In this document: positions 1 to 41,559 of the stretch, one piece after another
Layout: each line of letters opens with the position of its first letter
Numbering within the stretch: the first letter of the stretch is position 1
Source of the DNA: Lenisia limosa
Lineage: Eukaryota; Protista; Breviatea
Direction: 5' to 3'
Length of the DNA: 41,559 nt
NCBI GenBank assembly: GCA_001655205.1
Contig: LPNZ01010237.1
Span: 1 to 41,559 of the forward strand
Notes under the pieces: model-generated
Told to the model about the DNA's origin: nothing
The model's database searches: none
The model's input: only the letters and a program-made list of their open reading frames with translations
Position numbers and translations under genes: made by a program

Positions 1-1084
1 AGGTACGTCAGAAATATTGGAGGTATGCTGATGCGCACGGTGTTTCAGGATCAGTTGCTCCATCCACATAAACGTTCTCTTATGTTCCACCTATACTCTC
101 AGAAACTTATATTGTTGATATTTATTCAGTTCAATAATTCTGGTTGTGTCTCAAATGTTATTGATATGACCATTTGGTGTAAGCAGGGTACGTAGGTGAA
201 CGCAACTGAACTAACCTTCTGTCTGACTTGAACCACTGAGTTCCAAGTTTGGTCACTGTTCACACGTGTGCAGTCCGGGCAAATCATCTTCATCACAATG
301 TACTCGGCCACAAAGGCTTGTTGGAGGATGGCTCCGTTGAAAACCTGGGGGAGTGAGGTAAAATGGCAATTTATGAGAGACCCCCCCCCCCAAGGTCAAA
401 GTGGAAAATTTATGGAAACTTGTGATATGAAAAAGCTGGTACCCGATAAGATAAAAACGCAAACATGATTGAGAAAGATCCAATACCCTCAGAACAACAC
501 CCATTGTCTGATCACACAGACTAACCTCTTTCTGGACAGTGAGCTTCACTTTGAGACGTCTGGAATGCTCTTCAGTCCAAACAAAGGCGGCGTCGATCAC
601 CTTAACCTGTGCATTGTAAAAAAACGCATATGCAAACTCCCTTGGCTGGTTTTTTGAAAGAAAAAAAAACTAACCTTATTGAGGCCCTTCATCTTTTTGA
701 GACAAATACTAAGTAGCTCAGCAGACTCAAGTGAACACTGAACCCAGTGACTGGGCGGCTGTAGGTAACTAAAACACCATTAGTTGATACTACGATGAAC
801 AAAAGAAAAATGATGATGGTGGACTGAAAATACCTTTCACATTGAGCGCAGAAGTTAACTGAGAGATTTTTTTGGATTCCATCAGTGATATCGACCTAGA
901 AGGATAAAAAAGAGCACTAGGAAGCCCAAACAAACATTGTTTCTGATACAATTCATGCACATGTTGGTCGGATTGGGTTCAATAATGTAACCACAGTTGC
1001 AACATGGCCTGAAACGTTAGAATTAGCCACAACAGGGACTTCAAACAATGTGGTCTTCTCTTTTGGGCCTGGGTTGTATTCCAT
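1..1084 (-). CDS. NMD3: 60S ribosomal export adaptor NMD3, spliced; 3' part runs off the window start
   Basis: Manual splice from ATG at 1084: MEYNPGPKEKTTLPCCNCGYIIEPNPTNMCMNCIRNNVDITDGIQKNLSVNFCAQCER..., then VIDAAFVWTEEHSRRLKVKLTVQKE and CPDCTRVNSDQTWNSVVQVRQKV. These match the NMD3 CxxC zinc-binding motifs and the WTEPHSxRxKVKLTVQKE block. All introns checked are GT-AG. Confidence 0.92.
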
Positions 1085-1387
1085 TTTGGCTGTATGTAAT
1101 ATAAAGAGCGGCAAGCTACAGTATACTACGCTTTCTTAGTCAAAAAAGGCCAGTAATTTGCTGTTGTTTCAGAGAAAAGGCAAAACAACGTACACGCGCA
1201 ACGTATTTTTAATCTTCTTTTAAGGTTTTTCTGGATGCCCAGGATGCCTAAGAATTGTTTTAAAAGTTTTAATTATATAATCTAAGAATTGGCAGATTCA
1301 TCAAAATACGCCTTTATTTGAAGAAAAAATCCTCTTTACTAAGAATCGTGAGGAGGATCTGGTAGTTATCCGTTGATATCAGTAACT
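1085..1387. promoter_or_regulatory. Bidirectional promoter region NMD3 / AK9
   Basis: 303 nt between divergent ATGs, AT-rich, with CTAAGAAT three times. Confidence 0.55.
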
Positions 1388-4300
1388 ATGCAGAGTGAGG
1401 CACTAGTGCCACCATCAGAGGTCAGTTATTCGGACACATTTGTTGAATTTTCTGTTTTCCTCTCTGTGTTTCCGCTCTCACTTGCCCAGGCTGCTATCCA
1501 CAGTGAAGATGTCGTTTTCGCTGAATTAGCATCAAGGCGCGGTCTTAAAGTTGTTGTTCTTGGCCCTCCTGGCGTTGGCAAGTCAACGGTTCGCCTCTTT
1601 CTCTCTTAATATTGGGATTAAGGCAGAGTCTTTGCATTTTGCAGATAATAGCCCAAGTTCATCAATGTAGCTCACTTCCCGTTTTTATATTCCTCCAGGT
1701 TGCTTTGAGTCTAGCCCGCGCCCTGCGGTCCCCTTATGTTTCTGCTCAACAGATCAAACTCCAAAATAACCATGAGGTAATGAAATACAGAGTTCTCAAT
1801 GGATTTTTGGGGGATTTGTATTTCTGTTACCATTGTGATACTATGCTTAGTTTGTCATCATTTTCAGGTTGATGTTGCTGCTGAGGTAACAGCGGCGCTT
1901 TCTGAGAAGGCTGTTGGTTACGTAGGCTATGTCCTGGACGATTTCCCCTTCGAAAACGCTGTATGCCTGGGGTTCATGGAGTTTCTGGGAGAGAGGGAGG
2001 GAGTGAGATAACAAAACAAACTCTAACCAAAACGCTTCAGGGTGTCACTCAGTGATTTATTCTTGAACCTGATATTTCCAGGCCTGGCCGGAGGAGCTTG
2101 ACGCTCCTGACTATGTCATTTCTCTTGATAGTGGGCAATGGAATGGTTTTTAGCTGTCTGCGATGGATTTAGTTTGGGAGGGCAATATGCTGTTAGTTTC
2201 TTTTTTACATGTGTACAGGTAGTGATGAGGAGATTGCGGCACGCATGTCGGCTGCGCGTCTTGACCCCAGAACTGGCCGAATCTTCTCAAAAGGTAATAA
2301 AACCGAGAATATCTGCGTTATAATTCTGATTCTGAATATTTACTCTCATATTTTTTATTTTATATTTTAATTTTTTCATTTTTAGTTCACCTTATTTTGA
2401 TAGCCAGTTTTATTATTTACGTTTTTAGCTGAAGTTGAGAGTCTTGCAACTATGTGCCTCCAAACCCCACCACCTGGTTCCTCTCCGCTTGATAGCTGGA
2501 GCGACAGAAATGCTGTAATGGGCGCTCTTCGGCCACAGTTGAGAGAGTGTGTCTTATTTTATTTTATTTTTTAGTTGGAAGGAAAGGAAGAGAGCTCCGA
2601 AGACGAGGAGGAGGAAGAAGAGGGTATTGATGAAGACGGTAAGCCTAGGGGGGGGGGNNNNNNNNNNNNNNNNNNNNNNNNNNNNNNNNNNNNNNNNNNN
2701 NNNNNNNNNNNNNNNNNTTTAAAACTGCTTCGTACTTTCTCTGATAGAGTTACCAAAAAAACCAATTTGTGAAAATTATATTCTATTGCAGTATTCCTTC
2801 ATGTTCTCTATCAAAGTGAAAGCTTTGGATTAAGTATCAAAATTCCAATGAAAATTTACAACTTAGATGGCTCAGACAATGAAGCTGAAGAGAAGCCATC
2901 TTTCAATGAGGGTCGTCCTATCGGTAAAGCTACACCATGGTGGAGGATCCTTGTGTCTCTTGGTGGGGTTGGATCTGGGATCGGCATCACTTTGGTCCAC
3001 AAACGACATTTCCAAATAAATTCTAGAATCTCATTACGCACATTTCTACCACAAACTGACCTGTCAGGAGATGATGCGACAGAGGCTATTAACCTAGTGT
3101 ACAAACGCCTGACTCCTTTGGAGAAGACCCAACAACAAAGTGGGCTCAATGATCATTCCTTTATAACAACATTCTGAAAGTATTTGAGCTTTACCACCAT
3201 ATTATAAGGACCCGTTGTCGTTTATGACCTCGAAGTACAGTTGGTAACAGTAAGAGTCGTATTGACCTCTCCTCCCAGTTCTTGACGATATTGTGGCTTG
3301 GAGATCCAGTCCTCACGCGGCCGCTTCACGTCTTTTCCCAAATGCCCTTATGGGTGTGCCCCAGAAAAGCCCCAGCACAGCGGTATGGGTTTTTCTTTTC
3401 TTTTAAACACTTGCTCAGTTAATTGTGGTGTTCAATGTATTTTTATCGTTGGTTGCTCGGAGTTTTCTTCTATCTTCAGTTTCCTAATTGCCCCCCCCCC
3501 CTCCCAGATAAAGCCCAGTATTATTCTTCGAGTGGATGCTACGACCAATGCTATTGACACTGTCCGTCTATCCATTTTGGAGGTACGATCCGGGTGCTGG
3601 AATTTTGCATTGCATTGCAATTTATGATTTTATCGGTCACTAGTATTGCAATACATGTACACATAATACATAGTACATAGCTATGTATTTACATATCATA
3701 TTTTTGTATATTCAATATGGTTGTGAACAAGTTACAGCAGGGGAAATGGGCAAGGTTGAAATATTGATTTCTGATACATTAGCTCACTGACGCTGCTGGG
3801 CCCTTGGAGTCCCTCATTGTCAACCCGCCTCAGCCCATTGTTCCAGGTAATGGCACTTTACTACCTTTTAGCCTGGTATCCAGTGTGTTTAAGCTTTGTT
3901 TTGGTCCGTATCCTCAATTCATATTATGTTATGATCAACAGCTGTTTTTTATTAAAACTAACTTTTTAAGATGATGAATTGCCTGGAGTAGAAGAGAATG
4001 GAGAGGAAGAAGAAGATGAAATCTCAGATCTTGAAGGTTTGAGAGACCTAAAAAGATAGAGCAAAACTTAGATTGTTATGCGAATGATAGCTTTTACCTT
4101 GTTATCTCTAACTGGTTTAGAAGAGGAAGAAGACCCTCTTGCACGGTCTAGCCTTGCCGCAGTCATCCCCATGCACGGTTTGTGGGACATTAGATTATAT
4201 ATATTAGTATATGGTGCAATGAAGTATGCTTTCTGTGGGGGTACATACGTATGATAATGTATACTTATAACCTTTTCAGTTGCCAACCCTCCACGGTACC

Positions 4301-7300
4301 ACCCGGCTGCCCACCCCACTTCAATGTTCCCCGCCATTCCGTCACCTTTCGGCCTTCTCCCACCTTATGTAAACTGGACTTACGGTACAGTGTTTGACAT
4401 CGTTGATATTGATCAAAAATTAATCATGATATGGGCTTCAGAAGAATCAAATAACAAGCAAAATATTTTAGGTCCCAGCTCCCAAGCCAGAAAAGCCAAA
4501 AAAAGAGAAGAAGGAAAAGAAGTCCCGCACCTCTGATGTATGGAGCATTGTTGAATCTTTGATAGTTATAAGTATCACATACAAAATACAAATACGTACA
4601 CGTAATATAATATTAGGGGGCAGATTTTAGTTTTTAATACTGTAATAGTTATTTGACTGGATTTAGAACGAAGAAGAGGAAGAGGAGGAGGAGGAGGAAG
4701 AAGAAGATGAGGAAGACCCAGAGGATCCAGAAGCTGAGATTCGTGAGGTCTTCGAGGCTGCGTGTGAAGACGAAGCCTTCACTAACAACCTGCTTTGGCC
4801 CCTTTTGGGTGTTGGTGCAGGAGTGGTTGCCGGACCTCTGCAGATGCCTCTTCCCGAAATGGAAGTCCTCAAAGTATGTGGAATTTCGTACTTTCCCTTG
4901 GAGTCCTGATCTGACTATTGTGCACATGATATTGTAGTATAGTATAAATGATCAAGGGCCGCAGATGTGAATATTTTATAGAGATCTCTGATAGATCTAC
5001 AAAAACACAGGTATCAAAAATCTGCGACCCCTGCATATGATATGATATGATAGGTTCTACTATCCACTATTACATTTATATTGTACTGATTAATAACTCC
5101 CAAGACTGGGTGGGTATTCCGCAACTCACAAGCCATTGCCGGGGCCTGTGGACCAATTAATGACTCATGGACGAGACCACCCCAGCAGAAAGCCGTTCAC
5201 TCCGATAGTGAGGATGAGAGTGGTGGGTTTGGGTAAATCGAAGTGATTAAGGGAGAGAATATCAGGGGGTAGTCGAGTCCCTGCATAGTCCAAGCTTAAC
5301 TATAATATGATGTGAGCAGGAATTGAAAAAACGTGCCTGATGAAAGATGATCCAAATGGATATTCGCAACTTTGGCTCACCTAACTTCTCCAGATGACGA
5401 GGCTCTTGAGCGACTAAGTCTGATTGAAGGTGATAACGAGCCGGACACCGAAGAGGATCCCGTCATTAGACCTTGGGGTAGACAGGTGAGAATACGATTG
5501 TAAATCCTCGGTTAGATTATCTGATTTTCCCATGTATTCCTTTATCACGGCTTCGGACAGATACAACCTTTTTTTATTTCTAACAAAATTATATTCCTTT
5601 ATCCCTCTCCCTTACTACTCAGCTCTGGGCTGCTGGGTGGAAGTGCTGTGTCGCGCTCAGCGAAGGAGCGCACCTAAATGGCACACGGACATGGGCCTGT
5701 GAATACATGGTATTGGAGTTGCTGTTCTTTTCGTTAAACAACTTGGCATTATATCGATTGGCTTTGGGAATTGCGTTTGACGATGATCCAGGGACTTGTT
5801 TATCCTCTTTCGTCAAGAGCAGCACGTGCTGCGTTCCTTCAAGATCCCCATAAGTATATTCACGTAGATATAGTGGTAAGCTTCCCCACAACCGCCTCCA
5901 AAGAATGGAGTTCTTATCCAAAACATGACACAGTAAATGCCACAATGGCATGTTAATCACAGAGTATTTAACCAATGGCCTATAGTGTTTCTATTTCATA
6001 TTGCCACACCCCACAGTCGCCACCATTACGCCTTGTTGTTCTTGGTATGCCTGCATCAGGCAAAACAACTCAAGCTGCGGTGAGGGGGGGGGGGTATTGC
6101 AACTCTTATTACGCGTTATAAAGTTATCCCCTTATTGTTCTCATACATTTAGCTCTTTTCTCGCGAGTATGGCCTTCCCATTCTCCCAACCCAGGAAATC
6201 CTCCAGGTTTGTGTTTGTGAGGCATCCATTTGATTACATGTTGCTGTAAAACAAAGATTGGGTTACTTCCGATCAGGACCTATCACATAACAACCTCCAG
6301 GCATGTGCATCAGTTTATGATCCTGGAGAACCTGAACTTTGGGATATCATTCCGGGTACCACTGGAATGAAGGAAGTGGGTATTGGATTACTTTTGATTA
6401 CACTGTAATTGCTTCCAACTGCTTGTTTTTATTTTATAATCTTTTAGGGGGAAGAAGAAGAGGAGGAGGAGGAGGATGATGAGAAAGATGAGAAAGTTGA
6501 AGAAGAGAAGGAGGAAGCGGTAAAGGAGGATGGTGATAAGGAGGAGCAAAAAGAGGAGCCCTCTGAAGATCCAGAAGAACCCAAAATAACTCCAAGACAG
6601 GTACGGAGATGAATGAATGTATAAGTTGAGTGTGTTTTTGCGCCTCTGACCCCCCCCCCCCCNNNNNNNNNNNNNNNNNNNNNNNNNNNNNNNNNNNNNN
6701 NNNNNNNNNNNNNNNNNNNNNNNNNNNNNNNNNNNNNNNNNNNNNNNNNNNNNNNNNNNNNNNGTGGCAAGGTTCTCACATTGGTGGGCACTGCTGGGAC
6801 TTCTTGCGATTCCTATGAGCGTATTTATAGGGGTATTGCTTCCCCAGTGGATAAGCCACAAAATCTTTTATTTCAGATTTCTTTTTTTTTCAAACTTCGT
6901 AATAAATACTAGCTGTTCGCTTTTGTCATCATGGGTATTGCAGTGAAGCCGGAAGTATACATGTACATGCACATATTGTCATAGACATAACACTATACTG
7001 AATGCACCTTTCCATCTTGACGGTCTCAAGGAACGAGCGAACAGGGTTGGGTCTTAGAGTTACCCAAAATCCCCGTGGGTGCTATTCTTGAGGCCTTGGC
7101 ACACCCTGACTCTCCGTTATTTGCCTCCAATGGTGGGTGGGGTGGATTGTCTAACCATTTTCAAAACAGGACACGTATATATTACATATAATAGTATATA
7201 GTATACTATATATATATATGATATGTATATGTATATATATATATTTATCTTGATCTCTTTTATTGTTATTCTAGTCATATACATTTCTTATTCCTCACCC

Positions 7301-10300
7301 CCAGTTCTTGAGCTAATTGAGCGTGAACCATATGATGGTGGCAAGAACCCTCTTATTGCAGAGAGACGTGGCCTGAAGGTTTGCTAAGGCATCTTGGCTT
7401 TTTTATTGTACCACCAAAAGGGAGACCTTGAGATTATGTTTGACATCTGTTTATGGCTACAATATCTATATCATATATTAGTATATAGTGGATGTTGTAC
7501 AGTTTTTGGTAAATATGTCTTGTTNNNNNNNNNNNNNNNNNNNNNNNNNNNNNNNNNNNNNNNNNNNNNNNNNNNNNNNNNNNNNNNNNNNNNNNNNNNN
7601 NNNNNNNNNNNNNNNNNNNNNNNNNNNNNNNNNNNNNNNNNNNNNNNNNNNNNNNNNNNNNNNNNNNNNNNNNNNNNNNNNNNNAGGATGATGACGAGGA
7701 GGAATACGAGGAAGAAGGAAAGCCAAAAGCATCTAAATCTCCAGTCCCAGAAGAAAAGGTTGGTTTGAAAGTGTTTTTCTTCTCTTTTATTGCTACACAC
7801 ACACGTATACTAATATACATACAGTGACCGGGAATAGAGATGTCACTACCAATTTAGGCACGTAAGGCGTTAGAGGCGGCACGACTTTGGCGTGAGCTGG
7901 CTGCCTTCAGAAAAAGTGGCGAATTTCGTGATCAGGTTTTGAAACGTTTCAGGAAGCAAGTGAGTTGCGGGGTTGCTGTGGAATAGGCAAGATAGCAGAA
8001 GTATTGTTGACAGTTTAACTCTACTACTGTTCATATTCCATCAACAAAGCAATACTGGACCAAATTTTTTGGTTTCAGAAATGAGCTAACCCTTTTAGTC
8101 AATCGAAACTGCCACCGCCTTTTTGGAGGATGCCAAGGAAGTTGTATACGGCTTTGCCAGGCGTGAGGTATGTTGTTGACGGGGAGGGGGGGGGGAGGNN
8201 NNNNNNNNACTTTTCAACATTTACTTTTACACATACAGGTAATTCAGCACTTGGAGAAGGCTGTCGGAGAAATGACGACTGAAGACCACCAATGGACCCT
8301 TGAGGATGATCTTGAAGTGAGGGGGGGGGGGGGGNNNNNNNNNNNNNNNNNNNNNNNNNNNNNNNGATTGTTTTTGTTTTTTTTTAACCTGCTAGTTAAT
8401 CCCTCCCAAAACCAAGGATAACGATGACGAAGAACCTGAGGTAGGAAACTTCAGGCAAGGAGAATGATGGGGAGAATATCGGTATTATCTTTATTTTGAT
8501 TAAATAGATATGCTTCCTTCCGATATTTCTAACTTGCCACCAATCAGGAACAAGAACCTTATATTTTCTGGGGAGAATCTGGCCGCTTCTGCCCGGTCAC
8601 CCTCTGTCGTTCAAACGTACTCCGTCCTGGACTGTCGGAAGTGACTTGCTCTTTCCGCGGCCGCGTGTACTCCTTCGCTTCCGAAGCGCAGAAGCTCGAG
8701 TTCATGGCTAACCCCGAGGTATTTGGGTTTGTTCACAGGGTTTTCTGCAACACTCATATCATACTAGTATTCAGTAGAGAATATGTACATATATTTTACC
8801 TTATGTATTCATAGACTCATATTTTAAAACTTAGACCTTCATTACTCCTGGACTTCCTCCCACTATCCCGCCTCCCCACATCGTCATCTGCGGACCCTCA
8901 ATGTCTGGCAAAAGTACCGTTGGTACGTGGGACGTCTCCTCTGTTTATCAAAGGATACGACTATGCAACAAAAAGCCAGGCTGTTATGATTGAGTTTGTT
9001 GAATTGGCCCAAGCTTTGAAGCAGTATATTATCTGGTGTTCATTTTTTGGCAGGGATAAATATTGTTTTTTTCTCTCTTTTCTTTGACCATTTAGCACGC
9101 TCATTTGCCTCCCGTTACAACTTGACTGTTATCTCCGGCACTGAGCTTGTTGAGGAAACCCGGGCGGAAGTCATGGGCGAACTTGAGGTAATTGCTTCTG
9201 CCAAAGCTGAGGCAAAGGTGGGTACAGCTATCCATTGTATTCATGAAATAATCCAAATGGCATTATTTTCCTTGGTATGTCATTCTAAATTCACCACCTT
9301 CAGCGGGTCAAGGCTGAGGCTGCAGCGGAGAAGAAAGCTGCCAAAGAAGCAGCTCTGGCTGAAAAGGAAGAAAAACGCAAACTCAAGAAAGAGGCTAGGC
9401 GCAAAAGGGAAGAGGAGGAAGAGGTTTGTGGTAGCTGGCTTTGGTAGAAGAAAAATAATATCTTCAAAAGCATACTTTTAGTTTGTCATGACAAAATTAT
9501 TTTTGCTTTCCGACCTCAACACCCACCCCATGATCATATCTAGAGTGACAACCGTATCTCAGAAGAAGACGAGGAGGAGGAGGAAGAAGAACCAGAAGAG
9601 AAGCCGGAAGATGAAGAAGAGGAGGAGGAGGAGGAAGAGGCGGACCCTCAAGAAAAGGTATTTCAAACTCTCATAAATTGGAGTTATCTTTGATTATTTT
9701 TTATTATTTTTTGTTATATATCTCCCCCCTCCCTATAACTGACCATGGTTGTGAGTTGTTTTTGTTATAAGCTGCTTCTGGATATTATCATTGTCTTGTA
9801 CGTCCATATTGTCACCCCCCCCCCNNNNNNNNNNNNNNNNNNNNNNNNNNNNNNNNNNNNNNNNNNNNNNNNNNNNNNNNNNNNNNNNNNNNNNNNNNNN
9901 NNNNNNNNNNNNNNNNNNNNNNNNNNNNNNCATCGCTGCTCTGACCAGGTTATCTGGCGGGTGGATTCTCGATGGCTGGGGTGCAACTTTGCCTCAAGGT
10001 ACGCGGGCTGTAAACGTTATACTACTAATGATAATCAGATAATCCGTAGCATATCTTCCTCTTTCTATACGTGTCCTATGTAACCCTCCTCCTCAGCCGA
10101 AGCCCTTCAGAAGGCTGGTTTCTGGCCAGATATGGTCCTTCACTTGGATGTTGACCCTGAAGTTTCTGAACAAAGGCGATTCGTTACCCCGATCTTGCCA
10201 CCTCTCGTAACGGGGAGGATGGTCGGCTATAAAAACACTCCTACCTTGTGCTTTTTTTTTTTTTTTTTTTTTTNNNNNNNNNNNNNNNNNNNNNNNNNNN

Positions 10301-13300
10301 NNNNNNNNNNNNNNNNNNNNNNNNNNNNNNNNNNNNNNNNNNNNNNNNNNNNNNNNNNNNNNNNNNNNNCCATTTTTCACAGACTAATATTATATGATTC
10401 AGGAAAAGGATGATGAAGATGAAGAGGAGGAAGAAGAAGAAACCGAAGAAATGAAGGAACTCCGTCACCAAGAGATGATCGAAGAAGCCAAGGTGACTGG
10501 CGAGAGTAGAATAATGATTATTTGGATGGGTGGGGGATGGGATTACAGTAATATTTTGAATACAATTTCCACTGTCCAATTTACTATGGGCCAATTATCT
10601 AACTGTTGAAGGCTGTACTTCAAGAGGAGGCCGAAACAGCAACCTCCGAAATTCTCGAGGGTTGGCACGGGTTAGACAAGATAATAATGGGCGACTGCTA
10701 CCTTTGTGAAGATGTGGTTGCAAGTTTCTAATCTGCAGGTTTGGAGTTCTGGCAGGAAGGCTCCGTCATCACCAGCACAGTGTCTGGTGCGATAAGAATG
10801 AAGAGCATGCTGAGAGCCGCCCTCAATGGTTGGCCAGGTTCCCTTGTTCCTTTATCTTGGAAATGGCAAGCTCCCCGACAATGAGAAGGATGTGGTTTTG
10901 TCTCTTAATTGCCTGTAGACGTGAAAGCAGTTCTGGACCCAACACTTCGATCAGCACTTCTCTCTCCGGCCCTAGCCATTTCTCAGTCCACTGCTGAGAT
11001 TTGGCTTCGTTTCAACTACGCTGTCCTCAGTCAGATGGCGTACAATTGCCCTGTTAAGGTAAGTAACCCAAAGTCCCTGGCTTTAGTATCGTTGAAAGTT
11101 ATTAATGCCCCAGGCGAACCTTGGAGGGGACGAGCTACCTACGACTACCTTTCCTGTCATGTTCCGTCGTCGCATCTACTACCTCTCTTCGGCCGCGAAT
11201 AGGTATGTTTCAAGACGTTCCTCCATCCACCCCCCTCTTTGAGTGCTATGAAGGCTTTTTTTTTCAACTTGAAATTTTTGTTAATCCCTCTCTAAGGCGG
11301 TCTTTCCTTGCTGCTCCTCTTCGCTTTGCAGCTACGGCCCCGGCACCGCCAAGAACAATTTGCAAGGTTTGGCATACCTCGAATTTTCCCTAGCCTGAAA
11401 GGGTATTGATCATAGCAATGCTATGATATATAATGACAGGTTCTTTATCAAAATAAAATGATATCCATTGGGGAATCAACTCATACAAGTTGATACGGCC
11501 TGGGACTGTGCATCATCACCTTCTAGGCCGCTGTAGTCGGTTCACCTCTCGGAGGAAAGACCTCTTGTAGCACCATGATGGCTGAGACGCTCGGTGCTAT
11601 TGTCATCTCCTCAAAAACCTTAGCATCAATGACGGTGGGACTAAACGCAGTTTTGCAACCTTTTATATTTTGGGCTTAGTTTGTTTTGTTGTTGTCAGCC
11701 CTTGTGTTTGCTAACCAACTGAGTTGATTTTTTTTTTTTTTTTTTTTTTTTTNNNNNNNNNNNNNNNNNNNNNNNNNNNNNNNNNNNNNNNNNNNNNNNN
11801 NNNNNNNNNNNNNNNNNNNNNNNNNNNNNNNNNNNNNNNNNNNNNNNNNNNNNNNNNNNNNNNNNNNNNNNNNNNNNNNNNNNNNNNNNNNNNNNNNNNN
11901 NNNNNNNNNNNNNNNNNNNNNNNNNNNNNNNNNNNNNNNNNNNNNNNNNNNNNNNNNNNACAAGGCACTTACGCAACTTCTTGAGTCGTGGCCCTGCAAG
12001 GCGCGAGGGTGGATTCTCGACGGAATTCTCCAAACGCTGGAAGATGCCCAATCATTGGCGTTTGTTGGAGTAGTACCCCAAACCGTCATTGCGCTCACGC
12101 TCACCGCCAACTCCGTTCGTACCAGATATGCGCATGATAAGTCCAACGCAGTGGCGTGCAAGTTGCCTCTCGCTCCACCCACGCGCTACTCCTCCCTTCC
12201 CTCCGTAATTACTTCAGTAAGCGTCTTTATCGCTTTCTATTGTAAAGCTTACCATTTAGTCTGAAGTTGAAGCTCGCATTAGGAGGAGTGAAAAGGCTCT
12301 TCGCCCTATGCAACGTTTTTATGCTGAATCTTGGGATTGCTGGGTAGACGTTGATCCTTCAAAAGTTCGCCCAGTAACGGAATGGAAAGCTAGTCATATT
12401 TCCACATTATGATTTTAAACACTTAATAATCATCCATTCAATTTTCTCTGTATGGAGTTTAACTGATCTAGTCAAAATGGTTCGTTTCACGCCTTGCCAC
12501 TCGCCACACCCTCTATGCCATGCAAGCTTCTGGTTGGATGGAAAGCGTCCGCAACACACACATGTTATTCAAATATTGAACCCACCTTTCTTTGTGACTC
12601 AACTTGGAAACATACTTACCAAAATAGGGAACCTGAGAGCCGCCCGTGCCGCTGGAACAGCGGTCAGCCTCTACCGCACTTCATCTTCAATCTCGGAGGC
12701 CATGTCAAGACTATCCAAGGTTGGGTTCACTTCACTTTGTTCTCGAGTATTTTTGTTTTGATAATGCGCTCCTTCACTCTTTAGTTTGGAACCATCTGCC
12801 CTGTAGCTCTGAGCCAGGGTTACCAAATTCACGGATTTGGCAACTCCCCTCACTCTCCTATTGGGCTTGAAAACATTACCTTGGCCCCTCCTTCAATTGA
12901 TCAGCCGAAATCTCATCCTCTCCGGGTGGGTCAATCCTCACATAGTATTTGCTTTCATTGATTTGGAAATGTTTTTACTTCCACCAACGTGGGAATGACC
13001 ATTCCCCCACAGGAGTCAGCATCTGGATTGGTGGCGTCGCGACCCGTGTCCCCAAGCTCGCGCTCCCTCGCAGCGTCCCCCTCACTTCGCCGCATCACAT
13101 CTGGGTTCAGTCCACTCACTTCAAATCCCTACCTTCCAAACCAGGTACATATATAGAAGAAAAAAAATATATGTATATATATACATATACATATCATATG
13201 CACATATATATTAGTACTATGTTTCCGAACTAAATGCACAGAAAGTTCTCACAATATGTAGTCGCAACAAACATTGACAGTTGCGATTCCGGAGTCAGTT

Positions 13301-15132
13301 TGTATTCCTCCGCCATGCCCACTTGCTGGTTCGCAAACCCTGCTGACTTTGAGTTCAGACATGACAAGTTAATAGTGTGAATTTTTACATTCAACCAGTT
13401 TGCCATTGTTTACACGACAGGAACGGCTCTGACTGCTGAACTACTTTCGTTGAGATGCGCTGTGGAGTGGATGGGCGAAGTTTACGTTTGCTGCTCAAAG
13501 GTGGGTTTTATTGGGATATTCCCTCACGCGTCAATTTTGTTTCTCACTCTACTTACTAAAATAGTAGTATCCCTCCCNNNNNNNNNNNNNNNNNNNNNNN
13601 NNNNNNNNNNNNNNNNNNNNNNNNNNNNNNNNNNNNNNNNNNNNNNNNNNNNNNNNNNNNNNNNNNNNNNNNNNNNNNNNNNNNNNNNNNNNNNNNNNNN
13701 NNNNNNNNNNACCCCCCCTTCAAAACTGGTATGGTTGTATGAATGATAGGTGCAAATGCTGGTCTGTTAACCCCTCAGGTGAAACACATTCCATCATTGA
13801 ATGCTATTGGTGGTAACAGACAGCTCCGAGGATACTGCCCCGTCACTCTTGTCCTTGATAAGCAACCGTATGCCAGGAGTGTACACAGGGTATATTCCAA
13901 GACACATTACTCCCACCTGTAATTGAGATTTAATTCTACATAGGGATATTCCCGTTTCGGGCTACGTTGTCCCTGGTCAGCCAGATCTGGCGTGCGAGTA
14001 CAATGGCGGCACATTTGCTTTCTCCTCGTGGGACCGTTTAGTCAAATTCTGTTGGCAGCCTGAAAAGTAAGCCACGTCTTAAATATCCACTTGATGCTTT
14101 TTTTGTGTTGTGCCACTGTTTACTCAATAGATACGCTGACGCAAAGCTCCCTCCACGACTCCCTGCACCCGCCATCCCACTTGATGCTCGGTATGGGTTT
14201 GGAAGTAACAATTGCGGGTGGTTTCTCTTTCTTTTCAGTGCTTGTCTCCTTAATCATTTAGGTCACTTCCAATTTACGGCTATGTGGAGCAGACCATTGG
14301 TGATACACTCATTGAAGCACTCACGGTAGGGTTTGGGCCTGTCGTAAGCATGTGTCGATGACAAGATACAGTAATCTTTATTTCACATTTCATAAAATAT
14401 TCAAAAAAAAGAACTTGTTTTAGTATTCAGGAGTTTTATCGGAAGGGGGTGTGGTAATCAATGAAAGGATTCGATGGACCTCAGATGAATTGATTCAACA
14501 ACCATACCGTTCCCACATCACTATTCAGACTGTTGGTTCGGAGAAGCTTGTCTATCCCGGCCTCTCAGTTCAGGAGTCTGCTCTTCACCATCTCTCTGTG
14601 TCTTTAAGAGTAGGGGTGAGGAAAGCTATATTCATTGTTAGTTTTGATATGTAAACCCGGGCCCAGGGGGTCGGGTGCAATATCATGCTCTCGTAGTTGC
14701 TTTCTAAAGGTTAAGTAAATAGAGTTATTATCACCATTCATGTTTTCTTCGTTAACCCCGCCTTCTAGGCTCTGAACCCCAACCACGATACACGGCGAGC
14801 TGCAGTCAACTCCAGACGACGTGTGGACTTCGAGTCTCGTTGTAGACTGCCGCAGACTATAGGAAGTTTGTGTTGCAGTCATGGCTCGTAAATCACTCTG
14901 AATAGTTTCACTCCTGCTCTTTGATCTTTCAGACGGCTACCGTATGGGCTCGGATGAGCGTTCTGATCCGGACTTTGCTCGCAAGGTCGAAGAGTTTGAT
15001 GCCTTGGCGCCGGAACAGGTAACGATCTATTTTCATTTCAAAATTGTTTGAAGGTTTGATGTTATTCTCACTCTTAAGGTCAAAGAATTCCATGGGTCTG
15101 CTCGTGCACTAGGAGTGAAGTCCTTCACATAA
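1388..15132 (+). CDS. AK9: Adenylate kinase 9-like giant protein (several NMP-kinase P-loop modules, YHS-like modules, acidic inserts); dozens of introns, some exons hidden in N gaps
   Basis: P-loops GPPGVGKST (~1563), GMPASGKTT (~6044), GPSMSGKST (~8892) and GSPLGGKTS (~11539). YHS-like modules FCPVTL...FRGRVYSFASEAQKLEFMANPE (~8590-8719) and GYCPVTL...YNGGTFAFSSWDRLVKFCWQPEK (~13830-14065). C-terminal AK9-type block AYVEQTIG...ESALHHLSVSLR|ALNPN. ATG at 1388, TAA at 15130-15132. Confidence 0.8.
4953..5033. mobile_element. Short MITE-like inverted-repeat element in an AK9 intron
   Basis: CAAGGGCCGCAGAT ... ATCTGCGACCCCTG (12/14 paired). The flanking 8-mers TAAATGAT and CATATGAT match at 6/8. 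Confidence 0.4.
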
Positions 15133-15328
15133 TTTGTATTCTAGTTTCTTCTTCTATGTATTTTTTCAGGTTTTTTTATGTTTCCTATCACAACGCCTAG
15201 AATGATCGCTGATCTTCTACAAATTTTGATATTACTTTTTATTTGGAAAAATTGGGATTCGTTTGAGGTGGTAGAAGGCGTGTACTTGAATTACATCTTT
15301 AGCGAAAAAAAACAGGAGTACATCCAAT

Positions 15329-16810
15329 ATGGTGGAGACTAGTCGCAGGCCCGGCGGTTAGTGGTTGTATTGGATACTGTCGTCTTGAAATCAACGAATT
15401 ATGTTATAACCATCCTTAGGCGGTGCCTTTAAGCAGCAACGCCTTCCTGCCTGGCAACCTTTATTGACACCCTCTGCTGTAATTCCCACATATATCACGC
15501 TAGCTATCATTTTTATCCCTGTTGGAATTGTTCTGCTCTTGTTTTCGCAATCGGTGAGTTCATTTTTTTGTTTACTCTCGGCCTAACTGCAAAATGTTGA
15601 CTTTTTAGCTTCAAGAATATTCTGTTGAGTATACTGGAGTTACTGAATGCGAGCTGAAGAAAGGAACGAACGTTACATCTTGTACTCTTCAGTTCGACGT
15701 CAAGAAGGATATGGATGCCCCTGTTTATGCCTACTATAAGCTGACAAACTTCTATCAGAACCACCGTCGTTATGTTAGGTCCAGAAATGACGAACAACTC
15801 CGCGGAAATAACCCTTCTTTTTCTTCGATGGAGGATTGTGACCCTCGTCGGTCTATTGGTGATGAAAATGACCCTACTAAGTACTGGAACCCCTGTGGAC
15901 TAATTGCTGCTTCTATGTTTAACGGTAAGTTAGTCCTCCTTTGTTTTCTTGGTTTTTTCATTCCATTGTTCGGTAGTATTTTTGTAAAAGCTAAATACTT
16001 ACAGATACATTTGCTCTCAAGAAGCCTGATGGAACTGATGTTGCGTGGACCAAGTCTGGAATTGCATGGGAAAGTGATGTTGATGAGAAGTTCAAGAAGC
16101 AGAGCAAGCCTGTTGGAATCCAACCCACCACCTGGCCCCCTGGTATGCCGCTTGTTGGAGAAAATGAAAGAAATTGCGAATGATGATATAACAAGATAAA
16201 ACGTGTCCAATTTTTACTCTTCAAGGTGTGGACTCAGTGGAAGACGAGGACTTCATTGTGTGGATGCGTACCGCTGGACTTCCCCACTTCAAAAAGCTCC
16301 ATCGTATCATTGACACGGACCTCTCCGCCGGTACCTACACGTTAACTGTTAATAACAGTAGGCAAACTAGGCGTTTCTTTAAATATATATAAATCATGTA
16401 TTGCTTTTGTAGGGGACTCTTGAAGAGGCTTGGAAGCTTAGGACATTTGTATAATATTTTGACAAGTGTAGGGTTCCCTGTTGAGGAGTTTGATGGAACC
16501 AAACAGTTTGTTCTTGCGACTACATCGTCAATTGGTGGCCGTAATATGTTCCTTGCCTTCGCGTATATTGTTGTTGGTCTCCTTTGTCTGACCCTCGGCA
16601 TCGTGTTTCTTCTTAGGAATTCTTTCTCCCCAAGGTTTGCAAGGATTAGATATTTTGGTTTTGTTCTATCATTTCAATTATACATAATGTTGGCAAATAC
16701 CCCCCCCCCCCCNNNNNNNNNNNNNNNNNNNNNNNNNNNNNNNNNNNNNNNNNNNNNNNNNNNNNNNNNNNNNNNNNNNNNNNNNNNNNNNNNNNNNNNN
16801 NNNNNNNNNN
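15329..16810 (+). CDS. CDC50: CDC50/LEM3 family P4-ATPase (flippase) beta subunit; last exon probably in the N gap, so the end is approximate
   Basis: [77 protein letters not shown] and STIGGRN-type [19 protein letters not shown] are diagnostic CDC50 motifs. The last visible exon ends at 16634. Confidence 0.92.
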
Positions 16811-17109
16811 NTTCCCTCATTCTTCCTATGCTTTTCAAGAACGTTGCCTCTTGTATTTTTCCATATTCATGTTGTTAATCTTTTTGTTGATTACTTACGT
16901 TGTAGAATATTGGGGGATCAAAAGTACCTTGCATGGGATCGTAAGCTGTAGAGATTGTACGTGTATTTGTTTCTTTTTGATTTTTCTAGTTTTTATGTCC
17001 TTTTTGGCCATGAAATGGAGGAGGGGAGGGGGGTAATAGTATATTCTATAGTGAATAACCTGTGAAGTTATTCACTGTACCAAACAATAAAACATAACCC
17101 CATGCTGCT

Positions 17110-18705
17110 CTAGTCTTTCTTCACTTTAAAGGCTTCCTACAAAGTTGAGTAGAGGTTTTGCGCAAAGCCACGTATTGTCAAACTGAATAAACAAATTACC
17201 AACTATAATTCCCACTCTGCCGCAACCTTATTGGCAACCCAAACTGAGAGAACCGCGACTGATGGACATATGACACAGGAAAGAAGGCATGGAATTTGCA
17301 CCATCCCTCCAAGACCAACCTACACCGTCAAAAAAACCAGACTCCTGGTTCTTGGGAGTAAATTGGTAAATTTTGTTTACTTCTAGATTATTGATGCATT
17401 AAAGTTTAAAGTTCTATAACCCTACGGTGACCTACAGTTGACATACTACTCACAATCAATCAATTAATATCTTACCACTAAGTGAAAGGCAATGCCAAGG
17501 CAAGCATAAAGTGTCGAACGTATAGCGTAGACAGGTGCTGAAACCTAGCCAATCAATATGTAAAGTGGGAAAAGCTTGAAAACATTATTTGTGATCTTTC
17601 TAGCAAAGTTCAAATGTATGATGCATTGCATGTCAAAGGGTCATATAATCGTGACGGTGTGGGCGGCTTCCACCAGAGACTACCTTTTACTCAGCTCTAC
17701 ATATTTACTGGCGCGCTATTCTCCCCTCACATTCACAGCACTGACGGAAGCCATACATATTGCTGAAACTAAGCCCCTTGGAAGGGTACAGACATCTGTA
17801 TGCCAAGTGCTGTTGTTGAGGTGTCTCAAGCCCACAAGGCCAAATGTAAGGATCAAAGTCATGATTCCAATACCCAGGCCGAAAGCTGGTACGTTAGATA
17901 TTCAATAAAAAGTGAAACTGCATAGCTATGTACAATGTCAAAATCTTGGGCACTTAATGAACCACATGTTTTCGTGCAACATACAATATAATGAATTTGA
18001 GAATTTCAGAAAACAACTCTTGTATTTCCCCTCCATACTCAGTGCAACAGCGGGCTGGGAGCCGATAGCAGTTCCAAGGTCACTTCTTGGGTAACGTAGT
18101 TTCGACTTATCCCGAAGCTTTCTTGGATGATAAATCAAAAGAATCAAAACAAAATACAGTCAAATAACTTCAAGAATATCCACAACCCAAAATATCCTCT
18201 TACAATGCTATTTTAACAATTCCATTTCGTCCTAATTCAATTACAATAATTGTTGCAGCTGAAATGAATAGATATGATCTAAAATGTGAACAATTGTTGC
18301 TACTTTTAATTTTATAAAAAAAATCGTCAGAATGTATCTGTAGACTAAATGCAATGACAACTACAATGCAAAAAGTTCAGTCTAATTAACAAAGCTTACT
18401 CTTTGACACCAATAAGAAGAAAAAGGAGCCTTGAAAGGCAAACAGCCGGTGCAACAATACAAAAGCCCAAAAAGGTCCTACACGGTCACTCATATCAAAA
18501 CACCAATTATAGCTTCACCACTTACGAAAAGAATGAAAGAACAATCAGTTTAGAGCTGTTTTTGATAAATATACAATATACGACAATAAGTGGCAACCCT
18601 GCAATAAAAAGGTATGTCAGCCCTAAGTTAAGTGAGGGAAAAAGAAACATGGTCACTGTACCTACCTTGAAGAGGTCCCGTTGTAAATTGAAAAAAAGAT
18701 ATCAT
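17110..18705 (-). CDS. APH1: APH-1-like multi-pass membrane protein (gamma-secretase subunit family)
   Basis: Manual splice: MISFFQFTTGPLQGLTYLFIAGLPLIVVYCIFIKNSSKLIVLSFFS...SYLFISAATIIVIELGRNGIVKIAL...FGLGIGIMTLILTFGLVGLRHLNNSTWHTDVCTLPRGLVSAI...EAFKVKKD*. The hydrophobic helix spacing, the ExxR in the third helix region, the GxGxG and the following ...C..P...SAI pattern resemble APH-1. The sequence is divergent and no search was run. Confidence 0.55.
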
Positions 18706-19783
18706 TTCAGAAGGGAGTTTCAATTTACCACTCGTGGATTATCTGAGTGTGCACAAGCTTTGACTGCAAGAATAGTATTCAGGGATATTTATTTATCGAG
18801 ATTAGCAACGACAGACGTGCGACCGACTGAATATACATTCGTGCATATGAAGTAATAATATGATGATATGATGATATGTTTGATTTAGAATTTTTTTGTC
18901 GATGGAGTTTACGCCAAAAAATGCATCACGTTCACGCCAAATATTTAAATTTAAAATTTTAATTTTTTGTTCCTTTTTTGCGTAAATTGTGTTAGATTGG
19001 TATTAGCTAGTGATTTAAAGACATTAGAGACGCTCGTTTCTTTGGAATTTGAATCAAAACAGGTTCTGTACTGGAGAAATCTTCAAATTGAATCGGTCTG
19101 AGTTCTTCTTTAGAGATGTAGGAGGTGTTTAATTGATTCAAAAAGCTTTTGGGTCGGGGAAGTGTAAAGTGTTTCTGTCCCACATCTCTTATGTCTTGGC
19201 GGTCTTGTTGTAAAACCCTTTTTGGTGTTCTTAGATTAATTGTATTCTTGAATCAGGGGGTAAATAAGAGTTTTGCATCTTCTTTAATCTTCTCTTTTTT
19301 TTAGTTTACACTGAAATGGCGTTTTCTCTGTTGCTTTGATTTTAAAGTGTCATATTATGTCATATGAACGAGTATTTTCCCTCTTTGATAACATAATTTT
19401 TTGTTTCCTTTTTACTTGGATTATTCTTGGGTTCGGACAGCCTCTATTATACCAGTACTGTGTGGCAATATACTTAGATAAGACACTATAACGGGCTCTT
19501 TTGAATCTATTTGTATTGAATGGTTTATCGTTCTGTCACCGTTTCACGTTAATTATTCCTGATATGAATATGATATTAAATAATATAAATATCAGAGACA
19601 GACTTATACGGTTTTTGGACTTAGCGTCTCTCTATTTTGTGTTTTGACGTTTCGGTTGGCCTTTTGACATCAGTTCTACCTTATATTGTTTGATGATTCA
19701 TTATTATGATTTATTATTGTTTTACAGTGCACCTGGAATTGCTTCCATTCGTCCTGCTTTTCTAATCGTCTTCTAGGGAAGCA

Positions 19784-22700
19784 ATGAGCGTGATTGAGCC
19801 AATAATGGTATGTTAATGAATATTCAAGAGAAAGTTACGCATTTCAGGATGTTGCCCCATCTGATGCAGCTGTTGAACCGATCCAGAACCAGGTCACTGC
19901 CCCTGTTGCTGGAGAGATCGAATCTGCCCCAATGCCTGTCCAGCAACCTGTGCCCGAACCAGAAATGCCAGTTTCTAACATCCCCATTCCAAAAGAAGCC
20001 GAACAACCTGCCCAGCCCATGGTATGCTTGCGCGCCATTTTTTTTTTTTTTTTTCATATGATCTGTGATGCATATTAGTGTTCCACTCACTCCGGGATCT
20101 TCATTCTTAATATTATAGATGCAAGCACCAGCACCTGTTCTTCAGCAACAAATGAACCAAGTCGCTCCCCAGGCCCCAACTTCAATCCAAGATTCCCGCA
20201 CCTCTCCTGAACCTTCTTCTGTATGCCAACCCACTCTTATCTTTTCATTCTTATTTTCCAAATTAATATTTTTTTGGTTTTCACTTGTCATTTTTGTGTA
20301 TGACATCTGTAGTTCGCCGAAGCCGTGTCCCCTCTCACTCGCCCCCACCGCACTCGCAGAAAGCGCACTGACCGCAATTACAGAGACCTGGAGAGTATTC
20401 CTTACGAATATGTAAGCAAAGGGCATATCAGGTAATTAACCGCACACACCCCTGTTCCTAATTTTCTTCGTGTTTCTTATTTTATAGGATAACGAACCTA
20501 TGATCGAGCCAACTCGTGACGACTATGTTCTCCCCGAGGTATACATCCCCCTCTTCGTATCCCACAGATTATGATCCACCCTCCCCTTTTGACTCCTTAG
20601 GACGATTATGCTGAAGACAAGAAGGGTGTTAAGACCCGCAAGCCGTACAAGAAGCGCGGTATGTTTGAATAATCTTTGGTAATTGTACTTATTTTGGTGC
20701 AAGTGAGCTTCTTTGTCTAACCCGATAGGCCCCAAGCGCAAGCGTGACGATATCGAGTACAGTGAAGAAGGCGCTGAACCCAAGGTTTGCTCAAAATGAT
20801 ATTACTTCGCAATTAAGCCCTTCTTACCAAATTCAGGAGGTTGGTGAACAGCCCGAGAAGGTGAAGAAGACCCCTGGCCGCAAGAAGAAGACTCCTATCG
20901 TTAAGTAAGCCTTTTTAATTCTCTTTCTGAGTTACTGGGATCATTCTCACTTTTCCAGGACTGCGCCTACCCCCGTTTCCAAGCCAGCTGTTTGTGGATT
21001 ACTATTATACCTGTCAAAAAAACCTTCAACCAATTCTTTTATTGTCAACTGCTGGTGTTTGTTTTTATTCCACAGATGACAGCCACCATGCAGCAGCAGC
21101 AGCTTCTCCAGCAATTCGCTGCCCACCAGGCCCAGCTCAATGCTTCAGGAAAGACCGACAAACAAGCCCTTGCACAACAGGTTAGCTAAGAAGTAAACGA
21201 TTGGTGTGTTGGCTGTTGTGTTTCCTTCTGACCCGGTTCAGATTGTCCTTCAACAGCAGCTTGCACATCAGTATCACAACGCCGCCCAGCAACTCATGCA
21301 GAGAAGTCAACAGGCTAACCAAGTCGGCCAGACCGCACAAGCTGCTCAGTACCAGCAACAAGCCCAGGTCCGTGGCCATATTGTGTCTTTTCTACCACTT
21401 TTCTTTTTAAATCTCCATCTCATCCCCGTTTTTCCTCTGGTAACCGAGATAGGTTCAATACCAAGCCGCACAGCAACTCGCCATGGCTGCCACTCAGCAG
21501 TACCAGCAACTCCAGCAAGCACAGCAATTGGCTGTAAGTTGGGTAATCATTGCGTTTCCGCTTCCACCAGTTTTTGTGATCATATCATGACCTTTTTTTG
21601 GAATCTACATCCTTCTTTTTATTTACTCACTTCCCAGGCCGAGACACCCGCCGAGGCTCCCAGCACCGCCGCTACCACAGAGCCCTCTGAGCCTCAGGTG
21701 CCTTCAGTACCCTCGGTCTGTTGGGATCCGGATTTTAGTCGTATGAGTATTTGGAATTTTGATATGGAAGCTGCTGAAGTGCCTAGTATTTATTTAACAA
21801 ACCCCCAGGCCGAATCCGTGGAACCCACGCAACCCACTGAACAAGCCCCTGTCACTACCCCACAGGAGCCCCAAGTGCCGCAGGTGCCCCAGCAACCCGT
21901 TGTCCAGGCTTCGGAGGTGCCCCAGGTTCCTCAGGTTCCCCAGGTTCCTGAAGTGCCAAAAGAGGAGGTAAAGGAAGAGATTAAGGTAGAAACCAATGAA
22001 GAAGTGAAGGAAGAGGTCAAGGAGGAGATGAACGAAGAGGCTAAGGAGGAGGTGAAGGAAGAAGTTGCTGCTGAGCAGCCTGCAGGTGAACCTGTCCAGG
22101 TTTGTAGTTCTTAATGAGGTCATATTTTTTGTGCCTTGACGTTTTTTTTATTATTTTTATTATTATGTTTTTTGTGCTTATGTCAAGTCATTATGTGCTT
22201 CAGGAAGCCGCTGCCCCTGCCGCTGAGGAACAACAGCAACAGCCAGGCGCTGTAAAGGTCAGTGTAATATTTTTGAGTGCTTTCTCTTCACTGATCTATA
22301 AGAAATTTACCTATTAACTACATCTGTCTTTCGCAGCCACATTTGACTGTTCAGACTGAAGAGCCAGCCGTGAAACTCACACCTGCCCAGGTTGGTACCC
22401 GTTTCATACTTCTTCTGTCAGAGGCAATCTGTCTCCAAGCTTTTTGACCCCACAGGAACAGATGCAAGCACTCCATGCACAGTTCCAGAACCAACAAGCC
22501 CAAGTCGTGCAACATTACCATGGCCAAGCTATGGCCTATACTCAGCGCCTACAGGCCCAAGCCTCTCAGTATTCCATGTCTCCCGATCTCACCGATGAGA
22601 AGAAGAAGGAGCTTGTCACAGACCTCCAAGTAGGGAGGAGGGGAGGGGGGGTCTTAGTATTATTATTATTTGTGATTAGAGTTTCACTGACCTTCCCTAG

Positions 22701-23221
22701 TCACAACAACAACAAATCCTCCATCAGATCCAGCAGCAGCAACAGCAGCGTTTAGCAATCCTTCAGGTGAGCCTCCACACATTTCCTCTTTATCTTGTAC
22801 GTTTTGTCATAGCATAATCCAAAAGTAGTATCTCATTGTTTAGGAGCAACAACAACAACAACTCTTGCAGCTCCAGGAGGCCCATCTCCAGAACGGAGGC
22901 GCCGTTGCTGTCCTCCAGGCCCAATCCCAGGTAAGAACAACATTGTGCTCAGGGGCAATTAACGAAATGGAGCCGGAGACCCCCGCGAACAGGAATAACA
23001 GGCATGACAAACACGAAAATGAAACCCAAACTCCAATTCTTATTATTATTTGTTCTCTAAAGAGTTTAGGAAGCTGTTGCTGCCACTGAGACCAAGGCCG
23101 AGCCCGAGGCACCCGTGCCTGCTGAGCCTGTTGAGCCTTCAGCCGAGGTATGCTGTCCCTGATTTTGTGGCTTAACTTCACAAATCTTATCCTCACTTTT
23201 CAGGCCCCTACTTCCGCCTAA
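19784..23221 (+). CDS. Low-complexity Gln/Pro/Glu/Ala-rich, probably disordered protein with basic NLS-like patches; no recognised domain
   Basis: About 20 short exons splice in frame: MSVIEPIM|DVAPSDAAVEP..., KTRKPYKKR, PKRKRDD, KKTPGRKKK, poly-Q exons, (PQV)n and (KEEV)n repeats, ending APTSA* (TAA 23219-23221). A true start further upstream cannot be excluded. Confidence 0.65.
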
Positions 23222-23581
23222 AGTTGTTCTATTAGTCCCCNNNNNNNNNNNNNNNNNNNNNNNNNNNNNNNNNNNNNNNNNNNNNNNNNNNNNNNNNNNN
23301 NNNNNNNNNNNNNNNNNNNNNNNNNNNNNNNNNNNNNNNNNNNNNNNNNNNNNNNNNNNGGGCAAAGTGGTCTTTCTGCAATTAATATTAGGCCAAACTG
23401 AGTCTAAAGCATCCACAACCAAACATCAAAGCGTTGCATCCAAATACACATAAACCGACCATCAACCAACTATTTACACTAAATGGTTTCACATGCCGAG
23501 GTGTAATTCTGTGTTTACATCCTTTTCTGATATCGAAAATAAAAATAAGAAAAAAGATGCATTACGATATTCTAACAACAC

Positions 23582-26500
23582 TTAGAGGGTGAGGGTGGCG
23601 AGCATGCCGAGAACCTGAGCGGTGGACTTGGGCTCCTCGAACTTAGCGCCAATCTTGGTGCAGACGGCCTTCATGGCGTCCTTCTCGGCGTGGATGTTGG
23701 CAATGAGCTCCTTGTAGCCCTGAAGAGAGTTAACTTGACTCCATCATAATCGTATCAATAGAAGGAACAAACGAGGCCTCGAAACAATCACTTATGCATA
23801 CCTCAGCCTTAGCCATCTCGATGATGTGGTTGAGGATGGCCATTCCGAGGCCTTGGCGGCGGTTGGTGGGGTCGACGAGAACAACCCACTCACCTACACG
23901 AGTTATTGGGGAAAGATGTACACAAAGATGACCAATTTGACTTCACAGTACAGTATATCATGAAAGACACCTACCAGCGGTCTGCTTGGAGAGAACGCGA
24001 GTAAGACGGCCCATTGCAACGATCTTGCCCTCGACCTCAGCGATAACGGGGATTTCGTAGTCGTAGTTACCGAAGAACATGCCACGAGCCTGGAGAGCCT
24101 CCATCTTGGTCTTGGCAGCATTGCGAAGGCGAAGGTACTTGTAGGCGGGCTAAAGGGGTCAGAAAAGACGCTGAATGGGAGCAATGGTACAAAAAACAGC
24201 AGTATTGCGTAACACACCTCATCCTGGGCCTCCTCAATGACAGAAGCTGGGAGTCCATCGAAGAAAGCGGAAAGAAGAGGCTCATCCTCGGGGCGGACGG
24301 GGCGGATCTGGACGTCCTTATCTCCGGCCTTAACAACCTTCTCGTACTCCTGGGGGTAAGAGCGGATGGCGCCCTTGACCTTGTCTTCAGCGTTCTTGTG
24401 GAGGAGGACACGAGCGTCGAGAGCGACAAGCTCGGTCTCGGAAATGAGAAGGGGGTTGATGTCGAGCTCAGCAATCCATTCGTGCTCGTGGATGAGCTGG
24501 GAAAGGTTGACGAGGACGGCAGTGAGAGCCTCCATGTCACAGGGGCCGAGGCCACGGACACCACGAAGAGCAGTGGCAATCCTAGATGGTGAATTGTTGG
24601 GTGAACACAAAAAGAAGAAGGGTAGTGATTAGGAGGAAGAAAAAACAATTTGGCGTACTTAGTCTGGTCGATGAGATCGCGGGCATGCTGGGCGGAGAGG
24701 GGAGGGATGGTAAGAGCGGTATCCTTGAACACCTCTACGAGGGTTCCACCGGAGCCGAAGACCATGACGGGGCCGAACTGGGGGTCGGTAGTGCAACCAC
24801 AGAGGAGCTCATAGCTGAAGGTCATAAGTAAAGAATGGAAGGGGCGGGGGNNNNNNNNNNNNNNNNNNNNNNNNNNNNNNNNNNNNNNNNNNNNNNNNNN
24901 NNNNNNNNNNNNNNNNNNNNNNNNNNNNNNNNNNNNNNNNNNNNNNNNNNNNNNNNNNNNNNNNNNNATGCGTTGGACGGAGACACCGCCGAAGTGCTCG
25001 GCACCAGCCTTGGTGGTAACGTTGTGCTTGATGGTCTCGAAACCGGCCTTGACGGCAGCAGTGTCCTTGATGTTGAGGAGAACACCTCCGATGTCGGACT
25101 TGTGGGTGAGAGTGTCGGAGTGAATCTTGAGAACGACGGGGAAGCCGAGCTTCTCAGCGGCGGCAGCGCACTCATCGACGGAAGTGGTCACAACAGTGGA
25201 GCAGACTGAAGGAGGTTAGTTGATAACAACACAATTCTAAATCTGGGGAAAAGGTAGAGTGAATACCGGGGATCTTGTAGGCGGCGAGGACCTCCTTAGA
25301 CTCATGCTCGGAGAGGATGTCACGGTTCTCGGAACGGGCCTTCTCGAGGATGGCGTTGACAGCGTCCTTAGCGACGGTGGCCTGGGAGGNNNNNNNNNNN
25401 NNNNNNNNNNNNNNNNNNNNNNNNNNNNNNNNNNNNNNNNNNNNNNNNNNNNNNNNNNNNNNNNNNNNNNNNNNNNNNNNNNNNNNNNNNNNNNNNNNNN
25501 NNNNNNNNNNNNNNNNNNNNNNNNNNNNNNNNNNNNNNNNNNNNNNNNNNNNNNNNNNNNNNNNNNNNNNNNNNNTAAAACAAAAAGGAACCCAGACCAG
25601 TTGATTCGGCAACACTGCATCACATCACTCCACAGCGTATGGGGGGAGGAGGAATAAGCTAGAAAAAAAAGGAGCCAACCTCGGTGGCAAGAGCCTTAGG
25701 GATAGCAATTGGGGTAGTGTAGAGGCTCTCGAGGTTGTGGCTGTACTTCCACATGAAGTTGAACATGCGGCAGGCGGTATCGGGGTACTCGAAAACGGGG
25801 ATGCCACACTGGGTGAGGATGTCCTTACCCTTCTGGACGGAGTCAGCTCCCATCCATGAGCAGAGGAGGGGCTAAATGGGTCAGACGTGAACGGATGCCA
25901 TCAGAAAAAAGATAGAAAAACTAATGAAAGACAAACCTTGCCGGCGGCGCGGAACTTCTCGGCAATCTTGGAAACGTGCTCAGCAGTGGCAGTGGGGTCA
26001 GTCATGTCCTGTTGTGGACATTAGATGGCAATACAATTAGGGTTGATAAGAAGACAAGATAACCAACCTGGGGAGTGAGGATGACGAGGGCACCGTCGTT
26101 CTTCTCGTCCTCAACAAGGAACTCGAGGGACTTGGCGTAGCTGAATGGTCAAAAGTGTGTTCAGAAGTAGTTGAATCAAAAAAAAAACAATTACGTAAGC
26201 TTACAGCTCGGGCTTGGCGTCACCAAGGATATCGACGGGGTTACCACGAGACCAAGCACCGGGGAGGATGGAAGAGAGCTGGTCGAAAGTGTCCTTAGAG
26301 ATCTCGGCAAGCTCGCCACCGGCAGAGCAGAGAGCGTCAGTGGCAAGAACGGCGGGACCACCAGCGTTGGTGAGGATGGTCAGACGGTTGCCAGCAGGCT
26401 TGGGCTGCTTGGAAAGGACCTGTGACATGAAGAAGAGGTCTTCGATGTGGTCAACACGGAGAACACCGGCGCGCTCGAAAGCAGCATCGAGGGTCTTATC

Positions 26501-27633
26501 TACATATGTGAGCGAAGAAACGAGAGTAGAGAATGGTAATGGTAGAAATGCATACCGGAACCGGCGAGGGTACCGGTGTGAGAAGCAGCAGCAGCGGCAG
26601 CAGCCTCAGTACGGCCAGACTTGATAACAATGATGGGCTTGTTGAGAGCGACTAAAAAACAATAAGCAAATATTAATTAAACACAATTAGATATCAGAGA
26701 TTATCACTCACCAGTACGGGCAGCGTTGAGGAACTCGCGAGCGTTACCAATAGATTCCATATAGATGATAATGGACTCAGTGGTGGCGTCCTGGCCAAGG
26801 TAGGAGATGAGATCACCCCACTTGAGGTCAACCATGGAACCGATGGAGATGAAGTGAGAGAAACCGATCTGCTCCTAAAAATAATGTGAGTGGCCGAAAA
26901 AAGAAGAATGCTGAAAATGATTCGGGGGGTAGCTTTCAAACACTAACCTTGTGGGCCCAATCGAGGATGGCAGTGCAGAGAGCGCCAGACTGAGAGATGA
27001 AGGCGACGGAACCCTTACGGGCCTGAGAGTTGGCGAAAGTAGCATTGAGACCAGAAACTAAAAAAAATATAAACTTTTGGTCCGTTTGGAGTGATTCTTA
27101 CCAGGGGAAAGAAGACCAAGGCAGTTAGGACCAAGGATGCGGATGCGTCCCTTAGCGGCTTCACCCATGAACTGGTCAATGAGAACCTGTCCTTCCTCTC
27201 CCATCTCAGCGAAACCAGCGGAGAGAACGATGGCGGCAGGCACATCGCAGGCAACAAGGTCCTAAAGTCCCATTAGAAGCGTGTTAAATACATATTCGGG
27301 TATAATGACAACAAGAGCACACCTTAATGCAACCAGCAACGTGGTGGGCAGGAACGCAGATGCAGGCAAGGTCAATCTTCTCAGGGATCTTAGAGACAGA
27401 GGTGTAGGCCTGAAGATAGTAAAAAGAAGGTTCTCCAAAAAAAAAAAACTCACGCGAATGCCAAGAACACTGGGGCGCTTGGGGTTCACTGGGTAAACGG
27501 TACCGCCAAAGGGAGAAGAGACGATGTTCTTAAGAAGCACACGTCCAACAGATCCAACCTTCTCGGTGGCGCCAATGACGGCGACAGCCTTAGGGAAGAA
27601 GAGATTATCAAGAGGGGAATCAACCTTAACCAT
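23582..27633 (-). CDS. ADP-forming acetate-CoA ligase (fused alpha/beta, ATP-grasp) with C-terminal GNAT acetyltransferase domain; about 15 introns
   Basis: [30 protein letters not shown] (CoA binding), [30 protein letters not shown] (phospho-His), [57 protein letters not shown] and ELDINPLL. These are followed by the GNAT region IRPVRPEDE...[16 protein letters not shown] at 23582-23584. Confidence 0.93.
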
Positions 27634-27678
27634 TTTGGAAAAAGGACTAGAGAGAAAAAAAAAAGCAATTTTTATACT

Positions 27679-27690
27679 AATCACGTGATT
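27679..27690. promoter_or_regulatory. Palindromic E-box AATCACGTGATT just upstream of the acetate-CoA ligase start
   Basis: Perfect 12-bp palindrome with a CACGTG core, 46 nt upstream of the ATG at 27633 (minus strand). Confidence 0.35.
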
Positions 27691-28170
27691 TGCGTTATAG
27701 CGCCAAGTTTTTGCGCAATATTTGTTACGAGTATCCGGCTACAAGGCGCTATCTGCTGTTATTCCGCCGAATATATTTATATTCTATAGTTATATATGAG
27801 AATAGATTGCAATTAGCACCTTAAAAGGAATATCCGATCCCGAAATGAATGGCTCGGATGTAAATCCGAGATTCACATTTTGATCTTGTGCTCCCGACTC
27901 CCGATGAGTATAGATTCTCGGTTTCTCCTGCTTAATGTGTGAAATATTGATCGAACGTGGGGAGATGATATTCGTTCGTTGTATCTCCTTAATAATGCCC
28001 ATATATTTGCTCTCACAACACACACCACTCTCAACTATTTTTTGATTTCACTCTCAACAATCTTCAACAGCCCCCTGCTCAGTGATCATTCATTTGATAT
28101 ATTTGTGAGATACAATTCCGAAAGGATTTCTTGATACACTATATCAAGAGATAGAAAGAAACAATGACAC

Positions 28171-29704
28171 TTAAGCCTTGAAGACACGCTGGGTGTTGCG
28201 CTTGCAGAGAGCACGGAGGGTCTCGGGGACGGAGTCGAACTTGCCGAGGAGGATGGCGGAGGCAATGACGTAAGGCTTGTGAGAGGCCTCGTCGTAAGTC
28301 TCCTTCCGGTAGCGCTCGAAGACGGAAAGGGCGACTTCACCGTTGACGGCGTTGAGGCCAGTGATGTCAGCGGGGAGGCAATGCATGTAGTGGGCCTTGC
28401 CGCCATTGGTAAGGGCCATGAGCTCCTCAGTGCACTCCCAGTCGAGGTGCTTGGCGTTGTTAGCAAGGCACTCCTTCTCGAGAGCAGCGAGCTTGGTCTT
28501 AGAGTCTTCCTCACGGAGGAGCTTGACGCGACGCTCCATGACGTGGAAAGGAGCCCATGACTTGGGGTAGACAACATCGGCATCTGAGAAGTCATGTGGT
28601 ACCACCATATATGTTGAAAAAAGAAAGACGCCCACATACCCTTGAAGGCTTCGGCCATAGTGGCAACCTGGGTGAACTTTCCACCACCGAGCTCAGCACA
28701 CTTCTTAGCCTCGTCTAAAATAATGAGATTGTTCACGAAGAGGCTGAACATCAAATGTGAGCGCAGAAAATATGCAACATTCAGAGAGAGATCCCCACAT
28801 ACCGACGATCTCGGGGAGGAGACCGTAGCCCTCGGGGTGAGCGAGACGGACCTCGGCACCAAAGCGGGGGAGGAGAGTGATCAAAGACTGGGGAACGGAA
28901 AGAGGCTTTCCGTAGGCGGGAGACATAGCCCAGGTGACAGCAATCTTCTTGCCCTTAACACCTTCGAGACCACCGTAGAGAGAAGCGATGTGGAGGAGAT
29001 CGGACATAGATTGAGTGGGGTGGTCCTGATCGCACTGGAGGTTGACGAGGACGGGGCGCTGGGGGAGAACACCCTCCTGAATTGATTAGAATAAAGTGAA
29101 AAAAACGAAAAGAGAGGAGGGAAGAGGAAGTCACACAAAAAAAAAGATTTATTCCAGGAATTGTCACAAGGTCACGTCCACAAACATCGAAGCCTTGCTG
29201 GACAGCGGTGGCAACCTCAGTCTGGTACTTATGACCCTCATGGATGTAGAGATCGTCACGGATACCGATAACCTCAGTAAGGAAAGAGATCATGTTGGCG
29301 GTTTCACGGACAGTCTCACCATGAGAGATCTGGGACTTAGCCTCATCAAGGTCGTTGACGGTAAGGCCAAGGAGCTGGCAAGCGGAAGCGAAAGAGAAAC
29401 GAGCTAAAAATGATAAATTACAAAAGGCAACTTGAGGAACATACTGCGAGTGGAGTTATCACGGAAGTTAGAGACAGCAAGTCCAGAGTTGAAGACCTTG
29501 CAGTCAATGTTCTCCTTGTACATCTCCTCGAGGCAACGAGCAGTGTAGAAAACAGCCTCAACCTGAGCCTGGGTCATCTTCCAGGTGCGAAGGTAGTCTA
29601 AAAAAGTAAAACCTTTCCTGGCATGCTCAAAACTAACCCTTGCCCTTCCATTCGGCACCAGTGGCCTCAAGCTTGTTGATAAGTTCCTGGATCTTCTGAG
29701 ACAT
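28171..29704 (-). CDS. ygeW: YgeW-type knotted carbamoyltransferase (bacterial family) with five spliceosomal introns
   Basis: The spliced protein is collinear with E. coli YgeW as I recall it: KVFNSGLAVSNFRDNSTRTRFSFAS, SQISHGETVRETANMISF, IGIRDD, GVLPQRPVLVNLQCDQDHPTQSMSDL, KGKKIAVTWAMSPAYGKPLSVPQ, LAHPEGY, DADVVYPKSWAP, YMHCLPADI, EASHKPYVIA. Introns at about 29598-29637, 29404-29444, 29077-29184, 28715-28802 and 28584-28638, all GT-AG. Confidence 0.93.
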
Positions 29705-29979
29705 TATTACCAAAAATAGGGAGGAGATATTCTCGAAAAAAAATCTGTGAAAAGATAACTGGGTGACCAGTTCAGTTCATTCCTTCTGGAATGTTCGATA
29801 ATAATGTTGTTCCTTTTTTGGCTCGCGCACATATTTCTTTTTCTCTTCTCCCTATTTCCAACCTTCCAACCTGTTTCTAGAATAAAAAAGATAGAAATAA
29901 GAAAGAAAGCCCTATTAGTTTGTTTCGCCACAAATAAGTCCTCTCTACTACAGGTTTTTTTCACCTTTTCTCAAATTTA
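29705..29979. promoter_or_regulatory. Bidirectional promoter region ygeW / TFB5
   Basis: 275 nt between divergent start codons. It contains TTC-TG-GAA-TG-TTC (29784-29796) and two 6-4-6 palindromes. Confidence 0.55.
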
Positions 29980-30329
29980 ATGCCAAAAATTTCTGAAGGA
30001 ACACTTTTGACATGGTTTGTTCTGTTTGTTTTCACACCTCCAGTCAGCATTCAATACATGAGCTGATTGTGAACTTGAATGTAACATCCGGAAGGAGGTT
30101 TATTATCAAAGGTACGGATGTACATTCATATATTTGATGAGACTTTCCCGAGTGGTTTTGCAAACCCAGCCAACCCCCTCAATCTGATATTACCCTGTTT
30201 CACTCCCAAGATATTGACAATACGCATATATTTGTTGAGAAGTCAGCTCTTCCAACAATCCAACAGGCCATTGACAAAATGCTTGACAAGATTTCTTTTG
30301 ATAGAGCTGACCTCAATCAAACAAAATGA
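29980..30329 (+). CDS. TFB5: TFIIH subunit Tfb5/p8 (GTF2H5), 3 exons
   Basis: Not in the ORF track. Splicing gives MPKISEGTLLTCQHSIHELIVNLNVTSGRRFIIKDIDNTHIFVEKSALPTIQQAIDKMLDKISFDRADLNQTK*, which matches the Tfb5 pattern GxLxxCDxxxxxxlxxl...FIIxDxDxTHxFV. Confidence 0.85.
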
Positions 30330-30446
30330 ATGAAGTGGGGGGGGGGGGGNNNNNNNNNNNNNNNNNNNNNNNNNNNNNNNNNNNNNNNNNNNNNNNNNNN
30401 NNNNNTTTTGGAGTTTTGCAATTGAAAATCGAGATTGTAAAAAATT

Positions 30447-31491
30447 ATGACGAGCCCGGTTCCTGCTCTGACCACCTTTTACTTCCTTATGTTTGCTATA
30501 TTCGTTTAAAAATGCAGTTAGTAAATGTTTAGAGGAGTTAAACTAGAGTCAGCCCTCAAAAGGACTTGTAGTTTAGCTTTTTGAGATTAAAAAGGAGATA
30601 AGCTGCCTGTCTGTGTGTCGTTTGAGTATATAAATATCAAGCTAAAGCTTTGAGACGCCAAGATCTTGCCAAGAACAGAGCAGCAGAACTTGCTTTGAAT
30701 AAATGCGAGTTTGGATTCTGGAGGGTTTAGTTCTCTTTAAATGTGTTGTCCCTTCAGTTTGATCCAATTTTCTTTTAAAAAAATGATACAAATAGTTTGA
30801 TTTTAACACAAGTTACTTTTCTTTCCCTGCCTTTTTTTGTTACCCCTCTCTTTCTTCCCCCTAGTCTACTGTATGTATTTCACTACGAGCATATTTTTTA
30901 TATATCAGGAACATGCTATATCGCTTCCTCCCCTAACCATTCCAGTCTCATTTAAGTACAAATTGTTATTTTTGTCATGGAAGAAAAGAAAAACAAAAGG
31001 GAGAGAGGGAGTGAGTGGAAAACGTATCATATAAATCCCGCTTCAAAACAGCCATCTACACCAAAATATATTCGCCAGAAATAATTTAAATAATGCGAAA
31101 TGGAATTAGATGAGAAATAGTTGTAGGGAACAGGAAATATTTGACCAAATGAGGGGGTGTTTCCTTTTAACTTCCAAGAAATACAGATACAGAATGTCTT
31201 GTAGTATATTATGTATTCCTTTGGGCCAAATTTAGAATAGCGCAAATTACCAAAGTGTCTTGAATTATTGTGTTGTTTATATCCAATTAAACACTGTTTA
31301 GAGAACAAGTTGACTTTTTAATAAAGTGTCACTTTAGTGTCCGAGTGTTCCAATGCTAAGACGCCCTCTCTTTCAATAAATATGATCAATATGTACACGA
31401 GGAATTGATGATTAAACTTGAACAAGAAATGTTATACACCAGCCTCATATCATTTGCAAATAACTTTATGAGAGCTTTTTTAAATGCTTAG
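30447..31491 (+). CDS. Hypothetical spliced protein; exon structure only partly resolved
   Basis: Exons that splice in frame: MTSPVPALTTFYFLI|GVKLESALKRT|SKALRRQDLAKNRAAELALNKC..|EHAISLPPLTIPVSF.. and a terminal exon ALSFNKYDQYVHEELMIKLEQEMLYTSLISFANNFMRAFLNA* (TAG 31489-31491). The middle exons are ambiguous. Confidence 0.4.
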
Positions 31492-31497
31492 AGCGAA

Positions 31498-31797
31498 TCA
31501 ATACACTAATGGTCCCTCTTTACCACTCCATTGCCTTTCTTTTTCTTTCTCCAATCCTTTGGAGAAAGCGATACTCTCTTCATATTGATTAAATACATCA
31601 GCACTAACTAATTTATCACCATCCAGCATTTCAATTTTGACTGTTTTAGGAGGTAAAAATCGGCCATTGAGATGTAGAAACTCGACAGTGAAAGTTCTGC
31701 CGTACTGTTGGTACCTCAAATCGTTTCCTTTCTTTTTTATTTATGCTTTCTACCACAACATTGGGGGAGGAAGTAGGTATTTTGAGTGTGTTGCCAT
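31498..31797 (-). CDS. Possible small CS-domain (p23/SGT1/NudC-like) protein
   Basis: MATHSKYLLPPPMLW|YQQYGRTFTVEFLHLNGRFLPPKTVKIEMLDGDKLVSADVFNQYEESIAFSKGLEKEKERQWS.. resembles the CS-domain start (P..WxQ..v.i.i). The model needs a 39-nt purine-rich intron (31715-31753) ending in GAG rather than YAG. Confidence 0.4.
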
Positions 31798-31931
31798 TGG
31801 GTTAACCGAGTGGACACTCTCGCCCCCCTGAAACATCTTGAGATAAAGTTGCTTTCTGGGAACCCAAAAATGCTTCAAAGGAAAAATTACATGATATGAT
31901 ATTTATTTTTATATAAAAAAAAAATGAACTC

Positions 31932-34900
31932 TTACTCTTCGTCGAAAGGAAGGGGCTTGTTAAGCGACTGGAAAATTAGAATTTAGAAGAGGAAGAATCT
32001 AAGAAAATGTAATGGAAAATATTGGGGAAAAATCCCCCATACTTTGACTGCATCAAGGAAATCAACCGGTTTGATCAGGCGGGGGCCGCCAATAACAATG
32101 GGACGGTTGAACTGTTCGGAAAGCTCATACGCCACACGGGCTTCACTGAATGTCAACCCTCCTAGAAAGTAAACACAACACGATTGACAAAAATCATTCA
32201 CCTTCCCAATAACCAATAACATAGGCATATCATTATTTACAACATCTAGGATAATATTATATGACATGATATGTAGTGAGTTGCAATGAGAAAGAATAAG
32301 TGTGTTTACAACCGAGTAATTCCGCAATATTTATCGCATTCTGCGTTTCAAAACAAGATCAAGAGGATTAGCATGAAGACACTTTACTGTACCCCCAAAC
32401 CAGTCACGTAAATAATAAGGGGGGGTTTTCCGGCGGGTGACTTTGCAACCTTCTCTTTGCCTTTAGAAGCCCATGATCTAGATGTTGAATAATGCATCTA
32501 ACACTAAAATAATATCATCTAGAATGATTGAAATGATATTTGCGATATGATACATATTAAACTATTTAAGGTGGTTCAGTCGCTGTTGTGTTTTGCAAAA
32601 TAACACAAAAAAAAACCTACGCAGAAGTCTTCTTCTTCTGTTGTCCAGTGGAAAGTTTCAACTGGTCAGCTGTTGGCTTGCGGGTGAAGGGGTAAAGCTC
32701 CTCAGAGAGGGTATCTCCAAGGAAATCCTGCATTCGTCAAGCAATGAAAAATGCTGATAATTCAGAAGTTGTTCGTTTCGTCAACAGAAAAATGACACAT
32801 GTTCACCACCCTCACTTGCCCGCATACCTCAGCGACATCCCTCAGCGAGGGCTGGAAACGCGATAAGTCATAGCTTACGTCTCTGTTGGATGGCCTGTTG
32901 GACTTGCTGTGCTTGCGATCCTTACGGTGGTTTGGTCCCTTAGCCTGCCACGTCAAAAATAATCCAAGATATCCATACCAGTGAAACGTTGAGGAAGGAG
33001 AGGTTGGCAAGAACATCTTGCTCTTCAGGTGATAGCACTGCATTTTTGACCAGCTGAAACAGTGAGACGGCAAAGGGGGGGGGGGGGGGNNNNNNNNNNN
33101 NNNNNNNNNNNNNNNNNNNNNNNNNNNNNNNNNNNNNNNNNNNNNNNNNNNNNNNNNNNNNNNNNNNNNNNNNNNNNNNNNNNNNNNNNNNNNNNNNNNA
33201 GTCTCACCACCGCTCGATCACCCAAACGGGAGGGGGGGGGTGTATGTAACAAGAAATTAAGTCACAGTTTCAGCTGAAATGATGGACAGAAACAAAAGAA
33301 CGAGCGCAATAGACACGACAGAACTAAAACGCTGTCAAAATATGCCAATGTTGACAATTATTGCTCAGATATCCAGCTGTCTCATGCAAAAGAACATACG
33401 GAGTCTTTTTCTGAAGCTGAGATGCCTTCAGATGTGATGATGTGGATCATGCTCAAACGAAGCTTGCTGTTGATGGCAATTTTGGGGTCCTAAAATGCAT
33501 TAGTATATAAAAGGGATGAGAAGGATCATTTTCGCAATTTAAACAAGTGCGCCCCACAAACTCTAAGGAGGTTGCTGAGTCTGGAGGCGACATTCTTCAC
33601 GGACTTGCCATCGACATCTTTGCCTGTGGCCATGTCCTTGAAAATATGAGAACAACGGTTTCCCTCCAGTTGGAAAATGACTGGTAAATATCGATATTTA
33701 TCGGTTTTTGATCGAGAATCTATCGAGAATCTATCGAGAAATCCAATCTTTTCATCGGAGTGATATGAAGCACTAACAAATCCAAACTTCTCAACGAAAC
33801 CCCCCGTATCTTCCTAGGTGGCAGTGCCAACCTGTTCTAATGAAGCACATTCCTCTACTTTCTGCTTTTTGAACTGAGTCATACAGTCCTATACAGTAAA
33901 TATTACCACACACACGATACTACGATGCTTTCTAAATTATTTGAGTATCAAAAATTAAATGAATATTGCACAGGAAAGGGGAAGTAGTGCAATGCAATCT
34001 CACGTCGCAAGCTGTGATGTGGGTTTCAAAAGCCATAATTTGCTCTCTGAACTCGGGAACTGCACGAATCAACTGACTCATCTCGGCAAGGCTAACCTGG
34101 ACTTATGAGACATAAAATGAACGTTTTGAATCAGTTCAAGAATTAGGTAATACCTATTAAATCCATGTACATGCTGGGTGAATAAAAACAAAATATACTA
34201 TCAAACAAAACGTACAGCCCCCCACCCCAAATTGAGACACAAATAGATGAAAAAAAAAATATTTGTGTAAGGTGTTGAATCACGAACTATAAGGGGGGGG
34301 GGGGATCGCAAAATGTACATGTAGGTACAAACACAACCGAATCCCTCCAGTTAATGACACCCATCAATAATGCGACAATTTGAAACAACAAAAGAAAAAA
34401 ATCCCAGACCAGCTGCTGCATCATATCACAATACTCCTCCTCAATACTGAAGCCCAAACCCACGTCCTTTCCGTGTCCAATGGCAGCCTTGTTTGTTGAA
34501 GAAAAGTCCGAGAACTCCTTGTTAATATCGACAATAGCTTCAGCAATATGCTTGTGACGATTTCTCACCCATATCTCATCCTTGTCATCAAGAATTACCT
34601 GGAAACGTGATAAAAATGGATCTGGGGGGAATCGGGGTGGAGGGATTCTACTTAACATTTTTGTTTGGGGAGATGCCAAAGAAGTCACTAGTTTGAAGCA
34701 TACTTCTCTAGCAGCAGAGTTGGGGGATGGAGTGTACTTCAAAATTCCATTATCAATGTCGAGTAAATCTTCAACCATTGCCTGAACACAATAAATATGA
34801 AAAAGGGAGGGTGACTGTGTCCGAAGCCAGACCAATAAAACCAACCTGATACGTCAACTCATGAAGGAGAGGAGCAATTGTGTCCGAAATTCTATCAACA

Positions 34901-36554
34901 ACCATCAGGGTACCGCCAGTAGGAGCGCATGGGTCACTACAATCAATATCACACAGGAGGTTGGTTTCAAGATATCAAAAGATTTCCTCTTACGTTCTTC
35001 TCATTGTGTCAATGTATTCCTGTGTATAGTTCGCGATTTGGCGTGTGGTCACTAATGGGAAATTAAAAGCGTTCAAAAAAATCCACAAAATATAAAAATA
35101 AAGCTCAATCAAGAGACACCAACCAAACTAACCATGCTCAGCGCAATATCTGATCATTGGTGTCTCATTGAGGGAACAACAGAGAGTTGCAAGTTGAGAA
35201 GCCGTCTTGAGGGCCAATTAAAGAAAACAAAAAGAAACGATCACCCCAATCTCATCTTTTTTACAGGAAAGCTCGTACATTTAGAACTATGCACATAGTA
35301 TACGATGGTACTTAAATCACGATCAAGATTAAAACTGCGAACAAGCCAGAAATTATAGTGGATCTCTTTATTATGCTGGTTTTAATCATGTTCGCGGTAT
35401 TAACCAAATATCCATACCCTATAATAGATATACGCACACGTAAATAAACATATGATCCACAATATGATATGTATTATGTCTAAACGATAATATATGATAT
35501 ATATCATATATATTAATGATACAAAAAAAAAAAAAAAANNNNNNNNNNNNNNNNNNNNNNNNNNNNNNNNNNNNNNNNNNNNNNNNNNNNNNNNNNNNNN
35601 NNNNNNNNNNNNNNNNNNNNNNNNNNNNNNNNNNNNNATGACCACTGTAAAGGTGGTGAAGGTCATTGGGGGAATTAAGACTGAAGACCCTCGACTCAAG
35701 AGCTACATTAGGGTAAGACCTTTCTGGATGGTTTTGCTGGAAGTTTAGGCTATAGGGAAAAGTAAAATGCAAAAAATAAAGTAATCAAAAACCTTCAGTC
35801 TCACCAAGGTAGTTGAGGTTAATTTCTTGACAGGATTTGACATAATCAATCATGTTAGAATCGGCAATAANNNNNNNNNNNNNNNNNNNNNNNNNNNNNN
35901 NNNNNNNNNNNNNNNNNNNNNNNNNNNNNNNNNNNNNNNNNNNNNNNNNNNNNNNNNNNNNNNNNNNNNNNNNNNNNNNNNNNNNNNNNAGCTCCCTTAT
36001 AATGATTGTCAATCTAGAATAGATTAGAGATCTTGGCACAAAAAACATGATATAACCATCAGGTAAAATAAATCAGCCACACCCAATAAACCTTATTTTT
36101 GCGGTTCTTTGTAAGAGGAAAGTCTTGCAACATGTCAAGCACTGAATCCTGATAGTGTAAAAACGAGAATTGTAACCAAATAAGCGCAGTCTCTTTTTAG
36201 TACCTTTTTAGATGATATGAAATAAACTGCATCCATTTGGCGAAGGGGCTGTCGAGAAATGTGGAGAGATTCAACCGCTAAATGGTGAGCCGAAAGTAAC
36301 GAGAGGGAGGGAAAACCCAGGAGGTGTGGACTTTCTAATGATAAAATAGCCCCCTCATACCTGCTATATGGTTCTCAACCAGATCAGAGTTGGTGAGGCA
36401 AGAGGAAATAATCCGCATGCATTGTTTATCGCAAATTAACTGTCTATATTCACCACGACTATTGAAATGACTCTAAAAAAGTCAGAACTACACAAAAATG
36501 GCGTCACCAAACCAGGAGCTTCGTCCCAAGAGCAGTACGTAAATCAACCGACAT
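31932..36554 (-). CDS. SEC1: Sec1/Munc18 (syntaxin-binding) protein, many introns
   Basis: MSVDLRTALGTKLL|SHFNSRGEYRQLICDKQCMRIISSC, VILDDKDEIWVRNRHKHIAE, SLAEMSQLIRAVPEFREQI, EQ|DMATGKDVDGK, YDLSRFQPSLRDVAE and LIIYVTGGLTFSEARVAYELS. TAA at 31932-31934. Confidence 0.9.
33711..33740. repeat. 11-bp tandem repeat (ATCGAGAATCT) in about 3 copies in a SEC1 intron
   Basis: Directly visible: atcgagaatct atcgagaatct atcgagaa. Confidence 0.8.
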
Positions 36555-37087
36555 GATTTACGCTGTCGTCCTACCGATAACTTACTTACTTACTTCTGAT
36601 AACTTGGAAGCTCTGCTCCACACAATTACTGCAACCCAGTTATATTAACCACACCCCAGGTTTCATTTCGCCATTGATTACCACATATAGAATGATATTT
36701 TTCAAACCGCTATCTATTATTAAAATAATAGTGTTATAGACGCGAGATTTCCTATTAGTAATTAAGATATTAGAGTTGTGTCCCGTACCAAGACAATTGT
36801 CCGAACGTCCGTGACAACGGAGAGTTGTGAGATTTCCCCGCGGTGTCCTAAACACAATTTGTTGAATTGATTAATAAAAGTTTTGGTGTTTCTCTTCCTG
36901 TCTGTTTCTCCTCGCAGAAAGGACTATCGGAAAAAGTGGCTGTTCTCTGCTTTTCGGCACTTCTCCTTGACTTCGGCCTGTAGTAACATAGAGCGCACAA
37001 GGCTGCTTTAACTATTGTTATTAGAATTCTACTAAACCGACCAACCCTGACTACCCTCACTGACCACCTCTGCGCCATCTCATCATC

Positions 37088-40000
37088 ATGAGGGCCAACT
37101 CAGATGTTGAACTGAAGACGAACTTGAGTTTTCACTCGAACAGATCTGACCTTGGAAAGGAGGTTCAGGAGGTATGGATTTTGTCTTTGTTTAGTTACAT
37201 TCTTCACATTCACTGGTTCAGATTTCAGCGACAACACAAGGAATTGTCTTCCTTCGGCTCTTTATGATTCTCTTGTAGGTGTTGACGTTGACTTGATGTG
37301 TGTTTTTATTTCAACAACATGTTTAATAGTAATTATTTATATTTAGGTTTGTCATTTCTATTGCCCTTGCAGTTTATCCTGCATGGACTTGGACCTTACA
37401 AGAAGGTTGGTTTTGTACTGATGTTTCCATTGTGACTCTGAATGTAGGATTGGATTCGGTTGAAGACCTTGCTGAAACCATTTCTGCTGACATTGTATCA
37501 ACTGTGGAGCGTGAAATATCAGGATGGATGTGCGTGATGTAGCGATCTTCTACTGCATGTTACCGTTGCAATTCAATGTTTGACATTTCTAGGGATAGTT
37601 TTGGCCTGTCTCTCTCCTTTGATCAAGTTATTGTGAGCTATAATGGACTCGTGTCAATCACAGCGGTTAACAGAGTTTGAAGGGATACGTTGAAGTTAAT
37701 TTTTTCAAAAATATTTTTTGTTTGAACGATGAATCAAAGTCACTGTTTAGAACCTCTTCCAACCAACATTGTTTGCACGGTTCAAGAAGTATTTTGTTGG
37801 TACTGCAGCAGTTTTCAGCAACGATGGTGGAATCATGGCTGCATATTCCCGAGTCCAAGACCCCAATACTGGTTGGGTGTGTATCTTCTATGAGCTTTTG
37901 GCTATAGGAACTGATTCGGTGTGCAAGTGTGACATTTATGTAGGTGAACCGTTATCATTCTACATTACATTGGATTCCCTTTCTGACCCTTTGATAATGA
38001 ATGCGTTTGAATCGAAATCTGGTGTTCCTGTTGCGGTATGTTGACTATTATTGCAAAATTAACACTTTATTAACCCATTCCCATAACAATTCAGTATGTC
38101 GGCAACCAGACTTTTGACAATCTTGGGGAAACATTTCCAGATGCTGTCGGTGGTGACGTCATTTGGTCTGGCATTGTAGATCAAAGTGGGTGTATCTTAA
38201 AACTGACATATGAATGACTGATTTTACTTTATAGCTATTGGAGGTGTTCAAATGGTACGAGTCCTAGCTGGGCTTCCCCTTTACAATCATTTGGTAGGTT
38301 TCAAAAGATCATTTTTAGTTTTACTCATCTGATGAATTTTTTGAGCTCCGGGCAATTCATATTATAGAATACTATATCATATAGTATATGTATTATTTGA
38401 TTAAATATTAATATTATTAATAATATTAAAATATCATATTTGTATATTAAACCATATGTACCATATGATATTTTTGTCTTGTTGATTTTGTAAGAGCAAA
38501 TTTTTAATAAATGTGTTTTATTCCGTTTATTTTTTTTCTTCCTTTTTCCGCGTTTTTCTATTTCTACCATTTTCCCTGTTTCTTCAGTAGTTTTTTTTAG
38601 TTTTTTTTTTTGCTTCAAGGGATATTTTATTAGTATTTTATTAATGTTAATTGCCCGGATCTCATCTAATTAGATGATCTTTTATGGAACATTTCTTTAA
38701 CAGTTTACTGTTTAGGGGACTAGAATTGGAGTGACAACTGTACGAGTGCCATTAGAAGTATTTTCCAGTATCTTAAACAAACTTGACTCACATGGAGGAA
38801 TCTTGTACCTTTTTGAAGAGTAAGTTCAGTGCAATTTCACAAAAGAGTGACGTCAACCTGTGACCATTATAGAGGTACATTCACTCTCCTGGGCACATCT
38901 GATGGAGATCTGACGGTCACAGTTACTGAAGGTGAAATTACATTGACAGGCTCTGATCGTGTTGTAAGTGGGGGGGGGATTCAATGGGTTGAACATGGTA
39001 ATACCAAATATTAATAATCAATATGACAATTGTAATATTAATCTTGTGCTTAATGTCATAGTAATGTGATATAGTATGTGCATAGTGCCGCTCTTTGGAG
39101 GGTAGCGATAATACTTGTTTCTGATACCATTTTATTTGCTCTTGTTTTGGCTCACCACATAGACTGAAAAAACTGAAGCAGTAAAAGCTGAAGTATTGCA
39201 CCACGCCTTAGAGGATCACCCTGAAGAAGTTTCTGAAACAATTATCGAGAGAACAACACTTGATGGAGTGGAATACTTCATGATTCAAAAAACTCTAAGT
39301 ATTTCTGCAACAATGGTGTGTTCTTTTTTATATACTATAGTATATCATATATACATATGATATAACAACATGGTTTACAACGTTTTGTGATTCTATAGAA
39401 AGTGAAGTGGCGGATTGTGAACCTTATTCCATCCAGCTTTTTCTTTGACAACATCGAATCAAGTAAGCAGGGTACCTATAATCCCAATTTTGATTTACCA
39501 ATAATTGGTGTTAATAATTCCCTTTAGGACAACAAGACGTCACGAAAGTGGTTCTATTTGTCTGTGTTGTGTCATTTGGCGTGACCGTGGTTGGATCAAT
39601 GATTATTACTCGCCCTATGAAACAGGCTCTTATTCTCAAAAAACGCCAGGGTGCTGTCATTTTAAAAGTTGGTCAACAATAAAACCAACCTTTGTTGGTC
39701 TATCATTTTTTTTCCAATTTGTAGAACTAACGCATCGTTACCGCCTGATGTTTTAGATCAATACCCAAAGAAAACAGCTCATTGAAATGGGAGAAGAAGT
39801 ATCAAGAGAAAAAACTGTAGCCGATGCCCTTTTACAACAAGTCTTTCCACCAAGTGTTTGTAATGCACTGATGTGTGGGTCCAAAGTTGAGGTTGGTGCG
39901 GCTTAGTAATTTGTATTTTGTAATCCTACAATTTTCTTATCTCCTTATTGCAACAGCCCCGTCGTCATGGTTCAGTGTCAATGCTGTTTACGGATATTGT

Positions 40001-41559
40001 ATGTGGTTCACTTGTGTTTTTTCGTTTTTGTGAGTTGACTGTTTTATTTCCAAGGTTGGCTTTACCGCTATGACTTTGAACTCTGATCCGAAGGAGGTGA
40101 GCTTTAGTAACCTTTTTAGCAATCCCTTCAGCAAAGATAAAACAACAAAATATGCTATGTATAGGACTTTACTTCGGTTCGAAAAATACCTTAAAAAATA
40201 CCAATAGTTTTCGAGGATTTTTCGAGAAATTCAGTCTTTTTTGAACCGAAGCGAAGTCCTGGCTCTGAATTTATGTATTATGATTTGACTATATTTTGGA
40301 CTGAAAACTTCTTACTCCTCTCCAGGTGATCACGGTGTTGGATTCCATGTACACTCGTTTTGATGGCCTTCTTGACTCCTTCCCAAAGCTCTACAAGGTG
40401 TGGACACATCAAAGGAAAATGAATGATAGTATTATATAAGTATATCATATCATATGATATGATATTATATAGTACCATGAGATACAGTATTATTATTCGT
40501 ATCTGTTCAAGGCGTTTGGCCCTCACATAGTATCTCATATCACAACAACTATCTGCTTTTTTTCAATTGGCAGTCTCGCTCATTCTTAAGCTTGAAACAA
40601 TTGGAGATGCTTGGATTTGTGTTGGTGGAGCACCAGAAGAACTTGAGGACCACGCTGAGCAAATTTGCCTTTTAGCAGTGGCGGTCATGGAGGTGGGTTC
40701 ATTACGCGCACAACAGACTTTTGCCGATCGAGATGAAAAAGTTAATAGTTAAGGATACTATGTTGAAATTTTTTTCTCAATGAATTGCTTGACATTTTAG
40801 TCATCACAAGATGTGAAAGGACCTCTTGGGCAAGACGTCAACATTCGTGTTGGTGTACACTCCGGATCTGTTGTCTCTGGTGTCATGGGTTTGTTTATTA
40901 AATTTGCTGATATAATTTTTAATAAGAAAGTAGTATTTCTTGGATAATATGATATAATACGTAGCTATTAGATATTGCAGGCCCAATAGTCATAAGGGTA
41001 ATCTGGGTCAGAACTGAATCAATTCGTCTACCCTATTCTAATAGTAATACCGGAAGGTTGCATTAAGTTTCCCAAATCACCTAAAATCAGGTGAAAAAAA
41101 TCCTCGTTGGACTCTCCAAGGCGCAGATATGAACATTTCAGCAAGAATGGAACGTAGGTTGAAAATATTTGTTCTGTTCGTGACGTAGTATACTTGTAGT
41201 ATTGATTATTTTTGGGCATCAATATTACAAGTGTACTACGTCATACGAACAGAAGTTTTGAGCGTTGCTCTACTTTACCAATATACAGTAATATGTAAGT
41301 AGTGTATCATAATGACATGGTATCTTAACAATTTACTATTAGATATTATTATTCGATACTGTCATTGGGCTTAATTTTTTTTAGAAACGGCTCTTGCCAA
41401 CCATATTCAAGCTTCACAGCAAACAATTGACAGTACGTTGTGTAAACCAACTACAACTTCATCCAATCTCTTTCTTCATAAATCTATGATTCACTATAAT
41501 ATTCAGTGCTACTTCCTAATACCTGTGTCAAGTATGAGAAACGTCCTGATGAAGTTGAT
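37088..41559 (+). CDS. Membrane-anchored class III adenylate/guanylate cyclase with a probable extracellular sensor region; runs off the window end
   Basis: N-terminal TM (IVFLRLFMILLFVISIALAVYPAW), then VFPPSVCNALM, SMLFTDIVGFTAM, LDSMYTRFD, LETIGDAWICVGG, NIRVGVHSGSVVSGVMG and NPRWTLQGADMNISARME. Confidence 0.88.
38303..38683. repeat. Degenerate fold-back inverted repeat spanning most of the longest cyclase intron
   Basis: GAGCTCCGGGCAATTCATATTA (38343-38364) vs revcomp of 38642-38663 GAGATCCGGGCAATTAACATTA (19/22), plus outer AAAAGATCAT / ATGATCTTTT. Confidence 0.65.
40162..40261. mobile_element. MITE-like element (hAT-like ends) in a cyclase intron
   Basis: Inverted ends AGGACTTTACTTCGGTTCGAAAAA and revcomp AGGACTTCGCTTCGGTTCAAAAAA (21/24), with termini TAGG/CAGG. 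The flanking 8-mers GCTATGTA and GCTCTGAA match at 6/8. Confidence 0.55.
41172..41254 (+). repeat. 35-bp near-perfect inverted repeat (hairpin) inside a cyclase intron
   Basis: Left arm TTCTGTTCGTGACGTAGTATACTTGTAGTATTGAT (41172-41206), 11-nt loop, right arm 41218-41254. The stem has one 2-nt bulge and two G-U pairs. Confidence 0.9.

Follow-up and report, generated by a model that had tools for sequence, protein, structure and literature searches.

The anaerobic protist Lenisia limosa carries two adjoining genes of bacterial type, and the question raised by this locus is whether they are the two ATP-yielding ends of a single fermentation of urate or other purines, as a sequence-only reading had proposed, or neighbours by chance. 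The pair lies in a stretch of 41,559 nt (hereafter, the 41.5-kb window), in which a gene for a YgeW-type, presumably knotted carbamoyltransferase (ygeW) is followed in tandem on the minus strand, 537 nt away, by a gene for a putative ADP-forming acyl-CoA synthetase fused to a GNAT acetyltransferase (ACD-GNAT). On the evidence presented below, we consider it rather probable that these are two independent genes of bacterial ancestry that adjoin by chance, and that each product would nevertheless function individually much as proposed.

Gene structures and transcription

In the splicing model, ygeW (28171–29704, minus strand) comprises six exons (29704–29638, 29597–29445, 29403–29186, 29076–28803, 28714–28640 and 28583–28171; from the ATG at 29704 to the last base of the stop codon at 28171) that encode 399 amino acids, and ACD-GNAT (23582–27633, minus strand), with its ATG at 27633 and the last base of its stop codon at 23582, comprises 17 exons that encode 907 amino acids. 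In both genes, an upstream in-frame stop is followed by the first ATG, which is taken as the start. The intergenic spacer (27634–28170, minus strand) extends from the ygeW stop to the ACD-GNAT start and measures 537 nt, confirming the previously noted head-to-tail arrangement with about 540 nt between the genes. The genes on either side are ordinary eukaryotic ones (a CDC50 gene at ~15.6–16.9 kb and a Sec1-family gene at ~32–34.8 kb), and the pair does sit among unrelated housekeeping genes. As also noted before, targeting presequences are absent from both proteins, the N-termini of which are flush with those of bacterial homologues in alignments. Codon bias is alike in the two genes (GC3 of 0.69 and 0.67).

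Twenty-one GT-AG introns are proposed (5 in ygeW and 16 in ACD-GNAT), and at least 15 of these are seen as joints in RNA contigs from a polyA library among the joints listed, including all five of ygeW, which are present in a contig of 1258 nt; the ACD-GNAT RNA contig (2656 nt) likewise contains proposed joints. Both genes are well covered by RNA.

Two assembly gaps fall within ACD-GNAT. Both are harmless and leave the reading frame unbroken, given that the RNA contigs agree with a gap-free contig from ENA (L088) that matches the window at 100% on either side of each gap. The first gap (25390–25575) lies wholly in intron 10; its true fill is 149 nt, including a tandem duplication and homopolymer runs (L088 7515–7663), which gives an intron of 261 nt, and the RNA joint 25380/25679 skips the gap with zero letters between. 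The second gap (24851–24967; fill of 64 nt) covers the final 18 nt of exon 12 together with the 5' portion of intron 12 (82 nt). These 18 exon bases are in frame and complete the seven codons MVNTKDA, the 18 letters found at the RNA joint are identical to L088 8086–8103 (where GTAAGA comes next), and the Pfam ATP-grasp_5 profile reaches position 104 before the gap and resumes at 110 after it. The two genes are, in short, intact, expressed, intron-bearing nuclear genes of bacterial ancestry.

YgeW and its bacterial gene context

Every tested exon of ygeW matches the NCBIfam YgeW equivalog models TIGR03316 and NF005538. When exon pieces are scored, with exons 1 and 5 (47 amino acids) left out of the sums, the approximate total is ~499 bits for NF005538 (50.8 + 115.7 + 150.3 + 182.7; cut-off 453) and ~485 bits for TIGR03316 (cut-off 500). 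The protein is 61–62% identical to bacterial YgeW (~62% being the maximum with any bacterium found), keeps 120 of the 130 columns that are near-invariant in bacteria (92%; residue 341, a near-invariant Cys in bacteria, is Ala) and has the carbamoyl-phosphate-binding motifs STRTR (residue 71), HPTQ (165) and HCLP (330). Judged by these family models and conserved positions, the first gene product is a YgeW orthologue, and on this point the sequence-only reading holds. In the YgeW tree, it occupies a long branch that joins no particular one of many phyla, and no single donor emerges.

The Lenisia protein belongs by the equivalog models to the same family as YgeW of Escherichia coli and Clostridium sporogenes (that is, of the 2,8-dioxopurine or reductive urate pathway), with which it shares length (396 versus 399 amino acids, which we count as the same), flush termini and carbamoyl-phosphate motifs; unlike those bacterial proteins, it has a nuclear gene in a eukaryote, which is interrupted by five spliceosomal introns and yields a polyA transcript. 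YgeW cleaves 2,3-diureidopropionate phosphorolytically to carbamoyl phosphate, from which carbamate kinase makes ATP (bioRxiv 10.1101/2025.04.24.650524; PMC12507026); this activity is known for the E. coli enzyme only (same references). At 80 genome loci of bacterial ygeW, the neighbours include ygeY (55/80), ssnA (42/80), xdh (24/80) and yqeA (22/80), and the gene context at 80 metagenome loci resembles this; the nearest bacterial YgeW relatives thus reside in purine-degradation clusters. Orthology and bacterial gene context support a role of Lenisia YgeW in the conversion of purines to carbamoyl phosphate. The Lenisia gene differs from the bacterial 2,8-dioxopurine cluster in that ygeY, ygeX, hyuA, yqeA, ssnA, ygfK and xdh do not adjoin it in the window: in a tblastn search of the 41.5-kb window with 21 E. 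coli purine-cluster proteins, only YgeW found a match (0/20 for the others).

The ACD-GNAT fusion protein

Pfam matches on the exons give the domain order CoA_binding_2, Succ_CoA_lig, Ligase_CoA_2, ATP-grasp_5 and a C-terminal GNAT. The ACD phosphohistidine is found in exon 6 as His258 (codon 26578–26580, minus strand) in an SHTG loop, aligned on H254 of the ckcACD1 alpha chain (4xyl_A; residues 232–261). The second catalytic histidine, His549 (codon 25102–25104, minus strand), is part of the ATP-grasp domain motif HKSDIGGV and aligns with the ACD beta chain 4xyl_B and the ADP-forming CoA ligases 8wzu and 9y43, its equivalent in PatZ being H531. The GNAT domain (23582–24330, minus strand, start approximate), supported by alignment with PatZ, the bacterial protein P0023 and P0036 of the anaerobic protist Barthelona sp. 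PCE, is ~170–250 amino acids long, with an approximate N-terminal border. It contains Glu833 (encoded at 23891–23889), aligned with the catalytic E809 of PatZ, and motif A (R843-x-x-G846-x-G848); Acetyltransf_1 matches the 30-amino-acid exon 16 (E 0.0016), and ACD-GNAT homologues carry PF00583/PF13302. The earlier identification of the second gene as an ADP-forming acetate-CoA ligase therefore stands in part: the ACD is present with both catalytic histidines, but the GNAT fused to its C terminus had been overlooked. Because both histidines are kept, the product is probably an ADP-forming acyl-CoA synthetase that makes ATP from acetyl-CoA.

The same fusion occurs in bacteria, where P0023 is collinear and 48.7% identical over residues 6–899 of ACD-GNAT. 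The closest bacterial relatives are Acidobacteria/Cyanobacteria-type proteins (53% to a Bryobacterales metagenome-assembled genome). Bacterial ACD-GNAT proteins (of Acidobacteria, Cyanobacteria and others) share 49–53% identity, the five-domain order and the His/His/Glu residues with the Lenisia protein, which differs in being eukaryotic and split by 16 introns. Barthelona P0036 is 42% identical and has the identical fusion, and the His/His/Glu combination prevails in this fusion family (119/152 other fusion proteins compared). Kin of P0023 are named 'bifunctional acetate--CoA ligase family protein/GNAT family N-acetyltransferase', a name that is annotation only, as we know of no biochemically characterised bacterial ACD-GNAT protein; nor did we find in the literature a measurement of enzyme activity for a His-retaining ACD-GNAT fusion. 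The catalytic core and both histidines are shared with ckcACD1 of Korarchaeum, metamonad ACS1–3 and the ACDs of Giardia and Entamoeba. In common with ADP-forming acetyl-CoA synthetases, the Lenisia protein has a fused alpha–beta chain and, from its missing presequence, would be cytosolic; unlike them, it bears the extra GNAT.

Linkage of the genes and alternative explanations

None of the tests that we ran ties ygeW to ACD-GNAT, and their adjacency is therefore most likely a coincidence. That the pair instead forms a functional module, either a co-regulated eukaryotic metabolic gene cluster for both ATP ends or the result of joint acquisition, is in our estimation improbable, even though the genes are in tandem at a short distance, are alike in codon bias and are both transcribed, and even though pyruvate is the end point of the bacterial pathway and acetate has been measured as a product. 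Diaminopropionate-derived pyruvate would indeed reach acetyl-CoA, a metabolic link on paper that speaks against chance. However, no ACD gene was found within 6–10 kb of bacterial ygeW at any of 160 loci (80 genome and 80 metagenome), and the closest bacterial relatives of the two proteins differ (YgeW being assignable to no single phylum, and ACD-GNAT being of the Acidobacteria/Cyanobacteria type); both results speak against a common module. Synteny elsewhere fares no better, in that a carbamoyltransferase is absent beside ACD-GNAT at the Barthelona locus, as it is at the nearest bacterial locus, and none of the 20 other E. coli purine-cluster proteins has a match in the window. Nothing points to co-regulation either: the genes are represented by separate RNA contigs that differ ~4.7-fold in word depth, RNA is absent from the spacer in bins 27680–28079 (word depth of 0), and the upstream regions share motifs no better than shuffles do. 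The 3' UTR of ygeW lies inside the spacer, with RNA extending to 28124, and the ACD-GNAT promoter is presumably located within the same 27634–28170 interval. Chance adjacency, which had been raised beforehand as an alternative, is thus the best fit to the lack of linkage in bacterial loci and Barthelona and to the separate transcripts. There is hardly any likelihood that the adjacency itself is an artefact of bacterial contamination or chimeric assembly. The source was a mixed culture (the library is labelled metatranscriptomic) and the scaffold has many gaps; against this stand the 21 GT-AG introns, at least 15 of them removed in polyA RNA among the joints listed, a single DNA contig that covers 25576 to at least 29679, and a gap-free second assembly that repeats the order Sec1, ygeW, ACD and CDC50 at 100% identity.

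Two further explanations concern the functions of the proteins. The more serious, although still unlikely, is that the second gene encodes mainly a type I GNAT lysine acetyltransferase similar to E. coli PatZ and Salmonella Pat, in which the ACD-like part would sense acetyl-CoA and yield no ATP. The Lenisia protein resembles these enzymes in domain order and size (PatZ has 886 amino acids), catalytic Glu and acetyl-CoA motif A, many homologues are named simply 'acetyltransferase' at JGI, and, according to reviews, the ACD-like domain in type I GNATs has a regulatory function and lacks activity (PMC8556138; PMC3195501). Yet the reason given for this inactivity in Pat/PatZ is that the catalytic His is gone (PatZ has L245 and cannot perform the ACD reaction; PMC12184503; PMC3195501), whereas the Lenisia protein, which has the ACD-like and GNAT parts of a type I GNAT, retains both histidines, His258 within a perfectly conserved SHTG loop. 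It also falls on the opposite side of the main tree split from PatZ (SH-aLRT 99), and its metamonad homologues have been treated as ACS (PMC11316075). Far less credible is the recruitment of YgeW in place of ornithine carbamoyltransferase (OTC) in an arginine deiminase pathway. The two belong to one superfamily and have carbamoyl-phosphate-binding motifs in common, and the end steps of that pathway (OTC and carbamate kinase) resemble the YgeW route in proceeding from ureido phosphorolysis through carbamoyl phosphate to ATP; the routes differ in substrate (citrulline versus a purine-derived diureido acid) and in protein type (OTC versus YgeW). The exons score 120–183 bits against YgeW models but 18–25 bits against OTC models, and the conservation of 120/130 YgeW positions argues in the same direction. 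The SMG motif, the ornithine-binding loop of OTCs, is absent, and KSWAP at residue 270 presumably occupies its place.

Proposed functions

Returning to two independent genes with the functions proposed, we infer substrates, ATP yield and localisation as follows. In the cytosol, YgeW would most likely use phosphate to cleave a ureido group of 2,3-diureidopropionate, a step that the bacterial 2,8-dioxopurine (anaerobic urate) pathway also contains, and the resulting carbamoyl phosphate would then yield ATP through a carbamate kinase whose gene lies at another place in the genome. The ADP-forming acyl-CoA synthetase part of ACD-GNAT, likewise cytosolic, would recover ATP from acetyl-CoA, and the GNAT acetyltransferase part keeps its catalytic glutamate. 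ACD would then serve as a general end step for any acetyl-CoA rather than as a purine-specific partner of YgeW, and the adjacency would not derive from a bacterial operon. As a separate observation, the shared strand, closeness, codon bias and RNA cover of the two genes are compatible with shared regulation at the level of chromatin, which is a point against chance. As to the acyl substrate, the close solved relatives of ACD-GNAT act on 3-hydroxypropionate, 4-hydroxybutyrate or DMSP.

A YgeW orthologue in an anaerobic protist

Between positions 23582 and 29704 the window holds two minus-strand genes with short GT-AG introns. The first (ATG at 29704, stop ending at 28171) has six exons and encodes a carbamoyltransferase of 399 aa, and the second (start 27633, end 23582), which lies beyond a spacer of 537 nt, has 17 exons and encodes a 907-aa protein in which an ADP-forming acyl/acetyl-CoA synthetase (ACD) is fused to a C-terminal acetyltransferase (GNAT) domain. 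Exon models, RNA joints and a gap-free ENA contig (ERZ3820729 NODE_265; L088) confirm the two head-to-tail genes of bacterial type described in the sequence-only reading. Their adjacency is physical: the gene order Sec1, ygeW, ACD, CDC50 is also found on L088, and a single DNA contig (run X1) covers 25576 to at least 29679, with the window assembly, L088 and the run X1 contigs possibly derived from the same reads and not fully independent.

We identify the first gene product, on sequence grounds, as an orthologue of YgeW, which bears out the original assignment. Every exon scored matched two NCBIfam 'knotted carbamoyltransferase YgeW' equivalogs far above any model of ornithine or aspartate carbamoyltransferase (OTC or ATC); the last exon, for example, reached 182.7 bits against YgeW and 18–21 bits against ornithine carbamoyltransferase models. 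Only exon pieces of the spliced proteins were used as database queries, and full-length comparisons were scripted; in the latter, identity to YgeW of many bacterial phyla was 61–62% over the full length. Identity to the Escherichia coli protein, taken by segment, was about 42–59%. The protist protein carries the motifs STRTR, HPTQ and HCLP and lacks the SMG motif, the ornithine loop of OTCs. Conservation across 78 bacterial YgeW sequences reaches at least 97% in 130 columns, and 120 of these are unchanged in the protist. One of the ten departures is Ala341 (window about 28344–28346), which sits 8 residues past HCLP at a position occupied by cysteine in at least 97% of those sequences. No other ATG intervenes between an in-frame upstream stop and the start codon, and the N-terminus is flush with that of bacterial YgeW, with no presequence visible in the N-terminal alignment. 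In the tree, the protist sequence forms a long branch without well-supported placement, so that its sequence does not point to a particular donor lineage.

In bacteria, YgeW carries out the phosphorolytic cleavage of a ureido group in 2,3-diureidopropionate, providing ATP together with YqeA, and the pathway ends in diaminopropionate and then, through YgeX, in pyruvate; the YgeW reaction was established only in 2025, in two papers (10.1101/2025.04.24.650524; PMC12507026). Among 80 bacterial genome loci with ygeW, we found ygeY nearby in 55, ssnA in 42, xanthine dehydrogenase (xdh) subunits in 24 and yqeA, the carbamate kinase gene of the purine cluster, in 22, and the context of 80 metagenome loci was similar. 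The purine pathway of YgeW has so far been described as bacterial, and our literature search found neither ygeW nor ssnA assigned to a eukaryote; a preprint on breviate mitochondrion-related organelles makes no mention of ACS, arginine or purines.

No further eukaryotic relatives emerged from our searches: querying a set of 5.8 billion proteins with exon 6 returned bacterial fragments only (at most 65% identity), and a metagenome scan returned only uninterrupted matches, whose best aligned segment reached at most 68% identity, and bacterial purine-cluster genes were frequent on the contigs concerned. Many database 'proteins' of 140–143 aa are C-terminal halves of YgeW. We considered whether YgeW open reading frames of 141–143 aa on long contigs might be split eukaryotic genes and rejected this, as the two that were checked (L089 and L090) lie in bacterial purine clusters; numerous neighbouring genes on L090 are split too, and the short frames look like products of an assembly riddled with frameshifts, not like genuine short genes.

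The presence of an intact, intron-bearing and well-transcribed YgeW in an anaerobic protist suggests that a eukaryote is able to ferment purines for ATP. Of the purine/ureide-to-ATP module put forward in the sequence-only reading, in which ygeW and the ACD gene formed the two ATP-yielding ends of one purine fermentation, the YgeW half is sound and of interest, supported by orthology and by the purine-cluster context of its bacterial counterparts; the pairing with ACD gained no support.

An ACD–GNAT fusion that keeps both ACD histidines

The second gene had been read as an ADP-forming acetate–CoA ligase, a description that fits its ACD domains and histidines and is incomplete, as the C-terminal GNAT domain had been missed. 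Its exons encode CoA_binding_2, Succ_CoA_lig, Ligase_CoA_2 and ATP-grasp_5, in that order, followed by the GNAT domain in roughly the last 170–250 residues, encoded at 23582 to about 24330, and residues 6–899 align end to end with bacterial proteins of about 900 aa that carry PF00583/PF13302 and are named 'bifunctional acetate--CoA ligase family protein/GNAT family N-acetyltransferase' by NCBI. Exon 16 alone (30 aa) matches Acetyltransf_1 (E 0.0016), the catalytic E809 of the E. coli lysine acetyltransferase PatZ has its aligned counterpart in Glu833, and the protein contains the acetyl-CoA motif R-x-x-G-x-G.

The domain architecture is the same as that of type I GNATs (Pat/PatZ), whose ACD-like domain has been called inactive on account of a lost catalytic histidine (PatZ L245 versus H254 of the Korarchaeum enzyme ckcACD1; PMC12184503; PMC3195501; PMC8556138). 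Unlike PatZ, the protist protein retains this residue. Mapping of the ACD residues relied on a PDB alignment together with the PatZ paper: exon 6 aligns with residues 232–261 of 4xyl_A (ckcACD1), so that H254 is matched by His258, which lies in a perfect SHTG loop, and the second conserved histidine is also kept (His549, in HKSDIGGV). The tree places the protein in a clade opposite PatZ (SH-aLRT 99), together with bacterial 'bifunctional' proteins and with those of three eukaryotes, namely Cyanophora, Cyanidiococcus and Barthelona sp. PCE, an anaerobic metamonad; it sits beside archaeplastid and bacterial sequences with no firm placement among them. As both histidines are kept and the protein falls opposite PatZ, we read the ACD part as probably an active ADP-forming acyl-CoA synthetase, and the added GNAT domain is likewise probably an active acetyltransferase. 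Sequence does not disclose the acyl specificity, and the closest relatives of known structure act on acetate, 3-hydroxypropionate, 4-hydroxybutyrate or DMSP.

Among the 152 other fusion proteins compared (protist protein and PatZ left out), 119 have both ACD histidines and the GNAT glutamate, which sits uneasily with reviews that call the ACD-like domain of type I GNATs dead. The Barthelona protein shows this same state; the two Cyanophora copies and the Cyanidiococcus protein keep both histidines, with the GNAT glutamate in only one Cyanophora copy, and carry extra N-terminal residues (about 100 in one Cyanophora copy and in Cyanidiococcus, about 300 in the other Cyanophora copy). A literature search found no study of the dual chemistry of a histidine-retaining ACD–GNAT fusion, and we regard its recognition as a useful by-product of this analysis.

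Adjacency of the two genes

Each of the tests run on the module returned either a negative answer or none. With regard to co-transfer, an ACD–GNAT-like protein was encoded near ygeW in none of 160 bacterial loci (E up to 1e-5; flanks of 6–10 kb wanted per side, shorter at contig ends), and the neighbours of the nearest bacterial ACD–GNAT gene (P0023) include genes for glutamine synthetase and an acylphosphatase. Conserved linkage fares no better, given that the gene in Barthelona, the only other eukaryotic ACD–GNAT locus readable, is flanked by genes for Sec23, an RRM protein, ribosomal protein L16 and a BEACH protein. As to donors, neither tree places the protist protein next to a particular lineage, and a common donor is neither shown nor suggested by them. 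Within the window, tblastn with 21 proteins of the E. coli xdh-ygeW-ssnA-xdhD region found no purine-cluster gene besides ygeW.

Co-regulation is likewise not borne out. The two genes appear on separate RNA contigs of the same polyA library, with no RNA cover over 27680–28079, and their upstream regions share no promoter motif, the longest common string (10 nt) being ordinary for shuffled sequences. Assembler word depth, although a poor measure of expression, is 773 for the ygeW contig (28124–29679) against 164 for the ACD–GNAT contig (23680–27518), a ratio of about 4.7, and points to strong expression of ygeW under the conditions of the culture. The similar codon bias (GC3 of 0.69 for ygeW and 0.67 for ACD–GNAT) is as compatible with two highly used genes as with a shared history. 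We also infer that the link of ACD to purines is not specific, because the enzyme would take acetyl-CoA from any source.

On the locus, RNA and motif tests, the pair is best explained as a chance adjacency of two independently acquired genes, an alternative that the sequence-only reading had itself named, and with the module lacking support the adjacency adds little. A far wider scenario, in which the protist would possess a complete, laterally acquired, cytosolic 2,8-dioxopurine fermentation (anaerobic use of urate/xanthine) with ATP formed at carbamate kinase (via YgeW) and at ACD, and in which ygeW and ACD, once transferred, would have been brought together as a co-regulated metabolic cluster of two genes, seems to us improbable; if true, neither a purine fermentation nor such a gene cluster would have been described in a eukaryote before.

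Introns, assembly gaps and neighbouring genes

Clean joints in polyA RNA contigs match at least 15 of the 21 proposed introns, among them the complete set of five in ygeW. Every mapped intron of the two genes has an AG 3' end, and no introner-like similarity was found among the 19 gap-free introns.

Both assembly gaps are harmless to the gene model. At gap 1 (25390–25575), RNA skips the whole gap within one intron, with zero letters between the two sides; at gap 2 (24851–24967), an RNA contig has 18 extra letters between 24968 and 24814, by which the reading frame is preserved and seven codons (MVNTKDA) are completed, consistent with the Pfam ATP-grasp_5 profile, whose match breaks off at position 104 ahead of the gap and continues from 110 beyond it. 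L088, which contains no N, matches the window with 100% identity on either side of each gap and supplies the true fills: 149 nt of intron 10, with a tandem duplication and homopolymer runs, for gap 1, and 64 nt for gap 2, in which those 18 exon letters precede GTAAGA, the opening of the 82-nt intron 12. With both gaps resolved by RNA and L088, the ACD–GNAT gene is intact. Intron 10 (window 25382–25679; L088 7411–7671) measures 261 nt, compared with 40–109 nt in the other introns, and its direct tandem duplication of about 45 nt and its poly-T and poly-C runs probably caused the scaffold assembly to break at gap 1. Gap 2 also terminates at a C run.

The other genes recognised in the window encode CDC50 and a Sec1-family protein; in the former (15600–16900), the length of one of the introns was estimated at about 65–70 nt. 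Convergent to the 3' end of the ACD–GNAT gene, a plus-strand open frame of 302 codons (21206–22114), rich in Q/P/E repeats and without a Pfam match, probably belongs to a low-complexity eukaryotic gene.

Follow-up and report, generated by a model that had tools for sequence, protein, structure and literature searches.

A spliced and expressed YgeW-type carbamoyltransferase gene of probable bacterial origin in the anaerobic breviate Lenisia limosa

The nuclear genome of the free-living anaerobic protist Lenisia limosa contains a ygeW-type gene that is spliced, polyadenylated, and well expressed. Most likely this is a functional YgeW gene that was obtained from bacteria by lateral transfer and has gained five introns since then, and whose product has a putative catabolic role. 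The gene lies on the minus strand of contig LPNZ01010237.1, within a window of 41,559 nucleotides (the whole stretch of DNA analyzed), with the ATG at 29704 and the end of the TAA codon at 28171. The coordinates given in an earlier sequence-only reading of this window are the exact ATG-to-stop span.

The spliced coding sequence of 1200 nt encodes 399 amino acids and consists of six exons separated by five GT-AG introns of 40, 41, 109, 88, and 56 nt (from intron 1 to intron 5), all on the minus strand. As far as RNA covers it, the 5' UTR is 11 nt long (29705..29715), the RNA contig from run X2 starting at 29715. Exon 1 (29638..29704, 67 nt) opens with the start codon, covers residues 1-22, and breaks off after the first base of codon 23; its product aligns to the N-terminal helix of the E. 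coli enzyme. It is followed by intron 1 (29598..29637, GTTAGT...TAG). Exon 2 (29445..29597, 153 nt), supported by positions 21-70 of the YgeW profile and by the RNA contig, has its 3' end within the STRT carbamoyl-phosphate motif. Intron 2 (29404..29444, GTATGT...TAG) follows in phase 1, at codon 74. The 80's loop with Q98 and the residues R122/D124 are encoded by exon 3 (29186..29403, 218 nt; profile positions 72-143, E 8e-35), which ends at the phase 0 intron 3 (29077..29185, GTTTGT...CAG). Exon 4 (28803..29076, 274 nt; profile positions 144-237, E 8e-44) contains Q160, the HPTQ motif, and the proline-rich loop SPAYGKPLSVPQ. Between intron 4 (28715..28802, GTATGT...TAG) and intron 5 (28584..28639, GTATGT...CAG) lies the short exon 5 (28640..28714, 75 nt), defined by the spliced reading and the RNA contig. 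K270, K365, and the HCLP motif fall in the last exon (28171..28583, 413 nt), as do the extended 240's region and the C-terminal helix, and the reading frame closes there with the stop codon; this exon matches profile positions 261-391 (E 1e-53) and the structures 3Q98 and 2YFK. The X2 contig extends beyond it into a 3' UTR of 47 nt (28124..28170), again as far as RNA covers.

The locus is present in two public runs, the DNA run X1 and the polyA-selected metatranscriptome run X2. In X1, the unspliced locus is found in one piece within a single 177-kb record. In X2, a contig of 1258 nt with a word depth of 773 maps to 28124-29715 minus exactly the five introns, and the intervals missing from it read CT..AC on the plus strand, that is, GT..AG on the gene strand. 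Because the RNA contig omits precisely the predicted intervals, the five introns are real. Thus, the earlier proposal of five GT-AG introns, for which RNA had been named as the check, is borne out by a spliced transcript. The introns have a GC content of 0.29-0.41, versus 0.56 for the coding sequence.

The sequence-only reading had also placed the gene between two eukaryotic neighbors, SEC1 and TFB5. The first of these stands, as a Pfam match places a Sec1-family gene past the 5' end of ygeW, also on the minus strand (about 31983-34844); TFB5 was not confirmed. Beyond the 3' end, on the same strand, there is an ADP-forming acetyl-CoA synthetase-like gene (CoA_binding_2, Ligase_CoA_2, ATP-grasp_5) with its own RNA contig of 2656 nt (depth 164) and at least 16 GT-AG introns. 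Since this RNA contig ends before ygeW begins, the two genes are separate transcripts. The GC3 value is 0.69 for ygeW, 0.64-0.75 for the exons of the synthetase-like gene, and 0.40-0.44 for Sec1. The high GC3 of ygeW could reflect either expression-linked codon bias or a foreign origin with incomplete adaptation to the host genome. A coding sequence richer in GC than its surroundings would also agree with bacterial contamination or an assembly artefact in place of a protist gene. We reject this explanation, whose probability is practically negligible, because the Sec1 gene and the 16-intron synthetase-like gene flank ygeW on the same contig, all five spliceosomal introns have been removed in polyA RNA, and the locus is inside a long contig of the DNA run. 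Since the DNA forms one 177-kb record and the RNA is spliced, a chimeric assembly is unlikely.

By its sequence signatures, the product of this nuclear gene is a true YgeW orthologue and a knotted carbamoyltransferase. When the four large exons are scored separately, the NCBIfam equivalog models of YgeW are the best matches for each, in a colinear order (positions 21-70, 72-143, 144-237, and 261-391), with E-values of 1e-14, 8e-35, 8e-44, and 1e-53. An identity as canonical OTC or ATC is rejected, as the OTC, ATC, and AOTC models yield 17-35 bits per exon (E 1e-4 to about 1e-9) versus 51-183 bits for the YgeW models. Summed over the four exon pieces, and not as one whole-protein score, the bits amount to 499.5 for NF005538 (cut-off 453) and, with exons 1 and 5 unscored, to 485 for TIGR03316 (cut-off 500). 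At the level of Pfam, the protein shows just the generic domains OTCace_N and OTCace. Exon 6 matches just two solved structures, those of E. coli YgeW (3Q98) and E. faecalis YgeW (2YFK).

In a global alignment, the Lenisia protein (399 aa) and E. coli YgeW (YTCase, 3Q98; NC_000913; 396 aa) are 57.8% identical across their whole length; the alignment has one 1-aa indel, and both ends match. Compared end to end with 80 bacterial YgeWs representing at least 13 phyla, the Lenisia protein shows 54-61% identity. The knotted fold was scored by the proline-rich loop, the extended 120's loop, the extra N- and C-terminal helices, and the long 240's insert; the signatures present include the loop SPAYGKPLSVPQ and the alignment to 3Q98 with its single 1-aa indel. 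The exon profiles, the E. coli alignment, and the active-site residues agree with the initial claim of an end-to-end YgeW rather than OTC or ATC, and each of the six family sequence blocks listed with that claim is found in the translation. The protein starts level with residue 1 of the E. coli enzyme in the alignment, and the RNA leader preceding the ATG is 11 nt long; hence an N-terminal extension is absent, as had been proposed, and the protein probably has no targeting extension.

Residues of the active site were checked using the list for YTCase of Shi et al. 2015 (PMC4581275, Table 1; K363 of that table is K364 in the MG1655 sequence) and a family sample of 203 sequences. Lenisia YgeW retains S71, T72, R73, T74, Q98, R122, D124, Q160, H165, Q168, K203, and K270, as well as the Cys and Leu of HCLP and the residues corresponding to E. 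coli D334, E344, and K364. The carbamoyl-phosphate site (SxRT, HPxQ, HxLP, Arg122, Gln98 of the 80's loop, and the SxKPY Lys) is identical to that of E. coli YgeW, and its residues are invariant among the 203 family members, except for the change of the HCLP Cys to Pro in five. The putative second-substrate residues (Q160, K270, D124, S200, K203, D334, and E344) are identical in six of seven cases. The exception is S200, replaced by Ala; the same replacement occurs in 24 of the 203 family members, including the bacterial sister P0271. Lenisia YgeW deviates in 6 of 124 strongly conserved columns (at least 95%), and Y197M in the proline-rich loop (WAYSPSYGKP) is unique among the 203 sequences. 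The rare states M193V and loss of C340 are common to Lenisia YgeW, P0270, L001, and P0350. These residues show the pattern expected when purifying selection maintains an enzyme whose chemistry is unchanged.

Homologues are found in other anaerobic eukaryotes. A profile built from a TARA Oceans protein and the four large Lenisia exons was used to search a protein collection; it retrieved "hypothetical proteins" of Eukaryota sp. TZLM1-RC and TZLM3-RCL, and a later search added one from GEM-RC1. Lenisia's own YgeW was not recovered by this profile and seems to be absent from the collection searched. The three skoliomonad proteins, KAL0223714.1 (TZLM1-RC), RCL1_004001 (TZLM3-RCL), and GEMRC1_003638 (GEM-RC1), are full-length orthologues, 59-63% identical to the Lenisia protein. 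In TZLM1-RC and TZLM3-RCL, the genes reside on eukaryotic contigs (2.5 and 3.9 Mb) with kinase, Stealth/Notch, cathepsin, and glycogen-debranching genes around them; both contain introns, and no pathway genes lie close by. The GEM-RC1 copy, on a 3.7-Mb contig, is known from the protein search alone. The TZLM1-RC (Skoliomonas litria) gene, the one skoliomonad gene in which introns were mapped, has two introns of 29 nt, after nucleotides 219 and 695 of the coding sequence, and shares no intron position with Lenisia ygeW.

The paper describing skoliomonad metamonads does not mention ygeW (PMC11316075). In addition, Shi, Allewell and Tuchman 2015 listed in passing a YTCase of Trichomonas vaginalis, XP_001326968, and probably a second one (PMC4581275). 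Because of this listing, a eukaryotic YgeW is not new as such, and the suggestion of the sequence-only reading that the enzyme is undescribed in eukaryotes has to be toned down; the skoliomonad copies, with introns confirmed in two of them, likewise count against it. We found no literature that links a eukaryotic YgeW to the urate pathway elucidated in 2025 or treats it as a lateral transfer. In eukaryotes, YgeW has a scattered distribution restricted to anaerobes, and the sequences lie among bacterial ones. The opposite situation named at the outset, in which YgeW would be common among eukaryotes and passed on vertically, is not what we observe.

In four tree builds, drawn from about 200 homologues, Lenisia YgeW falls inside bacterial YgeW. 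A quick tree of 88 rows makes it sister to a TARA sequence (SH-aLRT 96) in a Planctomycetota-rich group, and a FastTree of 203 rows yields a group of seven, comprising Lenisia, P0270, L001, P0350, P0328, and two skoliomonads. The first careful tree (58 rows) set the skoliomonads apart from Lenisia. However, trees constrained to unite them scored better than this tree by 10.4 and 8.4 log-likelihood units (AU p 0.65 and 0.67), so that the separation is a local optimum and is not relied on here. An independent IQ-TREE search, the one completed of three planned, found a tree uniting Lenisia and the skoliomonads (UFB 100 and 96). Addition of 26 further sequences to the 58 gave a careful tree of 84 rows, in which Lenisia groups with P0270, L001, P0350, and P0328 (95/89), and this group is sister to the bacterial P0284/P0290/P0271/P0279 (98/96). 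The three skoliomonads are found there with P0294 and P0286 (99/92), beside Muiribacteriaceae (83/86); forcing them together with Lenisia costs 1.7 log-likelihood units (AU p 0.48). The Lenisia YgeW branch is long (0.75-0.87). The nearest named sequences belong to a Deltaproteobacteria MAG and Planctomycetota, and the trees single out no donor.

Lateral transfer is well supported by the nesting of the Lenisia protein inside bacterial YgeW, and a transfer from bacteria, as initially proposed, is the best reading of the trees. The direction, from bacteria to eukaryotes, also appears well supported, and two relatives bear on it. P0350 (locus L082) belongs to a compact operon, ygeX-ygfK-ssnA-XDH-ygeW, with a GC content of 63% and overlapping genes, and is bacterial for this reason; P0271 is on a bacterial contig with a GC content of 71%. 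Both one transfer and several transfers into eukaryotes fit the trees (AU p 0.48-0.67), and the gene possibly entered more than once.

An alternative scenario is vertical descent of YgeW from early eukaryotes, with loss in most lineages. Copies in at least three distant anaerobic lineages (a breviate, skoliomonads, and Trichomonas) could be read in this way, as could the acceptable AU values for a clade of Lenisia and skoliomonads (p 0.65, 0.48) and its recovery in the best tree of one search (UFB 100). Nevertheless, the eukaryotes form one or two small clades deep among some 200 bacterial sequences from many phyla, and P0350, a gene of a bacterial operon, is nested within Lenisia's own group, so that vertical inheritance is disfavored. 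Denser sampling shifts the skoliomonads beside Muiribacteriaceae (83/86), intron positions differ between the Lenisia and TZLM1-RC genes, and the distribution is confined to anaerobes. We therefore regard vertical inheritance as very improbable.

The genomic context of bacterial ygeW was examined by a scan of species-representative genomes, which yielded at least 597 loci. From these, 80 were kept, covering Planctomycetota, Verrucomicrobiota, Bacteroidota, Spirochaetota, Bacillota, Enterobacterales, and other groups. The most frequent neighbor within 8 kb is ygeY (49 of the 80 loci), followed by xdhD (28), the carbamate kinase gene yqeA and ssnA (25 each), ygfK (20), and hyuA (18). A search of the representative library with exon 6 returned 315 clusters, none above 60% identity. 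The best full-length match is P0023, a fusion of YgeW and a YgeY-like M20 peptidase (963 aa) on the TARA Oceans scaffold L001, where its divergent neighbor is a single-chain xanthine dehydrogenase of 1416 aa. As to whether this scaffold is eukaryotic, Pfam and ARAGORN gave no deciding evidence; the one hint is a weak feature match resembling NOB1 (score 0.80). A protein search with P0046 returned close Coriobacteriia relatives only. Nearest relatives of the Lenisia protein occur in uricolytic clusters, namely the L082 operon and L001, with its XDH beside the YgeW-YgeY fusion. The closest bacterial relative, at locus L090, is found without the classical cluster, and only an Amidohydro_3 gene adjoins it.

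In the presence of phosphate, E. coli YgeW converts 2,3-diureidopropionate, the product of HyuA, to albizziin and carbamoyl phosphate, supporting ATP formation; this reaction, recognized only in 2025, is the step that conserves energy when gut bacteria degrade urate anaerobically (PMC12507026). According to a second group, the 3-ureido group is the one cleaved, and the site is disputed for bacterial YgeW (PMC12990295); the reductive urate pathway is described in this commentary as restricted to anaerobic bacteria. The phosphorolysis is thermodynamically unfavorable without a coupled kinase (PMC12507026, PMC6022934).

Because the active site is conserved, we infer the same reaction for Lenisia YgeW. 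After acquisition of the bacterial gene by a eukaryotic lineage and the subsequent gain of five spliceosomal introns, the product would have remained a trimeric, cytosolic enzyme running in the catabolic direction, as in bacteria. It would use phosphate to split off one of the ureido groups of 2,3-diureidopropionate, which arises by ring opening in reductive urate breakdown; carbamoyl phosphate and a mono-ureido aminopropionate would result. From carbamoyl phosphate and ADP, a carbamate kinase would then produce ATP, CO2, and NH3. The substrate may be supplied by a complete pathway of the protist itself or by bacterial prey or partners. Both a role in a urate pathway and a carbamate kinase partner in Lenisia are plausible by analogy, the latter because another breviate, Pygsuia, possesses OTC and CK (PMC5052871).

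The window itself shows no further urate-pathway gene: tblastn with 15 E. coli cluster proteins matched ygeW only, and neither a carbamate kinase gene nor a uricolytic gene neighborhood surrounds ygeW within these 41.6 kb. Loss of clustering is expected in eukaryotes, and the neighborhood is a contextual feature, not a part of the protein. The solitary position might also mean that the acquired YgeW was turned to another, urate-independent role, acting on some other ureide from digested bacteria or in an anabolic direction. The skoliomonad copies similarly stand alone among unrelated genes, the closest bacterial relative has just its Amidohydro_3 neighbor, and Y197M and S200A both fall in the near-invariant WAYSPSYGKP loop. 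However, such a change of role is unlikely, as all proposed second-substrate residues are kept apart from S200A, which is common to bacterial YgeWs, only 6 of 124 strongly conserved columns are changed, and two members of Lenisia's clade are embedded in uricolytic gene sets.

Several known systems are comparable to the candidate catabolic YgeW of Lenisia. In contrast to ygeW of E. coli and E. faecalis (2YFK), the Lenisia gene is nuclear, has five introns, and stands alone, outside the sigma-54-regulated uricolytic operon, and its product has two substitutions in the proline-rich loop, S200A and Y197M. The T. vaginalis YTCase is likewise of the YgeW type and comes from an anaerobic eukaryote, one that also has arginine dihydrolase enzymes and carbamate kinase; it belongs to a different supergroup (Parabasalia) and is likened to the Lenisia protein by description only. 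The skoliomonad orthologues differ in their intron positions, as mapped in TZLM1-RC, and in their placement by Muiribacteriaceae in the 84-row tree. In the arginine deiminase pathway, OTC and carbamate kinase also proceed from ureido phosphorolysis through carbamoyl phosphate to ATP, and their genes in anaerobic protists are likewise thought to have moved laterally (PMC5052871). Catabolic OTC, however, is of the unknotted subfamily and uses citrulline, and the Lenisia exons match OTC models with E-values of 1e-4 to 1e-5, compared with 1e-35 to 1e-54 for the YgeW models.

Lenisia YgeW is thus no new kind of system. Genes of anaerobic metabolism are commonly acquired laterally by such protists, and the introns, the transcript, the phylogeny, and the differing intron positions make this gene a well-documented addition to the bacterial metabolic genes of anaerobic eukaryotes. 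A spliced, highly expressed YgeW with a conserved site (S200A excepted) in a free-living anaerobic protist, together with the copies in skoliomonads and Trichomonas, means that at least this step was recruited by eukaryotes. It also offers a testable hypothesis, that some anaerobic protists may gain ATP from purine-derived ureides via carbamoyl phosphate. A broader proposal is that the reductive 2,8-dioxopurine urate pathway operates, in full or in its lower half, in several anaerobic eukaryotes, the candidates being this breviate, the skoliomonads, Trichomonas, and the uncultured marine organism with the YgeW-YgeY fusion beside a single-chain XDH; this is conceivable, if somewhat doubtful at present. 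If it is true, carbamoyl phosphate from purine ureides would be a second source of substrate-level ATP in these organisms, beside the arginine deiminase pathway.

An ADP-forming acetyl-CoA synthetase-like gene (23561-27530; domains CoA_binding_2, Ligase_CoA_2, and ATP-grasp_5) is the immediate neighbour of ygeW in the window, past its 3' end and likewise on the minus strand. Its GC3 of 0.64-0.75 is high, as in ygeW, and its coding sequence is interrupted by no fewer than 16 GT-AG introns, which range from 44 to 298 nt. The gene has its own polyA RNA contig (2656 nt, depth 164). The two genes are transcribed separately and do not form a bicistron. At 17 places the window is masked or unresolved, with runs of N between 10 and 207 nt long (e.g., 24851-24967, 25390-25575, and 33090-33199), several of which fall within the acetyl-CoA synthetase-like and Sec1 genes. 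The run at 24851-24967 lies inside a stretch skipped by the RNA contig, which bears 18 letters of its own there.

The YgeW genes of the skoliomonads TZLM1-RC and TZLM3-RCL (L084:10001-11261, GCA_040285825.1; L085:10001-11356, GCA_040285805.1) carry only the label 'hypothetical protein' in their annotation. Two GT-AG introns of 29 nt each interrupt the gene of TZLM1-RC. Exact-match splice mapping gave no solution for the TZLM3-RCL copy, and hence its introns may be unusual. P0397, a 480-aa NCBI sequence on a 4.6-kb contig, ranks fourth by score (636 bits) among the matches to the skoliomonad protein, yet its identity is only 52% and it is longer by 80 aa. It may represent a eukaryotic YgeW gene that is mis-modelled or retains an intron. 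Among environmental YgeW sequences, those nearest to the eukaryotic copies lie on a contig of low coding density with exon-like ORF fragments (L086:1-6789, Logan ERR10753951) or on transcript-sized contigs of 1243-1348 nt (P0286 and P0270); these may be additional protist copies.

A bacterial variant of the cluster, related to the clade of the window's YgeW, is the compact, high-GC operon ygeX-ygfK-ssnA-XDH-ygeW (L082:1-11284; JGI 3300082556, Ga0675950_004837). Its xanthine dehydrogenase is a single chain of 1360 aa, and the stop codon of this gene overlaps the start of ygeW.

On a TARA Oceans scaffold (L001:5208-12892; TARA_SAMEA4396988_METAG-scaffold_4683), a single-chain xanthine dehydrogenase of 1416 aa (Fer2, Fer2_2, FAD, and MoCo domains) is encoded divergently from an adjoining 963-aa ORF. 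The latter joins YgeW, scoring 523 bits against the NF005538 equivalog model, to a YgeY-like M20 peptidase. The fusion unites two steps of the urate pathway that are close to each other. The scaffold may be eukaryotic, given its low coding density and a weak NOB1-like match.
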